Shown: positions 1 through 44,033 of the stretch, in pieces
Layout: every line of letters begins with the position of its first letter
How positions within the stretch are numbered: position 1 is the stretch's first letter
Assembly (NCBI GenBank): GCA_018304605.1
Contig: JAGVVU010000033.1
Location: forward strand, 1 to 44,033
Origin: Candidatus Aenigmatarchaeota archaeon
GTDB lineage: Archaea; Aenigmatarchaeota; Aenigmatarchaeia; GW2011-AR5
Direction: 5' to 3'
DNA length: 44,033 nt
Notes under the pieces: generated by a model
What the model saw: the letters and a program-made list of their open reading frames with translations, nothing else
Told to the model about the DNA's origin: nothing
The model's database searches: none
Made by a program: the position numbers and the translations under genes

Positions 1-2
1 TA

Positions 3-188
3 TTCAAGAAGGGACTCGCGAACAGCATGCGGCACTCCAGGCAGCTCATCGTTCACGGTCATGTAACCGTAAACGAGAAGAAGGTATTCTGGCCGAGTTA
101 TATCGTCGAGAAGGATCTCGAGGAAAAGATATCGCTCACGCCGCAGATGTCTGCGAAGGCAGTAAAGGAAGAGGCGAAAAAGGAATGA
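3..188 (+). CDS. rps4: 30S ribosomal protein S4 (C-terminal part; 5' end outside window)
   Basis: Frame-3 translation ...SRQLIVHGHVTVNEKKVFWPSYIVEKDLEEKISL... is the S4 RNA-binding domain. TGA at 186-188. Precedes S11 and RpoD as in the archaeal S13-S4-S11-rpoD operon. Confidence 0.85.
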   Translation, partial: FKKGLANSMRHSRQLIVHGHVTVNEKKVFWPSYIVEKDLEEKISLTPQMSAKAVKEEAKKE

Positions 189-385
189 CAGACACAGGTT
201 ACAAGCAGCCGGTTGACGTGCGCATGCATGCTGACGGACGCATTGAAAGACTATACAGCAGCGGGCGCCGCGAAGAGATTTTCCCGAACGGGACAATCAT
301 GCTGCACGTTTTAGTGGACGGCTGCATCCCATATTCAACGGTCATCATGCCGCTAAAACCCGATAATGGTGAACAATCATGGTAA
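185..385 (+). CDS. hypothetical small protein (66 aa) between rps4 and rps11
   Basis: Its ATG overlaps the rps4 stop (ATGA) and its 3' end overlaps the rps11 start, filling the whole S4-S11 spacer. Contains a [21 protein letters not shown] stretch resembling MORN/G-box beta-hairpin repeats. Confidence 0.4.
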
Positions 386-771
386 CAAAAGAAAAATGGG
401 GCATCGCTCACATATTTTCGTCTGTCAACAATACTATAATTCACATAACTGACATAACAGGCGCCGAAACTATAGCCATTGCCTCCGGCGGGCAAGTTTC
501 AGATAAAGACATGAACAAGGGAAAGCCGTTCACTGCGATGAAGGCAGCCAGGAAGGCGGCCGAGAAGGCGACAGCTTCCGGCATCACAAACCTTCACATC
601 AAGATCAGGGCGCCCGGCGGCATCAAGGCTAGAATACCGGGCCAGGGGGCTCAGCCAGCTATAAGAACGCTCGCACGCGCGGGCTTTCGCATAGGCCAGA
701 TAGAGGATGTCACGCCCGTGCCGCATGACACTTGCAGGAAGAAGGGCGGACGAAGAGGAAGGAGAGTATAA
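379..771 (+). CDS. rps11: 30S ribosomal protein S11
   Basis: Translation [19 protein letters not shown]...[38 protein letters not shown] is typical S11. Confidence 0.95.
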
Positions 772-777
772 TCGGAG

Positions 778-1566
778 ATGATATTCATGAACATAAAGAT
801 CCTCAGCAAATCCCAGAAGCGGATAAAGTTCCTGCTCGAGAAATCTACTCCCGCGTTCGCCAACGCGCTAAGGAGGATAATGAGGAGCGAGATACCCACG
901 ATGGCTGTCGAGTTCGTCGACTTTGAGGAGAATAATTCAGGCATGTTCGACGAGTTGGTAGCTCATCGCATCGGGCTGATACCGCTCACATTCGACGAGA
1001 AGGCTTACAGCCTGAAAAGCGAGTGCAAGTGCGGCGGCAAGGGCTGCAGCAGATGCGAAGTCACACTTGTCCTGGAAAAGCAGGGACCCTGCACCGTGAA
1101 GTCGGGCGACATGAAGTCGACCGACGATAGCGTGCAGCCGTCGGAAAAGGACATTCCTATAGTCGAGTTGCTTGAAGGCCAGAGGCTGAAGTTCGAAGCC
1201 ACTGCGCAGCTCGGGGTGGGGATCGACCACGTGAAATGGCAGGCGGCCAATGTCGGCTACCAGTACATGCCAATCGTCAAGGTGGGCGCCAACGCGGATC
1301 CAAAAATCGCCGACATCTGCCCGACCCATGTTTTTGAGAAGAAGGACGGCCGGGTCAAGGTCGTGGCCGAAGACCGATGCGTACTGTGCATGCGATGCAC
1401 GGAAGTGAGCGAGGGAGTCAGCGTGCAATCGGATGACAGCGTGTTCGTGTTCGATGTCGAGTCGGTCTCAGGGCTGGCCGCAAAAGATGTCATAAGCAGA
1501 TCGCTCGATGCGCTGGAAGAGAGGGCGGAAAGCCTGGCGGAGAGCGTCAAGAAAACAGTAAAATAA
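778..1566 (+). CDS. rpoD: DNA-directed RNA polymerase subunit D
   Basis: N-terminus FANALRRIMRSEIPTMAVE..., dimerisation domain and Cys-rich ferredoxin-like insert (CPTHVF...CVLCMRC). Conserved operon position. Confidence 0.93.
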   Translation: MIFMNIKILSKSQKRIKFLLEKSTPAFANALRRIMRSEIPTMAVEFVDFEENNSGMFDELVAHRIGLIPLTFDEKAYSLKSECKCGGKGCSRCEVTLVLEKQGPCTVKSGDMKSTDDSVQPSEKDIPIVELLEGQRLKFEATAQLGVGIDHVKWQAANVGYQYMPIVKVGANADPKIADICPTHVFEKKDGRVKVVAEDRCVLCMRCTEVSEGVSVQSDDSVFVFDVESVSGLAAKDVISRSLDALEERAESLAESVKKTVK

Positions 1567-1617
1567 GCCCTTTCTTTTTGGAAAAGAAAGGGCTTGCGGA
1601 AAGAAAAATATTATGAT
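1567..1617 (+). promoter_or_regulatory. perfect 12-bp hairpin (gccctttctttt/aaaagaaagggc) directly after the rpoD stop, followed by the motif gaaagaaaaatattatgat (BRE/TATA-like)
   Basis: Palindrome 1567-1593 has T-runs on both strands (terminator-like). The AAAGAAAAATATTAT motif recurs upstream of other genes (8023-8043 minus, 16102-16119, 34782-34797, 10853-10868). A second TATA-like atttaaa lies at 1638-1644, about 25 nt before the tRNA. Confidence 0.45.
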
Positions 1618-1668
1618 TCAGAAAATAACACGCAAGATTTAAACCTTACAAGAAATATCTTTGATTAG

Positions 1669-1833
1669 GCAGGGGTACCCAAGCCTGGTCGAACCCTTTT
1701 GCTCGCGCAAAAGCGTTCACGGAATGCCGGAACGTAGCAAAAGGTTACAGAAAAAGGGGCAGGACTTAAGAATCAAGACTTCAGAAATCCTGTGGCGGTA
1801 GCGTCTGCGGGAGTTCAAATCTCCTCCCCTGCA
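1669..1833 (+). tRNA. tRNA-Leu(UAA), class II, with two predicted introns (about 1694-1755 in the D-loop; 1771-1786 at canonical 37/38)
   Basis: Acceptor GCAGGGG/CCCCTGC plus discriminator A. T-arm GGGAG-TTCAAAT-CTCCT. Anticodon stem CAGGA/TCCTG with loop CT-TAA-GA once 16 nt are removed. D-arm CCC...GGG is restored once about 62 nt are removed. Variable arm GCGG-TAGCGT-CTGC. Mature length 87 nt. No encoded CCA. Confidence 0.75.
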
Positions 1834-1837
1834 CTTG

Positions 1838-2026
1838 ATGGTTGTGAATAAAGAGGAAAAAGAAGTATTAACGATGGCTGCCATAAGGAAATTGAAGAAC
1901 CGGCAGCTCTCGGATTGGGAAAAGGATTTCATCGGAAATATAGAAGACCGCTTGCAAAAGACAGGGCTGACAGAAAACCAGAAGACATGGCTGAACAGGT
2001 TAAAGAAGAAATATTTGCAGAAGTGA
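1838..2026 (+). CDS. hypothetical small basic protein (62 aa)
   Basis: ATG lies 5 nt after the tRNA 3' end. Lys/Arg-rich helical sequence with no recognisable family. Confidence 0.35.
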   Translation: MVVNKEEKEVLTMAAIRKLKNRQLSDWEKDFIGNIEDRLQKTGLTENQKTWLNRLKKKYLQK

Positions 2027-2031
2027 TAAAA

Positions 2032-2349
2032 ATGTATGCGGATGTTAAAGTTGCGACATACAAAGGAAGAATAGATGGTTTGTTTAGGGAGCGTCCCGGA
2101 TTCGAAAGGACGGCAATGCCGTCAGGCGTGATCGCTTATACGCACGGATTGTTCGAGAATGGACATGAAGTCAATTTAACCGTATCCCAAGTTGGAACAT
2201 CAGAAATTATACTTTCTGCGGTTGGCGATGACAAAACTTATGTTTCAAGGGAATTTCAAAAACTTCTTGAGGAATTAGGATTAGAACCAAGAGACATGCC
2301 AGAAGACAGTAGAAGGCAAGTATTAACAGTGCTTTATGGAGAATCATAA
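2032..2349 (+). CDS. hypothetical protein (105 aa)
   Basis: In-frame ATG at 2032 lies 5 nt after the previous stop. Ends 2 nt before the rpl18e ATG. Globular-looking sequence with no recognisable family. Confidence 0.45.
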   Translation: MYADVKVATYKGRIDGLFRERPGFERTAMPSGVIAYTHGLFENGHEVNLTVSQVGTSEIILSAVGDDKTYVSREFQKLLEELGLEPRDMPEDSRRQVLTVLYGES

Positions 2350-2351
2350 TT

Positions 2352-2684
2352 ATGCCGCATCCAACCGGACCGACAGACCCGAACGTGAACGCGCTGATAA
2401 GGGCAATGAAGAAGAAAAAGGAAAAGTTCTACTTAAGCCTGGCGCGGCACCTCTCAAAGCCGGCGCGCAGCAAGGTTCCTGTGAATGTGACGAAAATAGG
2501 ACGCCTGGCAAACAACGAGGCTGTGGCGGTGCCCGGGAAAGTCCTTGGAAGCGGACAGATAAGCAAGCCTGTCATTGTTTATGCGGTCTCATTTTCGAAG
2601 GAAGCGAGGAAAAAGATAACAGCTTCCGGGGGCAAGTGCCTGCCGCTTCTCGAGGCTGACAAGAAAGCGAGGATTTTGATATGA
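2352..2684 (+). CDS. rpl18e: 50S ribosomal protein L18e
   Basis: TGPTDPNVNALIRAMKK...ARSKVPVNVTKIGRLA...VAVPGKVLGSG is typical L18e. Operon position. Confidence 0.9.
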   Translation: MPHPTGPTDPNVNALIRAMKKKKEKFYLSLARHLSKPARSKVPVNVTKIGRLANNEAVAVPGKVLGSGQISKPVIVYAVSFSKEARKKITASGGKCLPLLEADKKARILI

Positions 2685-3070
2685 TAATAGACGGCAAGAA
2701 CGCGGTGCTCGGAAGGCTGGCTTCGCATACTGCAAAGAAGCTTCTAGCCGGCGACGAGGTAACTATAATCAACGCCGAGAGAATTATAGTGACTGGCAGG
2801 CCGAACGACATCAAGAACAAGTACCTGAAATTCAAGGGCATCGGCTCCCCGCAGCACGGCCCGTTCTTCCCGAGGCAGCCGAACATGATTGTCAGAAGAA
2901 CGATTCGCGGGATGCTGCCAAAAGAGAAAAAGGGGCGCGCAGCCTTCAAGAAACTAAGGGTCTACACTGGCACGAATGGCATGAAGGGTGAAAGCATAGC
3001 AACAAAGCTCATAAAGACCAACTACATAACTATCGAAGAGGTCTCAAAGACCCTCGGATGGCACAAGTGA
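2681..3070 (+). CDS. rpl13: 50S ribosomal protein L13
   Basis: IIDGKNAVLGRLASHTAKKLLAGDEVTIINAE...RTIRGMLP. 4-nt overlap with rpl18e. Confidence 0.93.
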   Translation: MIIDGKNAVLGRLASHTAKKLLAGDEVTIINAERIIVTGRPNDIKNKYLKFKGIGSPQHGPFFPRQPNMIVRRTIRGMLPKEKKGRAAFKKLRVYTGTNGMKGESIATKLIKTNYITIEEVSKTLGWHK

Positions 3071-3519
3071 TGGTAACCATGGCAGAAGCACAAACAGAAG
3101 CACCGAAGAAAAAGAAAAAGATGCTGATAGTGATAGGCAAGAGAAAGAAAGCAGTAGCCCGCGCATTCGTCCATGAAGGAAAGGGAATCATAAAGATAAA
3201 TTCCACCCCGATCGATCTTGTCCAGCCGAACTACGCGCAGATGCGGCTGAAAGAGCCGGTCATAATAGCAGGCGAACTTGCAAAGCGCGTAGACATAGAC
3301 GTAAGGGTGAGCGGCGGCGGCGTCTGGGGACAGACGGATGCGAGCAGGACGGCAATAGCCAACGCACTGGTCCAATGGACAAAGGACAACAAGCTGAAGG
3401 ACATGTATACTGATTATGACCGCTCGCTGCTGGTATCGGACTCAAGACGCACCGAGCCGCACAAGCCATCGCGCAGCACGGCAGGTCCGAGAAGAGGCAA
3501 GCAGCAGAGCAAGAGATAA
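3058..3519 (+). CDS. rps9: 30S ribosomal protein S9
   Basis: GKRKKAVARAFVHEGKG...VRVSGGGVWGQTDASRTAIANAL...C-terminal RR..GKQQSKR. The start could instead be ATG 3079. Confidence 0.92.
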   Translation: MAQVMVTMAEAQTEAPKKKKKMLIVIGKRKKAVARAFVHEGKGIIKINSTPIDLVQPNYAQMRLKEPVIIAGELAKRVDIDVRVSGGGVWGQTDASRTAIANALVQWTKDNKLKDMYTDYDRSLLVSDSRRTEPHKPSRSTAGPRRGKQQSKR

Positions 3520-3540
3520 TGCAATTAGAGATGATATAGT

Positions 3541-3735
3541 ATGTTGATACCAGTAAGATGTTTTAGTTGCGGTAAACCCGTTGCGGGAGTCTGGGAGAAA
3601 TACCAGGAGCGCGTCGAGCACGGCGAGCAGCCCGGAAAGGTGCTAGATGACTTAGGCATGGACAGGTACTGCTGCAGGGCGCTGCTGCTAACGCACAGGG
3701 ACGTAATCAAGAAGATCGGAAAATTCCGAGTGTAA
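3541..3735 (+). CDS. rpoN: DNA-directed RNA polymerase subunit N (Rpb10)
   Basis: MLIPVRCFSCGKPV...DDLGMDRYCCRALLLTH zinc-bundle signature. Confidence 0.93.
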   Translation: MLIPVRCFSCGKPVAGVWEKYQERVEHGEQPGKVLDDLGMDRYCCRALLLTHRDVIKKIGKFRV

Positions 3736-3752
3736 TAAAAGGAAATCCCAGG

Positions 3753-4457
3753 ATGGACCAGTTTTTTCTGACTGATGATGCAGTGCTTGACGAGGAGGTT
3801 TTGCTGGCTAACCTGAAAAAAGGCGATGTTGTTCTCGAGGTGGGCGCGGGAATCGGCAACCTTACGATACGGCTTTCCAAGAGAGCTCATGTTCTGGCAG
3901 TCGAGAAGGATTATTCTTTCATGAACATACTGAAGGGAATCCAGAACTGCGATCCTATCTTTGCAGACGCCCTTGAATTTCTCGAATCCCTAAGGAAAAA
4001 GGATGACATGCCCGCTTTCAACAAAATCGTCTCCAACATACCTTACTCGATATCTCAGCCGCTGGTCCTGGAGCTATTCAGGCATAAATGGACACTTGCG
4101 GTCCTAATCGTACAGAAAGAGTTCGCGGAGAAACTTGTTTCAACAGAGCGCTTGGGCATGCTGATGAAAGATGCCGCCGAAATCAAAATAATCAGGCAGA
4201 TACCTGCGGGTGCATTTTATCCGCCGGCTGTGCCCTCTTCGCTTGTGCTAATAAGGCAGAAGAAGCTGCTGGACGACAATTTCTGGAATTTTCTCTGCTC
4301 GCTAAAGCCCAACAAAAACGTATCCAACCAGCTAAAGAAACCAGGCAAGCTTGGCTCCAAGAAGGTCCACCAGCTTACGCTCACTGAACTGAAGGAATTG
4401 TACAAAATCAGCCCTTTTTCAAAAAAAGCGCTGGCGGAAAAAACAAGTAATACGTAG
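3753..4457 (+). CDS. ksgA: 16S rRNA dimethyladenosine transferase (KsgA/Dim1 family)
   Basis: SAM motif VLEVGAGIGNLT and catalytic-region motif IVSNIPYSISQPL. Confidence 0.85.
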   Translation: MDQFFLTDDAVLDEEVLLANLKKGDVVLEVGAGIGNLTIRLSKRAHVLAVEKDYSFMNILKGIQNCDPIFADALEFLESLRKKDDMPAFNKIVSNIPYSISQPLVLELFRHKWTLAVLIVQKEFAEKLVSTERLGMLMKDAAEIKIIRQIPAGAFYPPAVPSSLVLIRQKKLLDDNFWNFLCSLKPNKNVSNQLKKPGKLGSKKVHQLTLTELKELYKISPFSKKALAEKTSNT

Positions 4458-4544
4458 GTTAACTTCGCCGCACAACGCTTAAAAACTGCCTGAGTTACGA
4501 AAAGCTTAAGAGGCGGCGACTTGACTATAGCATTGGTAATTGAG

Positions 4545-5252
4545 ATGTCATACGAAGAAGCAGCAATGAAGGCCTTAATAGATGGTGTAAAAGACGGCAG
4601 AAGAGATAGCCTTAGTGAGGCTGGCTATGTGCGCGATACGCTCGGCTTTAGACCTGATACAGACACACTTAGATCTATGCCTATTGAAGTTGGTCCATTG
4701 CCGCCTCCTTCCATGGGCGTTACACATATAACCCCGGAAGGCAAGGCTGCAGGTATGAGGATCAGCAGCTATATAGTAGAGCTTGGAACTCAGCTCGCCA
4801 AAAAATATAGCAAATCCAAGGATTGGGCGCTTTCATTTATTCGCAGATATGCGAGGGACGTTACGAACCATGAAGACTATCATGTTATGTCTGCCTCGCT
4901 TGCAAGGGGCTTGGAAATAACAGAACCTGTTAGAGATGCAATGGAGTCTGTTACAACAAGAGGTAGATATAAAGTCAAGAAACGTGCAGGCAAACACAAA
5001 GATGCAGAATTTGTCAAGACCACAAATCCCTACCCACGCGCATGGCATTTGGCAGAGGCCGCAGACTGGGCTCCATATCAAGGACCTTCTGGAGAAGGCT
5101 ACGCGGCTTTTTTGGGTGATGCGTCAAAAGAACCTATGCACAAACCGCTTGGCAGACTAGCTTGGCAATCAGCAAAAGCAGGTTTCAGAAAATTAGGAGA
5201 TTATCTCAAGGGATCAGGCGTGCCTAGTTATGCTATGGCAAGACTTAACTGA
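4545..5252 (+). CDS. hypothetical protein with an HExxH motif (HEDYH)
   Basis: ORF is open from TTG 4521; the first ATG is 4545. It is the only long ORF here on the gene-consistent strand. Contains a zinc-metallopeptidase-like pentapeptide only; no other family signature. Confidence 0.5.
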   Translation: MSYEEAAMKALIDGVKDGRRDSLSEAGYVRDTLGFRPDTDTLRSMPIEVGPLPPPSMGVTHITPEGKAAGMRISSYIVELGTQLAKKYSKSKDWALSFIRRYARDVTNHEDYHVMSASLARGLEITEPVRDAMESVTTRGRYKVKKRAGKHKDAEFVKTTNPYPRAWHLAEAADWAPYQGPSGEGYAAFLGDASKEPMHKPLGRLAWQSAKAGFRKLGDYLKGSGVPSYAMARLN

Positions 5253-5451
5253 CAATTATCCTGTTCTTTCCCCTGAATGTCGAGCCGAGCTTCGTTTCGT
5301 CCGGTATGTGGCCCTGCTGAAGCATCTTCATCTCGCCGGAAGAGAGATGCGTCTTGCTGTGTATCTTCAGGGCATTGAAGTTGGGAAACGTCTGCTCGCA
5401 GCGCGCGCATTGCACCGGGCGGGATTTCTTTTTCTTGAGCTTCATATTCAT
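5245..5451 (-). CDS. small C2H2 zinc-finger protein (68 aa)
   Basis: CARCEQTFPNFNALKIHSKTH fits CX2CX12HX3H exactly. Lys-rich N-terminus. TATA-like cttaaatatttt about 20 nt upstream. Divergent from rfcL. Confidence 0.6.
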   Translation of the reverse strand: MNMKLKKKKSRPVQCARCEQTFPNFNALKIHSKTHLSSGEMKMLQQGHIPDETKLGSTFRGKNRIIVS

Positions 5452-5518
5452 TATAACGACGGCAGAAAATATTTAAGCAGCCCATTCCGATTAAAAAGAT
5501 TGGCAATATGATAGTCCA

Positions 5519-6534
5519 ATGCTTCTTGAGAAATACCAGCCCGTGTCGACGAAAGAGATCATAGGAAACCCGTCGCAATTGGCTGAGATCAGGAAATTCC
5601 TCGCCGGCTGGAAAAAAGGCAGGGCACTGCTTGTTCACGGTCCCACAGGCTCGGGCAAATCGACGGCAATCAAACTTGTTGCCCAGGAGTCTGGCTATGA
5701 CCTGGTGGAAGCCTGTTCCAATGAGAAGAGGACAATCAGCGATTATTATAATGCATCGCAGCAGCATGGCATCTTTTCAAGGAAGAGAATCATGCTCTTC
5801 GAGGACCTGGAGACGATGCCGATGCGCGGCTTTGCGGACCTAATAAGCAGGAGCGAGCATCCTGTCATTTGCGTCATAGGCGACGCTTACCAACTGCCTC
5901 CCGACTCAAGGAAGCTCTTCAGGATCGTGAAATTTGAAAAAGTAAATGACACAGACCTGCTAAAATTCCTCGAGAACATCTGCAAGAAGGAGTGCATCGC
6001 AGCCGAGCGCAGGCGGCTGGAGCAGCTGGTAAAGACGAGCAACGGGGACATACGCGGTCTACTGATAGACCTGGAGATGCTCAAGCGCGCTGCCTCCATC
6101 GGCTACCGGGACAATGAAGACAACATATTCAGCACGCTGAAGATAATATTCAAGACGATGAGCCTGGACAATTCCAAGATAGCCGTTGACAACTGCGAAA
6201 AGGAGCCGGAAGAGCTCATGCGCTGGCTGGAAGAGAACATAGCAGAGGAATACACGGACATCGATACCATTGCAATGGCTTTCGACTATCTCTCGAAAGC
6301 AGACATCTTCTCGTCGAGGATAATCAGGCGGCAGTCGTGGAGCCTGCAAAAATACCTCCTGTCTTTGCCAGGAAAAATGCAGTTCTGGAAAAAATATCAA
6401 AGAACCTGCACATATCAAAGAGGCGCGCGGCAGTGTACATACCCGTACTCAGGATGCTGGCGAAAAAAAACAGCGACATACTCGAAGAGCTTGGCATTGA
6501 CGAGAAAGAAGCCGCCATCCTGAATTCAAATTAG
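5519..6534 (+). CDS. rfcL: replication factor C large subunit, reading frame broken (needs a -1 shift / 1-nt restoration near 6371-6379)
   Basis: AAA+ Walker A GPTGSGKST, LFEDLE Walker B, ...SKADIFSSRIIRRQSWSLQKY. The native-looking C-terminus (LEKISKNLHISKRRAAVYIPVLRMLAKKNSDILEELGIDEKEAAIL) is in the -1 frame (ORF 6337-6534). The frame-0 tail is Cys/Tyr/Arg-rich junk. Confidence 0.8.
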
Positions 6535-6941
6535 CCTATCAGCTCGGATGGATATTTGCGAGTCGTGAAGTTGTAGATAATCTGGTCGTGCGAGGCGACG
6601 ATGAAATCGAACTTCACCACGCTCTCTGCCGGCGGATTCACATTACACTGGGCCACGTTATACTCTATCTTCGCGAATACACCCTTCGATGCGAGCTCCT
6701 TTTCCGCAAGCCATTTCAACTCATCCAGGCTCGTGGTCAGGTTCACGCAGTTCGACTGAGAAGTCACGGTCTCCCTCAATATGCTGTCCAGCTGCTCCTC
6801 CATGCTGTTGAAGTAGAAAGCATTATTGACGCGGGCGGTGTCCGCAGAATCCACGACAAAATAATCCCTCAGCAAAAGCGACATCCCGAGGAATATGCTG
6901 GAAGCTACCACGGCCGAAATTATGAACCACTGCCCTCGCAT
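6531..6941 (-). CDS. putative archaeal type IV pilin-like protein (class III signal peptide)
   Basis: N-terminus MRGQ/WFIISAVVASSIFLGMSLLL has a basic-Gly cleavage motif followed by a hydrophobic helix. No other domain recognised. Confidence 0.45.
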   Translation of the reverse strand: MRGQWFIISAVVASSIFLGMSLLLRDYFVVDSADTARVNNAFYFNSMEEQLDSILRETVTSQSNCVNLTTSLDELKWLAEKELASKGVFAKIEYNVAQCNVNPPAESVVKFDFIVASHDQIIYNFTTRKYPSELIG

Positions 6942-7030
6942 AATTAAGCTTGTTTTGCAAGGAAATAAAACTTATTCCGGGAACCCGATCAGCCAATATA
7001 GCTGACCAACTTAATATTCTGGATATTACA

Positions 7031-7095
7031 CAAGTTGGTCACATATAGTGAACCAAGTCATAATATACAGATTCTTTACTTGGTTAACTATAACA
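7031..7095. repeat. hairpin repeat, copy I of the GTKAACC...GGTTMAC family
   Basis: gtgaaccaagt (7048-7058) pairs with acttggttaac (7078-7088). Flanks atata-gtgaacc and ggttaactataaca match copies at 16691-16745 and 25888-25943. Confidence 0.6.
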
Positions 7096-7103
7096 CAGGA
7101 ATT

Positions 7104-7418
7104 CTAGGTTACCGAAACCACCTGGGCGTGCGGCACGCCGCCGATATTCAGCACCGAAGATTCGTCGACCAGCCTGTTCTTTATCAGGAGCCCTGTTATC
7201 TTATTCCCAACGGCGTTTATTATCGTGGACTGCTTTGCGATTCTCAATATCTCCTTCTCGCCGCACTTCTTGCCCCTGTAGAAATCGGACACTGTGATCT
7301 CTATGTCTCCGCCCGTGAATGTCTTCCCGAGTACGCTTTCGTCACATACGGCAAGCAGCCTCTCACCGCCCTGTCTGAACAGGTTATAAGAAAACATATC
7401 AACCCTTTTCTTTCGCAA
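7104..7418 (-). CDS. DUF424-family protein
   Basis: LLAVCDESVLGKTF...ITVSDFYRG...NAVG...GGVPHAQVV pattern is typical of archaeal DUF424. Confidence 0.6.
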   Translation of the reverse strand: MRKKRVDMFSYNLFRQGGERLLAVCDESVLGKTFTGGDIEITVSDFYRGKKCGEKEILRIAKQSTIINAVGNKITGLLIKNRLVDESSVLNIGGVPHAQVVSVT

Positions 7419-7447
7419 AGAAAATCCCTGCTGGAAAAGAAAATATA

Positions 7448-7840
7448 TTACCTAACGGGCCTTTTCGCGCCGCAGGCCTCGCACTTGATGAACGTGTAGC
7501 TGTCAATCTTCTGCAGAATGGTATCAGGCTTGCCGCATTCCTTGCAGATGACAAAATCACGAACATACTCCTTTATCCTCTGGTTTATCAGCGACGGCGG
7601 GACCTTGGCCTGAAGAATGAGCTCATTTCCCCTGCTTTCTCCGGGGACTGCGAGCTCCTTGAACAGATACTTCGACAGCTCCTGCGGATTTCTCCTGAGG
7701 TTCTTGACTATCTCCGAGAAATTCCTTATTATCGTCTGGCGCTTGCCGACGGACACGGATGCCACAGGCACCTCGAACCTGGTCTCCGACCTGGCAGGGA
7801 GGTTTTGCACGGCTTTTTTCAACATGTCTTCATAATTCAT
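7448..7840 (-). CDS. eif2b: translation initiation factor aIF2 subunit beta
   Basis: YEDMLKKA...RFEVP...GKRQTIIRNF.EI...L.R.P..L.KYL.KELA and C-terminal zinc ribbon CKECGKPDT...CEACGA. Confidence 0.92.
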   Translation of the reverse strand: MNYEDMLKKAVQNLPARSETRFEVPVASVSVGKRQTIIRNFSEIVKNLRRNPQELSKYLFKELAVPGESRGNELILQAKVPPSLINQRIKEYVRDFVICKECGKPDTILQKIDSYTFIKCEACGAKRPVR

Positions 7841-7847
7841 AATACAT

Positions 7848-7936
7848 CCCTTTCTTGAGCGCTGAACGACGCTTTAGCGTCATGCACTTTAGGTCTGTAT
7901 CAACCCCCAACTCGAGGAAACCATAGGTTTCCTGAG
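7848..7936 (-). repeat. conserved 5'-leader element L1 (homologous to 40266-40346)
   Basis: Begins 7 nt upstream of the eif2b ATG. Shares the blocks ccctttcttgag, gacgctttagcgtcat, aggtct and cataggtttc with the glmU leader. Contains the hairpin gacgc-ttta-gcgtc. Confidence 0.65.
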
Positions 7937-8022
7937 TCCCCCAGAAAGCTCTGCTTTCTGTAGGAAGAACTGGGGATCTTACAAACCTTGCCTTCAATTA
8001 TTATCTTGTCTTCTTTCTTTAT

Positions 8023-8076
8023 CCATCATAATATTTTTCTTTTGAACCCAGGGACTTTTCTTTCCCAAAAGAAAAG
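8023..8076 (-). promoter_or_regulatory. palindrome cttttcttt/aaagaaaag (8055-8076) plus aaaagaaaaatattatgatgg (minus strand, 8043-8023): terminator for rnp2 / promoter for eif2b
   Basis: Same composite as 1567-1617. The palindrome starts 2 nt after the rnp2 stop. The TATA-like motif would give a 5' UTR of about 160 nt containing L1. Confidence 0.45.
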
Positions 8077-8078
8077 CC

Positions 8079-8435
8079 TCAAAAATATTTGCTCTTGGCA
8101 GACTTGATTGTTCCGGTCACGCCCAATATCCTTATCATGCATTTGGACTCGCTTACAATTGAGATCAGCGCCAGCACCGCCCGCACCTTCTCGACATTGT
8201 CATGGCGGCATTTGATTATTCCGGTCTGCTTCTTCGCGTCGTATGTGTTGTGGACGAACCAGATGTTTGCCTCGGACCCGCCCAGCTCGCCAAGGAACTC
8301 CATGGTCGTCGTCCAGATAGCGTTCACGAGCTCACCGTATATTACAGGACTCTCTGAAATAACCTCGTAAACTATATATCTCTTAGGCGGCCTCATGCTG
8401 GGCGGCAGCATTCTTGGGTCAGCCATGAACATCAC
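8079..8435 (-). CDS. rnp2: RNase P protein component 2 (Pop5)
   Basis: LPPSMRPPKRYIVYEV...GIIKCRHD..EKVRAVLALI matches the Pop5/Rnp2 pattern. Lies close to the rnp3 gene. Confidence 0.8.
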   Translation of the reverse strand: MMFMADPRMLPPSMRPPKRYIVYEVISESPVIYGELVNAIWTTTMEFLGELGGSEANIWFVHNTYDAKKQTGIIKCRHDNVEKVRAVLALISIVSESKCMIRILGVTGTIKSAKSKYF

Positions 8436-8826
8436 CTCTTATTTCAAGCTCGTTAAATCCGGTCTCTTTGTCAAATTCCCTTGAAAATAACATGTCTTCA
8501 GCCTCTCCGATTACTATCTCAGCTGTCACGTAGATAATGCAACCTTCCTTTAGATGACCTCCTATTTCGCTCCCGTTTTCGTCTGACAAAGAAACGTGAA
8601 GATGGACATCATCCTGGCATAACGTGCCTGAAAGCGAGTTTATTTCGAAACGATTTTCGTAATCTTTTACGATATTTTCATCAGCCATCCTTAACGTAGC
8701 CTTACGCAGCGAACCGACGCATGTTATTATAAAACCAGACTGGATTTTGTTTTCCTTTGTGAATTTAATTAGTTCTTTTTTCAAGTCTTGGTTCGGACGG
8801 AGCCGCAAAGCATAAAGTTTCATCAA
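8419..8826 (-). CDS. PPC/DUF296-domain protein (predicted DNA-binding)
   Basis: Pattern L.PNQDL..EL..F.....I.SGFI..CVGSL..A.LR......GT.....VHLHVSL.D..G...GGHL. Overlaps both neighbours (operonic). Confidence 0.6.
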   Translation of the reverse strand: MMKLYALRLRPNQDLKKELIKFTKENKIQSGFIITCVGSLRKATLRMADENIVKDYENRFEINSLSGTLCQDDVHLHVSLSDENGSEIGGHLKEGCIIYVTAEIVIGEAEDMLFSREFDKETGFNELEIRGDVHG

Positions 8827-9512
8827 TCCACCTCGCTGACTCCCTCGTACCTTTTTCCCGCCAGCTTCTCCCTGTTCTCCCTGACCATCTGTTCTGGTAT
8901 CGTGGATGTCGTCTCTATCGCCCTTCCCAGGTCAAGCCCGAGAAGATGCGCTATGGATGCAAGCTCGCGCCCTGACCGCATGCCCCATTTAGTGACTGCG
9001 GATGAGGAGACTATGATTTTTGCGTCGTATTTCTTGCACAGCTCTATGTTCTTTTTCATCGCCGAAAGGATGTATATCCTGTTTCTCTTGTAGCTCTCCA
9101 GCACCTCACGGAAGTTCAATTCTATCGCAACGTTGTTGTCATGAGCCGCGCGCACGCAAATGTGGTCAAGCCCACTGTCCTTGCGGCCGAGCTCGGGGTG
9201 GCAAAGCACGTCTATCATGCTGTTCTCGCAGGCGGCGCGGTTGACGTCATAGTCGCCGCCATGCACCATCAAGACCTCTGCCCTGTCCCTGGCCCTGTCC
9301 GCAAGCTTGCCGACCTCCTCGAGCCTGGCAGGCTTTATCATAACCGAAGAAATCAGGTCTATGCCCTCGAACTGGGGCAGTTCACTAACGGAAGGAAAAT
9401 ACTGGACAAGACCAATGCCCGAAAGACCAAGACGCTTCCCCATCCCGACCATGTCTTCCACGGAATTCTCGCCTATGGAAAGCGTCGTGTGCACATGCAA
9501 GTCATAATTCAT
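8823..9512 (-). CDS. rnp3: RNase P protein component 3 (Rpp30, PHP-like TIM barrel)
   Basis: MNYDLHVHT... start, about 230 aa, and linkage to Pop5. Confidence 0.7.
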   Translation of the reverse strand: MNYDLHVHTTLSIGENSVEDMVGMGKRLGLSGIGLVQYFPSVSELPQFEGIDLISSVMIKPARLEEVGKLADRARDRAEVLMVHGGDYDVNRAACENSMIDVLCHPELGRKDSGLDHICVRAAHDNNVAIELNFREVLESYKRNRIYILSAMKKNIELCKKYDAKIIVSSSAVTKWGMRSGRELASIAHLLGLDLGRAIETTSTIPEQMVRENREKLAGKRYEGVSEVD

Positions 9513-9660
9513 TCAAATCACCCGGACTTCGAAATCTTGCGTTCACCCAACGAACGCGGGATGCCCAGGGCAGCAGCCCCCGGCATCTTCACCCGCCCGG
9601 AAATCCATGTTTTCCGTATAATATTGAGAGCTGAAAGCTTTTAACACTACTAAAAAGAAG

Positions 9661-9996
9661 CTAATGGCGTTCGATAAGCTTGAATTTTATGACTTTTAGC
9701 GGCGTTTCTTCAGCAACTTTTTGCCCAAAATATCTTGAATAGGTCTCATACATTTCCTTATCAGAGGCGAATTTTTCATGCCCCGACTTATCTTCTTTAG
9801 TCATCTCAGCAAATGCAGTGTTTTTCACAGAAAGCACTACTGCCTTCGCAAACGGCTTGCGACTGACAGACTCAACGAACTCAAGCACCTCATCAACTTC
9901 TATTTCGAAATCATAGGAATGCCTGCGCCATGTAATGCCTTTTTCGCCCAAAAGAACTAGAGGAATCAGTTCTCTTACGAATCCTAGCTGTTTCAT
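9661..9996 (-). CDS. ASCH-domain protein
   Basis: FVRELIPLVLLGEKGITWRR... followed by the beta-barrel pattern typical of ASCH/PUA-like proteins. Confidence 0.55.
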   Translation of the reverse strand: MKQLGFVRELIPLVLLGEKGITWRRHSYDFEIEVDEVLEFVESVSRKPFAKAVVLSVKNTAFAEMTKEDKSGHEKFASDKEMYETYSRYFGQKVAEETPLKVIKFKLIERH

Positions 9997-10005
9997 CAGA
10001 ATAAA

Positions 10006-10497
10006 TTAAAGCCCGCGGCTCTTCTTGCCTGCAGAGGTGCGGCCGCGGAATGCACGCCTTCTCTGCGTTGTAATCCAGTTTATCGTCTTGTCGCTCTTTA
10101 TGACCGGATGATTCTTGTCAACAAGTATGACCTCAAAAAAGTGATATTTTCCGTCCTCGCCGACCTTGTAGCTGTTGAGGACTTCGAGGTTTGGATATTT
10201 GCGGGAAACCCGCTTCTCAGCTATCGACTGCTTGTTCTGCTTGGTCGTGAAGAAAAGTCCCATGCTCCTCGGCTTGCGGCCTTTGCGTATTGTAGGCCTT
10301 CGCCTCCCGCCTTTTTTGATGCGCGTGCGTGCTATGACAAAGCCCTGCTTCGCCTTGTAGCCAAGGCTGCGGGCTCTTGCGGGCTTCGTGGGCCCATTGA
10401 GCTTCTTTATGACAGGCTGCCTTCTCCACAGCTTTTCAGGAGACTTGAGAATATTCCTGGCTGCCTTTTCGTCTTTCACACTTATTTGGTCTTCCAT
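10006..10497 (-). CDS. rpl15e: 50S ribosomal protein L15e
   Basis: [29 protein letters not shown]...[29 protein letters not shown]. The start is set at ATG 10497; the upstream part of the 307-aa ORF is antisense to a membrane-protein gene. Confidence 0.9.
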
Positions 10498-10555
10498 AGT
10501 CAACAGAGTAAGATGCAAAATAAGATATTTAAAGGTAAGTAAGAAAAATGGTAAA

Positions 10556-10792
10556 ATGCACGCTGCAGTAAAACTTGTCGTTGGCGTTATAGTATTTCTC
10601 ATAGGCCTGTACTGGTACCTGCCGGGCAATATCGTTAGCAGCTTCTTCAACAGGAGCGCATTCCAGGCTTTCCTCGTCGTCTTCGAGGGGCTGTTCGGAC
10701 TGCTTCTGATTTTCCTCGGACTGATAGTTGCATGGATAGAGTACGAAGACTTGAAATGGGAAAGAAAGGAAAAGAAGAAACCTGCAAAATAA
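10556..10792 (+). CDS. small membrane protein (78 aa, 2 TM helices)
   Basis: Two hydrophobic helices and a Lys-rich tail. TATA-like atatttaaa about 20 nt upstream. Divergent from rpl15e. Confidence 0.55.
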
Positions 10793-10796
10793 GCTA

Positions 10797-10868
10797 TTTT
10801 CTTTCGGGAAAAGAAGGACATGCCGAAAGGCGCAAAGCGCCGGTCGCCTGGAGAAAGAAAAATATTGG
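10797..10868 (+). promoter_or_regulatory. ttcttt/aaagaa hairpin, GC hairpins, then gaaagaaaaatattgg (BRE/TATA-like)
   Basis: A variant of the palindrome-plus-promoter cassette seen at 1567, 8076, 16073 and 34751. Confidence 0.35.
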
Positions 10869-10899
10869 ATGGTGGCTCGCTGGCGCTCGCATCTTCTCT

Positions 10900-11032
10900 G
10901 GCTTTGTTGAAATGCTCAACAAAAAGCATCGACGTAGACCCATACGTGTTTCCACGTATGGGTCAGCTAGAGGTATTGTCGATACACAATACCTCTCACG
11001 TCGATGCTTTTACCTAGGATTTCAACAAAGCT
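10900..11032. mobile_element. nested-palindrome element A (MITE-like)
   Basis: 13-bp terminal inverted repeat, 14-bp inner stem and two perfect hairpins (12 and 11 bp) joined by AGCT. tcttctct lies on both flanks. Termini ggctttgttg/caacaaagc are shared with element C. Confidence 0.55.
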
Positions 11033-11065
11033 TCTTCTCTTATTTTTTTCTGCTTTAGTAAGATA

Positions 11066-11809
11066 ATGATAATCAGGGAAGTGCAAGCCAAGTCAATACT
11101 CACGAAGAGCCAGCTTACTGATTATTGCATCAATTGCTATATGGGCTGTTCATTTGGTTGCGCTTATTGCTACGCACAGCTCATAATAAGGAAATTCCAC
11201 CCCGGGCAAGCCTGGGGAGACTATCTTGATGTAAAAATCAATGCGCCGCAGCTGCTCGAGAAGGAGATCGTCCGCGCGAAGCGCGGCACGGTCATGATGT
11301 CATCAGTAACAGACCCCTACCAGCCTCTTGAGGGCAAATACCAGCTGACAAGGCAGTGCCTGGAAATCCTGCTGCGGCATGACTTCCCTGTCACCATCCT
11401 CACGCGATCTCCTCTTGTGACGAGAGACATCACGCTGCTCAAGAAATTCAAGGAATGCACTGTTGGCGTCTCGGTCACGACAAACGACGACAAGGTCAAG
11501 AATTTATTCGAGCCGCTCACGCCCCCATTCAAGATTAGAATAGAAACGTTAAAAGAACTTCACGATTCTGACCTGAGAACATATGCTTTCATAGGTCCCA
11601 TGCTCCGAATGGATCCAAATGTAGTAGGCGAATCGGTCGGCCCAAATGTTGACTATGTTTTCATAGACAAGATTAACTATCCCCAGTTATGGAGACATAT
11701 TGCGGAAAAAAATGGCATATATTTTGACAAGGAATATTTTGAAAATACTCGAGACAGTCTTATCGATTCGTTTAGGGGACAGGGCGTCAAAATCAATGCC
11801 TTGTTCTGA
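11066..11809 (+). CDS. radical SAM protein, SplB/COG1533-like (DNA-repair photolyase family)
   Basis: CSFGCAYCYA (CX3CX2C) near the N-terminus, and the S..TDPYQP.E motif typical of this family. Confidence 0.7.
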   Translation: MIIREVQAKSILTKSQLTDYCINCYMGCSFGCAYCYAQLIIRKFHPGQAWGDYLDVKINAPQLLEKEIVRAKRGTVMMSSVTDPYQPLEGKYQLTRQCLEILLRHDFPVTILTRSPLVTRDITLLKKFKECTVGVSVTTNDDKVKNLFEPLTPPFKIRIETLKELHDSDLRTYAFIGPMLRMDPNVVGESVGPNVDYVFIDKINYPQLWRHIAEKNGIYFDKEYFENTRDSLIDSFRGQGVKINALF

Positions 11810-11874
11810 TTGATATTCTGCAGGCTCAAAAAGTTTATACGCTCAGGGCGGCTTATAGCAGCTGGGTGTGACAA

Positions 11875-13002
11875 ATGTACGCGAGCAAGAAACGATTTCT
11901 AGAAAGGCTTACGCCAAAATTCCCTTCCGTCAAGCTCGGAAAGACGATTGACGGGACAAGTCCGCCTTCGATATTTGTGGGACGCGAGGGATATCCGAAA
12001 GTCTTTGTCGGGCCTCTCGTGACAGAGCAGAAGGGTGATACGTTTGAGATGGACACCCCGGAAGCGTGGCTGGGCAAGAGCAAGATGCAAATCATCGGCT
12101 TCAGGATGCAGCTTGCCCGCGGCATGAAGCAGGTCGGCGTGACGGATATTGACGACAAAATCGTCGGGAAGATGAGGGATATCGCGCTTGCCGGGAAGAC
12201 GGTTGATGCCAACGCAGAGTTTTCAAAAATTCCGAGAGGATACAGCTTCAACGAGGACCACCAGCCGTTCGGGCCTAGTGCGCCGCTGAAGAGCATGGAG
12301 ATATCCAATGTCCGCTTCGAGCATCATATGGAGAAGGCTTATAATGACAGTGACATGAATGCGCGTGCTGCGATTGTCGAACTCTATGAAAAAGGCGTTC
12401 TTGTGTCGCAGATACAGAAAGCCCTCAGTATAGGGGCTTTCGGCGTCAAGAGGCGCTTGGTGCCGACGCGCTGGAGCATAACGGCTGTTGACGACACGCT
12501 TGGAAAGAACCTTCTGGACAGCGTGAGGAGTTATCCGGTCCTTGACAGGTACCTCGTCTACGAGTTCGGCGCGCTCGAGAATTACTTTGCCATACTGCTG
12601 ACACCGACACAATGGCAGTACGAGTTCCTGGAAGTGTTCCTTGGCGTGATGGGACAGGCAGAAATGATATTTTCCGACTGGGAGCCTTACGGAGGGCGCA
12701 CCGCGTATGCCGGCATGGGCGGCTGCTACTATTCAACAAGGCTTGCAATTGCAGAAAAGCTGGACAGCATGAAAAAGCAGTCCGGTGCGATAGTGTTCAG
12801 GGAAAGCTATTCAAGCTACACGCCCCTCGGGGTCTGGCTTGTGAGAGAGAGCGCAAGAAAGGCGCTCCAGATGAAGCCGAGGGAGTTCAGCGACATGAGC
12901 TCCGCACTCAACTACATAGCGAACAAAACACAGCTGCCTTTCTGGAAGTACAGAAGAAGCAGCGTCCTGCTTAGGCAGTCGAGGCTGACCAATTTCTGCT
13001 GA
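11875..13002 (+). CDS. nreA: archaeal DNA repair protein NreA family
   Basis: SPPSIFVGREGYPKVFVGPL, RRLVPTRWSITAVDD and GGCYYSTRLAIAE are hallmark Nre motifs. The stop TGA (13000-13002) is formed at the junction with element D. Confidence 0.75.
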   Translation: MYASKKRFLERLTPKFPSVKLGKTIDGTSPPSIFVGREGYPKVFVGPLVTEQKGDTFEMDTPEAWLGKSKMQIIGFRMQLARGMKQVGVTDIDDKIVGKMRDIALAGKTVDANAEFSKIPRGYSFNEDHQPFGPSAPLKSMEISNVRFEHHMEKAYNDSDMNARAAIVELYEKGVLVSQIQKALSIGAFGVKRRLVPTRWSITAVDDTLGKNLLDSVRSYPVLDRYLVYEFGALENYFAILLTPTQWQYEFLEVFLGVMGQAEMIFSDWEPYGGRTAYAGMGGCYYSTRLAIAEKLDSMKKQSGAIVFRESYSSYTPLGVWLVRESARKALQMKPREFSDMSSALNYIANKTQLPFWKYRRSSVLLRQSRLTNFC

Positions 13003-13160
13003 TTGAATTCCATTAAAGTATGATTATCGCCGTGAGCAGCATTGAAAATGTATGACGCACTTTGTGCGTCTGTCTGTTTTACAATGCTGCTAGCTGACAT
13101 ATACGGTAGTAACCGTATATGTCTACGGCGATAATCATCATACGAATATGGAATTCAATC
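13001..13160. mobile_element. nested-palindrome element D (MITE-like) with a perfect 9-bp target-site duplication
   Basis: TIR gattgaattccat/atggaattcaatc. The direct repeat atttctgct lies immediately on both sides (12992-13000, 13161-13169). Inner 14-bp stem plus two hairpins joined by AGCT. Confidence 0.7.
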
Positions 13161-13238
13161 ATTTCTGCTAGACGTTTCTGCTTTTAAAAAGATTGTTTGC
13201 ATAATTAGGCTAAGGACCACAAACCTGGAGGTATACAA

Positions 13239-13475
13239 ATGGTAAACTTTGAAACAATAAAGAGCGAAGAGATAAAATTCGGCAACAATAATTTCCTGGA
13301 GATCGCGAGGAAAAAGGCGATATCAGAAGAAGGGGAAAACACGTTCCTTTCGCTGAGCCGCGGATTTGTCACGCCGAGCGGCGAGAAAAGATACAGAAAA
13401 TCCTTCACCGTCCCTCTTGACGATAACGTCATAGATTTCGTGGTGAAGAAGCTGAAGGAAGTCAGCAAAGAGTAA
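13239..13475 (+). CDS. hypothetical small protein (78 aa; possibly PC4/YdbC-like)
   Basis: GGAGG lies 9 nt upstream of the ATG. Beta-rich pattern FGNNNFLEIARKK...FLSLSRGF. Family assignment is weak. Confidence 0.5.
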   Translation: MVNFETIKSEEIKFGNNNFLEIARKKAISEEGENTFLSLSRGFVTPSGEKRYRKSFTVPLDDNVIDFVVKKLKEVSKE

Positions 13476-13497
13476 AAACTTTTCCTTTATTTTTAAG

Positions 13498-13962
13498 GTG
13501 TTTATATTGGACGTCAGCTATGCGATAGAAAAGGCAAACGCAAACGAGGACATCAAAAAACTCAGGGACTATTTCTTGTGCTCGTGCTTCGCATGCATCA
13601 AGCATGCCGATGAAAAGATAAGCCAGTGGACCCTTCTCTACTACAACCCGCAAGCGAACAAGGTCGTGGATTGCTTTGTGAATGACAAATTCGTGACCAT
13701 AGGCGAGGAAACGCCGCCGCTTGCAGAGATAGAAAAACCCGATTTCAACGGCCTGAATGTCCAGGCAGAAGACGCGCTCGCCACGGCAAGGGAGAATTTC
13801 AGGAAGAGCACGATAAATGTGCTCATCACGCTCCACCAGAATCCGCTGAAATGGACGATAAATTTCATCAGCAGCGACATGATGGCGACTACTGTAGATG
13901 TGGATGCAAAGAGCGGCAGGATAACAAGGCAGGAAGAGACCAGCCTGATAAGAAGGTTGTGA
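13498..13962 (+). CDS. hypothetical protein (154 aa)
   Basis: GTG start. Same strand as and tandem to the previous gene. No family recognised. Confidence 0.5.
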   Translation: MFILDVSYAIEKANANEDIKKLRDYFLCSCFACIKHADEKISQWTLLYYNPQANKVVDCFVNDKFVTIGEETPPLAEIEKPDFNGLNVQAEDALATARENFRKSTINVLITLHQNPLKWTINFISSDMMATTVDVDAKSGRITRQEETSLIRRL

Positions 13963-14010
13963 GCGGGTCGACCTAACTTGTGTACGAGCAAGGTCTGATA
14001 AAATATGTTT

Positions 14011-14238
14011 TTATTCTGATCCACAATGCCCAGTTTCTTGCACCTTCAGATACGGAGAAATCTCACGGACAAATTGGTCGGCATCTTTTTTGAAGTCGTC
14101 TATCGCTTTGCTTGCCAGCGCCGCATAAATTCTTGCAATTCTTGTCGGTGTCCCATACTCTGCCAAGCAACCCACAATTTCTGCAATTCTATCAAGTTCA
14201 GGTGATGAAGGCTTGTAAACGTATCCGATATAAATCAC
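14011..14238 (-). CDS. hypothetical small protein (75 aa)
   Basis: Starts 9 nt after the stop of the upstream coiled-coil gene. Confidence 0.4.
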   Translation of the reverse strand: MIYIGYVYKPSSPELDRIAEIVGCLAEYGTPTRIARIYAALASKAIDDFKKDADQFVREISPYLKVQETGHCGSE

Positions 14239-14246
14239 CGAAATAT

Positions 14247-15989
14247 TTACCCAGTAGGCATCGACTGCTGTGCCTGCGAGACGTAGAATACCGAACGGCC
14301 GCGCTTCTCGCGCACTACGACGCCACGGACCATAAGAGCATCGAGCCTTTCTCTCAGCTTCTTCTCACCTATCTTCGTTGTCTCCCTCAGCTGCGCAATG
14401 CTCATGCTCGCTGCATTGAGTGTGTTGACTATCAATATGTCGAGCGTCTCATTATTGACTCTTGGGACACGCCTTGTTGCGCGTCTTGCCCGCCTTCTCC
14501 TTGTTGATTTCTTCCTATTCTTTCTTGGAGCGGTTTTCCGTTTCTTCCTTACAGCTTTTGGCCTTAGCGTGCTTATTGCCGCTAGAATTTCATCAGACTG
14601 CTTCTTCAGCCTTGATTCCAGGTCTTCCATTTCCCTCCGCAGCCTGTGCGTCTCTTCCGATGACAATTGGATCCTTTTGTCAATCTTTTCCATCATCTCG
14701 TCACTTATTGATTCAAGCGCCGCTGCTATTTTTCTTTCTGCGGAGTTCATCTCACTCTTCAGACCTTCCATTGTTTCACCGTCGCTTGCGGGCATCTGGT
14801 CCAGCTTGTCCGAAAGTTCCTTGTTCTGGATAAGGGCGTCATTAATCTTGTCATTCAGGCTTTCTGCCATGGAATGAACGTCTTTTACCCTGTCATTCAG
14901 CGCCTCAAGGCTGGCCGTCAGATCAGTCGTGTCGATTTCTACGGGCCTCCCCAGCTCGCTAATACGTGCATCCATGCCGTCCATCTTTTCTTCCAGGCGC
15001 GCGAACAGCTGCATCACCGGGACCATCCCTATCATCTTTTCATCAAGCCTGGAAAACGTGTCAGACATCGCATCATGCCTGCTCTCGATGTTTCTTATCG
15101 AGTCCGAAATATTACCGAGAAGCTCCGAGTTTGCCACGGATATATTGTTCATCTTCTCCTCGAGCCCGTCAATGACTTCTTTCAATACAGGCAATTCGCT
15201 CATCTTCTCGTCCATCTTCAGCGTCAAATCCCCCACAACATCCGACCTGCTCTCAAGCCCTGCGACAGATGACTTCAGGCTTTCGACAGCCGCTGCCATC
15301 TCGTGAATATCAGAAACCTTTTCCTCAAGAGCAGCCACGCTGACCGAGACTTCACCCATCCTGTCCTCTACGCGGCTGGACAGGCTTTCAACCTTTTCGC
15401 CAATCTCGGTGACTGACTCCATTTTTTCTATCATGGATGCGTTGCTGACAGACAAATCCCCGAGTTTTTCCTCGATGCTGTCCAATGCTCCATGATATTC
15501 GCCTGACATATTCTCGATCTTCTCGCCGAGCTCGGCGTTGATGACGGAAATCTCGTTCATCTTTTCCTCGAGCCTGAGCATGGAGTCTGCGAGGAGGGGA
15601 TCCTGCTTCACTTCTGGCACATCTTTTGCCGCGAGATCTGCCATGGAAGTCTGTATGTCTGCCAGAATATCCGCGATGCCCGCGGAAAGCCTGTCAATCT
15701 TTTCATTCATATGAGGACTTTTTTCATCAAGCTTCAGTATCATTTCAGAGAGGAAACTGTATTTGCTGTTTATGGCAGTGATCGAGTCAAGGAGGCCTGA
15801 AAGGATGTCCTTCATGTCCCTGAGAACATCCACATTGTTTATGGCAGATATGCCCTCGAGCTTCTCGATGACAGCTTCAAGCTTGCTCCTGTAATCCTCG
15901 CTAAGGACCCTTGTTTCGATGACCTTCACTGCCGTACGCTCGTCGCTCGGCAGCTCCTCGTCAACCCTCAAAAGGAATTCGTCATTCAT
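14247..15989 (-). CDS. coiled-coil repeat protein with a basic linker and C-terminal winged-helix domain
   Basis: About 450 aa of degenerate repeats built around L[ED]EK[MLV]. Followed by KAVRKKRKTAPRKNRKKSTRRRRARRATRR and then a wHTH-like ...MSIAQLRETTKIGEKKLRERLDALMVRGVVVREKRGR. Confidence 0.7.
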   Translation of the reverse strand: MNDEFLLRVDEELPSDERTAVKVIETRVLSEDYRSKLEAVIEKLEGISAINNVDVLRDMKDILSGLLDSITAINSKYSFLSEMILKLDEKSPHMNEKIDRLSAGIADILADIQTSMADLAAKDVPEVKQDPLLADSMLRLEEKMNEISVINAELGEKIENMSGEYHGALDSIEEKLGDLSVSNASMIEKMESVTEIGEKVESLSSRVEDRMGEVSVSVAALEEKVSDIHEMAAAVESLKSSVAGLESRSDVVGDLTLKMDEKMSELPVLKEVIDGLEEKMNNISVANSELLGNISDSIRNIESRHDAMSDTFSRLDEKMIGMVPVMQLFARLEEKMDGMDARISELGRPVEIDTTDLTASLEALNDRVKDVHSMAESLNDKINDALIQNKELSDKLDQMPASDGETMEGLKSEMNSAERKIAAALESISDEMMEKIDKRIQLSSEETHRLRREMEDLESRLKKQSDEILAAISTLRPKAVRKKRKTAPRKNRKKSTRRRRARRATRRVPRVNNETLDILIVNTLNAASMSIAQLRETTKIGEKKLRERLDALMVRGVVVREKRGRSVFYVSQAQQSMPTG

Positions 15990-16072
15990 AGGTTTTACTT
16001 AATAGTAGTGGTTTTAAAATTATATCCGGATGCATGTGTAATGCTCCTGATATTCTAGAGAATCACACGACC

Positions 16073-16119
16073 CTTTTTCTTAAAAGAAAAAGCCTCGACG
16101 TAAAAAGAAATATTATAGC
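16073..16119 (+). promoter_or_regulatory. palindrome ctttttcttaaaagaaaaag plus aaaaagaaatattatagc (BRE/TATA-like) about 20 nt before ATG 16138
   Basis: The 20-mer palindrome is identical to 33684-33703. The TATA-to-ATG distance fits a leaderless or short-leader archaeal transcript. Confidence 0.5.
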
Positions 16120-16137
16120 ATTGACCAATTACTCTTC

Positions 16138-16632
16138 ATGGCATATACTCACGGCATTTACGGTTCATGGCAGCGTCTTCAGGAGCAGAAATACAGGGAG
16201 ATGAAAAGGAGGCTGGGAGAGAATTTTGACGAAATATTCTCAGGCAGCATGCTCGACATAGGCTGCGGGTTCGGATACCTCGAGAAGACCTTCAAAGGGC
16301 GTTACATAGGAATAGACAACAGCATGGAAATGCTGCGCAACCAGGTTTCCATATTCCCGCGCGTGCTGGCGGACGGAAGCAACCTGCCATTCAAAATCAA
16401 TTGCTTCGACTCGATAATATCCATAGACGCGATGCATCTCGTGCATGGCAGCGACTTCCAGAGAGTTCTGAAGCCGGGCGGATTCGCGCTTATGTCGATA
16501 TTCTTCAACGAACAGAATTACGAGGAGAGAAAGGGAATGTTGCTCCAGAAGCTCGGCGGAATGGAGATTGCCGGCGAATTCGAGATTCAGGGCAAAGAGA
16601 AGGAGTACGTAGTGGTGGCTGTGAAAAGATAG
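16138..16632 (+). CDS. class I SAM-dependent methyltransferase
   Basis: Motif I MLDIGCGFGY, with D..S.EML and LKPGG motifs. Confidence 0.8.
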   Translation: MAYTHGIYGSWQRLQEQKYREMKRRLGENFDEIFSGSMLDIGCGFGYLEKTFKGRYIGIDNSMEMLRNQVSIFPRVLADGSNLPFKINCFDSIISIDAMHLVHGSDFQRVLKPGGFALMSIFFNEQNYEERKGMLLQKLGGMEIAGEFEIQGKEKEYVVVAVKR

Positions 16633-16644
16633 AATCAAGCTTGT

Positions 16645-16745
16645 ATATTGCTACAAGGAAATAATATTATCCGGATTGTTTCCCTTGTGCACTATATGTT
16701 AACCCAGAAACATGTCGGAATTCTTTTCTGGGTTAACTATATCAT
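16645..16745. repeat. two-hairpin repeat, copy H
   Basis: Hairpin 1 is 16649-16691 (12 bp with bulges). Hairpin 2 is gttaacccagaa/ttctgggttaac, 16698-16737 (12 bp). Colinear with 25845-25943. Confidence 0.65.
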
Positions 16746-17152
16746 ACAACCTTTATCATGTATCTTGGGTCAACCCTGCCTTTTCCTGTTCCGTACTCAA
16801 GAGCAGCTTTCCATGTTTCCAGCGACTTTACATCTGCTTTGAATTTCGCCGCCCCGAACTTCGTTTCTTTAAGGATTTTCTGCAGCTTTATCCTGAAGCT
16901 TCTTCCGCTGAAAATGATTACCAGATTCTTTCTGTCGGTGAAATGAACATAGTAGCCAAGCTTCATTATTTTTTCCAGCTTCTTGACAACCCTGTTCATG
17001 TCATTATCGGCGACTTCTATAATGTTGAGTTTCCAAATCCTAACTTTGCCACCTTCTCCGTTTCTTTCAACAAATGAATCAATAATTTTGAGCTTTCCAA
17101 GAATGCGCTTGTCCCGCAGGCTTTTATCGATAAGCCAGCCTTTCCAGACCAT
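16742..17152 (-). CDS. hypothetical protein (136 aa)
   Basis: ATG 17152 lies 3 nt after the argS stop. The longer ORF version overlaps argS. Confidence 0.5.
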   Translation of the reverse strand: MVWKGWLIDKSLRDKRILGKLKIIDSFVERNGEGGKVRIWKLNIIEVADNDMNRVVKKLEKIMKLGYYVHFTDRKNLVIIFSGRSFRIKLQKILKETKFGAAKFKADVKSLETWKAALEYGTGKGRVDPRYMIKVV

Positions 17153-17154
17153 TC

Positions 17155-18810
17155 CTACATCTCCTTCAGTGTCTCTATCCCGAGCAGGTCCAGGCCGTTC
17201 TCCAGGACCTGCATTACGCATGACACGAGCGCGAGCCGTTCGGCCTCGTTCTTTTCTCCCACCACCCTCACGGAATGATAGAAGTCATTGAACAGCGTAG
17301 CCAGCTCGAAGAGGTAATTCGCGAGCAGGTTGGGCTTGAACTCTTCAGCTGATTTTTCCACTATCAAAGGAAACTGTGACAGCTTCTTTGCTATGCCGTG
17401 CTCCTTTTCATTATCAAGATGGCCTGCCCTGGCTTTTTTTGTTGACTTCTCCAGGATTGAGTTCGCCCGCGCATAAGTATACTGCAAATACGGTCCAGTG
17501 TCGCCCTCGAACTCTATTGACGCTTTCGGATCATACGTCATGGAGCGAACTGGGTCGAATTTTACTATGAAATATTTTATAGCGCCGAGCCCTATCTTTT
17601 CAGCGCGGCTCTTTATCTCACTTTCAGGCACGTTCCTTTCCCTCAGCTTCTCCTCTGCGATCCTGTGCATCTCGTCCATCAAATCGTCCGCGTCGACAAC
17701 CGTTCCCTCCCTGCTCTTCATGCGCCCCTCGGGCAGGTTGACCATCCCGTACGAAAGATGATGGCACTGCTTGGCGAATTTGTAGCCGAGTATCTCCAAT
17801 ATGCTGAAAAGCGCGCGGAAGTGGTCCCTTTGCTCTTCTCCCACGACATAAATCATCCTGTCCATTGCAAAATCCTTGTACCTCTCCACGGCAAGCGCCA
17901 TGTCCTGAGTGATATAGACGGACGTTCCGTCGCCCCTGAGCAGGACGCGCTTGCCCAGGCTGCGCTCCCCGAGGTCTATTATTATGTTGCCTTCAGGATC
18001 TTTCGTGAATATGTTCTTCTTGAGGCCGTCCATAACTATCTTCTTTCCCCTGAGGTAATGGTCGCTCTCAAAATAAGACTTGTCCGTGTGCACCCCGAAT
18101 CTCCTGTAAGTCTGGGTGAAGCCCTCTATCGCCCACCTGTTCATCTTCTTCCAAAGAGAGCGCGTAGCAGGATCTCCGTTCTCCCAGTCCACCAACATCT
18201 CCCTTATCTTCTGCTCCGCGCCTTCCTGGCCCTCGAGCTTTTTCGCGAATAGCACGTAAAAGTCGCCGACAAAATGGTCAGGCTTCTTGTCCGGCTCGCC
18301 CCCGCCGAATTCCCTGTAGGCGAGCATGGACTTGCATATATGCACCCCGCGGTCGTTGATTATGTCGACGTTTTTCACGCGGTAACCCAGGAATCTCATC
18401 ATGTTCGATATGGAAATCCCGAGCGTCATGGTGCGCATATGACCAAGATGAAGCGGCTTGTTGGTGTTCGGGCCGGGGAATTCCACGAGAATAACCTCTT
18501 TTTTCTTTTTTCCGGAGCCGTATTTTGTTTTCTGCTTCATTATGTCTTTCAGCACTGCGGTGCCGAATTTCTCATAGTTCACGTAGAAGTTGAGGTAAGG
18601 ACCTGATGCACTGACATTTTTTATCAGCACGAATTTTTTCCCCGCCAGCTTCTGCTCCAGCTCTTTAGCTATCTCGAACGGGTTCCGCTTCTGGCTTTTT
18701 GCCAGTCCAAAACAGGCGAAAGCAAGGTCTGCATTGACTTCCTTCGGCGGAATCTCGACACGGCCTCCAGCCAGCTTCTCGCATTCTGCCTTGAATTTTT
18801 CCCATGACAT
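17155..18810 (-). CDS. argS: arginine--tRNA ligase
   Basis: Class I HIGH-type motif PNTNKPLHLGHMRT, a DALR anticodon-binding C-terminus, and 551 aa. Confidence 0.93.
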   Translation of the reverse strand: MSWEKFKAECEKLAGGRVEIPPKEVNADLAFACFGLAKSQKRNPFEIAKELEQKLAGKKFVLIKNVSASGPYLNFYVNYEKFGTAVLKDIMKQKTKYGSGKKKKEVILVEFPGPNTNKPLHLGHMRTMTLGISISNMMRFLGYRVKNVDIINDRGVHICKSMLAYREFGGGEPDKKPDHFVGDFYVLFAKKLEGQEGAEQKIREMLVDWENGDPATRSLWKKMNRWAIEGFTQTYRRFGVHTDKSYFESDHYLRGKKIVMDGLKKNIFTKDPEGNIIIDLGERSLGKRVLLRGDGTSVYITQDMALAVERYKDFAMDRMIYVVGEEQRDHFRALFSILEILGYKFAKQCHHLSYGMVNLPEGRMKSREGTVVDADDLMDEMHRIAEEKLRERNVPESEIKSRAEKIGLGAIKYFIVKFDPVRSMTYDPKASIEFEGDTGPYLQYTYARANSILEKSTKKARAGHLDNEKEHGIAKKLSQFPLIVEKSAEEFKPNLLANYLFELATLFNDFYHSVRVVGEKNEAERLALVSCVMQVLENGLDLLGIETLKEM

Positions 18811-18843
18811 TAGAAGTAATTTACGCGGATGCTTAAAAAGAAT

Positions 18844-19257
18844 TCAATAAATCACACCATCCCCGGACAATATTGCCTTTAATAATTTATTTGCATCCGT
18901 GTGGTCATTGCGCGGCCCTTCCCGGCAGGCCTTGGCATTTTCCCTGTCTTCACGGTCTTCGGCTTCTCTCTCTTCCATGCGGCTTTTGTATCTAAGGTCC
19001 GCATCCACAATAAGTCCCCTTCTCCATCTTCTGGGGCCTTCGCCTGGAAAGCTTTGGTGTTCCGCTATTACATAAATTCTGCTCCGGCGGCTCAGGTTCT
19101 TTATCTCGCTTTGATCAATAAGGGTCGCGATTGCGCTTCTAGCCTGCTGCTCGCTTAAGTCCGTTCCAGACGCACAGGAATTCACGGTCCCAAACCCGTG
19201 AAGCTTGAAGTAGCTGAGCACAGCGTCGGTTATTTCTCTTCCTGCCTGGTAAACCAT
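18844..19257 (-). CDS. hypothetical protein (137 aa; possible winged-helix N-terminus, acidic/basic tail)
   Basis: Start set at ATG 19257; the upstream part of the 251-aa ORF overlaps dys on the opposite strand. Confidence 0.45.
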   Translation of the reverse strand: MVYQAGREITDAVLSYFKLHGFGTVNSCASGTDLSEQQARSAIATLIDQSEIKNLSRRSRIYVIAEHQSFPGEGPRRWRRGLIVDADLRYKSRMEEREAEDREDRENAKACREGPRNDHTDANKLLKAILSGDGVIY

Positions 19258-19305
19258 GCCAACCTCTATTGCAGCAAAGTTTAAGTTTTTGAACTTTGCC
19301 GTTAA

Positions 19306-20292
19306 GTGCAGGGTATGCACAAGACGGAAAAAGCGAGGGACAAGATATTCAAGGAGTCTGAGGAGCCGGAAGGGCTGCGTATAAAGGGCTATGACTTCTC
19401 CAAAGGACGCAACATGAATGAACTTCTGGACAGCTACGCCTCTACGGGCTTCCAGGCATCGCACCTGGGCAAGGCGGTCGAGATAGCAAAAAAGATGCGA
19501 AAAGAAAAGGTCACTATTTTCCTCGGCTTCACTTCCAACATGATATCTTCCGGAGTCCGAGAAGCCATACTTCACCTTGTCAAGAACAAGATGGTGCATG
19601 TTGTTGTCACCACAGCCGGCGGGGTCGAGGAAGATATAATAAAGACGCTGAAACCTTTCGTGCTAGGCGACTTCAGGCTGGACGGCGCTGAGCTGCGCAG
19701 GAAGGGAATAAACAGGATAGGCAACATACTCGTGCCGAACGACAGGTACATTGAGTTCGAGAAGGTATTCACCCCCCTGCTTCACAAGCTCTTCACGGAA
19801 CAGAAGGAGACAGGCAAGATTTCTACTCCGACGGAAATATGCAAACGCTTAGGCGAGCTTGGCGACGAGACATCAGCGCTCTACTGGTGTGCACGCAACA
19901 ACATACCCGTATTCTGTCCTGGAATAACAGACGGCTCGATGGGAGACATGATATTCTTCTTCAAGTCGGAGAATCCCGAATTCAAACTGGACGTGACTGA
20001 TGACGTCGTCAAGCTGGAAGATTTGGTGCTGGATGCGAAAGAAACGGGGGCAATCATTCTCGGCGGCTCATTGCCGAAGCACCACATAATGAACGCCAAC
20101 ATGATGAGGGAAGGAACAAAGTACGCCATCTACATAAACACGGCGATGGAAGGAGACGGTAGCGATAGCGGGGCGCTGCCGGAAGAAGCCAAATCATGGG
20201 GAAAATCCTCGGCTGACGCTGACAACGTGAAAGTCCAGTGCGACGCCACTATCGCTTTTCCACTGCTGGTTGCCGGGGCTTTTGTTGATTGA
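19306..20292 (+). CDS. dys: deoxyhypusine synthase
   Basis: GFTSNMISSGVRE...VVTTAGGVEEDIIK...GGSLPKHH. The likely start is ATG 19315. Confidence 0.92.
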   Translation: MQGMHKTEKARDKIFKESEEPEGLRIKGYDFSKGRNMNELLDSYASTGFQASHLGKAVEIAKKMRKEKVTIFLGFTSNMISSGVREAILHLVKNKMVHVVVTTAGGVEEDIIKTLKPFVLGDFRLDGAELRRKGINRIGNILVPNDRYIEFEKVFTPLLHKLFTEQKETGKISTPTEICKRLGELGDETSALYWCARNNIPVFCPGITDGSMGDMIFFFKSENPEFKLDVTDDVVKLEDLVLDAKETGAIILGGSLPKHHIMNANMMREGTKYAIYINTAMEGDGSDSGALPEEAKSWGKSSADADNVKVQCDATIAFPLLVAGAFVD

Positions 20293-20293
20293 T

Positions 20294-20698
20294 ATGAGAA
20301 TTATACCTTTGTTGAAGGTTTACGAGATACGCGGACATCACCTTGTGGATATAGCCGAGTATCTCCATAATCCTCAAATGACAACCCAAGGTTATCTGAA
20401 AAGGGGGTATGGAAACACTTTTGCTGGAAATCAAAGAGCTATTTTTGACGATTTCATCTCAGGCAGAACTGTGATATTTCTTATTGCAGGCAGGCTTGAT
20501 GCAACATGTCTTGGGGATTGCCAAAGATTTACGACGATACAAAGTGGAGACCAGTTGCCTTGCGAGGGCGGCGGTCTTCCAACAACCGAAGACGAAAGAA
20601 CTGCTAGAGCATTCCTTCTAGAGATTGGAAAAACTTATTCATTTCAGCAAATAGAACGAAACTTAAGAAATTTTTATGCAGACCAACACAGCATGTAA
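20294..20698 (+). CDS. hypothetical protein (134 aa)
   Basis: ATG lies 1 nt after the dys stop. No family recognised. Confidence 0.45.
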   Translation: MRIIPLLKVYEIRGHHLVDIAEYLHNPQMTTQGYLKRGYGNTFAGNQRAIFDDFISGRTVIFLIAGRLDATCLGDCQRFTTIQSGDQLPCEGGGLPTTEDERTARAFLLEIGKTYSFQQIERNLRNFYADQHSM

Positions 20699-21877
20699 TC
20701 ATCTCGCAGCCTTTATAGAAATAACATCCCCGTTCTTCAGCTGATAGCTTGAGGAAATATTTTTGCCGCTCTTCGCGTCTATCGCTGCTATGAACTTCTT
20801 CCCTATGTCCTCGTGCACCCTGAACGCGAGATCCAGCGCTGTCGAGCCTTTCTTCATGAGGAACGCGTGCGGGAGCACGTTGCCCTTGCCATCTGAGAGC
20901 TTATGCTCGTTCTCCACTGGATAAACGACAATCATCTCAAGCACCTCGAATACAATGTGGTCTATTATCCCCTGGACGCCTGTCGAGCCATAGGATTGCA
21001 GGAATGATTGGACATGCTCAAGGGCTTTGCTATGACTCGCATCCATCTCTTTCAGCATCCTGAAGGTTCCGCCGCCCGGCGCGTATTCTATGATCCCTTT
21101 CTCCGCCGCCCGGCGCAGCGCAAGCTCGAATTCGGCAGAGCACGGGAACAGCTCGTACCCCATGTCCTTTATCCGTTCCAGGTTCTTTTCGCTGCCCGGA
21201 ATGTCTATCTTGTTGGCCGCAAGTATTATCGGCTTTGCGCGCTCACGCAGCGCACGTATGAATTTCAGGATGTCGTAATCGTCAGAGTGCTGATTTATTT
21301 CAGTCTTGTTCATGGCATCCTCGACGTCCGCAAGCTTGATTCCGAGACCTGCCAGCTGACTATGGATGACAACAGAGAACTTTTCTCTTGTTGCCTCCAT
21401 CCTTTTCGAGAGGGTTGCCAGGTTTCTTTTCAATATGCCCAGAATCCAATAGTCAATCTCCTCTTCCAGGAATTTTATATCGTCCTTCGGGTCACGGTTG
21501 CCTGCGACTACCGGATTGCCCTGCTCGTCAGTGCCACCTGAAATATCCACCACATGTATCAGCGCATCCGCTTCCATTATGTCAGAAAGGAACTTGTTGC
21601 CCAACCCCCTGCCCTCATGGGCGCCAGGGACCAGTCCAGCCACGTCCACCATTTTCACTGGAACGAAACGAACTCCGTCTATGCATTTTGAGTTTTGCGG
21701 ATGACATTTGTTTCCGCCGCACGGGCATGGCGTCCGTACATACGTGACGCCCTTGTTCGGCTCGATCGTGGTGAAAATCCTGTTGCTGATCTCTACGTCC
21801 ACGAGCGTCGCTGCTGCAAAAAATGTTGATTTTCCGGTATTCGATTTACCCACCAAGCCTATTAGCATAAGACACAA
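20699..21877 (-). CDS. OBG-like GTPase/ATPase (YchF/DRG-related) with C-terminal TGS domain
   Basis: G1 GKSNTGKST, G3 DVAGLV, NKID, and a TGS-like C-terminus ...LKNGDVISIKA. Confidence 0.85.
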   Translation of the reverse strand: MCLMLIGLVGKSNTGKSTFFAAATLVDVEISNRIFTTIEPNKGVTYVRTPCPCGGNKCHPQNSKCIDGVRFVPVKMVDVAGLVPGAHEGRGLGNKFLSDIMEADALIHVVDISGGTDEQGNPVVAGNRDPKDDIKFLEEEIDYWILGILKRNLATLSKRMEATREKFSVVIHSQLAGLGIKLADVEDAMNKTEINQHSDDYDILKFIRALRERAKPIILAANKIDIPGSEKNLERIKDMGYELFPCSAEFELALRRAAEKGIIEYAPGGGTFRMLKEMDASHSKALEHVQSFLQSYGSTGVQGIIDHIVFEVLEMIVVYPVENEHKLSDGKGNVLPHAFLMKKGSTALDLAFRVHEDIGKKFIAAIDAKSGKNISSSYQLKNGDVISIKAAR

Positions 21878-21920
21878 TAGAATGGAAAGGTTTAATAAAG
21901 TTCAGGCAAAAACCTTGAGT

Positions 21921-22424
21921 ATGAAGATATGCAAGGTGTGCCTCAGCAGTGACATCCTGTGCGCGGGGTGCAGCCGAAGACTGGAAGACGGCAAGATCAC
22001 GAAGACAGACATAGATATCTCAAGGGCGATACACAAGATTTCCAGGGAGAAGGATTTCAACGTGGACTTTCTTCAGGGCGAAGAGGATAACGGCAAGGTA
22101 TTTGTTATAGTCGAGAGCAGGCATGCCGCAAAGTTTATCGGACCCGGCGGCAGAAATATAAAAAAGCTCTCGGAAATGCTGAGAAAGCCCGTCAAAATGC
22201 TCGAGAAGAGCGAAGGCAGCGAGAAACACATGATAGAGAAGCTGATAGGCGCCCCTGTGCTCGGGATAAACAAGGTTTATGCAAGCCAAAAGGCGCACAA
22301 AGAGAACGGAAGCCGCGAATCATTCAAGGTCCGCGTGGAAAAACGCTACGCCAGAACGACCCAGCCTCTGGCAGGCGTGGTCGGCAAAATCCTCGGAAGA
22401 AAAATCAGCTTCGTCTTTGAGTAA
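21921..22424 (+). CDS. KH-domain RNA-binding protein with N-terminal zinc ribbon (NusA-like)
   Basis: CKVCLSSDILCAGC and the KH GXXG motif FIGPGGRNIKKL. TATA-like gtttaataaag about 25 nt upstream of ATG 21921. Confidence 0.65.
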   Translation: MKICKVCLSSDILCAGCSRRLEDGKITKTDIDISRAIHKISREKDFNVDFLQGEEDNGKVFVIVESRHAAKFIGPGGRNIKKLSEMLRKPVKMLEKSEGSEKHMIEKLIGAPVLGINKVYASQKAHKENGSRESFKVRVEKRYARTTQPLAGVVGKILGRKISFVFE

Positions 22425-22664
22425 TTCAGAGGGCCACGTCGTAGAATCTGCTGCAAGGCCGCCCTTTTGATATATGCATATCCTTTGGCCATTTCTTATC
22501 CTAAAACGCTTGCCTGCATAAATGAAAAACCCATTTTCATCCTTCTGCACGTACCCGTTCACGCTCCTTGGTATCCAGCCAAAACGGTACAAAGTAATTT
22601 CTCCCCCAAGATTCCTGCGCAGGCCTCTTTTTCCAATTATCACAAGAACTAGTAATTTATGCAA
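22320..22664 (-). CDS. hypothetical ORF (114 aa, TTG start only)
   Basis: The only ORF covering 22425-22664. In the same frame as the upstream gene 22668-23021, separated by TAA plus one codon. Its 3' end overlaps the convergent KH gene by about 105 nt. Confidence 0.3.
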   Translation of the reverse strand: MHKLLVLVIIGKRGLRRNLGGEITLYRFGWIPRSVNGYVQKDENGFFIYAGKRFRIRNGQRICIYQKGGLAADSTTWPSELLKDEADFSSEDFADHACQRLGRSGVAFFHADLE

Positions 22665-22667
22665 GCT

Positions 22668-23021
22668 TTAGTATCTTCTTCCGAGCGAGCGCTCCATGTT
22701 CTTCAGGCGCTCGTTTATCGTCTCGGTCTGGCTGCGTATGGCGGACAGCTGGCTTTCTATCAGGCTTAGGCGGTCCATTATGTCGTAATCCCTGCCGCTT
22801 TGCTGCGGCGGAAAACGCTGGTCCTGCCTTGTGTCGATCGTCGAAAACCCCGGCGGCTCATCCCTCGGGAATGGCTCGTCCCACGCAGGCGCTTCCGTGC
22901 GCCTCGGGAAGTCCGGCTGTGGCTGTTCTGCCATCCGGAAGTCACCGAGCACGCTCGAGCGTATATCCTCCACGTCGTCGTAGTCCTTTTTCCGGAAGCG
23001 GCTCCTGAGGCTGTCAAACAT
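22668..23021 (-). CDS. hypothetical protein (117 aa): disordered Pro/Asp/Arg-rich N-half, C-terminal coiled coil
   Basis: The C-terminus DIMDRLSLIESQLSAIRSQTETINERLKNMERSL is heptad-like. Confidence 0.5.
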   Translation of the reverse strand: MFDSLRSRFRKKDYDDVEDIRSSVLGDFRMAEQPQPDFPRRTEAPAWDEPFPRDEPPGFSTIDTRQDQRFPPQQSGRDYDIMDRLSLIESQLSAIRSQTETINERLKNMERSLGRRY

Positions 23022-23070
23022 AATAACTCCTGAATATAGTTTCGTCTTTCCAGTATAAATAATATGTCTG

Positions 23071-23127
23071 GCTCTGTAGAATACACAATAAGGCTCCTGC
23101 GACTTTTCTCATAGGTTTTCTACAGAG
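23071..23127. repeat. internally deleted copy (B') of nested-palindrome element B
   Basis: gctctgtagaa ... ttttctcataggttttctacagag are the same termini and 3' spacer as B (25988-26117). The inner hairpins are missing. Confidence 0.6.
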
Positions 23128-23151
23128 TTATACGTTTCTATACTTTCAGGT

Positions 23152-23640
23152 CTAATTCTCTTCCTGGGCTATCTTGAACTTGTTCAGAAGGAACTCCCTC
23201 ATGTCCATTATGTCATCCTTGCCGTTCTCCAGATAACCCCGGCGCTGCTTGTAGTAGAAGCTGTAATTGTAGAACCACCAGAAGCTCCGCTGGACGAAAT
23301 TGGAGAAGCTGTAGCTCGTGTCAAGGGTGCCCTTCATCTCAGCCGTGAACCACCCTGTCCCATCCTTGTTCTGGACGCCCTGGGCTATCACGCGAATATG
23401 AGTCCTTGACCACTGGTCCTCCGTCCGCTTGCCCATCCAAACCCCGTAGAAAGACCCGTCAGTGGCATCCCACCTTATATCCGTCTCGAGCAGGTCCTTG
23501 CCCGGGATCTTCATTATATTCTTTATCATGTCAGGGACTATTCCCATGATGGCGGCGGGATTCGAGCCTGTATACTTTATCTTTGCCCTGTCCGACGGCG
23601 CCATGAGGTCGTCGATAATCTTGAGCTTTATCTTGTCCAT
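23152..23640 (-). CDS. orphan protein, paralog of 25244-25762
   Basis: Colinear weak similarity: I.Y.G..P...P......W....F..W...D..S......G...; aromatic C-terminus RSFWWFYNYSFYYKQRRGYL versus RRFWHNMFYQHQRMEYL. Own TATA tttataaata about 30 nt upstream. Confidence 0.6.
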   Translation of the reverse strand: MDKIKLKIIDDLMAPSDRAKIKYTGSNPAAIMGIVPDMIKNIMKIPGKDLLETDIRWDATDGSFYGVWMGKRTEDQWSRTHIRVIAQGVQNKDGTGWFTAEMKGTLDTSYSFSNFVQRSFWWFYNYSFYYKQRRGYLENGKDDIMDMREFLLNKFKIAQEEN

Positions 23641-23748
23641 ATACCATTATTACTGCAGTATTGGTATTTATAAAAAATTGGTAAAGCGGCTGTGAAAGTC
23701 GGGCTATTTTTCTCTCAAAAGTTTTCCTGTTCTTATCGCAATTTTGTA

Positions 23749-24111
23749 CTACTTGGCTTTATCTGTGTGCGAATCTTTGTGAGGTGCTTCATCCTTATGG
23801 CCCTCATACCGGCCCGCGTAGCTGCCTCCCCATTCACTAACAGATTTGTCCGTATGCTTACCGACTTTGTCGGAATGATGATCTGTATGGTCGACATGAT
23901 CGGAATATGCGTCGTTATATTCTGAATGTTGCTCTGATTTTTTGTAGTCCGAATGGTCGTCATAGCCAAATAGAAATTTCTGACCATCATAGACGTGTTC
24001 TCGTATTACTCTCGCTAATACAGGATTTTCAATCCTATTGGGATCGAACACATTATCTTTATACCCCACTAGGCCCGAACCTACCTTTCTCAATGGACTT
24101 TCACACGACAT
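23749..24111 (-). CDS. His-x-Asp/Glu repeat protein (120 aa), candidate substrate/partner of the upstream radical-SAM enzyme
   Basis: ATG 24111 overlaps the radical-SAM stop by 11 nt. The C-terminal about 70 aa carry 9 H-x-[DE] triplets (HSD, HSE, HVD, HTD, HSD, HTD, HKD, HKD, HTD). Confidence 0.6.
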   Translation of the reverse strand: MSCESPLRKVGSGLVGYKDNVFDPNRIENPVLARVIREHVYDGQKFLFGYDDHSDYKKSEQHSEYNDAYSDHVDHTDHHSDKVGKHTDKSVSEWGGSYAGRYEGHKDEAPHKDSHTDKAK

Positions 24112-25207
24112 CTTGCCTAACCTCCGCTTTTGCCAATTCAGCTTCAACTCTTTTCTGGATATGAGAAAACAAAATTTTGTAGCTCGCACAATAATAATCC
24201 CTTGTGTCAATGTTTCCTGTCTGCATGTACGCATTGTGCATGCAGCCAGAATTGCATATTTGTCTGTATTCGCATGGCTGGCATTCCTCTACCCTCTCAA
24301 TCCTTCTTCTCAACCACTCTCTTCTCTCAGATGTCAACACTTCGGTCAAATCATCGGTGTTAATATTTCCTAGATAGAATTCTCCATTTCCATCAAATCT
24401 ACCACAGGGATATATGTCTCCCTGAGGTCCTATAGATATAAAACTGCTCTGACACGATTCCGAATAGTTACAACCAAATGCTTTGTTCGTTAGAAGGCTT
24501 GCAATCATATCATCAAAAGGATCTAATTTTATTGCAGGTTTGTCATAAAACCATACATCAAAAAGATCTATCATGGCACTTCCATATTCTTGAGGTCCAA
24601 GTCCTAAATCGCCATACATTGACAGAGTTCTGCCCGCTTTTATTAACGGGTTTAGTTTCAAGTTTATTCCTTCAGATTTCGCAAATTCATAAATCCCACC
24701 GAGTCCACTCTTGTTTAGTTTATTTACAACAACTATTGCGCCACCGCCTAGTTTCCTCTGTTTTGCCTTGTGAATTGCTCCTAATATGCGATCGAAAACA
24801 CTCTCCCCAGTTCTGGTGTGTCGCGTTCTGTCATTCATTTCTCTGGGACCATCAAGACTGAAACCAATGTCAAATCCATACCTTTCACAAAAATCCAATA
24901 CATCATCGGTTACTAGCGTGCCATTGGTTTGAAAACCGTTTTCAACCTGTCCATCATGATGTTTCTGCTGGAATTCAACGGCTCTTTCATAGAAGCTAAG
25001 AGGCATTAATAAGGGCTCGCCGCCATGCCAGATGAATCTTACACTGTCGTGAATTTCCAAAACTTTGGAAGTCATATTCCACAATGTCGGTTCGCTCATT
25101 CTGCCTATTTCTGCATTAGGGTCGACATAGCAATATGTACATGCCAGGTTACAGTCATGTGTAGGTTTTACAATGACAGAAATCCGTTTTTTGGGGTGCT
25201 GTGACAT
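24101..25207 (-). CDS. radical SAM enzyme with C-terminal SPASM domain (anSME/peptide-maturase-like)
   Basis: CNLACTYC (CX3CX2C) at the N-terminus. Cys-rich C-terminus GCNYSESC...YPCGRF...CQPCEYRQICNSGC...YYC. Confidence 0.85.
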   Translation of the reverse strand: MSQHPKKRISVIVKPTHDCNLACTYCYVDPNAEIGRMSEPTLWNMTSKVLEIHDSVRFIWHGGEPLLMPLSFYERAVEFQQKHHDGQVENGFQTNGTLVTDDVLDFCERYGFDIGFSLDGPREMNDRTRHTRTGESVFDRILGAIHKAKQRKLGGGAIVVVNKLNKSGLGGIYEFAKSEGINLKLNPLIKAGRTLSMYGDLGLGPQEYGSAMIDLFDVWFYDKPAIKLDPFDDMIASLLTNKAFGCNYSESCQSSFISIGPQGDIYPCGRFDGNGEFYLGNINTDDLTEVLTSERREWLRRRIERVEECQPCEYRQICNSGCMHNAYMQTGNIDTRDYYCASYKILFSHIQKRVEAELAKAEVRQDVV

Positions 25208-25243
25208 TAATACGGTATAATGAAAATATTTATAAAGTTGACT

Positions 25244-25762
25244 TTACGTTGGCGACCCTTCCCGCAGCGTCTCGCCGAAATGCTTCACGCTGGACTCCAT
25301 GGATGTCAGCAGCTCTTTCCCGAGGTTCAGGTATTCCATCCTCTGGTGCTGGTAGAACATGTTGTGCCAGAAGCGGCGGACCATCTCGTAGAGTATGTTC
25401 TGCTGCCAGATGGTGTCCTGCGGGTACTCGGTTATCAGGCGCGGCTTTAATCTTATCACTGCCTTCCCCTCGCCGCCCGCGCTGAAGCCTTTCAGCGATA
25501 TCTCGCAGACTATGTACGAATAAGTGTCAAGCACCTTGTTTACTTCCCAGTCGACCTCGAACTTGTCCCCGTCCTTGGTCTTCTCCCACGAGTAGTTCTT
25601 CTCCTGCACGTACGCGTCAGGGACATTGAATATGGTCCTCATAAGCTCGTTAAGCTTCTTGTAGAACTGCTCGGGCTTAGGCCCGACATACGAGATCCTC
25701 AGGTCCTTGATGGGCTCGAATATGTAATCCCATATCAGAAGTTTTGTCCTTCCCCATACCAT
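25244..25762 (-). CDS. orphan protein, paralog of 23152-23640
   Basis: Start set at ATG 25762 by alignment with the paralog's N-terminus. Ends 36 nt upstream of the radical-SAM gene. Confidence 0.6.
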   Translation of the reverse strand: MVWGRTKLLIWDYIFEPIKDLRISYVGPKPEQFYKKLNELMRTIFNVPDAYVQEKNYSWEKTKDGDKFEVDWEVNKVLDTYSYIVCEISLKGFSAGGEGKAVIRLKPRLITEYPQDTIWQQNILYEMVRRFWHNMFYQHQRMEYLNLGKELLTSMESSVKHFGETLREGSPT

Positions 25763-25844
25763 CTTTGTACACCTTATAAGAATATTCCTTAATTCACTAT
25801 ATATTGTTAACCAGGCGAATAATCTGGTCATATTATGCATTGGT

Positions 25845-25943
25845 TATAGTTCTCCAAGGAAACATTCTGGATATTATTTCCTTGGGAACTATATGTGAAC
25901 CCAGAATTCATGTCCGAAATCTTTTCTGGGTTCACTATAACAA
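25845..25943. repeat. two-hairpin repeat, copy G
   Basis: Hairpin 1 is 25845-25893 (17 bp, one bulge). Hairpin 2 is gtgaacccagaa/ttctgggttcac, 25895-25935. Confidence 0.65.
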
Positions 25944-25987
25944 TACGCAAACCAAGTTGTGCCGCATATTTTTAGCCTGGTTTACTA

Positions 25988-26117
25988 GCTCTGTAGAAAT
26001 GCTCAAGGAAAATCAGCAGGAACCCTATTGTGGACACACAATAGGGTTAGTAACTAGAGGGTGTTGTGCTTTCACAACACCCTCCCTGCTGATTTTCTCA
26101 TAGGTTTTCTACAGAGC
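25988..26117. mobile_element. nested-palindrome element B
   Basis: Outer 12 bp, inner 13 bp and two 12-bp hairpins (loops gaca, cttt), all perfect. Same module order as A and D. Confidence 0.55.
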
Positions 26118-26230
26118 CAGCCGGTTTGCTGTATTGATTTTGTGATAAAGAAAGAATCAGAAAAACCGGCAAACGCCGAGCCGGTTATCTTACCTAAAGA
26201 ATATATATCGAACAGGGTCAATAATAAATC

Positions 26231-26578
26231 ATGGTACTTGAGATAATACTTGCCGCCGTGCTCATCGCGTTCGGCATAATCGCCATCTTGTTCTCCATCA
26301 ACGAGGAGGTCGATGACAAGCAGCTGGTCGTCGTCCTGCTGGTTGGGGTGGCTTCGATAGTCGGCGGCGGGTGGGTAATACTGACCCATGTAACGCTCTG
26401 GATCCTGCTCGCGAAGCTCGCCGGGCTTATACTCGCGGGCTTGGGAGTATTCCTCATAATCGGGTTTCCCGACGTCGAGCCGGACTACCAGCTAAGGAAC
26501 ATGACAAATGCCGGCGTCTTCATAGGGCTCGTGCTCCTTATCATAGGCGCTTACCTGCTGTTCTTCTATCCCGTATAA
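26231..26578 (+). CDS. membrane protein (115 aa, about 4 TM helices)
   Basis: Four hydrophobic stretches. No family recognised. Confidence 0.6.
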   Translation: MVLEIILAAVLIAFGIIAILFSINEEVDDKQLVVVLLVGVASIVGGGWVILTHVTLWILLAKLAGLILAGLGVFLIIGFPDVEPDYQLRNMTNAGVFIGLVLLIIGAYLLFFYPV

Positions 26579-26723
26579 GCATGGACCTATCGCCCACCTT
26601 CAGCTTGCCCTTTGAATTGCTGATTTTCTCGCCCACAGCGAAGAAAACTTTATAGTCATGCAAAGGGCATAGAAATACTATAAGTCAGACAGAGAACCGG
26701 GCAAAAAGGAGACAAGTGAAGAG

Positions 26724-28400
26724 ATGGCAGCAAAAAAAGAGGAAAAGGGTGAATGGATACTTGGCGACCTCTCCAGGCATCCTCTCAAGGGAGACATTCT
26801 CAACAAGTCGCTGGGCAAGATGTGCGGGCCCAAGGGACTGTGGCTCGGCCATGTCCTGGCTGCCGGGCCGTTCGAGGCTCATGTCAAGCTTGATTTCACG
26901 GGGCCGCCCGGCTCCGTTTCCGGGATCTATTACAGCCTCACTTTCCAGCTTGGGAAGTGGGAATATCAGGTGCAGAAGCGTGACGAATGGATAGAAGTCT
27001 CTCCGGTCCACGCGCAATACTATCAGCTGACGCAGAAGCAAAAAGAGGATTTGGAAGGGAAGATAAAACAGGGGCTCGTCTCGGTCTCCCAGTCGGTTGC
27101 GGACATGGAGCTGCTCATGCATGACAGGCGCAGGTATCATGAATTCCTGCATTATCTCGGCTACAGGACTCCAAACGAGTTGAAAAAAGACAAGAAGCTA
27201 GAGAAGCAGGAAAAGGAGCACCAGCACATAGACGAGGAAATGGATGAGATATGCCTGAAAGAGGACGAAGATGAAAAACAGCGAAAGGAGAGGGAGAAGC
27301 GGACGGACAATCATTCTCTCAAGGCGGTGTTCATAGACCAGGTTGACATGCACACCGGCGAAGGGATCTCAATGCGCAGCATAGTAAGTCGCTGGCCCAC
27401 GCTCATCACGGACTTCATGAGGATGGACGACGGCGACATGGATCCCGGCAAGGTGAGGGACAAACTGGACATCTCACGGGCAGAGGCAGTAGTACTCATA
27501 ACCAAGAACAAGCTCTTCCAGGAATGGAAAAACATCTTTGGACCGGAAATAAAGAACAGGTACATCACAATAAACGACCTGACCAGAGCCAGAAAGGAGT
27601 CTGTGAAACAGTACAAGGAGTGGCTCAAGCCGTTCATAGCGAGGCACAAGCTCATCAAGGAAGGGTTGGCGACCGCGGGCGGCCGGGGCGGGGCGCTGAC
27701 GTCATTTGTCACTTCCGGCGGGGTCGCCACTTCCTCGTCGAAGATAGTGCTGTATGTCTGGAAGGATTTTCTCGTCCCGGAGCTGTACAAGGGCGGGTCG
27801 GAGGAAACTGCGAAGATGCGCGAGTTCAAAAAACTCAGGCCCGACGACGACTGGACGATGAAAAACCTTATATTCAGCAGGAAATTCGGGCTCATAAACA
27901 AATATCCATGGATTACGGAGAAATGGGTGAAGGACAAGCTGGAAGAAATGGGGGCTTCCAGATGGTTCACTTACCAGAAGCCTTACTATTCGTTTTTTGA
28001 GATAACACTCGAGAAGACCAACATCAGGATGCCAACTGGCGACGAGATGGAGGACGGGGTATTCGACATCAACATGTTCTGCATGAGCGAAAATGCTTTG
28101 TTCTGCAAGCTGCTCGAACTGAAGGCGGAGCAGGAGCTCATGGAGCAGCACGTGAACAGGCTGCTCGGCATACATGAGCCTGTGCGCGGCACAGTGCCGA
28201 AATATGCGCAAAAAGAGGAGAGCCCGGTAACAAAATTCCTTGACAAATTCCCGATGCCGTTCCAGTTCGCCAAGAATCACGGGCCCTACGAGCGCGACTT
28301 CGCAGACAGGCTGACGAAGATATATTTCGCGCGCATAGCGGGCGAGAGGTACGCGCCGATAGTCAACTTCATAAAAATGAAGATGGGAATGAAAGCTTGA
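26724..28400 (+). CDS. large orphan protein (558 aa) with a central acidic/basic coiled-coil insert
   Basis: AAGGAG lies upstream of the ATG. Long uninterrupted ORF with protein-like composition. No motif recognised. Confidence 0.7.
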   Translation: MAAKKEEKGEWILGDLSRHPLKGDILNKSLGKMCGPKGLWLGHVLAAGPFEAHVKLDFTGPPGSVSGIYYSLTFQLGKWEYQVQKRDEWIEVSPVHAQYYQLTQKQKEDLEGKIKQGLVSVSQSVADMELLMHDRRRYHEFLHYLGYRTPNELKKDKKLEKQEKEHQHIDEEMDEICLKEDEDEKQRKEREKRTDNHSLKAVFIDQVDMHTGEGISMRSIVSRWPTLITDFMRMDDGDMDPGKVRDKLDISRAEAVVLITKNKLFQEWKNIFGPEIKNRYITINDLTRARKESVKQYKEWLKPFIARHKLIKEGLATAGGRGGALTSFVTSGGVATSSSKIVLYVWKDFLVPELYKGGSEETAKMREFKKLRPDDDWTMKNLIFSRKFGLINKYPWITEKWVKDKLEEMGASRWFTYQKPYYSFFEITLEKTNIRMPTGDEMEDGVFDINMFCMSENALFCKLLELKAEQELMEQHVNRLLGIHEPVRGTVPKYAQKEESPVTKFLDKFPMPFQFAKNHGPYERDFADRLTKIYFARIAGERYAPIVNFIKMKMGMKA

Positions 28401-28570
28401 GCTTTTTCATCATCGAGCGAAGCTCGATGTGTGTCGCAAAGCAGAGCTTTGCAACATCTTCAAAAGAAAAAATCTCAATCAACTTGAGGAAAGCATAGCT
28501 TTCCTAAGTCCCCGAAAGATTGAATCTTTCGGGGAAAAAGAATCATTTATAAGGGGTGGCTCGCTGCCAC
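28392..28570. repeat. intergenic run of six or seven short perfect hairpins
   Basis: aaagc/gcttt (stop codon in the loop), catcgagc/gctcgatg, gcaaagc/gctttgc, ctcaa/ttgag, ggaaagc/gctttcc, ccccgaaaga/tctttcgggg, gtggc/gccac. Confidence 0.5.
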
Positions 28571-28587
28571 TCGCAGAATAATAAAGG

Positions 28588-30303
28588 GTGAATAATATCG
28601 CTGAAGAACCAAAGAAACCGTTGTACACCGTCGGCATATCGACAGGATTCTGGAGGATCGGAAAGGACCCGGCGCTGCTCGGGCTGGCGCAGAAGATCGG
28701 CGGGCTCGGCGCAACGGGCGGGATACGCTTCGTGCAGATAGACCTCGAAACGGTCGCAGAATTCTCAGAGCCGGACGTCAGGGCGCAGATAAGACGCATC
28801 CAGAGCAAGCTCGGAATGGACGAAGTCGGGCTCCACGGAGAGATTGGCGAGCTCATGGCGCTAGACTCGGCGGAAAAGCGCATCTGGGACCAGACACACC
28901 GGAGGCTCTGCCAGACGGTCAAGTTCGCCGCAGAAGTCGGCTTTCTTTACGTCAACGTTCATCTGTCAAACAAGCAGGTTATTTCTTTCACAGAGGCGCA
29001 GCACAGGACGCAGGGTTATTTCTATCCTGTCGTCGGGCCTGACGGAAAGGGTCTGCAGAATATCGTAAAGGACAACCCCAAAGTTTGGGACGAGGTCAAG
29101 AAACGAATGCCGCGTACTTTGGGGCAGAGCGTAACATTCAGGGAGGCGTACAGAAAACTACAGGAGGATAAACTTAGGGAATTACCAGTTCTTATTGAGC
29201 AGGAGGTAAGGAGACATCTTGAAACACTTCCAGAGCATCAGCGGACAGAAGCTACCAGAAGAGAATTGACGGAACAGTACAGGCGAAAAATAAGTCAGGA
29301 ACTCCTTCAGGAAGCAAGGGACGAGGCAGGTTCGCCCAAATTTGAATTCGACCAATGGCTGAAATTAAGGGATGACGAGTCTGAAAGGTACCAGCTGGAC
29401 GACGGCGAATGGGGAGCTTATCACGTGGTTGCGCACTGCATGAAGGAAAGCGGGGACACTTTCTGGAGCAGCATAGCGAAAGGCAAGGACCCTGAAACCC
29501 TTTACTTCGACGAGGAAACGGCTTTCTGCGCCGCTGTAGCTTCCAAGTACATAGAGGGGCATCTTACACTGAAGAATAGCAAGGCAAACCGCGATTTCCT
29601 CAATGGAATGAGCGTCAAGGAATGGTGCGAGAAGCACAAGCTCTACCTGCTGCTTGAGAACCCGGAATCCGGCGAAGGAGCTGAAGGGCTGTACAGGTTG
29701 TTCGACCCGGAACACTTCTATTACACAATAAAGAAAATAGGCTCGCCTTTTGTAATGGTTACCATTGACTTCGAGCACATGGTCTCACAGGGCATCGATC
29801 CAGACAAGGCATTGCCAGTCCTTCCCGATGACTTTGGCAAGATGATTTTACTGTTTCATCTGGGGCAGGCAGTGCCCTACGGCGGCACGGCGCACATCCC
29901 GATAGCCCGCGGCTCCATTGCGCAGGAGCAGATATACAAGTGGCTGTACATACTCAAGAAAAAAGGCTGGAAAACCGGATATATTATGTTCGAACGGGGC
30001 GGGGGCAGAACGGGACAGGGCAGGCTGCCCAATGAGGTATTCGAGGACAGCGTTCAGGCACTCCGCCAGATATCGCTGTACCTTGAAAAGGATGTCAAGC
30101 CGGAAATCCTTCCTCCCGAATTCTACGGCATATCGCTGCAAAACGAGGCTGTATGGTCGAGGCAGCTCGTGGCAATGAGAGAACATGCGTGGGACCCAAT
30201 AGAAGGACTTCTGAGCGTGCCAGAGGAGAAGCACACGTTCCTGAGCAAGGCAGCTCTGGACAAGGGCAAGGCACAGGAATGGGAGAAGCGGAAGTTCCGA
30301 TAG
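28588..30303 (+). CDS. xylose-isomerase-like / AP-endonuclease-2 family TIM-barrel protein with an about 200-aa helical insertion
   Basis: Motif series HGEIGE, VNVHL, LLLENPESGEG, IDFEHM, FHLGQ...HIPIARG, MFERGG follows the Endo IV/sugar-isomerase barrel order. GTG start. Confidence 0.6.
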   Translation: MNNIAEEPKKPLYTVGISTGFWRIGKDPALLGLAQKIGGLGATGGIRFVQIDLETVAEFSEPDVRAQIRRIQSKLGMDEVGLHGEIGELMALDSAEKRIWDQTHRRLCQTVKFAAEVGFLYVNVHLSNKQVISFTEAQHRTQGYFYPVVGPDGKGLQNIVKDNPKVWDEVKKRMPRTLGQSVTFREAYRKLQEDKLRELPVLIEQEVRRHLETLPEHQRTEATRRELTEQYRRKISQELLQEARDEAGSPKFEFDQWLKLRDDESERYQLDDGEWGAYHVVAHCMKESGDTFWSSIAKGKDPETLYFDEETAFCAAVASKYIEGHLTLKNSKANRDFLNGMSVKEWCEKHKLYLLLENPESGEGAEGLYRLFDPEHFYYTIKKIGSPFVMVTIDFEHMVSQGIDPDKALPVLPDDFGKMILLFHLGQAVPYGGTAHIPIARGSIAQEQIYKWLYILKKKGWKTGYIMFERGGGRTGQGRLPNEVFEDSVQALRQISLYLEKDVKPEILPPEFYGISLQNEAVWSRQLVAMREHAWDPIEGLLSVPEEKHTFLSKAALDKGKAQEWEKRKFR

Positions 30304-30342
30304 GCTCCTTCCCGCTCAAATACAAAAGCAAATCAACCAAGA

Positions 30343-30441
30343 GGCTTTGTTGCAAAAGTGATGGACATCTGTCGATGTCCATCGATGCATTAGGCTATCG
30401 ATGCTAAACGCATATCGATAGCCGACTTTTGCAACAAAGCC
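30343..30441. mobile_element. nested-palindrome element C
   Basis: 17-bp outer stem ggctttgttgcaaaagt/acttttgcaacaaagcc encloses two 10-bp hairpins. ccaaga/caaga direct repeat at both junctions. Same termini as element A. Confidence 0.5.
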
Positions 30442-30544
30442 CAAGAAAAGCTTTAATACATGGCATACTACAAACGTAGTATGCTGTACATGAGAAGCTT
30501 TTTTCGCTTCTCATCATGACATATGTATTGAATACGGCAAAACA

Positions 30545-31822
30545 GTGATTATAGTGGCAAGGCAAAAGAAGACAAATCCGAAAACAGCCAAGTCTGTTGC
30601 TCCTGGCGCGCCGGACGGAAAGACGCAAAGCGGCCAGACGCATGCGCATCAGCCTGATTCGCATCATGCGCCCGCAGACGCAAAGCTGAAGGCAAAGCAG
30701 GAGGCGTTCCGCAAGAGGCAGCTGGCTCTCGCCAATAAATTCAAGGAAGAAGTTCTCAAACGCTATAAGGACATCGTCAAGGCCATAGTCATATTCGGCT
30801 CATTCACGCGGCAGGACTTCCATGAGAAATCCGACATAGACATGCTTGTGGTCATAGACGACGTCACTGCAAGGTTCACGCCGGAGATGAAGGACGAGTT
30901 CGACGACAGGCTCTATGATATTGCCAAGCGAATTTCCGAGAACATGACCGTGCAGCCTGCCTGGATGCTGTCCGAATTCTGGGACATGGCGCGCATCGGC
31001 CATCCGCTGCTCTTCACTATCGTGCGCGACGGCTGGGCATTGTACGACACAGGTTTCTTCATTCCGGTGCGAAAACTGCTTGAGCTCGGCAAGATACCGA
31101 CCACTCTCGAAGCTGTCGAGAAATTCATGGAGACGGCGCCGCAGAAGATAAACAGGGTGGAGACAGCCAAGCTCTACATGGTCGCGGAGGACTTGTATTA
31201 TTCCATGCTCAACAGCTCGCAGGCGGTGCTCATGTACATGGGCCTGAACCCGCCCTCGCCGAAGCACACGCCGCTCGACGTGAAAGAGCACCTTGTCGAC
31301 GCAAGCCTTCTCGAGGAGAATTATCTGACCGACCTCCAGAACGTGATAGAATTCAGGAAGAATGTGGAGCACAAGGAAACCAAGGACATCTCCGGCCAGC
31401 AACTGGACGAGTTCATACAAAAAGCGAAGCAATACGTCTCAAGGATGGAGCAGCTTCTCCTGCAGCTCCAGAAGAAGAAAAAAGAGACGATTGTCCACAA
31501 GAACTATGAAGTTATGATCAAAGCGGCTGTCGCGGCGCTAAAAAAGATAGACAAGCTGCCGCCGGACCCGAAAGATTTGCCGGGGGCGATAAAAGAGCAG
31601 CTGATCGACACGAAAAGGGTCGACTCTTATTTCTCGGACGTCTTCAAGCGGGTCATCACTATGAGAAAGATGCTTGACGAGGACAAGATAAACGAGATAC
31701 CCCAGAGGGACATAGAGATGACGCGCGAGTACGTAAGGCGCTTCGTCCAGGATTTGCGCCCGATGATAGAGGCTACCCAAAAGAAGCCCGCCCCAAAGAA
31801 GAAAAAGGGCGGCAAGAAATGA
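30545..31822 (+). CDS. fused nucleotidyltransferase (MNT-type) and HEPN-like protein with Lys-rich tail
   Basis: GSFTRQDFHEKSDIDMLVV (GSX10DXD). Downstream helical domain with an RKNVEH (RX4H) motif. GTG start is uncertain. Confidence 0.6.
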   Translation: MIIVARQKKTNPKTAKSVAPGAPDGKTQSGQTHAHQPDSHHAPADAKLKAKQEAFRKRQLALANKFKEEVLKRYKDIVKAIVIFGSFTRQDFHEKSDIDMLVVIDDVTARFTPEMKDEFDDRLYDIAKRISENMTVQPAWMLSEFWDMARIGHPLLFTIVRDGWALYDTGFFIPVRKLLELGKIPTTLEAVEKFMETAPQKINRVETAKLYMVAEDLYYSMLNSSQAVLMYMGLNPPSPKHTPLDVKEHLVDASLLEENYLTDLQNVIEFRKNVEHKETKDISGQQLDEFIQKAKQYVSRMEQLLLQLQKKKKETIVHKNYEVMIKAAVAALKKIDKLPPDPKDLPGAIKEQLIDTKRVDSYFSDVFKRVITMRKMLDEDKINEIPQRDIEMTREYVRRFVQDLRPMIEATQKKPAPKKKKGGKK

Positions 31823-31860
31823 GTTCTTAAGCCTTTGTGACATCATAAAATTCGATAAAA

Positions 31861-32226
31861 ATGAGACTGCCAAAATACGCCTTGCTGCCGCTTACTTTCT
31901 GCCTGTGCGGCGCTGCTGAAGACCAATACAGGGTATCGGAGGTAAGGATGGGAGGCATTTCGACCGTGTACGTCAGCGGCATGATATACTGCCACGATTT
32001 CCCCGGCGGATCCGACGTCGACGCGGTGAAGAGGAAGACACGCGAGGGGCGCAAATCATATCTAAAAGCCCTGGTCGCAGACGACGTAGAAATGGAAAAA
32101 ATACCCGAAGGCACGTTCGCCGATTCCAAAACATCCAGAGTCCCGAGAGACTCGGAGGCGTTCAGGGCGGCGGAGGGCGAGTGCAGGCTGCTTCTTTCCA
32201 CGAGGCAGGCGCAAAAGCAGCCCTAA
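31861..32226 (+). CDS. hypothetical protein (121 aa)
   Basis: Strand choice is uncertain: an ORF of similar length exists on the minus strand (31827-32201). The plus strand matches the neighbouring genes. Confidence 0.3.
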   Translation: MRLPKYALLPLTFCLCGAAEDQYRVSEVRMGGISTVYVSGMIYCHDFPGGSDVDAVKRKTREGRKSYLKALVADDVEMEKIPEGTFADSKTSRVPRDSEAFRAAEGECRLLLSTRQAQKQP

Positions 32227-32263
32227 ACAAACGCTTTAAAGCTTTTACTTCTAAGTAATAACT

Positions 32264-32485
32264 ATGTCTGCAGACATCGGTGCTTTGGTGAGTCCGAGTC
32301 CGCTTACTTTCGTGCTTAGCGACGGCAGGACGCGGATATTCGAAGGATACGCTCTTCTTTCTGATGGAGAAAACGGCGATGTCCTGCACTACAAAGGCGT
32401 TCCTACGGAAATTGCATTCGGACGACTGGCGCGGGCTGTAGAAATCTACAAGGCAGTTGCAGAGCATTCGAGAGGCGTTATATAA
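32264..32485 (+). CDS. hypothetical small protein (73 aa)
   Basis: Its stop overlaps the next gene's start (ATAATG). Confidence 0.4.
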   Translation: MSADIGALVSPSPLTFVLSDGRTRIFEGYALLSDGENGDVLHYKGVPTEIAFGRLARAVEIYKAVAEHSRGVI

Positions 32486-32868
32486 TGAACTACAGAAAAT
32501 TGCTGGTTGCAGTGCCGTTCCTGGCTTCAATTGCGTGCGGAAATTCGGAACCGCCAAAAGGAGTTAAAATGTACAGCGACATGCTCTTTCCTGTCATAAA
32601 TACTCAGCAATGGGTGGATTACGACAAGAGAAGAACATTCAATGATTTTAATTCGAACGGGACGCTGGACATGGTTTGCAGCCACGACAAAGACGGATGC
32701 GTTTACATTGTTGACAGGAAACCTGAATTTCAAGGCGAGATTTATTTTGGCGAACACGACGAGATTGTTTCAAGGACTGCTGCCGAAACCAGGGAAGAAA
32801 CAGCCAGCTTTACAGGGGATTTCGAAGATACAAAAGCCAAGCATAAAAAACAGATAGAAGGGAGATAA
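32485..32868 (+). CDS. putative lipoprotein (127 aa)
   Basis: Signal peptide with a lipobox-like LASIAC. Confidence 0.5.
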   Translation: MNYRKLLVAVPFLASIACGNSEPPKGVKMYSDMLFPVINTQQWVDYDKRRTFNDFNSNGTLDMVCSHDKDGCVYIVDRKPEFQGEIYFGEHDEIVSRTAAETREETASFTGDFEDTKAKHKKQIEGR

Positions 32869-32870
32869 AT

Positions 32871-33080
32871 ATGGGATACGAATTTCATGTCCATGGATTG
32901 TGGATACTCGGGGCAATTTCATTCTTCTTAGGCACATTAATAGCAGGAAACCTGCAATGGGTCGAAGGCACCACGAATGCATCATTTGTTTTGTCTGTAG
33001 TGATAGCGTTCCTCTTCATCCTGTTCGCCGGCGCGCTGTGGATCTCCGCAGCGGTCAACGCCCGCGTGGAGCAGAGATAA
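32871..33080 (+). CDS. small membrane protein (69 aa, 2 TM helices)
   Basis: Two hydrophobic helices. Starts 2 nt after the previous stop. Confidence 0.5.
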   Translation: MGYEFHVHGLWILGAISFFLGTLIAGNLQWVEGTTNASFVLSVVIAFLFILFAGALWISAAVNARVEQR

Positions 33081-33115
33081 ATTAGATGACTGCAAAGTAC
33101 AGATGAGAAAGACAA

Positions 33116-33676
33116 TCAGGCGGCAGCGACCTTTTCCAGCAGTTCCGTCCTCCGGATCTCTATGCTGCCTATCGGGTAGACTTTGCTGCAGTCCTTCTTG
33201 AGCTTGTGCTGTAGGTTGCCCTCGATTATGGCGTTGATGAACTCCTCGAACGTAGCTTTGCTGGCAGCTTCTTCGATCATGTCGTGCGCCATCTTGCGGG
33301 TCGCGTTCTTCGTCGAGCTTCCCACCCTCTTGATAAGCATGAAAACCGTCTTCACGCGTATGTGCACGCCGTCCTTGGTCCTGACGTCCTGTATGGCATC
33401 GACGCGGCGGCCGTGGCGCTGGACCATGCGGTAAATGCGCTCGCGCAGGACATCGTGGCCTACCAGCTTCGTGTGCGCCTTGTTGCCGTCTATCTTGTCT
33501 ATCTGCAAACGCACTTTTACGAAGAATTTCGAGTAATTGCGCGATATGTCCATGAGGCTGACGTCTATCTTCCTTCCAACGAGCTGGCGGCTGTCCGCAG
33601 CAAGTGTCTCGCCGATAGGCTGGCCCCCGAGCATCTCCGGTGCCACGATCTCGTACCATGTTTTTTTTACTGCCAT
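33116..33676 (-). CDS. rps3ae: 30S ribosomal protein S3Ae (S1e)
   Basis: MAVKKTWYEIVAPEMLGG...VGRKIDVSLMDI...FFVKVRLQIDKIDG is typical S3Ae. Start set at ATG 33676. Confidence 0.9.
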   Translation of the reverse strand: MAVKKTWYEIVAPEMLGGQPIGETLAADSRQLVGRKIDVSLMDISRNYSKFFVKVRLQIDKIDGNKAHTKLVGHDVLRERIYRMVQRHGRRVDAIQDVRTKDGVHIRVKTVFMLIKRVGSSTKNATRKMAHDMIEEAASKATFEEFINAIIEGNLQHKLKKDCSKVYPIGSIEIRRTELLEKVAAA

Positions 33677-33683
33677 ACTGATC

Positions 33684-33703
33684 CTTTTTCTTAAAAGAAA
33701 AAG
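33684..33703. promoter_or_regulatory. 20-nt palindrome ctttttcttaaaagaaaaag, identical to 16073-16092
   Basis: Exact repeat of the 20-mer. Lies 8 nt upstream of the rps3ae ATG. Confidence 0.4.
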
Positions 33704-33756
33704 TCTAAGTCTCACCCAAAAAGAAATGGTGTTCCTGAGAACTTTGTCTTCAAATA

Positions 33757-33925
33757 CAAGGTGAAGTTCTTGACTTCACCTGTACAGGAAGAACCTTAGT
33801 TCTTCCTCGTATTATCCTAGAATGCATTGAATACTGCGGTCTAAAGACCGCAGATGAAACTCAATGCATTCTGGATGCCATGTTCCCAGATACCCATGGC
33901 TTTAGCCATGGGTTATAAGGAACAT
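33757..33925. repeat. cluster of four perfect or nested hairpins, including the ATACTGCGGNCTAAAGNCCGCAGAT module
   Basis: aggtgaagt/acttcacct, aggaagaac/gttcttcct, agaatgcattga/tcaatgcattct enclosing ctgcggtc-taaa-gaccgcag, and atgttcc/ggaacat enclosing acccatggc-ttta-gccatgggt. Confidence 0.6.
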
Positions 33926-33983
33926 ATCATCAACCTTACTTGAGTGAGAAGTTTTAAAAAGGTTGAATCCGGCCGCTAATAAT

Positions 33984-34718
33984 TCACTCGTGGAGAATTT
34001 TATGGAATTCTGGATAGTGATCTTTGAACTCGCCCGGCTCCCTGCAGTCTGCCGCCGCTTCCCACGGATATACCTTCCATGTCGGGCTTACTTCTTCCAC
34101 GAAAAAGTCCGGTACTTCGCCCGTTATTGTTTCAGATTTCTTCCAGTGGATTGCCGCCATCAGAACCCTGACTCCAGAATCTAAAGGCGGGATTTCATCG
34201 TTTGACATCCGGACTTCCAGGGGATATTCGTGCCCGTTTGCTTCCATCCGGAAAATGCATCTTGAATGGCCGTTTCTTTGATCTGTATGAGTTGCATCCC
34301 TTTTTCTCAGGCCGTTCCTTAGAACGTGCCTAATTCCATGCTGCGTCCTGCCGGAATCCACAACTTCGTCAATGACACAGGCTGTAGAATACGGATGTTC
34401 CTTCAGATACCATGCAAGCTCTTCCATGTTATAAAGTTTGACGCCTTTTTCCTGTTTCCCTATGCCAGTTTTCGGATCGGACGTATACGATTTTCCCGCT
34501 ATTGAATAAGTGTGATGCCTTATGCCATAACCTTCCATGCCGCCCGTAACAATACAAGCCACATATGTTCCGCCCCGCCATGTGCCGATAAACGCATTCG
34601 GAACATGTTCATCGTCGCCGGGGTCGAAATTCCCATGATCTCGTAAAATTCTTGCCAGGCGCAAAGAATCATTTACGGTCTTATCAGTTTGGTAGTAAGT
34701 CTTGTCAGGCACAGACAT
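33984..34718 (-). CDS. phosphoribosyltransferase-fold protein
   Basis: PRPP-binding loop ACVIDEVVDSGRT. Specificity unknown. Confidence 0.6.
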   Translation of the reverse strand: MSVPDKTYYQTDKTVNDSLRLARILRDHGNFDPGDDEHVPNAFIGTWRGGTYVACIVTGGMEGYGIRHHTYSIAGKSYTSDPKTGIGKQEKGVKLYNMEELAWYLKEHPYSTACVIDEVVDSGRTQHGIRHVLRNGLRKRDATHTDQRNGHSRCIFRMEANGHEYPLEVRMSNDEIPPLDSGVRVLMAAIHWKKSETITGEVPDFFVEEVSPTWKVYPWEAAADCREPGEFKDHYPEFHKILHE

Positions 34719-34750
34719 ACTTCAACTAAAAAACCAAATTTCTTAAAGTT

Positions 34751-34797
34751 GAGCTTTTCTTTGTAAAAGAAAATCTCAAGCAAAAGAAAATATTATG
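34751..34797 (+). promoter_or_regulatory. palindrome gag-c-ttttcttt gta aaagaaaa-t-ctc plus aaaagaaaatattatg (BRE/TATA-like) upstream of lig
   Basis: Same composite cassette as 1567-1617 and 16073-16119. The lig ATG is at 34835. Confidence 0.45.
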
Positions 34798-34834
34798 AAT
34801 TTTGCTTAAAAACACTCTACTGTAATGCTTAGAT

Positions 34835-36377
34835 ATGAAATTCTCGCAGCTGGCTGACTTGTACGAGCGGCTTGACGGCACAACCAAGAAGCTCGAAAAA
34901 AGGGACATTCTTGCCGAGTTCTATAAAAAGTGCGCCGACACCGAGCTGTACAAGGCTGTCGTGCTCTCGACGGGAACCGTATTCCCCCGGGGCGAGCAGG
35001 AGCTTGGCCGCTGAGAAGCTCATGGAGAAAAGGAAACAGGTTGCGCTGGCAAAGCGCGAGCTGACAACAGACCAGGTTTTTGACAACCTGCGCAAGCTGC
35101 CGTCCATTGCCGGGCAGGGCAGCCAGGACAAGAAGATCGGGCTGATTGCAGAACTGCTTTCAGCCGCGAGCCCGAAGGAAGCAAGATACATCGTCCGCAC
35201 TGCGCTTGGCCAGATGAGAATAGGAGTTGCAGCTGGAATAGTGAGAGACGCGATAGCAAAGGCATTTGACAAGGAACCGAAAGAGATAGAGAGAATATAT
35301 GATATTTTAGGCGACTTCGGAAAAGTCGCTGAAATGGCAAAACGCGGGAAATTGAAAGCGGAAATTATAGTCGGCATTCCGCTGCGCGTCATGCTTGCAG
35401 ACCGCGCTGCTGACCTGAAAGAGGCGATGGAAAAGTTCGAACATGTCGCTATCGAAACAAAATATGACGGCTTCCGCGTGCAGATACACAAGAATAACAA
35501 TGATGTCAGGATTTTTTCGCGCAGGATGGATGATGTCACGAGGCAGTTTCCTGACATGGCTGCGATGGCGAAGGAAGGAATAAAGTGCGGGCAGTGCATT
35601 GTCGAGGGCGAGGCATTGGCGATAAAGGCAGGGCGCCCGCAGCCGTTTCAGTTGTTGTCAAAGAGGATACAGCGTAAATATCATATAGAGAGGATGGTAA
35701 AGGAGATTCCTGTACAGGTAAACTTGTTTGACCTCCTGTATATTGACGGCGAGACTTACATGAACCAGCCACTGGCTGAAAGATGGAGCGCGCTAAAGAA
35801 AGCAGTAAAGGAAAGCAAATCTTTCAGGCTTGCTGATCACATAGAGACAAAAGATTTCGCCGTCGCGAACAAATTTTACAAGAGTTCCATAGCATCTGGG
35901 CAGGAAGGCGTTATTGTAAAAAACAGTACTGCGCATTATCAGCCCGGCAAGCGCGTTGGGTACTGGCTAAAGGTCAAGGAGATACTTGACCCTCTGGACC
36001 TTGTTGTTGTCGGAGCGGAATGGGGAGAAGGACGCAGGGCCAGATGGTTTTCATCTGTGATACTTGCTGCGCGGGATAAAGGGAAGCTAGTAAGCACAGG
36101 CAGGATGGCTAGCGGCTTCACCGAAGAGCAGCTGGAAGAACTGACGAAGACGCTGAAACCGCTCATAATCGGCGAGGAAGGAAAAATAGCTGCAGTGAAG
36201 CCGAAGGTAGTATTGGAAATCGGATACGAAGAGCTGCAAAAGTCGCCCAAATACGAGTCCGGGTACGCAATGCGCTTCCCTCGTTTGCTAAATTTCAGGT
36301 CGGACAAATCTCCGGAGGACTGCACAACATTAAAAGAGATCGAAAAAATATACAGCTTGCAGAGAGGACGGAAATGA
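34835..36377 (+). CDS. lig: ATP-dependent DNA ligase, reading frame broken (needs a +1 shift near 35003-35014)
   Basis: The true N-terminus MKFSQLADLYERLDGTTKKLEKRDILAEFY...GTVFPRGEQELG is in frame 34835 and hits TGA at 35012. The rest (AAEKLMEK...GSQDKK...IETKYDGFRVQIH...EGVIVK...WLKVK...) is in the +1 frame (ORF 34872-36377). Confidence 0.85.
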
Positions 36378-36820
36378 ACGAACAAAAATTCCAGCTTGGC
36401 GTAAAAGCGCTCATAACAAACAGCAAGAAAGAAGTGCTGCTTTTGCGCGTCGACACGTCCCGCTTCAAAGACAAAAACAGCAACCTGTACTACTGGGACA
36501 TACCTGGGGGAAGAATTCAACAAGGACATACCATCGAAGGCACGTTATTGAGAGAAGTCGAGGAGGAAATCGGGACAAGCGCTATAAATGTAGAGAGCCA
36601 CTTCGATTCATTCATCTCGAACATCAAGATACCTCTTGGCAACAGAAAATTTGACGGCTTGATACTTTTTGTTTTCATCTGCAGGCTGAAAAATGCGAAG
36701 CAGAAAATCGCATTGAACGAGGAGAGCACTGAATACAGGTGGACTCCAATAAAAGAAGCGAAACAGCTCCTGACGCACAAGTATCCAAAATCGTTTATTG
36801 ACAAATTAGATTCGCTTTAG
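36374..36820 (+). CDS. NUDIX hydrolase
   Basis: Nudix box GGRIQQGHTIEGTLLREVEEEIG. 4-nt overlap with lig. Confidence 0.85.
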   Translation: MNEQKFQLGVKALITNSKKEVLLLRVDTSRFKDKNSNLYYWDIPGGRIQQGHTIEGTLLREVEEEIGTSAINVESHFDSFISNIKIPLGNRKFDGLILFVFICRLKNAKQKIALNEESTEYRWTPIKEAKQLLTHKYPKSFIDKLDSL

Positions 36821-36934
36821 AAAAACCGCCAATCACTGATCTTCGCAAATGAAAACTACGAGCGGCACTTGGGGCATTCTTCCGGCATCTCTCCCTCAAC
36901 GCGCGCAGCGCAGGTCATGCACTGCCACGTCGGC

Positions 36935-37294
36935 TTATTTTCTTCGGGCATCCGTAACGAATATCGTACTTATCCTATATAATAACATGCCTGCCATGCC
37001 CCAGAGGAAAGGCAGCCACATCGGTATTCCGAGAACCGTTGGGTTCGAATAACTCCACACGCCGAAATATATTGCGGCCATCTCGCCGACGGGACCGAAG
37101 ACAGCCGAGACGATATAGACCTGGACGTCCTTTTTGCCGTGCCATATCTTTATCGCGAACATCCACGATATGAAAAGAATCCCGGTGAGCAGGATGTTGT
37201 TCTTGTAGAAAAGAATGGTCGAGCCGATGCCAACCAAATAAAAGATTGTTTCGTAGAATATCTCCCTTTTGTTCTTCTCAATCAGCCTGAGCAT
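36935..37294 (-). CDS. membrane protein (119 aa, 3-4 TM helices)
   Basis: Hydrophobic helices. No family recognised. Confidence 0.55.
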   Translation of the reverse strand: MLRLIEKNKREIFYETIFYLVGIGSTILFYKNNILLTGILFISWMFAIKIWHGKKDVQVYIVSAVFGPVGEMAAIYFGVWSYSNPTVLGIPMWLPFLWGMAGMLLYRISTIFVTDARRK

Positions 37295-37322
37295 GATCTA
37301 ATTTATCGTTCTTGCTATTTAT

Positions 37323-39047
37323 CTATTTCACACTTACGCATTTGGCCAAATTGCGCGGCCTGTCAATCGGCAGACCTTTCTCTTTAGCAATGTGATACGC
37401 AAGCAACTGCCCAGCCACTGCCGCCTCTATCGAGAACGGGAGCTTGTTGCGCGCCGAGATTCTTATTGCCTCGCCGAAGCGGTCGTCATCCCGGTTCGTG
37501 ATTGCTATTATCCTCCCGCCGCGCGCCTTTACCTCCATCACATTGGAGATTATCTCCGGCTTATTGTCGATGAGCGCTATGACTGGCGTACCCTTCTCGA
37601 TGAGCGCGAGCGTGCCGTGCTTCAGCTCGCCGCCCATCATGCCTTCGGCATGTATGTATGAGATTTCCTTTATCTTCAGCGCAATCTCGCGGGCTACAGG
37701 GTACAAGTAGCCGCGGCCTATGATGTAGATGTCGCCGCTTTTTGCAATGGATTTGGCGATTCTTTTTATCTTCTCCTCTTCCGAGAGGACGTTCCTGATG
37801 TCCTCAGGAATTTTAGAGAAATCCTTTTCATAGCCGAACAGCGACGCGAGATAAGTAAGAGCGATGACTTGGTTCACGAATGACTTCGTAGCCGCAACGC
37901 ATATTTCCTGGCCGGCTTCTATGTTTATTGAGACGTTGCTCATTCTTTGTATTGTTGAGTAGGGAACGTTCACCAATGAGGCTATCCTTGCGCCCTTCGA
38001 TTTCATCCCGTGGAGCGCTTCTATGACATCCATTGTCTCGCCGCTTTGGGTAACGGCTATGATAAGCGTTTTATCATCTACAAGATAGAAGTTCCTGAAT
38101 TCACTTGCTATTATTGCATGCGCCTCGATGCCTGCCTTATTCAGAAAGTAAACCCCGAGAAGCGCGGCGTGATATGATGTTCCGGAAGCCACAAAGACGG
38201 TACGCTTCGCCGAAGAGATCATTTGTTTCAACTTTTCCAACTCAGGCATCTGCTCCGTCTGCAGGGAATTGACAAGGCGCCCGGCAACTTCGGGCTCCTC
38301 GTAAATCTCCTTGATCATGTAGTGGTCAAAATTTTTCTTCTCCTCTGTACCCGACCACTTTACTTTGGTTATTGCCTTGCTTACCGGATTTAAAATTCCA
38401 TTGTCCAGCCTGTAAAACTCATAGCCGCTCTCGTTCACTATTGCGAATTCGTCCTCGTTGAAGAAGATTGTCTTATCTGTCCTGTCGGAAAATGCGTAAA
38501 TGTCGCTTGCGAGAACATTCCCGCCCTCCAGCAGGCCTAGCGAGAGAGGAGACCCCCTCTTGAACGCATAAAGATTTTTGTCGCCTCGTATCATTAGAAC
38601 TATCGCAAATGTCCCCTCAGCTTCATTCATGAAGTCCAAGACAGATTCTTTCACGGACTTTGTCTTGGTTTTCTCCTCAAAATAGTGCGCAACAACTTCC
38701 GTATCAGTTTCGCTGACAAATTTATGCCCGACCAGACGCTTCTTGAAATCCAGGTAGTTTTCCAGGATTCCGTTATGGACCAAAAATATATTTCCCGAGC
38801 AGTCGGAATGCGGATGCGCGTTTTCCTTCGTTACCCCGCCTGTTGTTGCCCATCTTGTATGCGCCACCGCCTGCGTGCATTTATTCTCCACGACGGGTTT
38901 AACTTCTCCGACTTCTTTCTCAAACAGGCCTGAATTGGTAACTATTCCAAACGAATCGTAACCCCTGTATTCCAGGCGCTTCAGCATATTGATTACTTCG
39001 TTGCTGCTAAAATTATCTTGACTGACTAATCCGATTATCCCGCACAT
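37323..39047 (-). CDS. glmS: glutamine--fructose-6-phosphate aminotransferase
   Basis: N-terminal MCGIIG (Ntn amidotransferase), two SIS domains, and C-terminal ...RPRNLAKCVSVK. Confidence 0.95.
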   Translation of the reverse strand: MCGIIGLVSQDNFSSNEVINMLKRLEYRGYDSFGIVTNSGLFEKEVGEVKPVVENKCTQAVAHTRWATTGGVTKENAHPHSDCSGNIFLVHNGILENYLDFKKRLVGHKFVSETDTEVVAHYFEEKTKTKSVKESVLDFMNEAEGTFAIVLMIRGDKNLYAFKRGSPLSLGLLEGGNVLASDIYAFSDRTDKTIFFNEDEFAIVNESGYEFYRLDNGILNPVSKAITKVKWSGTEEKKNFDHYMIKEIYEEPEVAGRLVNSLQTEQMPELEKLKQMISSAKRTVFVASGTSYHAALLGVYFLNKAGIEAHAIIASEFRNFYLVDDKTLIIAVTQSGETMDVIEALHGMKSKGARIASLVNVPYSTIQRMSNVSINIEAGQEICVAATKSFVNQVIALTYLASLFGYEKDFSKIPEDIRNVLSEEEKIKRIAKSIAKSGDIYIIGRGYLYPVAREIALKIKEISYIHAEGMMGGELKHGTLALIEKGTPVIALIDNKPEIISNVMEVKARGGRIIAITNRDDDRFGEAIRISARNKLPFSIEAAVAGQLLAYHIAKEKGLPIDRPRNLAKCVSVK

Positions 39048-39049
39048 GA

Positions 39050-40258
39050 TTATTCACCTGTTTTCTCGAGACGTTGCGACGGCATCTCCTCTTCATTCCT
39101 CGGAGTGCCATACTTGCTCAACGGAACCTCGCTCTTGATGTCGTCCTCGATTGTCATGCAGGCAGGCACCAGCAGGTTTGGCCATATGCGCTTGCCCGGC
39201 ATGACAGTCACGCGCGTGCCGAATTTCACATTGTCGCCGACTATTGCGCCCAATTTGCGGCGTCCGCTGTCTACACGAACCCCGTTGACCTCCATCTTCA
39301 CGTTCTTGTCATCGAGACGCAAATTCGCAAAGATTGTTCCGCCGCCGACGTTGCAGTTGCGCCCGATTATCGTCTCGCCTGCGTAGCTCAGGTGCGACAC
39401 GAATGAATTGTCCATTATTATCGAATTCTTTATCTCCACAGCCTGCCCGACCTTGCAGCCCCTGCCAATGGACGAGTATTTCCGTATGTAGCAGTTAGGG
39501 CCTATTATGCTGCCGGCGCCAATCGAGACGGGCTCCTCTATCACCGCTCCCGGCCTCAGTTCTACCGACCTGTCTATGCTAGAGCCGTACTTGTCGAGCA
39601 TGTGCCTGTTCGCGTCAAGAATATTCCACGGATATGTCAGCGGTATCCACGTCTTTATAGTATGATTCTTCACCTTCCCCTCGCCTATCAAAATTTTTAT
39701 CGCGTCCGTAAGCTCGTATTCACCGCGCGGCGACAGCGGAATGCTCCTAAGCGCGACGAAGACCGACTTGTCCAGCAGGTAAAGCCCGCAATTGACAAGG
39801 TCCGACTTTGGATGCCCGGGCTTTTCTTCCAGGCTGATGACATGCCCGTCCCTGACCTCCAGCACGCCGTATGCTTTTGGATTATCAGACACGAACGAGC
39901 TCATAACAATCCCGTCCATTTCCGACACGGCCTTTATGTCGTCCTCGCCATAGATGTCGTCGCCGTAAATCATGAGGAATTTGCCGTCGACGAGCTGCTC
40001 TGCCTGAATGAGGGCGTGCCCGGTGCCCAGTGCCTGCTCCTGGAAGACCAGCCTCACTTTCTTCTCGTTGATGAACTCGCTTATTATATCGCGCTGGCTC
40101 TCGTTGACGACCAGTATTATCTCTTCGCAGAAATCAAGGAAGCTGCATGTCCACCTCAGCAGGGGCTTGTTTGCGACAGGTATCATTCCCTTGCTCATCG
40201 TAACCGTGAGCGGAAGCATGCGCGTGCCTTTGCCCGCCGCGAGCACTACTGCTTTCAT
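39050..40258 (-). CDS. glmU: bifunctional sugar-1-phosphate nucleotidylyltransferase/acetyltransferase (archaeal GlmU-type)
   Basis: MKAVVLAAGKGTRMLPLT and a C-terminal left-handed beta-helix hexapeptide repeat region. Lies 2 nt upstream of glmS. Confidence 0.85.
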   Translation of the reverse strand: MKAVVLAAGKGTRMLPLTVTMSKGMIPVANKPLLRWTCSFLDFCEEIILVVNESQRDIISEFINEKKVRLVFQEQALGTGHALIQAEQLVDGKFLMIYGDDIYGEDDIKAVSEMDGIVMSSFVSDNPKAYGVLEVRDGHVISLEEKPGHPKSDLVNCGLYLLDKSVFVALRSIPLSPRGEYELTDAIKILIGEGKVKNHTIKTWIPLTYPWNILDANRHMLDKYGSSIDRSVELRPGAVIEEPVSIGAGSIIGPNCYIRKYSSIGRGCKVGQAVEIKNSIIMDNSFVSHLSYAGETIIGRNCNVGGGTIFANLRLDDKNVKMEVNGVRVDSGRRKLGAIVGDNVKFGTRVTVMPGKRIWPNLLVPACMTIEDDIKSEVPLSKYGTPRNEEEMPSQRLEKTGE

Positions 40259-40265
40259 TATCGGC

Positions 40266-40346
40266 CCCTTTCTTGAGTGTTGAAAGACGCTTTAGCGTCA
40301 TTCGGTTCAGGTCTCGATGAACCCCAAAGAACATAGGTTTCTGAAG
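40266..40346 (-). repeat. conserved 5'-leader element L2 (homologous to 7848-7936)
   Basis: Begins 7 nt upstream of the glmU ATG, the same spacing as L1. Contains the hairpin gacgc-ttta-gcgtc. Confidence 0.65.
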
Positions 40347-40435
40347 ACCTCATCTTTGATATTATTTTATGATTCATCCGATTCTTTTGACTTGAGTCTT
40401 TAAGAAATGTCTATTAAAAGTTTTATACTAGTGAT

Positions 40436-41314
40436 ATGAATATTCTTTTAGTAGTTGATAGCATGCAGGTTGTCAAGGAATTGAACGGCAAGATGATGGC
40501 AATAAACGCCGAGGAGAAGCAGATTTTCAGCGGGCTGGCCCTAAAGATAATGAGGTCGCTTTCCGAGGGCGAGAAATATCCGAAGCAGATCTCGCGCGAG
40601 CTGAAGATCAATGAGCAGAAAATCTATTACCACGTAAGGCAACTGGAGAAAAAAGGCTTCGTGAAGATAACGAGGAAAGAAGAGAAGAGCGGCGCCCTTG
40701 CGAAGCTGTACAAGCTCTCGAGCCCGGCGTTCGTTGCACGTTTTGGCGAGTTCCGGGAGGCCAGGAGGATTCCAAGGAGCGGATTCGAGCCGTTCATAAA
40801 AAACGGACTCTTCAGTGCAAAGATAATAGTGGGCTCGCCGGATCCCCACGGTCCGGAAAAGGCGAGGAGCAGGGACATAACCTTTGCTGTCGACCTGGCG
40901 CTCTTTCTTGGCACATTCCTCGCAAAAGTCGAGGCGCCTGCAGTGATAGAGGACAAGGACACGCGCTCCGAAGACCTTCGCAATAATTTAATCGTAATCG
41001 GCGGCCCTGTAACGAACAAGGTCATGAAAATGGTAAATGAAAAGCTGCCGGTAAGATTTGACGCAAAGAAGAATATAATTTCAAAAAACAAAGTCTACAA
41101 AAATGATGACTGCGGGTTCATAGCGAAAGCAGACAGCCCGTTCGGGCCCGGCAAGATATTGGTCATAGCAGGAAAACGCTACAGCGGGACAAAGGCGGCT
41201 GTACTGGCTTTTATCAGGCATTTCGACAGCATAGAAAACAAGAATTTCACGGTCGTTGAGGGACTGGACAACGACGGAGACGGGGAGATTGACGGCGTAA
41301 GAATACTCGAGTAA
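40436..41314 (+). CDS. ArsR-type winged-helix regulator with an uncharacterised C-terminal domain
   Basis: ILRSLSEGEKYPKQISRELKINEQKIYYHVRQLEKKGFV is HTH-like. TATA aaaagttttatac lies upstream. Confidence 0.55.
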   Translation: MNILLVVDSMQVVKELNGKMMAINAEEKQIFSGLALKIMRSLSEGEKYPKQISRELKINEQKIYYHVRQLEKKGFVKITRKEEKSGALAKLYKLSSPAFVARFGEFREARRIPRSGFEPFIKNGLFSAKIIVGSPDPHGPEKARSRDITFAVDLALFLGTFLAKVEAPAVIEDKDTRSEDLRNNLIVIGGPVTNKVMKMVNEKLPVRFDAKKNIISKNKVYKNDDCGFIAKADSPFGPGKILVIAGKRYSGTKAAVLAFIRHFDSIENKNFTVVEGLDNDGDGEIDGVRILE

Positions 41315-41986
41315 TCAGCCCTGGCGGTACGCCATGCTTTCCTGCATCCTGTGCACCGCTTTCGCGCCCGGTCCTGCTGCGGAGGCTCCTGAATCTTTGC
41401 CACGAACCGGCCCGCCGATTTCAAATCCAAGTTCTCCGGCAAGCAACAGGGCATCTATTTCCCTCTGGTTTTCCGCAACGTCACACTTGTATAAAAATTC
41501 ACCATCATCCCCAACTAATGCATGTGCGAATATGCCCTCTTCGCCAGCTATGCCGATTTCATTGCCGATGCGGATCCAAGAGGTCCTGTATAATTCCCTG
41601 TCAAGTCCGCATTTTAGCCTGAACAGCCTCGTTTCGGGTCTTTCTGGATGCAGCGGCATCAACCATTCGGGAGTTTCAAACGAGAACGTTCTCGAAGCGC
41701 TTTTGTATTCATTGTCGGAGGGCAAGATCAATCCGTCTGGATCGACAGGGTAACTGGCGCTGACATGAAGGACAACATCCCTGCCTATCAGGATGCGCGA
41801 GACGGAGCTTTCCGAGCCTACCACAAGCTCGTCGAATTCTCCTTCATACCCACCCAGTTCTGCCATGTTCCTTGCCACATATGGCTCGACAAACGTCCCA
41901 TGATGCTGCGCAGCCACGGATGCGAACGGATGAAATTTTTCCAGAAAAAAACTTAGGATACCTTTTCCCGAGTAAGAATCAGCCAT
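41315..41986 (-). CDS. hypothetical protein (223 aa)
   Basis: Long ORF downstream of tfb on the same strand. No family recognised. Confidence 0.5.
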   Translation of the reverse strand: MADSYSGKGILSFFLEKFHPFASVAAQHHGTFVEPYVARNMAELGGYEGEFDELVVGSESSVSRILIGRDVVLHVSASYPVDPDGLILPSDNEYKSASRTFSFETPEWLMPLHPERPETRLFRLKCGLDRELYRTSWIRIGNEIGIAGEEGIFAHALVGDDGEFLYKCDVAENQREIDALLLAGELGFEIGGPVRGKDSGASAAGPGAKAVHRMQESMAYRQG

Positions 41987-41994
41987 AAAATCGC

Positions 41995-42927
41995 CTATAC
42001 GACTTCCTCTTCCTTTGCCTTCTTCTCGACTTCTTCCTCTATGTCGAGCGCCTCCGCCATTTCCTTGTATCGGTTGCGTATCGTGACTTCCGTCACGCCT
42101 ACGACATCAGCAACTTCCCTCTGCGTCTTCCTCTCGCCTTCAAGCACGCTGGCGATGTAGATAGCCGCAGCCGCGCATCCGCACGGGCCTTTTCCAGAAA
42201 TAACATCCTTTTCCTTTGCAGTCTTCAATATCTTTATCGCCCTCATCTGGGTGCGGTCTGAAAGCTTGAGCATTGAGCTGAACCTTGGGATGTAGCTCTC
42301 CGCTCTTGCCGGCAGTATTCTTATGTCCAACTTTCTTGAAATATACCTGTAAGTCCTTCCCAGTTCACGCTTTCCTATACCGGAAGCCTGGGATATTTCA
42401 GTAAGTGTCCTCGGTGTTTCGTATTCGCGGGACAATGAATATACAAGAGCTGCGATTATTGACTCAATGGAGCGGCCTCTTACCAGGCTCTTCTGCAGAG
42501 CCTTCTCGTAGAGCTTGGCAACTTCCTCGTGGAGCGTCTTCGGCAAACCAAGGAAACTTATCAGCCTTTGCAGCTCGCTCAGCGCGAAGGACATGTTTCT
42601 GTCCTTGCTTGTAAGCAATCTCTTCTGCCACTTGCGGATACGGAAGAACTGAGAGCGCTTCTTTGCAGGCACCTTGAACAGTTCCGTGGTGCCTTTTCCG
42701 ATTTCCGTGGTCAGCCCCTTGTCGTGGCGCTTGTGCGTGAGCGGTGCGCCCGTTCTTGCACGCTTCACTTTCTGGTCGTGGTCAAAAGCACGCCACTCCT
42801 GCCCCGTGTCGACCATAGATTCCTCTAAAACAAGCCCGCACTTTGCGCAGACCTTTTCCGCCTTTTCCGGGTCTCTATAGAAGTGCTTGGAACCGCACTC
42901 GGGACATTTTTCGAGCATTTTTACCAC
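41995..42927 (-). CDS. tfb: transcription initiation factor TFB
   Basis: N-terminal zinc ribbon CPECGS...CAKCGLV, B-reader GQEWRAFD, and two cyclin-fold repeats. Confidence 0.95.
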   Translation of the reverse strand: MVKMLEKCPECGSKHFYRDPEKAEKVCAKCGLVLEESMVDTGQEWRAFDHDQKVKRARTGAPLTHKRHDKGLTTEIGKGTTELFKVPAKKRSQFFRIRKWQKRLLTSKDRNMSFALSELQRLISFLGLPKTLHEEVAKLYEKALQKSLVRGRSIESIIAALVYSLSREYETPRTLTEISQASGIGKRELGRTYRYISRKLDIRILPARAESYIPRFSSMLKLSDRTQMRAIKILKTAKEKDVISGKGPCGCAAAAIYIASVLEGERKTQREVADVVGVTEVTIRNRYKEMAEALDIEEEVEKKAKEEEVV

Positions 42928-43265
42928 GCCACATTCCTACATGACGCTCATGACCCTTCACGAACGGCATGCAGAACACAAAAATCATTGAACTTTGTCA
43001 TTTATCACTTACTTGAAGTAACATCTTGGCTTCTTTCTCCAAACCATTACTTTACGCCGTAAAGTATTTAAAGGTTTGTGGCTTTTATAGGTGGTTTTTA
43101 AATATCCATCGGATTCTGGGCACTGGTGCATAAAGTGTTGCTTTTTGGACTTATGAGCTGATTGTTGCGTGTTTGAGCACAAAAACGCCCACCACATACA
43201 TGGCAGATTCGGCTGTTTTACTCTGATTTGCCTAAAATTAACCGGGCGTTGCAGATTTGGTGATT

Positions 43266-43364
43266 TTTATTGCAATGAATGCAGCTAGTTTAATACTACG
43301 ACCTTCAGGTCGTTCATATTAAACTGCATTCTTGCAAAAATACTGCGGGCTAAAGCCCGCAGAT
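43266..43364 (+). repeat. 99-bp structured direct repeat F1
   Basis: Identical to 43935-44033 except for the loop of the terminal hairpin (taaa versus ttta). Long hairpin 43270-43337 plus ctgcgggc-taaa-gcccgcag. Confidence 0.85.
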
Positions 43365-43422
43365 AAAAACAACTATACAAATAGAAAATAAGACAAGAGA
43401 CAGACTCAAGAGTATTGGTTCT

Positions 43423-43551
43423 ATGGAAGACACATATGATTCTCTTCTTGAAAGACTCATTGAGTTTTATGAGGAAGCAAAGAGAAACGATTATTTCGTC
43501 GAGACCCAGCACAGGATAGCCAAGGGCGGCAAGTTCACGGAGCTGGCTTAA
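43423..43551 (+). CDS. hypothetical 42-aa ORF upstream of the RelE-like gene (possible antitoxin; weak)
   Basis: The only plus-strand ORF between F1 and relE. Helical and acidic. 63-nt gap to the toxin containing the 8-bp perfect palindrome ggaatatt-ttc-aatattcc (43557-43575). Confidence 0.3.
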   Translation: MEDTYDSLLERLIEFYEEAKRNDYFVETQHRIAKGGKFTELA

Positions 43552-43602
43552 TGCAAGGAATATTTTCAATATTCCGGCATAGCATAACTATTCTTTTATG
43601 AG

Positions 43603-43899
43603 GTGGTTATGCTCATGTGGAAAGTGCTGATTGAAAATAATGCCCTAAAATTTCTCGAATCGCTTGACAAGAAACGTTCTGAGAACATAAAAGAAGAACT
43701 GCGATTGCTGAAAGAATCTCCTTTCCCAGACATTCATGGCAACAAGAAAGAAATCAAGGGTACTTCAAAATCTGCATTCAGGCTGCGCATCGGAGACTAT
43801 CGTGCATTCTACACTATAGAAACAGAAGATAGAATAGTGAAAGTTACGGAAATAATGACTGCGGAAGCAGCGCACAAGAAATATGGTCGAATGGATTGA
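43603..43899 (+). CDS. relE: RelE/ParE-family toxin
   Basis: ...FRLRIGDYRAFYTIETEDRIVKVTEIMTAEAAHKKY is the RelE core. The likely start is ATG 43615, 8 nt after GAGGTGG. Confidence 0.8.
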   Translation: MVMLMWKVLIENNALKFLESLDKKRSENIKEELRLLKESPFPDIHGNKKEIKGTSKSAFRLRIGDYRAFYTIETEDRIVKVTEIMTAEAAHKKYGRMD

Positions 43900-43934
43900 T
43901 TCTAAGACTAATCGACAATTCTGCAACATTCTTC

Positions 43935-44033
43935 TTTATTGCAATGAATGCAGCTAGTTTAATACTACGACCTTCAGGTCGTTCATATTAAACTGCATTC
44001 TTGCAAAAATACTGCGGGCTTTAGCCCGCAGAT
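43935..44033 (+). repeat. 99-bp structured direct repeat F2 (runs to the window end)
   Basis: See F1. The window or contig ends exactly at the last repeat base. Confidence 0.85.

Follow-up and report, generated by a model that had tools for sequence, protein, structure and literature searches.

Element A, a perfectly paired palindrome lying between a 78-aa membrane-protein gene and a radical-SAM gene, is very probably a MITE, that is, a non-autonomous transposon without coding capacity; its two ends reproduce those of a ~1-kb insertion sequence (IS) of the IS5 family, from which its core does not derive. It is shorter than ~500 bp and lacks a transposase ORF (the overlapping ORFs are spurious read-throughs from neighbouring frames), and it has terminal inverted repeats (TIRs), a target-site duplication (TSD) that is fixed in length and variable in sequence, dispersed copies, and IS-homologous termini; homology of the termini to an autonomous IS is a stated criterion for MITEs (PMC7002104). 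The initial annotation saw in A an undescribed kind of archaeal repeat, a view that we do not uphold, as A conforms to what defines a MITE and carries the ends of an IS5-family IS. What had been a striking orphan structure is thereby explained: A and its relatives B, C, D and E in the 44-kb window (the whole stretch of DNA that was analysed) would be copies of transposons, not regulatory RNAs. The kind of MITE is ordinary, and the unusual part is a core that stays perfectly paired while its sequence turns over. The family represents a clean natural experiment on whether internal DNA structure matters for MITE mobilisation or whether palindromes correct themselves.

Architecture of element A and its partner insertion sequence

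Element A consists of an outer stem, an inner stem and two hairpins (Table 1). Inverted-repeat search and folding bear out both the helix positions given in the initial annotation and the absence of a mismatch from every helix; the structure stands as annotated, and two of its measures shift slightly, the length from 131 to 133 nt once the terminal bases are counted and the distance to ATG 11066 of the downstream radical-SAM gene from 34 to 33 nt. The folding energy of A is -75.6 kcal/mol, compared with -26.2 ± 3.6 kcal/mol in dinucleotide shuffles (z = -13.6; 0/200 shuffles as good), and the complementary strand folds equally well (z = -15.9). No G-U pair is present in any helix, and the loci of A, B, C and D are extreme outliers in a sliding-window energy scan of the window. 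The outer stem is a pair of IS-type TIRs, perfect over 13–14 bp (GGCTTTGTTGAAAT / ATTTCAACAAAGC), and the internal loop (GCTCAACA opposite ACCTAGG) corresponds to sub-terminal sequence, in which the left and right ends of the IS differ. The inner stem and the two hairpins form a separate self-complementary core that is not derived from the IS.

Table 1. Features of element A and of its relatives in the window
Feature	Position	Strand	Size or sequence	Remarks
Left TSD copy	10892..10899	.	8 bp, TCTTCTCT	8-bp length typical of the family
Element A, probable complete MITE	10900..11032	+	133 nt	IS left-end sequence on + strand; covariance model 154 bits
Left TIR and sub-terminal sequence	10900..10919	+	GGCTTTGTTGAAATGCTCAA	20/20 identical to autonomous IS5-family left end (L085, L257, L258, L261)
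Outer stem	10901-10913/11019-11031		13 bp; 14 if G10900-T11032 is added	Inverted-repeat search
Palindromic three-way-junction core (inner stem, both hairpins, AGCT)	10922..11011	.		No IS similarity
Inner stem	10922-10935/10998-11011		14 bp	Inverted-repeat search
First hairpin	10937-10948/10953-10964		12 bp, loop TTTC	Inverted-repeat search
Linker	10965-10968		AGCT	Between the hairpins
Second hairpin	10969-10979/10986-10996		11 bp	Inverted-repeat search
Right end	11015..11032	+	TAGGATTTCAACAAAGCT	Matches IS right end TAGGGTTTCAACAAAGCC (17 nt, 94%)
Right TSD copy	11033..11040	.	8 bp, TCTTCTCT	
TSD of element D	12992-13000 and 13161-13169		9 bp, ATTTCTGCT	
Element D, MITE in a different shell	13001..13160	-	TIR GATTGAATTCCAT	74-87 bits on minus strand
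Element E, B-like copy with internal deletion	23070..23129	+		Both termini retained; 21 bits, E about 0.004
Element B, A-type MITE, B-like subclass	25987..26118	+	Linker AGTAACT	Covariance model 88 bits
Element C, relative with two hairpins and without inner stem	30343..30441	+	99 nt	30 bits, E about 2e-5

The partner IS was recognised in Methanomicrobiales MAG loci in which a 19-nt terminus shared with A is followed by an ORF instead of the core. An intact 998-bp IS flanked by the TSD TATTTATC (L085:1872-2869) serves as the reference in place of the L070 copy, which is interrupted. Its left end (GGCTTTGTTGAAATGCTCAA) is identical to that of A at 20/20 nt and its right end (TAGGGTTTCAACAAAGCC) at 16/17, and BLAST of A against this IS yields matches at A positions 1-20 and 116-132 only, the 95-nt interior being unrelated. 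The ORF codes for 303 aa and scores 205.5 bits against the NCBIfam model of IS5-family transposases (NF033579, cutoff 140); the product also contains Pfam domains DDE_Tnp_1 (PF01609, 70.6 bits) and DUF772. Autonomous copies at three other loci (L257, L258 and L261) carry the same ends, with a clean 8-bp TSD in L257 and L261 and an almost matching one in L258. Members of the transposase clade that are less closely related (L251 and L253) have GGCYYTGTTGAMA ends and 8-bp TSDs, bringing to five the autonomous copies across the clade with a duplication of this length (L085, L257, L261, L251 and L253). The closest named relative of the transposase is that of the IS5-like ISMepa1 of Methanosphaerula palustris (49% identity). 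Elements of the ISH1 subgroup of IS5 make 8-bp duplications, and the partner IS may belong to an ISH1-like subgroup.

In the mechanism that we propose, an IS5-clade DDE transposase supplied in trans would bind the ~20-bp ends of A, excise or copy the element, and insert it with a staggered cut of 8 bp into AT-rich DNA, mostly between genes.

Copies, insertion sites and alternative identities

Elements A and B have GAAATGCTCAA in common on the left and TAGGnTTTC on the right. When 185,579 species genomes were scanned for GCTNTGTNGAAATGCTCAA, chance matches in bacterial genes came up together with clusters of matches in a few archaeal MAGs; the latter, once extracted, are complete elements of 131-133 nt with the same fold as A. 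At least 42 copies of the ~133-nt element, representing 25 variants, are present in related DPANN (Aenigmatarchaeota-type) MAGs and metagenomes, thus providing the additional copies for which the initial annotation had proposed a search; all 25 distinct ~130-nt variants (42 copies) take the A-type fold. The MAG ERP125453_co1_151 contains at least 13 identical complete 133-nt copies, each with a different 8-bp flanking repeat (for example TGTTTTTT, AAATGCCC and AACAAAAC), and further variants are found in co1_24 and in MAGs labelled Aenigmatarchaeota. Among the 52 elements with A termini from the genome and metagenome scans, 39 have a perfect 8-bp TSD and 3 more have one that is off by a single base; 38 different sequences, with an A+T content of 72%, make up the 39 perfect TSDs. 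Duplications of 8 bp that differ from copy to copy are the signature of transposition with an 8-bp staggered cut, and the repeat flanking A, earlier noted as a possible TSD, is real. A covariance model run on the related loci identifies about 50 elements, and a search of viral contigs revealed no true copy of the MITE and no relative of the transposase. The Methanoregulaceae MAGs (L009, L017, L018, L025, L045, L057, L072 and L123) harbor another MITE of ~208 nt, which has the termini of A and 8-bp TSDs around a G-rich interior unrelated to that of A. The same ends thus enclose a different interior, and the core therefore follows the host lineage, not the transposase ends.

The window holds three copies of the A type (A, B and E). 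A covariance model seeded with three A-type copies recovers exactly A, B, D, C and E there, with everything else at E>0.1; A, B, C and D do constitute one structurally related set, as initially annotated. The module order of A is also seen in B and D as then described, and C folds in a like manner; the accompanying statement that the inner stems share no sequence needs a small correction, as A and B have scattered sequence in common and the core of D is homologous to that of A in inverted orientation. Element B lies in a divergent spacer, and its TSD (GGTTTACT / GGTTTGCT) becomes visible only if the right end is assumed to contain a 4-nt duplication (AGCC). Element C has a perfect 17-bp TIR (GGCTTTGTTGCAAAAGT). 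The spacer upstream of a nucleotidyltransferase gene contains C here (30343-30441) and a copy of variant v0 in another species (L103:5887-6019), at different positions in the two, which suggests a preferred landing zone.

Element D sits precisely where the Nre gene has its stop codon. It contributes a new stop, TGA (13000-13002), the old stop TAG (13170-13172) is now behind the second TSD copy, and the C-terminus of the protein is unchanged. Removal of the element and one TSD copy reconstructs ...CCAATTTCTGCTAGACG..., and two relatives with an Nre protein of 82% identity (L263 and L262), in which the gene ends TTC TGC TAG or TTC TGT TGA, align unbroken across this junction and represent the empty site; D therefore inserted at the Nre stop codon. 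For A, the empty allele would join ...GCTCGCATCTTCTCT to TATTTTTTTCTGC..., a reconstructed site without a match in an exact-match scan of the metagenome collection. The closest relative, L262, has the same gene pair without the element, in a diverged spacer that retains only a 15-nt match (TCTTATTTTTTTCTG) across the A junction. A syntenic locus of co1_151 (L083) was also considered as the empty site and rejected, as it is rearranged and its radical-SAM gene is not between the same neighbours. Since the exact search found no empty allele and the L262 spacer has diverged, we infer the insertion of A from its TSD and from the behaviour of the family. In the relatives L262 and L263, a HAD-hydrolase gene separates the radical-SAM gene from Nre, and Nre is followed by a gene for 104 aa on the reverse strand (L262:3754-4440 and 5710-6024; L263:2064-2378). 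Both genes are absent from the window, so the neighbourhood is in flux around the MITE sites.

Three other identities for A were weighed. It could be a cis-acting structured RNA of the radical-SAM gene, whether a 5'-UTR regulator, a riboswitch-like element or a small-RNA gene, in line with the 5'-UTR placement in the initial annotation and with its very stable fold, strong covariation and position 33 nt upstream of the ATG; transcripts of MITEs are moreover known as sRNAs or regulators in some bacteria (review PMC10969869). Copies are, however, dispersed over dozens of unrelated loci, each with its own TSD, which makes a gene-specific 5'-UTR role unlikely as the reason for A, and sister copies are located at the end of a coding sequence, on its stop codon (D), between divergent genes (B) and within the termini of other MITEs. 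In addition, the core can point either way within the shell, hardly any G-U pairs are present, the two strands fold equally well, and L262 has the same gene pair without A. Rfam yields no match at gathering thresholds over the whole window and none even at E<=1 over 10850-13250, and a tRNA/tmRNA scan was likewise empty. We therefore consider an RNA of this kind very unlikely. A T7 run directly to the right of A (TCTTATTTTTTTCTG) is conserved in L262 shortly after the stop codon of the upstream gene. Oligo-T terminators are a feature of archaeal transcription, and the run could terminate the upstream gene; a TATA-like box that gives rise to a near-leaderless radical-SAM mRNA is just as conceivable. 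In these cases A would belong to a 3' UTR or to no transcript at all, instead of the 5' UTR that the initial annotation considered probable.

Hairpins that come in pairs, are constant in size and keep structure over sequence resemble REP doublets and might suggest a REP/REPIN-like or IS200/IS605-type element (PATE) moved as single-stranded hairpins by an HUH (Y1) transposase. We know of no HUH-mobilised elements with fixed-length target duplications or long terminal inverted repeats, yet A has an 8-bp TSD, TIRs and a DDE partner IS, and this origin is extremely improbable. The remaining candidate, a MITE of the IS6/IS26 family, was a first guess from TIR resemblance and the 8-bp TSD: the termini of A (GGCTTTGTTGAAAT) and C (GGCTTTGTTGCAAAAGT) are similar to the consensus of IS6 (GGyTCTGTTGCAAA), a family that likewise duplicates 8 bp of target. 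The agreement extends only to the TIRs and the TSD length, however, as full-length elements with the exact ends of A encode a DDE_Tnp_1/DUF772 transposase that scores 205 bits with the NCBIfam IS5 model, and the partner transposase has no IS6-type match (DDE_Tnp_IS240). Because the partner transposase is classed as IS5, the guess was rejected for A, for which an IS6 affiliation is highly improbable; only C may still have one. An IS5-derived MITE is thus the identity that we retain, and at its own locus A is probably a neutral passenger between the two genes.

The covarying core

Differences among the 25 variants, counted along a minimum spanning tree, comprise 118 compensated two-sided helix changes; single wobble changes number 16, and another 48 changes create or destroy a pair. 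Changes are thus overwhelmingly compensatory, not random, the outcome that the initial annotation had named as refuting its reading. A MAFFT alignment of the variants misaligned the second hairpin, so a covariance-model alignment of 101 matches from related loci was used. In this alignment 97% of cells are paired, compared with 68% after shuffling and 35-46% when partners are slid by 1-3 columns, and the covariation score is 0.72, compared with 0.20 and 0.06-0.15, respectively; two-sided changes are present in 48 of 50 pairs, and G-U pairs are almost absent. These counts are somewhat inflated, because every element enters the alignment with both of its strands and the alignment is fitted to the model, two biases of which the spanning-tree count is free. 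Dimensions are kept as well: hairpin arms are 12 bp long in 42/50 and loops 4 nt long in 37/50.

The core also varies in its orientation and its shell. Two orientation classes, stem-A-P-AGCT-Q-C-stem and stem-G-Q-AGCT-P-T-stem, are exact reverse complements of each other, and B-like elements (AGTAACTA versus TAGTTACT) and the D family show this flip as well, so that the core is inverted relative to its shell in three lineages. The architecture recurs, partly with homologous sequence, in at least four shells that have different termini and TSD lengths. In addition to the A-type shell these are the D-family shell (TIR GATTGAATTCCAT, mostly 9-bp TSD), a third shell (L086:4737 and L080:3) and a fourth (L222:1700). 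One A-type shell and one D-type shell contain an extended Q hairpin that is almost the same in the two. Several elements are also nested at their ends. At L040:6617-6884, the 9-bp TSD (GTGTAGCTC) of a D-type element covers flank and the first 5 nt of an A-type element; at L086:1980-2277, the 8-bp TSD (AACTGGAT) of an A-type element covers flank and the first 3 nt of a D-type element; and at L080:1-150 a third-shell element adjoins an A-type end. Shuffling of cores and shells may arise from such insertion of MITEs into the termini of other MITEs.

Pairing is imperfect in some single-copy variants, in which stems contain mismatches (L040:6752, L081 and L182). Two multi-copy subfamilies of the MAG co1_24, v2 and v9 (L033, L106 and L108 versus L066, L080 and L086), differ solely by six changes within 12 nt at one hairpin tip (ATTGTCTTTTGACAAT versus ATCATCTCTCGATGAT); no donor sequence for the v2 tip was found among the loci examined.

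Why the core stays paired is a separate matter from the identity of A. It is plausible that what is constrained is the DNA, or both strands to the same degree, and that this helps the element itself to propagate or persist; in the reading that we prefer, a fold-back or cruciform would bring the two ends together for a scarce trans-acting transposase, and templated correction of hairpin arms may help to keep the core perfect. No requirement for internal structure is known for DDE transposases of the IS5 family, and a role of the core in transposition is what we infer, not what we observed. The helices could instead be an unselected mutational by-product, with intrastrand template switching or hairpin-templated repair (quasipalindrome correction) rewriting the arms and flipping the segment, a possibility to be taken seriously if not the probable one. 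The near absence of G-U/G-T pairs and the equal folding of both strands fit a process acting on duplex complementarity, not on one RNA strand; inversion of the core between its 14-bp inverted arms, which has occurred at least three times, is the expected product of template switching; and the cluster of six changes that separates v2 from v9 resembles one multi-base event. The helices of B are perfect even though its TSD has decayed, and in-situ correction accounts for this at least as well as selection at transposition does. Mutation alone does not explain, however, why arm and loop lengths are constant or why the three-helix architecture recurs in at least four shells, and the mismatched single-copy variants indicate that correction is not automatic. 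The absence of G-U pairs, the equal strand folds, the v2/v9 cluster and the helices of B thus lean towards a mutational mechanism, whereas selection is favored by the constancy of helix and loop lengths and by the presence of the architecture in four shells. The core might even be a functional structured-DNA (or RNA) module of Aenigmatarchaeota-type genomes that has been captured by at least four MITE shells with different transposase ends (8-bp and 9-bp TSDs), holds its helix and loop lengths constant through compensatory evolution, can be flipped, and is needed for mobilisation or retention, for instance as a cruciform or fold-back replacing a resident transposase-binding architecture. We regard this fuller proposal as rather unlikely. 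In a bolder extension of it, DPANN symbionts without a transposase of their own would have their elements mobilised by the transposase of methanogen hosts, whose IS ends match exactly.

Host, related elements and other repeats

The best named homologs of the arginyl-tRNA synthetase encoded in the window are from Candidatus Aenigmatarchaeota (68% and 59%), followed by other DPANN lineages, and several of the element-carrying MAGs are labelled Aenigmatarchaeota. Neither the window nor the DPANN-like loci examined contain a relative of the cognate transposase, which is likely due to MAG incompleteness around repeats. Close transposases (82-100% identical to the partner) are all found among PAS/GAF sensor kinases, KaiB and PKD/PEGA proteins, neighbourhoods that are typical of Methanomicrobiales. 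Autonomous IS copies were thus encountered only on Methanomicrobiales-type contigs, whereas the 133-nt MITE was encountered in Aenigmatarchaeota-type genomes. The exact identity of the DPANN MITE ends with those of an IS seen only in Methanomicrobiales could at most be a lead for host-symbiont gene flow. Among the methanogen IS5-family ISs, represented by ISMepa1, the 998-bp element, which encodes a DDE_Tnp_1 transposase and is flanked by an 8-bp TSD, has the same ends as A, but A lacks the transposase and has only ~37 nt in common with the IS.

Correia/NEMIS elements of Neisseria, ERIC/IRU, RUP/BOX and the Coxiella QMITE resemble A in being long stem-loop folds of 100-200 nt near genes, and they can be co-transcribed and affect mRNA fate. 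These structured bacterial MITEs, however, fold mainly through long, usually imperfect TIRs and have other TSDs (that of Correia is TA), whereas A has three additional perfect internal helices whose sequence turns over and which are found flipped in some copies. Integron attC sites and REP/REPIN elements also vary in sequence while keeping a folded-DNA architecture, a likeness to the core of A in logic only, not in membership; unlike them, A has no integrase, cassette context or RAYT, and has a TSD and DDE-type termini. Prokaryotic MITEs, including the archaeal SM1-4 of Sulfolobus, the MITEHsal series of Halobacterium and those of Haloquadratum, share more with A: they are small and non-coding, with IS-homologous TIRs, a fixed-length TSD, multiple copies, AT-rich intergenic targets and a stable predicted stem-loop. 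They differ in that the interior of A is no IS deletion remnant but a covarying, invertible three-way-junction palindrome common to several shells. DPANN genomes have previously been reported to be densely populated with MITEs, a stable stem-loop fold counts as a typical trait of such elements, and bulk catalogues cover DPANN genomes (PMC11602168, PMC10969869). In a limited literature search, in which the large MITE catalogue was compared by description only, we found no description of the A family or of a covarying, invertible, shell-swapping core. One further article (PMC8784108) was set aside, as its "insertion sequences" are inserts in rRNA.

Several other repeats and differences are present in the window. 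Four consecutive strong hairpins (about -76 kcal/mol per 150 nt) occupy the spacer between two minus-strand genes at 33760-33935 and are outside the A family (covariance model E>0.7); spacers of the relative L262 are also hairpin-rich. A ~70-nt sequence at 16675-16744 is repeated with 85% identity at 25873-25942 and contains a perfect 13-bp hairpin (GTTAACCCAGAAA / TTTCTGGGTTAAC); it is another small repeat family in the same genome. Two segments 669 nt apart (43269-43338 and 43938-44007) have identical weak covariance-model scores and are probably a direct repeat. Relative to a 99.9% identical contig (L001), the window is missing 62 nt at ~3739 (L001:2539-2600), at the start of the rRNA dimethylase gene region, and 70 nt at ~6357 (5223-5292); the pieces found only in L001 are ordinary, non-palindromic sequence unrelated to the MITE elements.

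Follow-up and report, generated by a model that had tools for sequence, protein, structure and literature searches.

A probable MITE inserted at the nreA stop codon of an Aenigmatarchaeota archaeon, and the Y-shaped core that it shares with other elements

The 3' end of nreA, a DNA-repair gene, in a Candidatus Aenigmatarchaeota archaeon raises the question of what kind of element is the 160 bp that now lies across the stop codon, and how it could have come to rest there with the encoded protein left as it was. The DNA analyzed, hereafter the window, comprised positions 1–44,033 of contig JAGVVU010000033.1 (assembly GCA_018304605.1), i.e., a stretch of 44,033 nucleotides. Here, nreA was taken from the list of open reading frames (ORFs) as a coding sequence at 11875–13002 on the plus strand, with a product of 375 amino acids that matched the Pfam families Nre_N (9.5e-81) and Nre_C (7e-30). 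Six of the eight NreA homologues retrieved (69–100% identity to the window protein) had a length of 375–377 residues and, like the window protein, ended in ...FC; those homologues recorded with a taxon name belonged to Aenigmarchaeota or other DPANN archaea and showed 50–57% identity. An earlier note on this DNA, made from the letters alone, had described the 160 bp as a clean insertion, termed element D, bounded by 13-bp terminal inverted repeats and a 9-bp target-site duplication.

This description proved exact to the base. Element D, which is non-coding, occupies positions 13001–13160 and is assigned to the minus strand according to the orientation of its best match to the covariance model of the family core (62 bits on the minus strand, 28.7 on the plus strand). 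Its left terminal inverted repeat (13001–13013, plus strand) reads GATTGAATTCCAT, while the right one (13148–13160, minus strand), which appears as ATGGAATTCAATC on the plus strand, is its reverse complement in 13 of 13 positions; both are the sole zero-mismatch matches to this 13-mer within the window. On either side, the sequence reading and a repeat search identified the 9-mer ATTTCTGCT, firstly as the left target-site duplication (12992–13000) and, in a perfect direct repeat of it, as the right one (13161–13169). The only ORF overlapping element D is antisense, codes for 62 amino acids and runs into nreA.

The left target-site duplication holds the final eight coding bases of nreA together with the T of its stop codon, so that the present stop TGA is composed of T13000, the 3'-most base of the left repeat, and of G13001 and A13002, the first two bases of the element. 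The original stop TAG was displaced to 13169–13171, where its T is the final base of the right repeat. When element D and one copy of the 9-mer were removed in silico, the sequence ...TTC TGC TAG was obtained, and the ...NFC C-terminus of NreA is the same with element D in place. In this regard, our reading agrees with the earlier proposal that the stop codon was rebuilt from the first two element bases.

According to a rival reading, the 9-mers and the inverted ends came about by coincidence or through local duplication in tandem, and the 160 bp are ordinary intergenic DNA. The region is indeed mildly repetitive, with the near-identical 8-mer TTTCTGCT located 13 bp downstream, as part of a third, 8/9 copy of the 9-mer (GTTTCTGCT, 13174–13182). 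However, a relative devoid of the element carries CTTCTGC...CTTCTTGC, the equivalent of this third copy and of its 8-mer, which indicates that the third copy is native post-stop sequence. Furthermore, the sequence beyond the two 9-mers is unlike on either side, and hence they do not form part of a longer tandem duplication, an outcome that the earlier note had named as fatal to its claim.

We then compared the site in other genomes and assemblies. In ENA and JGI, 18 metagenome contigs encode the exact NreA protein, and element D was 100% identical in all eight same-species contigs that were fetched, including one from a strain with 97.9% overall identity; two of these eight contigs terminate within the element, at window position 13122. 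Since it was identical across eight independent assemblies, the insertion is genuine and does not represent an assembly artefact. The closest relatives with contigs were those with an 82%-identical NreA (L009 and L010), a 96%-identical protein (P0002) being without a contig on record. Neither L009 nor L010 has an element 3' of nreA, and an opposite-strand gene of 104 amino acids is found there instead. In L010, the end of nreA reads AAC TTC TGC TAG, followed by CGTGACTTCTTGC, and as far as the stop codon this agrees with the predicted empty site; in L009, the gene ends with TTC TGT TGA. The predicted empty junction, CCAATTTCTGCT joined to AGACGTTTCTGC, was also searched as an exact 24-mer, without a match in JGI metagenome contigs. 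With eight of eight same-species contigs occupied and the empty 24-mer not found, the insertion looks fixed in the population. The comparison of related nreA 3' ends proposed in the earlier note thus gave an empty-site sequence between species, and not within the species itself; the putative empty-site allele is read from other species only.

Whether the ends of element D occur elsewhere was addressed by two scans. An end-pair scan of one genome per species (185,579 species), with ends 115–145 nt apart, returned eight full-length copies, all of them in CAYJTG01, a MAG labeled 'uncultured archaeon', in which a ninth copy is a 131-bp deletion form adjoining another MITE. CAYJTG01 represents another species, whose shared coding DNA is approximately 79% identical to that of the window. 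A metagenome scan based on the conserved hairpin core returned 37 loci, and about seven further D-type copies were found in metagenome contigs, including contigs from the metagenome of the window population itself (L018, L036 and L038). Altogether, the ends of element D recur at 16 other loci, at unrelated sites, either in the same form or as the variants GATTGTATTAAC, GATTGCATTAAC and GGATTGTATCCA, with the 13-bp terminal repeats being identical in ten further copies. The possibility left by the earlier note that there might be no other copies can therefore be dismissed.

Flanking repeats of 9 bp with at most one mismatch were present in 13 of 17 D-type insertions (ten perfect, three at 8/9), each with a different sequence and with an AT content of 66% as a group, and they were degraded or shifted in the remaining four. 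That the 13 well-preserved repeats all differ speaks against a fixed target demanded by a site-specific recombinase. D-type copies were found in both orientations, mostly in short intergenic gaps adjoining gene ends. One of them (L014, 6617–6747) is nested in the tip of an A-type MITE, where the insertion duplicated GTGTAGCTC, a sequence that spans the junction between the duplication of the host MITE and its first bases. The CAYJTG01 copies were 92–100% identical to each other, and two were identical, which indicates a recent amplification. Although element D is only about 81% identical overall to these copies, the outer ends, read from the tips, are 100% identical across the two species over 22 nt (13001–13022) and 27 nt (13134–13160). 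Conserved ends combined with dispersed copies are the signature of a transposase-recognized, recently active, non-autonomous element, and the earlier claim that the family is, or was, mobile with target duplication is upheld by the nine CAYJTG01 and roughly seven metagenome copies. With the same ends at 16 other loci that have flanking repeats of their own, and with relatives in which the 160 bp are missing from the end of nreA, it is hardly conceivable that the repeats around element D arose by chance or by tandem duplication.

The length of 160 bp (MITEs measure about 50–500 bp) without a transposase gene, the terminal repeats, the duplication of fixed length and variable sequence and the dispersed copies are all MITE features, and element D is very probably a MITE that was moved by a transposase making a 9-bp staggered cut. 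The interior of the element has a layout of its own, and the coordinates given for it in the earlier note were confirmed. A P1 stem is formed by 14/14 pairing of its 5' arm (13020–13033) with its 3' arm (13125–13138), and is separated from the right terminal repeat by a 3' spacer of 9 nt (13139–13147). Enclosed by P1 is a branched hairpin, P3 (13035–13091), with 14-nt arms at 13035–13048 and 13078–13091 and a basal stem AGCAGCATTG/CAATGCTGCT; the tip of its apical extension is the hairpin GACGCAC-TTT-GTGCGTC (13054–13070), and the extension is an optional module that is missing from 131-bp copies. P3 is followed by an AGCT junction linker (13092–13095), which was invariant among 24 aligned unique cores, while divergent Y-shaped MITE types have other linkers, and by P2 (13096–13123), a hairpin in which 12 bp pair perfectly around a 4-nt loop (GACATATACGGT AGTA ACCGTATATGTC). 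Both strands of element D are predicted to fold as a rod with a Y-shaped center, with a free energy of −85.2 kcal/mol on one strand, compared to −34.7 ± 3.9 kcal/mol for shuffled sequences (z = −13), and of −80.3 kcal/mol on the other (z = −14 versus shuffles).

The part of this interior that is shared within the family is a core of 86 nt, composed of a 12-bp P1, an A, the 12-bp P2 hairpin with its tetraloop, AGCT, a 12-bp P3, a C and P1'. In the 24 unique cores from which the covariance model was built, 98.3% of the cells are standard pairs, and changes on both sides were recorded in 23 of 36 pairs. No shuffle attained the observed covariation, and the signal was abolished when the partner columns were slid. 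G·U accounted for only 7 of 864 cells in these cores and, in a set of 52 unique cores, 1766 Watson–Crick pairs were counted, compared to 23 G·T pairs, 28 A·C mismatches and 26 mismatches of other kinds.

A fold of this stability on both strands, and strong covariation in three helices, could also be expected if the element were primarily a structured RNA, be it an sRNA gene, a 3'-UTR, a terminator or a stability element, that has spread in the genome and whose fold is selected as RNA. Copies in short intergenic gaps directly beside gene ends would fit such a role, and a review discusses MITE transcripts that serve as sRNAs or terminators (PMC10969869). However, a strand-specific RNA would show an excess of G·U over A·C, which is not seen in the 52 cores; the absence of such an excess points instead to DNA palindromes, where a mismatch is no more than the decay of one copy. 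Moreover, copies face either way with respect to neighboring genes, the outer arms sometimes enclose the core in the inverted direction, and no Rfam family was matched: in Rfam 15, the window gave no match at gathering thresholds, with only chance-level hits (E > 2) near element D. Given that a structured RNA leaves the terminal repeats and the duplications unaccounted for, it would at best supplement the MITE reading, and we consider it unlikely as the primary nature of the element. Neither tRNA nor tmRNA genes were found. A ribozyme or k-turn reading of the junction was rejected, since its strands (A, AGCT and C) lack known conserved cores when inspected by eye.

The MITE reading also had to be weighed against a single-stranded route of mobility, in which element D would be REP/BIME-like or an IS200/IS605-derived PATE, moved as ssDNA by an HUH (Y1) transposase that recognizes hairpins. 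REP hairpins carry a GTAG tetranucleotide on their 5' side, and the CGT(A)G or CGTGAG that precedes both hairpins of the element, each on its own strand, recalls this motif and was counted in favor of such a route. The same applies to the DNA-type palindromes, with Watson–Crick pairs only, and to at least one core (L031) without recognizable terminal repeats. REP/BIME and the T-shaped terminal repeats of parvoviruses resemble element D in having paired short hairpins of DNA, arranged as a Y or a T, a flip/flop of the interior relative to the outer stem and a constraint at the DNA level. Nonetheless, they differ from it in lacking terminal repeats with target duplication and in relying on HUH nucleases, and the likeness is structural only. 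Terminal inverted repeats are absent from HUH elements, which produce no target duplication and insert beside a fixed tetranucleotide; in contrast, the tips of element D are perfect inverted repeats, and the flanking repeats are of constant length (9 bp in the D type, 8 bp in the A and C types) and arbitrary sequence. Terminal repeats and variable 9-bp duplications thus set element D apart from both IS200/IS605-derived PATEs and REP/BIME. No Y1 or TnpB gene was detected among the window ORFs that were scanned (Pfam/NCBIfam) or had precomputed Pfam hits. Movement by an HUH transposase appears very improbable.

Apart from element D, the window contains related elements, all on the plus strand. 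Element A, a sister MITE (10892–11040), consists of 133 bp at 10900–11032 with the same core at 10924–11009, ends GGCTTTGTTGAA... and an 8-bp duplication, TCTTCTCT. Element C (25985–26120) has the ends CTCTGTAGAAA and a diverged core at 26008–26097, and element C' (23072–23127) is a short C-type derivative without the core. Element B (30343–30441) comprises 99 bp with 17-bp ends (GGCTTTGTTGCAAAAGT) and two hairpins, and matches the core weakly. Elements of the A and C types in general (133 bp, with ends GGCTCTGTAGAAA or GGCTTTGTTGAAA) showed 8-bp duplications in about 20 insertions, while a 9-bp duplication was observed for a B-like 99-bp element. One and the same core covariance model matched all four window elements (A–D), in keeping with the earlier observation that the interior of element D repeats the plan of A and B.

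The core is therefore common to MITEs with different ends, namely the D type (GATTG..., with 9-bp duplications) and IS6/IS903-like types (GGCTCTGT..., with 8-bp duplications), and three end classes have the hairpin of the P3 extension, GACGCAC...GTGCGTC, in common. CAYJTG01 has further Y-shaped MITE types, in some of which the terminal repeat is the P1 stem itself; this arrangement is found in L012 (2074–2162) and L013 (6348–6467), both with 9-bp duplications. The orientation of the core with respect to neighboring genes varies (window element A is sense, window element D antisense), and its orientation relative to its own outer arms is sometimes flipped, as seen when window element A is compared with L016, or L022 with L023. 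In addition, L012 and L013 carry near-identical copies in which whole hairpins differ, with every change being compensated, which suggests an exchange of hairpin units or a hairpin-templated correction rather than stepwise selection. We favor the reading that the core is a structural module at the DNA level (ssDNA hairpins or a cruciform) that travels with these MITEs, and it is probably kept perfect in part by hairpin-templated correction and by whole-hairpin exchange between copies.

Turning to the enzyme, the earlier statement that no transposase is present in the window held for the ORFs tested: none was found in the precomputed Pfam hits, which covered 2–23 kb, nor by Pfam/NCBIfam scans of the larger remaining ORFs, several of which have no family at all. 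An autonomous element with GATTGAATTCCAT ends, that is, the transposase with matching IS ends to which the earlier note had pointed as a possible partner, was found neither in the window nor in approximately 395 kb of related loci nor in IMG/VR, where neither of the two types of end was present. When single ends and pairs of ends 60–4000 bp apart with flanking repeats of 5–10 bp were inspected in the fetched loci, only MITE-sized elements or chance pairs were obtained, stray ends were no more frequent than chance would give, and a search for protein families repeated across these loci gave no partner transposase. Of two proteins near the ends of the window, one had no record and the other extends the neighborhood only by ribosomal genes. 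Because no transposase was found, the class of the enzyme is deduced from the terminal repeats and the fixed 9-bp duplication, which together point to a DDE-type transposase as the presumed partner.

Several known systems are close to element D in one respect or another. Prokaryotic MITEs such as SM1–4 of Sulfolobus, the Correia elements of Neisseria and QMITE2 of Coxiella are, like element D, small, non-coding and multicopy, with perfect terminal repeats, a target duplication of fixed length, AT-rich intergenic targets, very stable predicted folds and nested insertions, and the defining features of MITEs have been summarized (PMC10969869). Likewise, high MITE densities were recorded for some DPANN genomes in a census (PMC11602168). 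The interior of element D, unlike that of MITEs built of decayed IS, is an 86-nt Y core of constant geometry that is common to families with unrelated ends, and, in contrast to those systems, no cognate IS was found for it in the searches made. Ordinary MITE biology requires neither a conserved internal three-way architecture nor the sharing of such an architecture among unrelated ends. In the literature, we found general censuses and reviews only, with no description of the D family or of Aenigmarchaeota MITEs specifically. MITEs are familiar from archaea, and element D agrees with them in each defining feature that could be assessed, save for the cognate IS.

With regard to insertion sequences, IS903, a member of the IS5 family, generates a 9-bp target duplication, the same length as that of element D. 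The end of IS903B, GGCTTTGTTGAATAAATC, was verified in plasmid CP117218. Its first 12 bases match the end of element A, GGCTTTGTTGAA, and its first 10 match that of element B, GGCTTTGTTG, whereas it shares with the ends of element D only the hexamer TTGAAT, and nothing ties element D to an enzyme of the IS5 family. The IS6 family produces 8-bp duplications and has ends with a GG tip and cTGTt and caaa motifs; two IS6-derived MITEs have been recorded, and IS6 elements are abundant in archaea (PMC7986276). The sister elements A and C resemble IS6/IS26 in their 8-bp duplications, their GG tip and their TGT and AAA motifs. Element D, however, lacks the GG tip, cTGTt and caaa, and duplicates 9 bp instead of 8. 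An assignment of element D to the IS6 type was accordingly ruled out on the basis of its GATTGAATTCCAT ends and 9-bp duplication, even though its core is shared with IS6-looking elements.

On the strength of the ends and flanks described above, the insertion probably proceeded as follows. A transposase acting in trans would recognize the GATTGAATTCCAT tips along with some 10–14 subterminal bases that include GTATGAT, and would cut the target in a staggered manner, 9 bp apart, so that gap repair would yield the 9-bp duplication. One copy would have integrated in this way at ATTTCTGCT, a target spanning the last codons of nreA and the first base of its stop. As every copy begins with GA, the T at the end of the left duplication followed by GA gives TGA. 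The native ...NFC end of NreA was thereby preserved, which is probably why the insertion was tolerated and became fixed. The palindromic elements of Rickettsia and the palindromic repeats of Methanocaldococcus are likewise mobile, and they persist within or beside coding sequence because the protein is not destroyed. These, however, are translated in frame, while element D adds no residues and replaces only the stop codon.

As for the core, it may go beyond a traveling structure and be a selected DNA module, either as a double cruciform or three-way junction bound by a structure-specific protein or as a substrate of ssDNA processing, which would have joined more than once with unrelated ends of at least two kinds; we regard this as a speculative and rather doubtful extension. 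If true, the core would act as structured 'cargo', carried along by several transposition systems of reduced DPANN genomes or assisting them. The usual picture of a MITE, two IS ends with junk in between, does not account for the shared Y core, and the rigidity of this core together with its Watson–Crick-only covariation suggests that the structure of the DNA is constrained while the element is mobilized or maintained. The insertion in nreA provides a clean case of a MITE that replaced a stop codon without any change in the protein, and it indicates that small DPANN genomes of the Aenigmarchaeota-like kind host active families of non-autonomous transposons, which is of use when such genomes are annotated and when contig breaks or strain variation are interpreted in their metagenome assemblies.

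The top match to the family model (a covariance model of 24 unique copies of the 86-nt Y-shaped palindromic core) within the window was the core of element A, with 100 bits. A clean duplication of 8 bp, TCTTCTCT, borders this 133-bp MITE, which is located at 10900-11032 (10892-11040 with its flanks). The first 12 bases of the IS903 end are matched by the ends of element A (GGCTTTGTTGAA), which also fit the IS6 motif. Elements C (25985-26120) and C′ (23072-23127) have the ends CTCTGTAGAA in common, C′ being devoid of any core. Since a clear flanking duplication was observed neither at C nor at C′, both are probably older copies.

A cluster of short perfect hairpins, with 9-bp stems at 33759-33781, 33786-33807 and 33892-33913, occupies window positions 33759-33931 and includes an imperfect 28-nt palindrome at 33874-33931. 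These palindromes gave only weak matches to the core model (E of approximately 0.03-2), and the cluster may represent a degraded or an unrelated palindromic element. With regard to coding content, no Pfam or NCBIfam family was found for the 558-aa ORF at 26724-28400, approximately 600 bp downstream of element C, nor for the window ORFs at 25244-25840, 32982-33659 and 34829-35599.

Outside the window, a nested pair of MITEs was observed at 6608-6891 of contig 3 (L014) of the MAG CAYJTG01, which belongs to a different archaeal species. Here, the opening bases of an A-type element, itself bordered by an 8-bp duplication (GATAGTGT), are interrupted by a 131-bp D-type element whose insertion duplicated GTGTAGCTC. 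The orientation of the core is also variable: in some copies it is inverted with respect to the asymmetric outer arms (flip and flop; window element A compared with L016 133-267, and L022 compared with L023), a pattern compatible with recombination, or with template switching, between these inverted arms. At L031 5845-5996, between two genes, the core carries an additional hairpin and forms a four-way junction, and no terminal repeats were recognisable; the locus is possibly either a relic or a core occurring independently of transposon ends. Further MITE types with a Y-shaped fold, of 87-128 bp overall, were found at L012 2074-2162, L013 6348-6467, L011 1938-2024 and 6805-6891, L017 2091-2177 and L050 477-620. 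They consist of hardly more than this fold, the P1 stem being formed by the terminal repeat, and vary both in sequence and in their linkers (TTTCT, AGAAAA, GGTAG); those of L012 and L013 are flanked by perfect 9-bp duplications.

Two of the same-species contigs carrying element D, L006 and L008, one of which is from a strain 97.9% identical, end at the same base in two independent assemblies, namely window position 13122, inside element D and one base short of the end of its 12-bp hairpin. This shared break is likely due to an assembly-graph problem caused by repeats or palindromes, or to strain heterogeneity to the right of position 13122. In the relatives without element D, nreA is separated from a 78-aa gene by a 104-aa gene encoded on the opposite strand (L009 5710-6024; L010 2064-2378). 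This 104-aa gene is absent from the window lineage (13170-13238), in which only approximately 15 similar bases remain past the stop codon, indicating that the spot of the MITE insertion also saw either a deletion or, in the other lineage, a gain.

A change of flank was also observed at a 131-bp D-type element which, together with its left flank, is common to three contigs (L038, L018 and L036), the right flank of L038 differing from that of the other two. Either two copies recombined or the assembly is chimeric across the repeat; the difference in right flanks implies that at least one additional copy is present in that population.

Follow-up and report, generated by a model that had tools for sequence, protein, structure and literature searches.

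A gene for a radical-SAM enzyme with a SPASM domain is translationally coupled to a 120-residue open reading frame (ORF) in the 44,033-nucleotide contig of a Candidatus Aenigmatarchaeota archaeon that we analyzed in full (hereafter the window), and the two genes are conserved together across DPANN archaea and several groups of bacteria. The small protein has the anatomy of a RiPP precursor, with a conserved, structured leader, a variable, disordered core, and multi-copy genes, and it is very probably the substrate of the enzyme. The enzyme itself is an uncharacterized relative of bacterial peptide-antibiotic maturases; its nearest characterized relatives are the cyclophane-type maturases DynA and HtkB and the triceptide synthase ChlB. 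On balance, we favor the view that the two genes form a RiPP-type maturase-substrate operon, and specifically an uncharacterized triceptide-like system in which the third residue of each triplet is acidic.

A radical-SAM gene overlaps a small open reading frame

The ATG of the small ORF lies within the final codons of the enzyme gene ('caagATGtcgtgTGA'), such that the two coding regions overlap by 11 nt, and a GGAGGT inside the enzyme coding region precedes this ATG with a spacing of 8 nt (Table 1). The initial annotation had described a SPASM-type radical-SAM gene with a CX3CX2C motif overlapping a 120-residue ORF by 11 nt, which the sequence and Pfam matches to Radical_SAM (E = 1.5e-16) and SPASM (E = 2.1e-09) bear out, and its suggestion of translational coupling agrees with the overlap and the GGAGGT. 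The 120-residue product is the same as that in public gene calls (P0001). A mechanical reading also gives a longer, 161-residue ORF from an ATG at 24234, which we rejected, as neither homologs nor gene callers back it.

Upstream, a TATA-like decamer (TTTATAAATA) is positioned 29 nt 5' of the enzyme ATG and recurs at 23665-23674, ahead of the next gene. A transcript starting at the enzyme gene is probably leaderless; a scan for sigma-70 promoters was uninformative, the host being archaeal. Downstream of the small ORF, a run of six T residues is a possible archaeal terminator and thus the likely end of a bicistronic operon.

Table 1. Features of the maturase-precursor locus, in window coordinates.
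Feature	Position	Strand	Basis
Putative radical-SAM/SPASM peptide maturase, 368 aa	24101..25207	minus	Pfam, NCBIfam, AF2, Foldseek
CX3CX2C motif (C19, C23, C26), radical-SAM [4Fe-4S] ligand	25130..25153	minus	alignment A1
SPASM region, eight Cys	24188..24472	minus	alignment A1 and phmmer alignment to anSMEcpe
Small candidate precursor ORF, 120 aa	23749-24111	minus	ATG at 24111-24109, ends 23749
Leader, residues 1-48	23968..24111	minus	homolog alignment, AF2, codon changes vs L001
Core, residues 49-120 and stop codon	23749..23967	minus	motif count, shuffle test, AF2
Shine-Dalgarno-like GGAGGT	24120..24125	minus	sequence read; within enzyme coding region
Archaeal TATA-box-like element TTTATAAATA, putative promoter	25227..25236	minus	sequence read
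T6 run, putative terminator	23672..23677	minus	sequence read; 3' of small ORF

The small protein has a conserved leader and a repetitive core

Homologs of the small protein share the leader motif I27-x-N29-P-x-L-x-R...F-L-F, in which I27 and N29 are invariant among 20 precursor homologs. For this part of the protein, the AF2 model shows three short strands plus a helix spanning residues 30-41, with block-mean pLDDT values of 70-88 over residues 1-40. Relative to a 73%-identical homolog (L001), the leader carries eight synonymous and three non-synonymous codon changes, which argues that the small ORF is a real gene under purifying selection.

The core, by contrast with the structured leader, is predicted to have no secondary structure (pLDDT 44-51), and its composition is dominated by His, Asp, Ser, and Lys. 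In its 72 residues, H-x-[D/E] triplets occur exactly nine times (H53SD, H62SE, H72VD, H75TD, H79SD, H86TD, H105KD, H111KD, and H115TD), the number that had been counted in roughly the last 70 residues at the outset. The mean in 20,000 composition-preserving shuffles was 2.3, and nine was never reached (P<5e-5). Nine of the ten core histidines have Asp or Glu at the +2 position and the remaining one has Ser. Three Y-x-D triplets (Y50DD, Y65ND, and Y69SD) bring the total to 12, and we propose that these triplets are sites of modification. Across homologs, the core varies in both length and sequence while the triplets stay. This leader/core arrangement is that of a radical-SAM substrate, in keeping with the original idea of a co-encoded substrate.

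Neither NCBIfam nor Pfam holds a model for any of the precursors, and a word-indexed search with the small protein alone returned a single relative, the others coming from profile and exhaustive searches. One repetitive 576-residue protein (P0145) was discarded as a spurious match.

The enzyme and the small protein are conserved together

At 46 of 81 loci, a small ORF with many [HWYF]-x-[DE] triplets is found on the same strand, no more than 1 kb from the enzyme gene; among loci where the enzyme is at least 40% identical, the count is 18 of 26. In the background set, 11 of 2928 small ORFs (0.4%) are this rich in the motif. Most of the loci counted as misses still have a leader-bearing ORF with two to five triplets. 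Reciprocally, each of four precursor homologs (P0127, P0130, P0125, and P0131) has a Radical_SAM/SPASM gene directly upstream. The check on co-occurrence that the initial annotation had called for thus came out in favor of a conserved pair. Overlaps or near-zero gaps are also found at homologous junctions (L009, L013, L015, L017, L019-L022, L028, L032, L033, and L043), and precursor genes can occur in tandem, with up to three at a single locus (L011).

The homologs also refine the repeat unit. The first position of the triplet interchanges among His, Tyr, Trp, and Phe with Asp or Glu kept at +2, as in WGD...WAD...HID at one locus (L009), and precursors carry 9-19 sites. Family-wide, the +2 position is Asp or Glu in 55% of cases versus 19% in shuffles, a figure that is ascertainment-biased because ORFs were picked partly by motif count, and of which the 46/81 count against background is the unbiased version. 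The acidic +2 position of the His-x-Asp repeat first described therefore stands, but His is not strict, and the unit is better written as aromatic-x-Asp/Glu.

The hosts are mostly DPANN archaea of Woese-, Pace-, Nano-, and Aenigmarchaeota-like lineages. The pair was initially thought of as archaeal, which the DPANN hosts support only in part, as the family also has bacterial members in Kiritimatiellae, Verrucomicrobia, Syntrophaceae, and a large branch of Bacteroidales. This Bacteroidales branch of the enzyme clade is large, unstudied, and found in the gut, with conserved '...YNDCHGDYYDAE' peptides; no canonical RiPP protease or exporter is present among the genes neighboring these relatives.

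Nor does any protease, exporter, or transporter family recur beside the pair, whether at the pair's own loci or at the four reciprocal precursor loci. Near the pair in the window are genes for a 558-residue protein, a 571-residue TIM-barrel protein, and a 425-residue nucleotidyltransferase, for which Pfam, NCBIfam, PADLOC, and PDB profile searches returned only AP_endonuc_2, MJ1311-like, and MNT-like assignments. A conserved operon encoding a ~520-residue protein, a ~580-residue xylose-isomerase-like TIM-barrel protein, and an MNT-like nucleotidyltransferase adjoins the pair at roughly half of the DPANN loci. In a reciprocal scan, the enzyme lay beside this triad at only 1 of 80 metagenome loci, and so we do not count the triad as part of the system. 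We also considered two flanking paralogs of 162 and 198 residues as conserved partners and rejected them, their homologs being confined to contigs of the same organism.

These data bear on the alternative, raised alongside the substrate idea at the start, that the small protein is simply a metal-binding partner. We considered it as an unmodified metal-binding or storage protein, for example a Ni, Zn, or Fe chaperone, whose gene is by chance co-transcribed with that of the enzyme. A core rich in His, Asp, Ser, and Lys does resemble histidine-rich metal-binding proteins, and the lack of a conserved protease or exporter nearby would fit such a role. However, the free replacement of His by Tyr, Trp, or Phe in homologs would damage metal sites, and this interchange with Asp or Glu kept at +2 favors chemistry on the aromatic residue over metal ligation. 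In addition, the conserved leader, hypervariable core, and tandem, multi-copy genes are traits of precursors, and the phase of Asp/Glu relative to His is far stricter than composition gives. We therefore consider a plain metal-binding partner very unlikely and retain the small protein as a probable precursor.

The enzyme is related to cyclophane maturases

The enzyme has no N-terminal RRE domain, its radical-SAM core starting at about residue 12. In a 30-sequence family alignment (A1), the three cysteines of the CX3CX2C motif are invariant, and they align with the corresponding motif of anSMEcpe. All eight SPASM cysteines (C246, C252, C268, C309, C312, C318, C322, and C340) are likewise invariant in A1 and face Cys residues of anSMEcpe in a phmmer alignment; judging from the sequence, they would be enough for two auxiliary [4Fe-4S] clusters. 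The AF2 model of the enzyme has a pLDDT of 90.3 and, by Foldseek, TM-scores of 0.84-0.85 to anSMEcpe and 0.82-0.84 to ChlB, such that the predicted fold fits both equally well.

Given this similarity, the enzyme could in principle be an anaerobic sulfatase maturase, or anSME, that produces formylglycine in a sulfatase encoded elsewhere, with the adjacent ORF irrelevant. Indeed, anSMEcpe (PDB 4K36-4K39) is the closest solved structure in both sequence (E = 5e-42) and fold, is of equal length, and has the same three-cluster architecture with all eight auxiliary cysteines in common. The enzyme also scores 243.9 bits on the anSME model TIGR03942. This score, however, is below the cut-off of 349.45 bits and below the score on the DynA model, and a true DynA (L062) itself reaches 256.7 bits on the anSME model, indicating that such scores are generic to the clade. 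Residues C276-D277 of anSMEcpe align opposite C268-G269 of the enzyme, such that Asp277, which we take to be the proposed catalytic base, is replaced by Gly, a residue at least 90% conserved in the enzyme family (A1). No sulfatase-like ORF was noticed among the ORFs of the window, and whereas the anSMEcpe substrate is a distant sulfatase, here a dedicated, peptide-like substrate appears to be encoded next door and is conserved across phyla. An anSME is thus highly improbable, and grouping with sulfatase maturases, which had been named as an outcome that would refute the substrate idea, was not what we found.

Among NCBIfam models, the best match was to DynA (NF041298), at 311.8 bits, under the 450-bit equivalog cut-off; on the same model, the scores of true DynA and of a Pandoraea HtkB-like enzyme (L071) are 608.9 and 587.7 bits, respectively. 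Scores on the other curated cyclophane-maturase models were 158.7 for YhhB (cut-off 445), 82.4 for XyeB (450), 131.8 for GrrM/OscB (310), 104.6 for FxsB (370), and 135.7 bits for AmcB (425), and so none of the six models was matched above its cut-off. In a neighbor-joining tree, built without bootstrap values, the neighboring clade includes the same true DynA and Pandoraea HtkB-like enzyme, to which the enzyme is 35-36% identical.

One motif distinguishes the family from this neighboring clade. The SPASM region contains C268-G269-R270, a C-G-R/K motif shared at the third SPASM Cys by 58 of the 77 family members. In the DynA/HtkB clade, where the third triplet residue of the known substrates is non-acidic, DynA and two HtkB-like Pandoraea enzymes instead have C-A-S at this position, L075 carries C-A-T, and L059 carries C-S-T; the correlation is a clade trait and phylogenetically non-independent. 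A residue governing specificity has been described in HtkB (D214) and HaaB (H204) (PMC11499958). The HtkB numbering is that of Pandoraea sp. XY-2; in the P. capi homolog, residue 214 is Ser.

The initial annotation had likened the pair to an archaeal version of the His-Xaa-Ser (Hxs) system, with a single maturase. The likeness is superficial: in both cases, a radical-SAM/SPASM enzyme gene has beside it a gene for a repeat protein in which His recurs every third residue. On the HxsB model (TIGR03978), whose cut-off is 370 bits, the enzyme scores 82, with the match confined to the N-terminal radical-SAM core. Hxs also employs two maturases, whereas the pair has one; as had been noted, no second, HxsC-like maturase adjoins it, nor does an HxsD, and the window has just one further radical-SAM gene (11066-11809), which is PA0069/Rv2578c-like and 12 kb away. 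Finally, the Hxs repeat contains Ser, while here the residue is Asp or Glu and Tyr, Trp, or Phe can replace His. HMM scores and gene content together led us to rule out membership of the Hxs system, with DynA/HtkB and ChlB closer relatives.

A proposed mechanism of cross-linking

If the small protein is the precursor, its folded leader of ~48 residues would dock on the enzyme through the conserved leader motif, and the disordered 72-residue core would then offer up to twelve aromatic-x-Asp/Glu triplets. The CX3CX2C cluster would cleave SAM reductively, and the resulting 5'-deoxyadenosyl radical would take a hydrogen from the third residue's side chain, the C-beta of Asp or Glu being the most likely site. 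The carbon radical could then attack the first residue on its aromatic ring, at C2 of His or at a ring carbon of Tyr, Trp, or Phe, with the two auxiliary clusters accepting the electron. In this way, as happens in bacterial triceptides, each triplet would become a strained three-residue cyclophane and lose 2 Da. The Arg or Lys two residues past the third SPASM Cys (R270 here) may bind the substrate carboxylate. By analogy with these known systems, we regard C-C cyclophane formation on the triplets as an evenly balanced proposition.

The same enzyme and substrate might instead carry out other chemistry: a bond from His nitrogen to C-beta, as in the second ring of dynobactin; an ether link like that of darobactin; or an Asp/Glu-centered change such as beta-oxidation, decarboxylation, or epimerization. 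The closest curated model is that of DynA, an enzyme that, we assume, forms a C-C as well as a His N-C cross-link in dynobactin, and the enzyme here falls outside all of the curated cyclophane families. Moreover, the maturases of daropeptides and triceptides share an origin and yet differ in the type of bond formed (PMC12912966), and we found no characterized triceptide whose third residue is Asp or Glu in the literature examined (PMC11499958, PMC12912966). On the other hand, the interchange of His, Tyr, Trp, and Phe fits bonds to ring carbons, as an N-linked bond is open only to His or Trp, and the spacing of the triplets is strictly +2, like that of three-residue cyclophanes. Taken together, we judge these other chemistries unlikely.

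The product of cyclophane formation would be a rigid, multiply cross-linked protein or peptide rich in His and Asp. Such cross-links would leave the His ring nitrogens and the carboxylates free, making metal binding by the product plausible. A substrate of 120 residues with up to 12 sites is far larger than typical precursors, which counts against the reading we favor. One speculative and rather improbable extension is that the product, instead of being cleaved and exported as a peptide, remains a full-length intracellular or surface protein, with its disordered tail stapled into a dozen His/Tyr-to-Asp/Glu cyclophanes, a modification on the scale of a protein and widespread in genome-reduced DPANN. 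On this reading, the adjoining operon for the ~520-residue, TIM-barrel, and nucleotidyltransferase proteins might modify the cross-linked protein further or make use of it, for instance in metal capture or host interaction.

DPANN archaea have genomes of ~1 Mb and little biosynthetic capacity. That a maturase and a multi-site substrate are kept across such small-genome lineages suggests that their function is important for these symbionts. If the proposed chemistry holds, daropeptide/triceptide-type cross-linking would extend to archaea, for which our literature search found no archaeal or DPANN triceptide; acidic residues would join the repertoire of third triplet residues; substrates with 9-19 sites would carry many more than known precursors; and the enzymes would be new biocatalysts for staples from His, Tyr, or Trp to Asp or Glu.

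Comparison with known systems

The DynA/HtkB clade is both the best-scoring curated family and the neighboring clade in the tree. Its enzymes share with the present family a length of ~360-400 residues, the absence of an RRE, the CX3CX2C motif, eight SPASM cysteines, and an adjacent precursor gene. The substrates differ. The dynobactin precursor presumably has a short core with Trp...His-x-Tyr, unlike the 72 residues of H/Y-x-D/E repeats found here. More generally, the third residue of the triplet is Lys, Asn, or Tyr in the DynA/HtkB clade but acidic here, and precursors in that clade have 1-3 sites, not 9-19; the present family is also set apart by its mostly DPANN hosts. HtkB itself produces a cyclophane between His C2 and Lys C-beta in an H-x-K triplet (PMC11499958).

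The triceptides (those of XyeB, GrrM/OscB, FxsB, YhhB, HaaB, and ChlB) offer the other close comparison. All characterized triceptides mature by proteolysis (PMC12912966), whereas no protease or exporter is conserved beside the present pair, and the curated 3-CyFE models score far under their cut-offs (82-159 bits) on the present enzyme. Triceptide precursors also consist of a leader followed by repeated aromatic-X-X triplets, sometimes with many triplets in one precursor and several precursor genes in a cluster (PMC11499958, PMC12912966), and all four aromatic residues are in use. As in our pair, an adjacent, leader-bearing aromatic-X2-X3 precursor accompanies a SPASM maturase with two sets of auxiliary-cluster cysteines.

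An enzyme and a repeat-bearing small protein that look like one operon

The window is archaeal chromosomal DNA with genes for ribosomal proteins, TFB, deoxyhypusine synthase and a YchF-like GTPase. Sequence and Pfam matches confirm the radical-SAM/SPASM gene and the overlapping 120-aa ORF (11 nt) described in the initial annotation. Because a TATA-like box precedes the enzyme gene, with a T6 run and the same decamer behind the small ORF, the two look like one leaderless bicistronic operon.

Features of the window and of related loci
Feature	Location	Strand	Remarks
Second radical-SAM gene	11066-11809	+	247 aa
162-aa gene, function unassigned	23152-23640	-	flanks pair; own TTTATAAATA box
T6 run and second TTTATAAATA decamer	3' of small ORF	-	sequence
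Small ORF	23749-24111	-	120 aa; ATG at 24111, overlapping the enzyme's last codons
GGAGGT	8 nt 5' of small ORF's ATG	-	sequence
Enzyme gene	24101-25207	-	368 aa; Pfam Radical_SAM and SPASM matches
TATA-like TTTATAAATA	29 nt 5' of enzyme ATG	-	sequence
198-aa gene, function unassigned	25244-25840	-	flanks pair
558-aa protein gene	26724-28400	+	no family or PDB match; upstream of pair, divergent
571-aa AP_endonuc_2/xylose-isomerase-like TIM-barrel gene	28588-30303	+	upstream of pair, divergent
425-aa MNT-like nucleotidyltransferase gene	30545-31822	+	upstream of pair, divergent
Tandem precursor genes	L011, 7098-8145		same as L013
Core example	L009		WGDNRWADRHID
Core example	L011		HWGHTDHSNYSDHKD
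Core example	Bacteroidales branch		NWSEYNESYDDYNDCHGDYYDAE
Gut/rumen Bacteroidales loci	L046, L051, L054-L057, L060, L063-L070, L072, L077, L079-L081, L087

An identical 120-aa product is also called on Rifle-aquifer metagenome contigs, and a 117-aa homologue (73% identical) comes from a sample of Hainich groundwater; each is overlapped by an enzyme gene immediately upstream. Relative to this homologue, the first 49 codons carry 8 synonymous and 3 non-synonymous changes, and the core (residues 49-120) diverges faster, with indels and with its triplets kept. AlphaFold2, run on a 14-sequence alignment, predicted three short strands and a helix in residues 7-41 (block-mean pLDDT 70-88 over residues 1-40) and no structure in residues 49-120 (pLDDT 44-51). 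Judged by sequence and model, the small protein has the putative leader/core anatomy of a RiPP precursor.

Aromatic residues interchange opposite a fixed acidic partner

The core contains nine H-x-[D/E] and three Y-x-D triplets, with Asp or Glu at +2 of 9 of its 10 histidines. The nine H-x-[D/E] triplets previously counted in the C-terminal ~70 residues are indeed there; shuffles of the same composition gave 2.3 on average, and none of 20,000 reached nine. In an alignment of 20 precursors, the leader consensus G-x-x-I-D-x-x-x-I-x-N-P-x-L-x-R...F-L-F is conserved, with I27 and N29 invariant. Their cores have His, Tyr, Trp or Phe at the first triplet position and Asp, less often Glu, at the third. 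Across 29 archaeal precursors, 55% of aromatic residues are followed by Asp or Glu at +2, versus 19% in shuffles, and offsets +1, +3 and +4 are depleted; because this set was picked partly by motif count, the co-occurrence count below is the unbiased test. The small protein might instead be an unmodified metal-binding partner, which we consider improbable: a substrate for aromatic cross-linking would be expected to swap its aromatic residues opposite a fixed acidic partner, and a metal site would not. Several long precursors, including the window's, share a '...HTDK(A/T)K' tail. The precursors matched no curated model.

The pair is conserved

At E<=1e-20 we found 473 database relatives of the enzyme; those named among the top hits are from Aenigm-, Woese- and Pacearchaeota, the closest being from Aenigmarchaeota. 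Scanning GTDB species genomes gave 80 loci, on some of which bin labels such as 'Methanosarcinales' call for caution. Together with two metagenome loci (L009 and L011), 81 were counted. We looked for same-strand ORFs of 40-200 aa, at most 1 kb from the enzyme gene, with at least four [HWYF]-x-[DE] triplets at a density of at least 0.05. Such an ORF occurs at 46 of the 81 loci, and at 18 of the 26 with at least 40% enzyme identity; of 2928 small ORFs in other parts of these loci, only 11 have the required triplets and density. L009, L023, L024 and L036 fall below the criterion, yet each has an ORF that bears the leader and 2-5 triplets. At a dozen loci the precursor start overlaps the enzyme stop or comes a few bases after it, and two or three tandem precursor genes occur at L011/L013, L017, L019, L020 and L031.

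The tandem precursors have near-identical leaders and differing cores, the longest being 147 aa with 19 aromatic-x-D/E triplets. Genes neighboring the enzyme on L023 encode products 53-76% identical to those of the window. Taken with the Aenigmarchaeota origin of the closest named enzyme homologue, this makes an Aenigmarchaeota-like DPANN archaeon from groundwater the probable source of the window.

Working back from precursor homologues, we found a Radical_SAM/SPASM gene immediately upstream in 4/4. Searching 1.84 billion representatives exhaustively with phmmer yielded 27 clusters, all of 58-126 aa except one spurious match, and every protein retrieved and read had the same architecture. Co-occurrence in other genomes, the check initially proposed, found the pair conserved. 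The initial idea of one SPASM maturase that works on a co-encoded, hitherto undescribed His-x-Asp repeat protein holds; the small protein is very probably the enzyme's substrate.

The enzyme as nearest outgroup to DynA/HtkB

The HMM subfamily check suggested in the initial annotation put the enzyme above no curated cut-off. DynA, the dynobactin maturase, is the best NCBIfam model but under its cut-off (311.8 bits; 450), followed by the anaerobic sulfatase maturase model (243.9 bits; 349.45). That the enzyme is itself a sulfatase maturase is very improbable. YhhB, XyeB, GrrM/OscB, FxsB and AmcB, all curated cyclophane-forming families, give scores far under threshold. The proposed analogy to the bacterial His-Xaa-Ser (Hxs) system fails on homology (HxsB, 82 bits; 370) and on gene content, leaving an Hxs identity for the pair scarcely credible. 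Family members L013, L021, L028, L032 and L046 score 247-321 bits on the DynA model, like the window enzyme; Photorhabdus australis L062, a true DynA (608.9 bits), and the HtkB-like Pandoraea L071 (587.7 bits) pass it. A neighbor-joining tree without bootstrap separates DynA/HtkB, Bacteroidales and DPANN-dominated clades, and places the window enzyme in the last, among which a few bacterial members are interspersed. We class the enzyme as the nearest outgroup to DynA/HtkB, yet it scores under every curated membership threshold. Together with these bacterial members, the low G+C of the radical-SAM operon (0.43 over 24001-26000 versus 0.45-0.52 elsewhere in the window) hints at lateral transfer.

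The confident AlphaFold2 model of the enzyme (pLDDT 90.3) superposes equally on the anaerobic sulfatase-maturating enzyme anSMEcpe (TM 0.84-0.85) and the leader-bound triceptide synthase ChlB (TM 0.82-0.84), with CteB and SuiB the next fold matches. All eight auxiliary-cluster cysteines align with those of anSMEcpe. After the third SPASM Cys, anSMEcpe has Asp277, its proposed general base, and the enzyme family has Gly269 followed by an invariant Arg. C-G-R/K stands at this Cys in 58/77 relatives; the DynA/HtkB clade has C-A-S (DynA and two Pandoraea enzymes), C-A-T (L075) or C-S-T (L059).

Gut and rumen Bacteroidales enzymes form a large branch within the same clade (31-36% identity). Their peptide genes (50-75 aa) lie mostly 250-870 nt 5' of the enzyme gene, directly adjacent in L051, L060 and L077, and with a gene of about 237 aa, function unassigned, in between in L056 and L067. 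Most of the peptides end in a conserved '...(W/Y)xEYxESY(D/G)DYNDCHGDYYDAE', and no curated family covers them. In bacterial L045, L058 and L061, a related radical-SAM domain sits inside 748-783-aa proteins, a fused variant of the family, beside Tyr-rich peptides with 'YSDYSDYSNYS' repeats.

Neighboring genes

The three divergent genes upstream of the pair form an operon (26724-31822). By local HMMs, the 558-aa family lies beside an enzyme gene at 11 distinct DPANN loci, about half of the DPANN loci that have enough flank; ten of the 11 also have the TIM-barrel family and seven the nucleotidyltransferase family. Among 80 DPANN metagenome loci, most of the longer contigs keep this gene order. 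Since the pair adjoined this widespread operon at only 1 of these 80 loci in the reciprocal scan, we rejected it as a system component and regard it as a notable neighbor. In the relatives, the TIM-barrel family has a match to MJ1311 (3WQO, E 2e-16); their HMM does not pick up the window's protein, which has diverged too far.

The flanking 162- and 198-aa genes are paralogues (25% identity, E 7e-11) without Pfam, NCBIfam or PADLOC match, and have homologues only on same-organism contigs. The second radical-SAM gene, 12 kb from the pair, is unrelated and not a SPASM enzyme (PA0069/Rv2578c-like, 131 bits, under cut-off).

No protease or exporter is conserved near the pair across the examined loci; the product may therefore remain full-length.

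Proposed reaction and comparison with known systems

HtkB, HaaB and YhhB act on H-x-X triplets, where they bond His C2 to the third residue's C-beta, and related enzymes form the same link with Trp, Phe and Tyr (PMC11499958, PMC12912966). On their model, leader-guided, iterative three-residue cyclophane formation on the small protein is the likeliest reaction. Each cyclophane would tie an aromatic residue to an Asp/Glu C-beta (-2 Da per triplet), up to about 12 times in the window's precursor, with the conserved Arg/Lys near auxiliary cluster I a candidate carboxylate binder. For the bond itself, we give the C-C cyclophane type roughly even chances; other cross-link types or Asp-centred chemistry seem unlikely.

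Our literature search found no precedent for a cyclophane with an acidic third residue and no account of triceptides from archaea or DPANN, though the Sugiyama 2022 dataset may already list such precursors. Against a textbook triceptide speak this missing precedent, the unmatched curated families, the unusually long substrates and the lack of a conserved protease or exporter near the pair. Daropeptide and triceptide maturases share a common origin (PMC11499958, PMC12912966), and this enzyme and its small protein probably work like a triceptide/daropeptide maturation pair.
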